A stretch of 6,279 nucleotides of DNA from a virus, in the IMG/VR virus record IMGVR_UViG_3300035703_003581, positions 1-6,279 of that record; one strand, given 5' to 3'. The position numbers and the translations under genes are program-made. Shown here piece by piece: positions 1 to 6,279 of this stretch. Each line of letters starts with the position of its first letter. The stretch's first letter is position 1. The notes under the pieces are model-generated. The model was not told the DNA's origin. It did no database searches and saw only the letters and a program-made list of their open reading frames with translations.

Positions 1-111
1 GGGGGCTGGCCCCCTGATGCTGACCTACTGGGCCAACGGCCCCCCTGTTAACCTGTGTGTATTGCTTAGCTGCGACGACGGACGCCCCGCAGGGGCGCCC
101 GCCGGCGCGGC
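1..111 (+). other. GC-rich structured element (three hairpins); candidate packaging signal and/or complementary-strand origin
   Basis: By hand count, 80 of 111 nt are G/C (72%), against roughly 30-40% in lines I counted elsewhere. Hairpin 1 pairs GGGGG (1-5) with CCCCC (10-14). Hairpin 2 is GGGCC-AAC-GGCCC (30-42). Hairpin 3 is an imperfect palindrome at 69-111 centred on loop GCA (89-91), with 16 Watson-Crick pairs, 1 G-T and 3 mismatches out of 20. It sits after the last morphogenesis gene, where Ff carries its packaging hairpin and (-) origin. Confidence 0.55.
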
Positions 112-127
112 CTTGGCAATATTACGA
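1..127. repeat. Direct terminal repeat, copy 1 (identical to 6153-6279)
   Basis: Base-by-base comparison shows nt 1-127 equal nt 6153-6279 with no mismatch. The simplest reading is the end overlap of a circular contig, and 127 is a common maximal assembler k-mer. That reading is inference. Confidence 0.95.
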
Positions 128-145
128 GATTTGCGGCTAAAATTT

Positions 146-481
146 ATGTATGCGTTTTTATCAGATGAACAGAATGCCGGTATTACCAAAGTTGTCGCCA
201 CTTACGTTGGCGATCCTACGCCGTTAACTAGTGCTTTGGGCTGTCTTGTTATGGGGCATGCTTATGGCTGGCGATATTTGTCGATGGTTCACAGTCCGCC
301 GACTGTGAAAAAATATGAGGATATTTTGGGTTTGTCTTTTTCAGAAATTTTGCCTGAATATACAGATTTGTCTAATCGCAATGTTGGCATACGGTACATG
401 CGGTTTTTTGGTACTGGTTACTGGTCTATGGTTCTAGGCCACTCTAAACTTGAAAATAGGCGTGATTTGACAGACGGTTGA
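146..481 (+). CDS. Hypothetical protein, 111 aa from ATG 146 (154 aa if ATG 17 is used); no recognisable family
   Basis: The frame is open from 17 to 481. Third codon positions are T-rich, as in the confident genes. No TM segment. There is no clear SD before ATG 146. ATG 17 has AGGGGG 11 nt upstream (across the circular junction), but that start would require translating the GC hairpin island. Spurious alternate-frame ORFs of up to 109 aa exist elsewhere in this genome, so coding status is not certain. Confidence 0.5.
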   Translation: MYAFLSDEQNAGITKVVATYVGDPTPLTSALGCLVMGHAYGWRYLSMVHSPPTVKKYEDILGLSFSEILPEYTDLSNRNVGIRYMRFFGTGYWSMVLGHSKLENRRDLTDG

Positions 482-494
482 ATTTGTGTAAAAT
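467..494 (+). promoter_or_regulatory. Candidate sigma70-type promoter for the rep transcription unit
   Basis: TTGACA (467-472), a 16-nt spacer, then TAAAAT (489-494). It overlaps the last codons and the stop (479-481) of the upstream ORF. The predicted start near 501 puts the 510-529 hairpin in the rep leader. Confidence 0.45.
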
Positions 495-509
495 CGCAGT
501 CATAAAAAA

Positions 510-529
510 AGCCGGTCTTTCGACCGGCT
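510..529. other. Perfect 8-bp GC-rich stem-loop in the rep leader
   Basis: AGCCGGTC (510-517), loop TTTC, GACCGGCT (522-529). It is preceded by A7 (504-510) and followed by TCTAACCC, so there is no T-run on the + strand. The terminator geometry exists only on the - strand. Confidence 0.6.
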
Positions 530-586
530 CTAACCCAACCCCCTTTTGATAATCTTGGCGGATTCTCGGGGGTCCAAAGGCTTCAT

Positions 587-1837
587 ATGAATAATAGCAA
601 ATCTATTTCACAAAAACAAACCCGTAAACTTGCTTTTAAATTACGTTCAACTTCTCAATCTATTTTGCGCCGTGGCCATCGTGTCCATGTTTGCCAAAAG
701 CTTGCTTCTTACAATGTATTGAATGGATCAGGCGATGTAGGTCTATCAAGGTCAAAATCATCTGGTAACGCTCATTTCCATGGTTTTGCTGTTTGTGGTG
801 ATGTTCACGCTTGTCCAGTTTGTCGTAACAAAATCGGTGAAGTACGTGTAAATGAAATTTTATCAGTTCTGGGTTGGCACCGTGTTTTTAATGATGGGAT
901 TGCTTTACTTGCAACTTTTACAGCTCGTCATGATAAAACTGACATTTTGACAGATATTGTTTCTTGCATGTCTGAGGCAAAACGTTTGTTTTCGTCTCTT
1001 GCTGCTGTAAAAAATGCTAAGCTTGTTTTAGGTTATAATAATATGATTTCAGGCCGTGATTTAACTCATGGTCATGTTAACGGCTGGCATCCCCATTATC
1101 ATGATATTTGGTTAATATCAGGTTCTGCGTTTAAGTCTTCTTACTTCAAACAATTACCCGAAAAATTGCAGCGTTTTGCTTTAAAAAATGATCTGCTTAC
1201 TCAGGGATCTGCTTTGTCTATTGTTTCTATAAAAAAGTTTTTATCTAAACAGTGGGCTAAATGTTGTGTTAAAGCAGGTTTGAAAGAGCCGTCAGAATCT
1301 CGCGGATTTGATTTGTTGTGGCGCAAGGATGGTTCTGATGCTGTTGGTGCTTATGTTTCTAAGTGGGCAAGGGAATTAGCATCTTCACATAAAAAACAAG
1401 GTAAGAATGGCAGTAGAACCCCCTTTCAGATTCTTTCTGATTTATCCAATGGTTTTAAATTGTCTGATGCTAAATTGTGGATTGAGTACACTGATGCTTA
1501 CTATGGTAAATCAATGGTTTTCTTTGGCCGGGGCTTAAAAGAAGCTGCTGGTTTAAAAGATATTACAGATGATGAAGCCGCTTTAAATGAATTGCCAGAC
1601 CATATTTGTAATTTTACCAAAGAGCAGTATCAGGCAATTATTGTATACAGTGCTTATGGTACTGTCTTAGACATAGCTGATAATTATCCTGTTCAAATGA
1701 TATATGATTTTGTCAATAGTTTAGTTGCAAAAAGAAATAATGAAAATGTGAACTATAATATTTACATGGCTAATTTGAAAAGGTCTATATTTATTAATAC
1801 TGAACAACATTTGATTGAGCTTGGTTTGGCTGCTTAA
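587..1837 (+). CDS. HUH-superfamily rolling-circle replication initiation protein, 416 aa
   Basis: Motif I-like LLATFTARH. HUH motif HPHYH (nt 1088-1102, H168-H172). Catalytic-Tyr motif GAYVSKW (Y256, nt 1352-1354). CPVC metal-binding-like pair (nt 812-823). Weak SD AAAGG at 576-580. It occupies the gII position but is not recognisably similar to M13 pII as I recall it. It resembles the Rep_1 / Phage_CRI type. Confidence 0.85.
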   Translation: MNNSKSISQKQTRKLAFKLRSTSQSILRRGHRVHVCQKLASYNVLNGSGDVGLSRSKSSGNAHFHGFAVCGDVHACPVCRNKIGEVRVNEILSVLGWHRVFNDGIALLATFTARHDKTDILTDIVSCMSEAKRLFSSLAAVKNAKLVLGYNNMISGRDLTHGHVNGWHPHYHDIWLISGSAFKSSYFKQLPEKLQRFALKNDLLTQGSALSIVSIKKFLSKQWAKCCVKAGLKEPSESRGFDLLWRKDGSDAVGAYVSKWARELASSHKKQGKNGSRTPFQILSDLSNGFKLSDAKLWIEYTDAYYGKSMVFFGRGLKEAAGLKDITDDEAALNELPDHICNFTKEQYQAIIVYSAYGTVLDIADNYPVQMIYDFVNSLVAKRNNENVNYNIYMANLKRSIFINTEQHLIELGLAA

Positions 1838-1846
1838 GGGGTTTGT

Positions 1847-2008
1847 ATGAGTGAATCTGATTATCAACTTTCTAAATGCGTTCCTGATATGCAAAATCAT
1901 GGTTTTACAATCCAGACAAATTACGGCTTGATTTTCGTTAATCCTGATGACCCTGAATGTCAAAAAATTATTGATATTGTCGTTTCGTTGCTTGATAGCC
2001 GTTCCTAG
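1847..2008 (+). CDS. Small acidic hypothetical protein, 53 aa (MSESDYQLSKCVPDMQNHGFTIQTNYGLIFVNPDDPECQKIIDIVVSLLDSRS)
   Basis: Not in the supplied ORF track. ATG 1847 lies 5 nt after the SD AAGGGG (1836-1841). The 10-mer AGGGGTTTGT (1837-1846) recurs at 2158-2167 ahead of the next gene. Stop TAG is at 2006-2008, followed by a strong terminator. Confidence 0.55.
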   Translation: MSESDYQLSKCVPDMQNHGFTIQTNYGLIFVNPDDPECQKIIDIVVSLLDSRS

Positions 2009-2039
2009 CTGTTTGTTTTTTAATCGTTAATTTTTTTTC

Positions 2040-2063
2040 ACCGGCTAAAGCCGGTTTTTTTTT
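2040..2063 (+). terminator. Rho-independent terminator ending the rep plus 53-aa ORF unit
   Basis: ACCGGC (2040-2045), loop TAAA, GCCGGT (2050-2055), running into a T9 tract (2055-2063). T8 also precedes the stem. Confidence 0.8.
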
Positions 2064-2105
2064 CTCTATTATTCATAACTTTACATTTTTATCTTAATTT
2101 TCCCC

Positions 2106-2134
2106 TTTACTGATATAAAAATACGATTTAGCAT
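2106..2134 (+). promoter_or_regulatory. Candidate promoter(s) for the structural/assembly operon
   Basis: One candidate is an extended -10-like TGATATAAA (2111-2119) with a poor -35. The other is TTTACT (2106-2111), 17 nt, TAGCAT (2129-2134). Both lie in the 160-nt AT-rich non-coding gap between the terminator and the TTG start at 2169. Neither is compelling alone. Confidence 0.3.
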
Positions 2135-2168
2135 TAGTTTAGTTAATAATCATGTTTAGGGGTTTGTT

Positions 2169-2474
2169 TTGAAAACTACTTTTGGTCTTGTCCGTGTTAA
2201 AGCTGGCACTTTTGTTAATGAGTCTCAGCAAACTGTTTTTTTTGGCGCTGCTTACACTCAGGATGTAAGGACTGTTACCCGTGATGGTTATTTTGATACT
2301 GGTATGGCCGTTCAGAAGCTTGGCATTGATAACATTGATATAGCTAACAAGCTCAATGATTTAGTTAAGGCCAACATTCATTCTTTGCCGGTTTCTGTCA
2401 CTTGCACAATTCGCCTTGATGGCAAAGAGGGTGAAAAGTCAACTCTTACCATTGTTTCTATAGATCAGAAATGA
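2169..2474 (+). CDS. Putative ssDNA-binding protein (gV position), 101 aa, TTG start
   Basis: An in-frame stop at 2157-2159 makes TTG 2169 the first possible start. SD AGGGG (2158-2162) has 6-nt spacing. It is the first gene of the structural operon and immediately precedes the pVII/pIX/pVIII-like genes. Function is assigned by synteny and size only; I see no clear similarity to M13 gVp. Confidence 0.55.
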   Translation: MKTTFGLVRVKAGTFVNESQQTVFFGAAYTQDVRTVTRDGYFDTGMAVQKLGIDNIDIANKLNDLVKANIHSLPVSVTCTIRLDGKEGEKSTLTIVSIDQK

Positions 2475-2593
2475 TGTCCGATTACACAATTATTGTTTCA
2501 GCTATTAATCAAGCTGCAAATGTTATTGTTGTTTCCCTTGCCTGTGTTTGTTTTTGGCTTGGTTTTAATTCTTGGGAGTCATCACAAAAATGA
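2471..2593 (+). CDS. pVII-like small hydrophobic virion-tip protein, 40 aa (MMSDYTIIVSAINQAANVIVVSLACVCFWLGFNSWESSQK)
   Basis: Not in the ORF track. ATG 2471 overlaps the upstream stop TGA 2472-2474. Acidic N-terminus followed by a single hydrophobic segment. Its position and size match Ff gVII (33 aa). Confidence 0.6.
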   Translation: MMSDYTIIVSAINQAANVIVVSLACVCFWLGFNSWESSQK

Positions 2594-2700
2594 TGTCTTT
2601 GCATGAAGCCGTTGCCCTTTGTTTTGGTTCCGGTATTGTTGGGTGGTGCGTTTCGCTTGGTTTTTATTTACTTAGGCGTTACGCTAATATTGTTGTTTAG
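2590..2700 (+). CDS. gIX: pIX-like small hydrophobic virion-tip protein, 36 aa (MMSLHEAVALCFGSGIVGWCVSLGFYLLRRYANIVV)
   Basis: Not in the ORF track. ATG 2590 overlaps the upstream stop TGA 2591-2593. GGGAG lies at 2574-2578. The segment IVGWCVSLGFYLLRRY resembles M13 pIX VLGWCLRSGITYFTRL, which I am recalling from memory. It lies immediately upstream of the coat gene. Confidence 0.65.
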   Translation: MMSLHEAVALCFGSGIVGWCVSLGFYLLRRYANIVV

Positions 2701-2710
2701 GGAGTTCATT

Positions 2711-2926
2711 TTGAAACAAAAATTAAATGTTGCTTTAATTACTGCTATGTCTTTATTAGCGCCTGTTGCTATGGCTGCTGATGAATCTGGTGCTGCTGCT
2801 GCTATGGCTTCAATCAAAGCTGAAGCTGCATCTTTGGCATCTGCTGCATGGCCTATTGTCACAGCTATTGTTGTTGCTGGTATTGGTATGAAATTATTTA
2901 AGAAGTTCGCTAATAAATCGACCTAA
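2711..2926 (+). CDS. gVIII: Major coat protein precursor (pVIII-like), 71 aa, TTG start
   Basis: SD AGGGAG (2699-2704) lies 6 nt before TTG 2711. Signal peptide MKQKLNVALITAMSLLAPVAMA has an AMA-A cleavage site. The mature protein is 49 aa, with an acidic N-terminus (ADES), a hydrophobic core and a basic C-terminus GMKLFKKFANKST. That tail is nearly the M13 pVIII tail GIKLFKKFTSKAS. Confidence 0.9.
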   Translation: MKQKLNVALITAMSLLAPVAMAADESGAAAAMASIKAEAASLASAAWPIVTAIVVAGIGMKLFKKFANKST

Positions 2927-2957
2927 TTTTTTTTCAATGCCTGCGGGGGCCACGCTC

Positions 2958-4562
2958 ATGATTTTTGCAAAATGGGCCGTTGGCCCCTTTCTTTTTTTGT
3001 CTTTTAATATATTTGCTGCTGATAAAACTTGTTTTGATTTTGCTGGCGAGGTTATTTATTTGCCAAAAGTTGGCACTAAGACCATATGTTGGAATAGTCG
3101 TACAGTGCTTCAAGGTGATAGCGGACCTTATGAATTGCACTGTCAGGCTGACCCTGCGATTATCTTGGAAGATGGCTCAGGTGCTTACGCAATAACATCA
3201 AGGCTTTGTAATGCTAGTCAGCCAGACCCTAACGATCCAACTGACCCAAATAATCCTGATAATCCTCCCCCAGTTGCCCCGGATAAAACAACTTTAACAA
3301 AAGCTATGGCTGGTCTTTATTATGAAATGAGATCAGTAAATCAGGCTGTCCGTTCAAATCTCATTGATTCCATTGAGCGCACAGCCATGGAAATGAATAA
3401 TTACGCTTTTTCTAACGCGATGCAGATTAAAAATAGTTTGGAGCTATCTATTAAACCGCATTTAAGCAATTTAAATACATCCTTTGATCAGTACAAAACA
3501 ACAGCAACTGAGTTTTTTGCCCAATCATTGCTTAACCAAGATGCTGAAAAATCTGAGCTTATGAAACTTGATACAAAGCTTGGTAGTATGATGATGAATA
3601 GTGATATTGCGAGTATGCAATTAACTAATATAGACAGCAAATTAGAAAGTCTTGTTGATATTGGCACTTTTATTATGAATAAACCAACTGGCGGCGGTGG
3701 TGGTGGTGGTGGTGGTGGTGGTGCTACTTCTGCTGATATTGCTGCGATTAAAGCGGATTTATCTAAAGCTGCATATTTTCAGCCGGACATTGCAACCAAT
3801 ACACAGAATTCTGCTAATTCTTTGATGAACATAGAAAATGATGTTCGTAATACTCGGCTAGGTATGGAATCTTTGCTTGGTTTGCACAGAAATACTTTAT
3901 ATGACATTCAATCTAATTTAAAAAAGATTGCTGATTCAAATTCTAATGGTGGTGGCGGTTCTGATGGTGGTAGCGGTGGTGGTAACAATCCAAATCCTGT
4001 TGACTATACAGATAAAATAAAATCAGTTGAGAATGCTGTTTCTGGTTTGTCAAATTCTGTTCAAGGAATTAAAGATCAGTTAGGCATTGATTCAAACAAA
4101 CTTGATGGTATTAAGGGGTCTCTTGATAATGGCGTTTCTAAACTTTCATCTATACAGTCTGATATAAAAACCTTATCTGATTTTGTTACTGATAAAGAAG
4201 TTCCGGACGGTAAATCTTTTGCTGAATCTGTTTCTTTGCCTGATTATGAAAAATATGCTACTGATGCCATTGAAAAGATAAGCGGCGAGGTTGAAAAACA
4301 TTCAGAACAATCAGGGTTTTCCAAGTTATCGGATAAATCAAATTTTAATAATATGTTTTCTTCAGCTACTTCAATATCGCAAATTTTTGCTATATCACAG
4401 GCTGGTTGTACTTCAATTGACTTTGGTTCTAATGCGCAATTAGATTTGTGCGAATATTCTTCAAACATTTCAAATGTTTTAGAGTTCGTCATATGGGCAT
4501 TAACTATTTTGTTTTGTTTTACTTATACAACATCATTATTGACTAGGGAGCGTTTGACATGA
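2958..4562 (+). CDS. gIII: Adsorption / minor coat protein (pIII-like), 534 aa from ATG 2958 (541 aa if ATG 2937)
   Basis: GGGGG (2945-2949) lies 8 nt before ATG 2958, while ATG 2937 has no SD. Signal peptide MIFAKWAVGPFLFLSFNIFA-ADK. The N-terminal domain has 4 Cys. Three low-complexity linkers are present: P/D/N-rich (3221-3283), Gly11 (3690-3722) and G/S-rich (about 3948-3998). The C-terminus has Cys-x15-Cys followed by the hydrophobic anchor VLEFVIWALTILFCFTYTTSLL and a basic tail, as in M13 pIII. Confidence 0.8.
   Translation: MIFAKWAVGPFLFLSFNIFAADKTCFDFAGEVIYLPKVGTKTICWNSRTVLQGDSGPYELHCQADPAIILEDGSGAYAITSRLCNASQPDPNDPTDPNNPDNPPPVAPDKTTLTKAMAGLYYEMRSVNQAVRSNLIDSIERTAMEMNNYAFSNAMQIKNSLELSIKPHLSNLNTSFDQYKTTATEFFAQSLLNQDAEKSELMKLDTKLGSMMMNSDIASMQLTNIDSKLESLVDIGTFIMNKPTGGGGGGGGGGGATSADIAAIKADLSKAAYFQPDIATNTQNSANSLMNIENDVRNTRLGMESLLGLHRNTLYDIQSNLKKIADSNSNGGGGSDGGSGGGNNPNPVDYTDKIKSVENAVSGLSNSVQGIKDQLGIDSNKLDGIKGSLDNGVSKLSSIQSDIKTLSDFVTDKEVPDGKSFAESVSLPDYEKYATDAIEKISGEVEKHSEQSGFSKLSDKSNFNNMFSSATSISQIFAISQAGCTSIDFGSNAQLDLCEYSSNISNVLEFVIWALTILFCFTYTTSLLTRERLT
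2974..2998 (+). terminator. Terminator-like hairpin plus T-tract just after the coat gene, embedded in the pIII-like signal-peptide codons
   Basis: GGGCC (2974-2978), loop GTT, GGCCC (2982-2986), then CTTTCTTTTTTT (2987-2998). The stem is only 5 bp, so it would be weak or partial. The position is analogous to the Ff terminator between gVIII and gIII. Confidence 0.4.
3690..3722 (+). repeat. Trinucleotide tract GGC GGC (GGT)9 encoding Gly11
   Basis: Read directly from the sequence. The perfect (GGT)9 spans 3696-3722, in frame within the pIII-like gene. Confidence 0.95.
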
Positions 4563-4942
4563 TCAATTTGATTATTACACCTTTGTTTGCTTTTATTGGT
4601 GCTTTCGTAACTCGTTTGGCTTCTTGGTTTATGGCTTCTTTTGTGACAGGTGCTATTAAATCATTGGTTATCAATTTGACACTGTTTACTGTTATATCTG
4701 GTTTGATAACTACCTTTGTGCTTTATGTAAACGACCTTGTTCTTGATGCTTTGAAATCTATGCCATCAACAGCACAGCTTGTTATAGCGCCTATAGCTGC
4801 TATGTTGCCCCCTAGTTTGCCTGTTTGTGTTGGTATCGTTGTTAGTGTCTATACAACAGGTACTGTTTATAATTTGGCAAAAGAAGTTGCTAAAGCTAAA
4901 GCTGCTGCTGCTGAACGTGCCGCTGGTTTTGTGAAGCTTTGA
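4559..4942 (+). CDS. pVI-like hydrophobic minor coat protein, 127 aa
   Basis: ATG 4559 overlaps the pIII-like stop (TGA 4560-4562). SD AGGGAG (4545-4550) has 8-nt spacing. Several hydrophobic segments. Position and size match Ff gVI (112 aa). No sequence-level similarity recognised. Confidence 0.7.
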   Translation: MINLIITPLFAFIGAFVTRLASWFMASFVTGAIKSLVINLTLFTVISGLITTFVLYVNDLVLDALKSMPSTAQLVIAPIAAMLPPSLPVCVGIVVSVYTTGTVYNLAKEVAKAKAAAAERAAGFVKL

Positions 4943-4943
4943 T

Positions 4944-6140
4944 ATGCCAGCTTATGTAATCACAGGTAAGCTTGGCGCTGGTAAATCTCTTGTTGCTGTA
5001 TCTCGTGTACAGCAGTATTTGTTTCAGGGTCGCAAAGTAGCAACTAACATCAACTTATATCCTGAGCATTTGACAAATAATTTATGGGCAAAAAATTGCA
5101 AAATTTTCCGTATACCGAATAAGCCCACAATTGATGATTTAGATGCTTTGCCTTTGGGCCATGATGATGATGGCCCTAATGATGACCGTAACGGCATACT
5201 TTTGCTGGATGAGTGTGGAACGTGGTTTAACTCCCGAACATGGGCTGATAAGACTCGCGCCCCTGTTATTGAGTGGTTCCGTAATGCTAGAAAAAAGCGG
5301 TGGGATATTTATTTCATAATACAAGATATATCTGTTATGGATTCTCAGGCCAGAGATTCATTTGCTGAGCATGTTGTTTATTGTAGGCGTTTCGACCGCT
5401 TTAAAGTTCCTTTGTTGCATCACTTCGGTTTCAAATTCCCAAAGCTTCATATGGGTTTGGTTAAATATGGTGATAGGGATTCTTCTCCGACTGTTGATAG
5501 ATGGATGTACAGGGGCGTTCATCTTTACAATGCTTATGACACTGAACAAAAGTTTACTGATAATGATGAAATTAAGGGGCTGGCTACCGTTCTGCCTCCC
5601 TACTATACACATGGTAGATATACAACAAAGTTGGAGCAGTTTAAGAATGCGTTTAGGTCAATCAAAGTTGGTAAGTTTTCTTTTTTTTTGATTGGGGCGT
5701 TAGTATCGTTTTTTGTTGTTAACGCCCTTTTGGTGAAAGAACCAGAGTTGCCTAAAAAGGGTCTTTGGTCTTGCAATGATGTGTATAAAAAATTGTATGG
5801 GTCTTGTGACGCTGATCCTATAGCCCCTTATGAATATTATTACCCAAAGCCAGATAAAAAAGATGACCTTTTACCAGGACAAAAGCCTGTCGAAAAGCCA
5901 AAGCCTGGCACCCCTGAAAATCCTCTTTATATTGCCGGTTATGAGATTACAACTAGAGGCGTTAATATGGCCTTTATAACTGCTGACGGTGAACCTTATT
6001 ATCCTCCGTCATATTATGTTCATTCGGTATCTGATTGCACCGCATACGTTCGCTTGGACACTACCAACTACCAATTAACCTGCATGCCTGATAACATCGC
6101 TTACCCGTCAAAGGATCAGCCAGTCGTAGCGGCTAAGTGA
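4944..6140 (+). CDS. gI: Assembly ATPase pI / Zot-family protein, 398 aa
   Basis: Walker A GKLGAGKS (4965-4988). Walker B LLLDECG (5199-5219). Blocks DECGTWFN, WDI.F..QD, AEHVVYCRR, PKLH.G.VKYGD, SPTV.RW.Y, LYNAYDT and HGRY match M13 pI as I recall it. One TM segment, FSFFLIGALVSFFVVNALLV (about 5673-5735). The start lies 1 nt after the pVI-like stop. Confidence 0.95.
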   Translation: MPAYVITGKLGAGKSLVAVSRVQQYLFQGRKVATNINLYPEHLTNNLWAKNCKIFRIPNKPTIDDLDALPLGHDDDGPNDDRNGILLLDECGTWFNSRTWADKTRAPVIEWFRNARKKRWDIYFIIQDISVMDSQARDSFAEHVVYCRRFDRFKVPLLHHFGFKFPKLHMGLVKYGDRDSSPTVDRWMYRGVHLYNAYDTEQKFTDNDEIKGLATVLPPYYTHGRYTTKLEQFKNAFRSIKVGKFSFFLIGALVSFFVVNALLVKEPELPKKGLWSCNDVYKKLYGSCDADPIAPYEYYYPKPDKKDDLLPGQKPVEKPKPGTPENPLYIAGYEITTRGVNMAFITADGEPYYPPSYYVHSVSDCTAYVRLDTTNYQLTCMPDNIAYPSKDQPVVAAK

Positions 6141-6152
6141 TTGGGGTTATTA

Positions 6153-6279
6153 GGGGGCTGGCCCCCTGATGCTGACCTACTGGGCCAACGGCCCCCCTGT
6201 TAACCTGTGTGTATTGCTTAGCTGCGACGACGGACGCCCCGCAGGGGCGCCCGCCGGCGCGGCCTTGGCAATATTACGA
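6153..6279. repeat. Direct terminal repeat, copy 2 (identical to 1-127)
   Basis: Same as copy 1. It starts 12 nt after the pI stop codon (6138-6140). Confidence 0.95.

Follow-up and report, generated by a model that had tools for sequence, protein, structure and literature searches.

A G+C-rich hairpin island downstream of the pI gene of an inovirus as a probable two-part replication region

The DNA analysed here (6,279 nt, called the window below) is the virus record IMGVR_UViG_3300035703_003581 and contains a circular inovirus genome with every gene on the + strand (Table 1). The pI protein, encoded by the gene just upstream of the island, is 46-48% identical to pI of Ff, If1 and IKe. The initiator matched PF01446 with E = 9e-7 and 29 bits, which is below the gathering cut-off of 33.2 bits; the same family is given in the precomputed annotation of this protein and of 20 relatives. 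Its HPHYH motif is conserved, as are Y256 and K259 within YVSKW. The 112-aa protein encoded between the island and rep has no match in Pfam or PHROG and a homologue in the relative L085 (54.5% identical). Bases 1-127 are identical to 6153-6279, and since terminal repeats of 127 nt were also found on several unrelated circular contigs from the same collections, both the end coordinate 127 and the "circular junction" at which the original prediction had placed the island reflect the k-mer overlap of the assembler and not biology. The element itself is continuous from about 6141 to about 136.

Table 1 Features of the inovirus genome and of the island downstream of pI
Feature	Position	Strand	Remarks
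Inovirus genome	circular, 6152 nt		window of 6,279 nt, IMGVR_UViG_3300035703_003581
Second copy of bases 1-127	6153..6279		100% identity; assembly overlap, no biological repeat
pI/Zot assembly ATPase	4944..6140	+	PF05707; phrog_1675, E = 3e-103; last morphogenesis gene
Part A	6143 to 53 (across junction)	+	GGGG tract, hairpin 1, hairpin 2, box CCCCCCTGTTAACC
GGGG tract, unpaired	6143..6146	+	just 5' of hairpin 1, 2-3 nt past the pI stop
Hairpin 1	6148..6171 (= 6148-6152 plus 1-19)	+	TATTAGGGGGC / TG / GCCCCCTGATG, 11 bp
Hairpin 2	30..42	+	GGGCC-AAC-GGCCC
Box M3 (CCCTGTTAACC)	43..53	+	5'-CTG-3' at 45-47; predicted primase start site
Part B long hairpin	61..120	+	lower stem 61-66/115-120; upper imperfect palindrome 69-111, loop 89-91
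Box M4 (CCTTGGCAATATTACGAGATTTGCGG)	111..136	+	predicted nick-and-bind region; putative nick G115/G116 (CTTG↓GCA)
Gene for 112-aa protein, function unassigned	146..481	+	start ATG 146, not ATG 17
Rep_1-like rolling-circle initiator	587..1837	+	expected to act on Part B

The island begins directly after the stop codon of pI (TGA, 6138-6140), and 80 of the 111 nt in 1-111 are G or C (72%), compared to 38.5% for the genome of 6152 nt. It had been thought to differ in this respect from the corresponding elements of Ff, but in M13, with a genome of ~41% G+C, the 100-nt windows after gene IV (5475-5624) contain 64-66%. The three hairpins described before are present: GGGGGC-TG-GCCCCC at 1-14, the hairpin at 30-42 and the 20+3+20 palindrome at 69-111, in which the true mismatches (A75/G105, A78/C102 and A82/C98) all have the A in the left arm and the only other non-Watson-Crick position is a T71.G109 wobble. 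Two of the three extend further than first noted, the 5' arm of hairpin 1 (6148-6152 plus 1-6) pairing with 9-19, and the palindrome continuing in the lower stem. As single-stranded DNA, 6121-6279 folded with -37.2 kcal/mol, compared to -29.0 +/- 2.9 kcal/mol for dinucleotide shuffles (z = -2.9), and one of 200 shuffles folded as well. The complementary strand of this segment folded about equally well (z = -2.5); overall, folding energies of the two strands differed in both directions and did not favour the + strand. Whole modules gave z-values of -1.9 to -7.9.

Comparison with some 20 related phage genomes revealed that the architecture and four sequence boxes are kept and the hairpin stems are replaced; from this comparison, the island splits into two modules on the packaged strand, Part A and Part B, which are neighbours but can occur separately. 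The inheritance of the block within this phage lineage, with compensatory change, speaks against the foreign or host-derived origin that had been suggested, be it an attachment site (XerCD dif-like or a tRNA fragment) or a captured host repeat. Such an origin would agree with the deviating base composition and with the relative L133, a tandem array carrying RstB in the manner of integrating CTX-like phages. However, a tRNA search found no tRNA-like sequence, neither an integrase nor an RstB gene is among the annotated ORFs of the window, and a scan of 185,579 species genomes for relatives of Rep gave a single match, a free 7.1-kb contig. Phage and plasmid records contain no similar DNA except for a homologue of hairpin 1 in small plasmids, and a nucleotide search with the genome and the island against 50,697 phage records gave no match. 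We regard a foreign origin as extremely unlikely.

A second suggestion was that the island encodes a lipoprotein-like N-terminal extension, starting at ATG 17, with a lipobox (LLSC) and continuous with the 112-aa protein. In this one genome, no stop interrupts the frame between 17 and 481. In L001, the closest relative, whose Rep and pI are 87% and 95% identical, a 1-nt indel at ~138 shifts it out of register with the gene downstream and it stops after 50 codons; in L085, the next closest, it is stopped before the gene. The extension has no family match, and conservation tracks the stems and boxes rather than codons. The island is non-coding in these relatives, the chance that it is translated in the window is close to nil, and the 154-aa "lipoprotein" ORF should not be called in annotation.

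Part A starts with the unpaired GGGG tract, of which three G columns are invariant and the fourth is nearly so in an alignment of 13 sequences. The tract belongs to a shared 14-mer, GGGGTTATTAGGGG. Viral contigs gave many matches to this 14-mer and to CCCTGATGNAGCGAAGCG that fell in coding DNA and were due to chance. Hairpin 1 is paired in 92.8% of the cells of 13 versions, compared to 42-52% in slid controls, and none of 500 shuffles matched this value. Both sides have changed in six of the eleven pairs, a compensatory pattern. The stem includes two T.G wobbles; U.G pairs in hairpin 1 would be C.A mismatches on the other strand, and these pairs work on the + strand only. In the 3' arm, a CTG (14-16) marks the boundary of the G+C core. 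At the position of hairpin 2, a short G+C hairpin of differing sequence was found in every relative. It is followed by box M3, which in the relatives reads CC(C)CTGC(C/A)AAACC (hairpin 2 plus CCTCTGCCAAACC or CCCTGCAAAACC) and is present in the window in its weakest version (CTGTTAACC). Ten of 12 relatives keep the CTG after hairpin 2, and the other two have TTG. In many relatives, Part A also contains a mini-hairpin, GCGAAGC. A pairing of boxes M3 and M4 (TGCCAA with TTGGCA) was considered and is unsupported in relatives that read TGCAAAACC. An HMM of the short box M3 was too weak for scanning 1.7 Mb.

All genes and all supported pairings, including the G.U wobbles, lie on the sense strand, and a terminator scan found no terminator between pI and the block, nor any in 1-145. 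This would also be expected of an element acting in RNA, either forming a structured 3' terminus on the pI transcript or serving as a 5' leader that controls stability or translation downstream. Against this, an Rfam scan of the whole window (E <= 1) gave no match in the island, the hairpins are not followed by T-runs, and the downstream gene varies among the relatives (the gene for the 112-aa protein, rep or others). Furthermore, Part B stands at rep in small plasmids and Part A is found beside nothing translated in a theta plasmid. An RNA-level function is thus very improbable.

The nature of Part A is suggested by a likeness to the microvirus G4 and to alpha3. The complementary-strand origins of G4, alpha3, St-1 and phiK, as well as the "G4-type" ssi signals of plasmids, are read directly by DnaG primase. 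A descriptor consisting of a hairpin, 2-6 nt and [CT]TGC[ACT]AA[AG]C matched G4 at its annotated primer start (CTG 3996-3998) and alpha3 at the corresponding site, the spacing being alike in the inoviruses, G4 and alpha3. In G4, stem-loop I is followed by CTACTGCAAAGCC, and the annotated primer start is the CTG therein; in alpha3, the stem-loop is followed by CTCCTGCTAAGCC. As in these two phages, the CTG of the inoviruses stands 3-5 nt past the hairpin and is followed by C-AA-CC (start-site reference CT-CTGC-AAGCC), as is seen from GTCC-CTA-CTGCAAAGCC in G4, TTCC-CTC-CTGCTAAGCC in alpha3 and CTTC-CCT-CTGCCAAACC in the relative L144. An nhmmer profile built from the inovirus box alone had its best match in G4 and in alpha3 at exactly these start sites; the E-values were 12 and 5, so that only the coincidence of location is significant and the likeness to G4 rests on a short motif. 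The mini-hairpin GCGAAGC has a parallel in GCGAAAGC of stem-loop I of G4, and in both cases a small phage with ssDNA has a non-coding, G+C-rich hairpin block on the strand that it packages. Unlike G4, the carrier is a filamentous virus and not a microvirus, there is no sequence similarity outside the start-site box, and nothing in G4 corresponds to hairpin 1 with its GGGG tract and its TTATTA/TGATG extension. The window has two hairpins where G4 has three, and its box is degenerate.

The distribution of Part A is not tied to one initiator. It was found alongside Rep_1 initiators (the clade of the window), Phage_CRI/gpII initiators (L144 and L259) and Rep_trans plus RstB (L133), and its boxes are kept across pI lineages with less than 30% identity. 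In addition, hairpin 1 and the box that follows it occur in plasmids of Gallibacterium anatis which have a theta-type Rep_3 initiator. The presence of Part A with three unrelated initiator families of inoviruses, and of hairpin 1 with its box in a theta plasmid, fits a signal that is read by host enzymes, and use by replicons with unrelated initiators is also a feature of G4-type ssi signals. For lagging-strand origins in rolling-circle replication, the host enzymatic machinery is described to be sufficient and Rep is not needed (PMC5714925). Part A may be a portable priming cassette, consisting of GGGG, the TTATTAGGGGG...CCCCCTGATG hairpin, often the GCGAAGC mini-hairpin, and a second hairpin with CTGCCAAACC, which has moved among phages of three initiator families, in part also into theta plasmids, and is primed by DnaG and not by RNA polymerase; we put this forward tentatively, as a possibility that we rate at slightly less than even.

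Conversely, Part A could be a (-) origin of the type found in Ff or of the ssoA/ssoU type, in which the hairpins mimic a promoter and the primer is made by host RNA polymerase. To our knowledge, priming by RNA polymerase, as in Ff, is the only mechanism established for filamentous phages, and the start of the (-) strand is hardly characterised in filamentous phages other than Ff. Some relatives (L003 and L242) contain TAGCGA within GTAGCGAAGCG, which resembles the CS-6 element TAGCGA/T of sso regions (PMC10378824). However, TAGCGA is absent from the window and from L001, and a promoter scan found no sigma-70-like hexamer pair in 1-145, the sole + strand site in 1-620 being located at 467-494. 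The conserved unpaired boxes resemble the G4/alpha3 start site instead, and we consider an origin of the RNA polymerase type improbable.

Part B consists of the long hairpin and box M4. The hairpin of the window (61-120) folded with -21.5 kcal/mol (z = -2.6), and in 11 other versions, which are mutually unalignable, a long hairpin likewise stops immediately 5' of this box (z = -1.9 to -7.1). Each version was folded separately; in 10 of the 12 versions, at most one of 200 shuffles was as good. On the other strand, two of the three A mismatches in the hairpin of the window would become G.T wobbles. Part B with its box is present in 14 of 14 Rep_1-type inoviruses and absent from L259, L133 and M13; loose matches of the Part B pattern in L133 and L254(-) lie within genes and were attributed to chance. 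In the L004/L117 clade, Part B is located directly at rep, ~330 nt from Part A, and within an open, in-frame N-terminal extension of rep. A homologous, near-invariant box, CCCTTGGTAcTAATGCGAAAT, was found in 46 of 107 distant Rep_1 loci (~30% identity) on the strand of rep; 43 of 48 occurrences are 4-91 nt upstream of rep and are preceded by G+C-rich sequence. The box was also found in plasmids of Comamonas, Psychrobacter and Bacillus licheniformis (pBL63.1), and Part B is present in replicons of 2-3 kb, which are too small for assembly genes. Across Rep_1-like replicons, the box CCTTGG-TA-TAAT-CG-AAT, which we take as part of the putative (+) origin, is nearly invariant. The one exception to the association is L144, which has Part B together with a Phage_CRI initiator. 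We attribute this to recombination with an L003-like phage (pI 97% identical); alternatively, Part B may not be specific for Rep_1.

The original prediction had seen the island as candidate for both the (-) origin and the packaging signal. Its 5' half stands as a good candidate for a (-) origin, structured and non-coding on the + strand, but neither role is supported for the 43-nt palindrome, since palindrome and box co-occur with Rep_1 and are absent from relatives that have other initiators and keep the 5' half, which points to a (+) origin. A packaging signal was weighed in particular, with the long hairpin (61-120) or hairpin 1 marking the (+) strand for assembly at the pVII/pIX end as hairpin A does in Ff; for either half, this would be compatible with the proposed function of the other. 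A long imperfect + strand hairpin directly after the last morphogenesis gene is indeed what is seen in Ff, the genome contains no other obvious candidate, and hairpin 1 in the small theta plasmid could equally be a hijacked packaging signal, as an inovirus packages the satellite plasmid pDolos (bioRxiv 10.1101/2023.11.28.569023). However, the Part B hairpin and box track the Rep_1 gene rather than the assembly genes. They occur in replicons without room for assembly genes, and both are missing from L259 and L133, whose assembly genes are related or whose Part A is the same. The conservation of the Part A boxes across such divergent pI lineages would also be unexpected for a signal that co-evolves with pI, pVII and pIX. 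A role in packaging is an unlikely but conceivable alternative for either hairpin.

A (+) origin in Part B is also suggested by comparison with rolling-circle plasmids. Rep_1 proteins are reported to nick a conserved CTTGATA upstream of rep, the consensus of the dso (PMC10378824). As in the dso of the pC194/pUB110 family, the box goes with a Rep_1-like initiator, precedes rep on the same strand and has a palindrome just 5' of it; motif and protein family go together from Bacillus plasmids to inoviruses. The relatives do not keep CTTGATA, the exact heptamer of pC194. M4 starts with CTTGGCA or CTTGGTA, and the third base of CTTGG varies between T, A and C (variants CTAGG and CTCGG); CTTGGTA, the commonest form, matches CTTGATA in six of seven positions and CTTGGCA of the window in five of seven. 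Besides this non-canonical heptamer, the box differs from the pC194 dso in that its conserved part runs 20 nt further (TA-T-ACG--AT--GCGG) and that, in the window, the gene for the 112-aa protein stands between box and rep. Two other readings were discarded. CTTGATA elsewhere in the genome, e.g. at 1991, is not conserved in relatives. Box M4 (AATATTAC, which is like the geminivirus nonanucleotide TAATATTAC) was considered as the loop of a hairpin, but it is placed 3' of the hairpin, and the nonamer varies (AATAATAC, CAGTAC, CCTATAC).

The island is thus an element of the expected kind in a version not described before. Judged from its sequence and that of its relatives, this non-coding island is probably a cis-acting replication region in which Part A is the (-) strand origin and Part B the (+) strand origin. 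We infer the enzymatic steps, the exact start and nick positions and the identity of the priming enzyme by analogy as follows. After entry, the G+C-rich hairpins of Part A would stay folded on the SSB-coated ssDNA. Priming would be done by an enzyme of the host, in all likelihood DnaG primase as in G4. It would begin a short RNA primer at a 5'-CTG-3' that closely follows a hairpin on its 3' side and extend it leftwards back through this hairpin (hairpin 2 from the CTG of M3) before DNA polymerase III makes the replicative form; the primase of the phage's own host may differ in specificity from the one that acts on G4. On the supercoiled replicative form, the palindrome of Part B (61 to 136) may then extrude and Rep may bind to box CCTTGGCAATATTACGAGATTTGCGG. 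The nick site CTTG↓ATA of the pC194-family dso is shared with phiX174, and by analogy the Rep_1-like HUH initiator would nick the (+) strand at CTTG↓GCA (115/116) and, after one round, close the displaced strand at the same site.

In its position, the island resembles the intergenic region of Ff (M13/f1/fd), which also lies between the last morphogenesis gene and the replication genes, is G+C-rich in an A+T-rich genome and carries cis-acting signals on the (+) strand. However, there is no sequence similarity to the Ff region, which comprises the packaging hairpin A, the (-) origin hairpins B/C and the (+) origin. In Ff, RNA polymerase makes the primer at the (-) origin and gpII (Phage_CRI) recognises the (+) origin, whereas here a Rep_1-like protein is encoded.

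Should the 5' half prove to be a primase site like that of G4, priming by RNA polymerase would not be general in filamentous phages. One short cassette would then serve phages of the Rep_1, gpII and RstA types plus plasmids, and its sequence signature could be used to find (-) origins in many uncultivated inoviruses. The 3' half probably represents the (+) origin for a large group of Rep_1-like replicons, most of them uncultivated, that includes circles of 2-3 kb as well as inoviruses. For the host of this phage, the island of ~200 nt is the obvious fragment for the construction of phagemids and ssDNA-producing vectors.

The sequence is a single circular inovirus genome of 6152 nt with every gene on the + strand, and bases 6153-6279 are an exact second copy of bases 1-127. 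Several circular contigs in the same collections, though unrelated, also have terminal repeats of 127 nt; the repeat is an assembler overlap and, therefore, neither the "circular junction" at which the original prediction had placed a G+C-rich hairpin block nor its end coordinate, 127, has a biological meaning. A search for DNA-level similarity to phage records found none; a Pseudoalteromonas metagenome bin contains one relative. The putative ssDNA-binding protein gave no match in a family search.

Coordinates of genes and sites in the circular inovirus genome
Feature	Position	Strand	Remarks
Part A	6143-53		GGGG tract to box M3
Hairpin 1	1-14
Hairpin 2	30-42
Part B	61-136		long hairpin and box M4
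Palindrome	69-111		43 nt
112-aa gene	146-481	+	function not assigned
Promoter-like site	467-494		TTGACA-16-TAAAAT
Hairpin before rep	508-531		G+C, next to an A-run
Rep_1-like initiator	587-1837	+
53-aa ORF		+	5' of second non-coding region
Second non-coding region	2009-2168		22-30% G+C
Putative ssDNA-binding protein	2169-2474	+	from position and size only
Two small hydrophobic ORFs		+
Major coat protein	2711-2926	+	PF19199
Probable pIII-like attachment protein	2937-4562	+	541-aa ORF, no clear family match
Hairpin after coat gene	2974-2986		GGGCCGTTGGCCC
GGT-codon runs	3689-3725, 3950-3983		in pIII-like protein
Probable pVI-like protein	4559-4942	+	weak matches only
pI/Zot	4944-6140	+	46-48% identity to pI of Ff, If1 and IKe

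The block that follows the pI stop codon (about 6141 to about 136, the island) is genuine: it is a non-coding origin region that is conserved among relatives, with enzymatic steps that we infer. It is probably made up of a G4-like priming cassette common to several initiator families and an adjoining variant of a pC194-like double-strand, (+) strand origin (dso); the intergenic region of the M13-type (Ff) phages is its functional counterpart, so that the island is ordinary in kind but different in make-up. The count of 80 G or C in bases 1-111 was reproduced (genome, 38.5%). Contrary to what had been noted, the Ff signals do stand out in composition: 100-nt windows of M13 just 3' of gene IV have 64-66% G+C. 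Hairpins 1 and 2 and the palindrome, with three A mismatches on the left arm plus one T.G wobble, were found where predicted, although two of them are bigger than described: hairpin 1 extends through TATTA/TGATG with two T.G pairs, and the palindrome sits on a lower stem in which 61-66 pairs with 115-120. Folded as ssDNA, the region was more stable than shuffled sequences (z = -2.9; 1 of 200 equally good). Folding energies did not tell the strands apart, a distinction that is made by the T.G pairs in hairpin 1 alone.

The island had alternatively been read as an N-terminal extension opening at ATG 17, a frame kept neither in L001 nor in L085. In the nearest relative, L001 (Rep 87%, pI 95% identity), three substitutions separate the island from that of the window, together with a 1-nt indel near 138 that decouples the frame from the downstream gene, and the frame ends after 50 codons; a stop codon closes the corresponding frame in L085 (Rep 67%). 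Judged from these comparisons, the island is non-coding, and the 112-aa gene starts at ATG 146. Relatives were gathered by Rep and pI searches, DNA patterns and protein look-up, and a related island was present in ~20 distinct genomes with a common architecture: a GGGG tract; hairpin 1 with conserved flanks TTATTAGGGG...CCCCTGATG; in many relatives a GCGAAGC mini-hairpin box; the short G+C hairpin 2, then box M3 (CC-CTGC(C/A)AAACC); a long hairpin whose sequence is wholly different in each lineage; and box M4 (C-T-N-GG-N-AA...TACG-R-R-AT-Y-Y-GCGG). Among relatives, 92.8% pairing was found in hairpin 1, and 6 of its 11 pairs have changed in a compensatory manner; this was reached in 0 of 500 shuffles, and slid controls gave ~50%. 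The long hairpin exists in 12 mutually unalignable versions, each of which folds into a long stem with its end immediately 5' of M4 (z = -1.9 to -7.1). This pattern is the one by which the original prediction had proposed to tell structure from coding.

The island consists of two separable modules. L259, a relative with a Phage_CRI/gpII-type initiator, has the G tract, hairpin 1, a GCGGAGC box, hairpin 2 and M3, directly followed by a terminator, and lacks the long hairpin and M4. L133, an inovirus with a Rep_trans initiator and RstB, has only hairpin 1, hairpin 2 and M3 (CCTCTGCCAAGCC), and in the L004/L117 clade the halves lie ~330 nt apart, the second adjoining rep. Therefore, the halves were named Part A and Part B. 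In L133 (1-13461, from an IMG genome record), a 6270-nt inovirus that has a CTX-like RstB homologue and Part A only is repeated head to tail, in two copies or more; this could represent either a tandem prophage or a concatemer. In L004 (1655-3055) and L117 (4583-5983) the reading frame of rep also includes ~55 open codons before the conserved N-terminus, across long hairpin and M4, with a 12-nt in-frame deletion there in L117 relative to L004; either the gene extends over its own origin or its start codon is mis-called.

Part A occurs alongside three unrelated initiator families, and hairpin 1 with the next box is also found in small Gallibacterium anatis plasmids with a theta-type Rep_3 initiator. 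In reviews of rolling-circle replication, lagging-strand origins are described as signals read by host enzymes (PMC5714925), and indifference to the replicon's own initiator is as expected of such a signal. The M3 consensus, derived before the comparison, resembles the annotated primer start of G4, where stem-loop I is followed by CTA-CTGCAAAGCC, and a site in alpha3 (stem-loop, then CTC-CTGCTAAGCC); among the relatives, L144 (hairpin 2, then CCT-CTGCCAAACC) and L253 (hairpin 2, then CTCC-CTGCAAAACC) are similar to these. An inovirus-only M3 profile had its best match in each of the G4 and alpha3 genomes at these sites and on the right strand, with poor E-values (12 and 5) on account of the short motif, and the descriptor 'G+C hairpin, 2-6 nt, [CT]TGC[ACT]AA[AG]C' finds the same sites with the spacing of the phage modules. 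The window's M3 is the most degenerate version (CTGTTAACC), in which the CTG (45-47) is nevertheless retained; hairpin 1 has another CTG in its 3' arm (14-16), at the end of the stem's G+C core. Part A is most likely a complementary-strand origin, for which a G4-like, primase-dependent start is the best specific model; the main variant is an origin of the RNA polymerase type as in Ff, against which speaks that promoter-like hexamers were looked for in 1-145 and not found.

The hairpin-1 homologue GGGGGTTATTAGGGGGCTTTGCCCCCTGAT, then AGAAGCGAACGAAGG, lies in a non-coding region of the 4.4-kb G. anatis plasmid NZ_CP126976.1 (L263/L264, record positions 3560-3740), ~90 nt after a CCTTGATAAC sequence; the 6.8-kb plasmid NC_015461.1 has the same match. 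The 14-mer GGGGTTATTAGGGG followed by a hairpin was also seen in L201 (a 1.9-kb circular contig), L183 and L218, a set made up of this circle and two contigs with 63% and 24% G+C; no protein resembling the window's was found in them.

M4 and its preceding hairpin were present in 14 of 14 inoviruses with a Rep_1-type initiator. Rep_1 (PF01446) initiators reportedly nick a conserved CTTGATA within a dso upstream of rep (PMC10378824). The box opens with CTTGG(T/C)A, similar to this nick site of pC194-like dsos, and from both observations Part B is best read as the (+) strand origin. The strongest evidence came from 107 distant loci (Rep ~30% identical, mostly 2-3 kb contigs), whose most widely shared 8- to 10-mers derive from one motif, CCCTTGGTAcTAATGCGAAAT. 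It was found in 46 of the 107 loci. Of its 56 occurrences, 48 are on the rep strand, 43 of them 4-91 nt upstream of Rep's extrapolated first residue, and G+C-rich, often visibly palindromic DNA lies on its 5' side. Cultured Comamonas, Psychrobacter and Bacillus licheniformis (pBL63.1) plasmids carry the same box before rep, and CCTTGG-CA-ATATT-ACG-AGAT of the window matches the distant box at ~15 of 21 positions (aligned by eye). The nick would fall at CTTG|GCA (115|116), with the palindrome as an extrudable element on its 5' side. The sole exception is L144, which has a Phage_CRI initiator and yet an intact Part B; its pI and the one encoded by the Rep_1 phage L003 share 97% identity, and downstream of Part B, L144 is collinear with L259. 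This pattern would fit a recent exchange of the replication module, and L144 remains a point against strict Rep_1 specificity of Part B.

The L144 initiator is 35% identical to M13 gpII, and its putative ssDNA-binding (G5P-like) gene differs from that of L003; the genomes are mosaic with the exchange point at the island. A large group of mostly G+C-rich metagenome contigs of 1.3-3.8 kb (L009-L084), with Rep_1-like proteins ~30% identical to that of the window, has a near-invariant 21-nt box upstream of rep; in many, the rep start codon could be the ATG within TAATGCGAAAT, and some are longer-than-unit repeats with two box copies.

Either hairpin 1 or the long hairpin could serve as packaging signal as well, although their distribution speaks against this; the signal could also lie within the second non-coding region, which has a terminator-like hairpin, CACCGGCTAAAGCCGGTTTTTTTTT. 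Upstream of rep, the promoter-like site is followed by the A-run and a hairpin that scores as a minus-strand terminator, then by a second box, CTCTAACCCAACCCCC; promoter, AAAAA-hairpin and CTCAACCCAGCG also precede rep in L085, L003, L247, L249 and L254, and the arrangement (467-586) may be a rep leader or operator. The hairpin after the coat gene repeats the stem of hairpin 2 with a complementary loop; from its position and the T-run behind it, it looks like a terminator after gene VIII, in which case translation of pIII probably begins 3' of ATG 2937. The GGT-codon runs encode 11 Gly, then GGGGSDGGSGGG, and Ff pIII likewise has Gly domain linkers.
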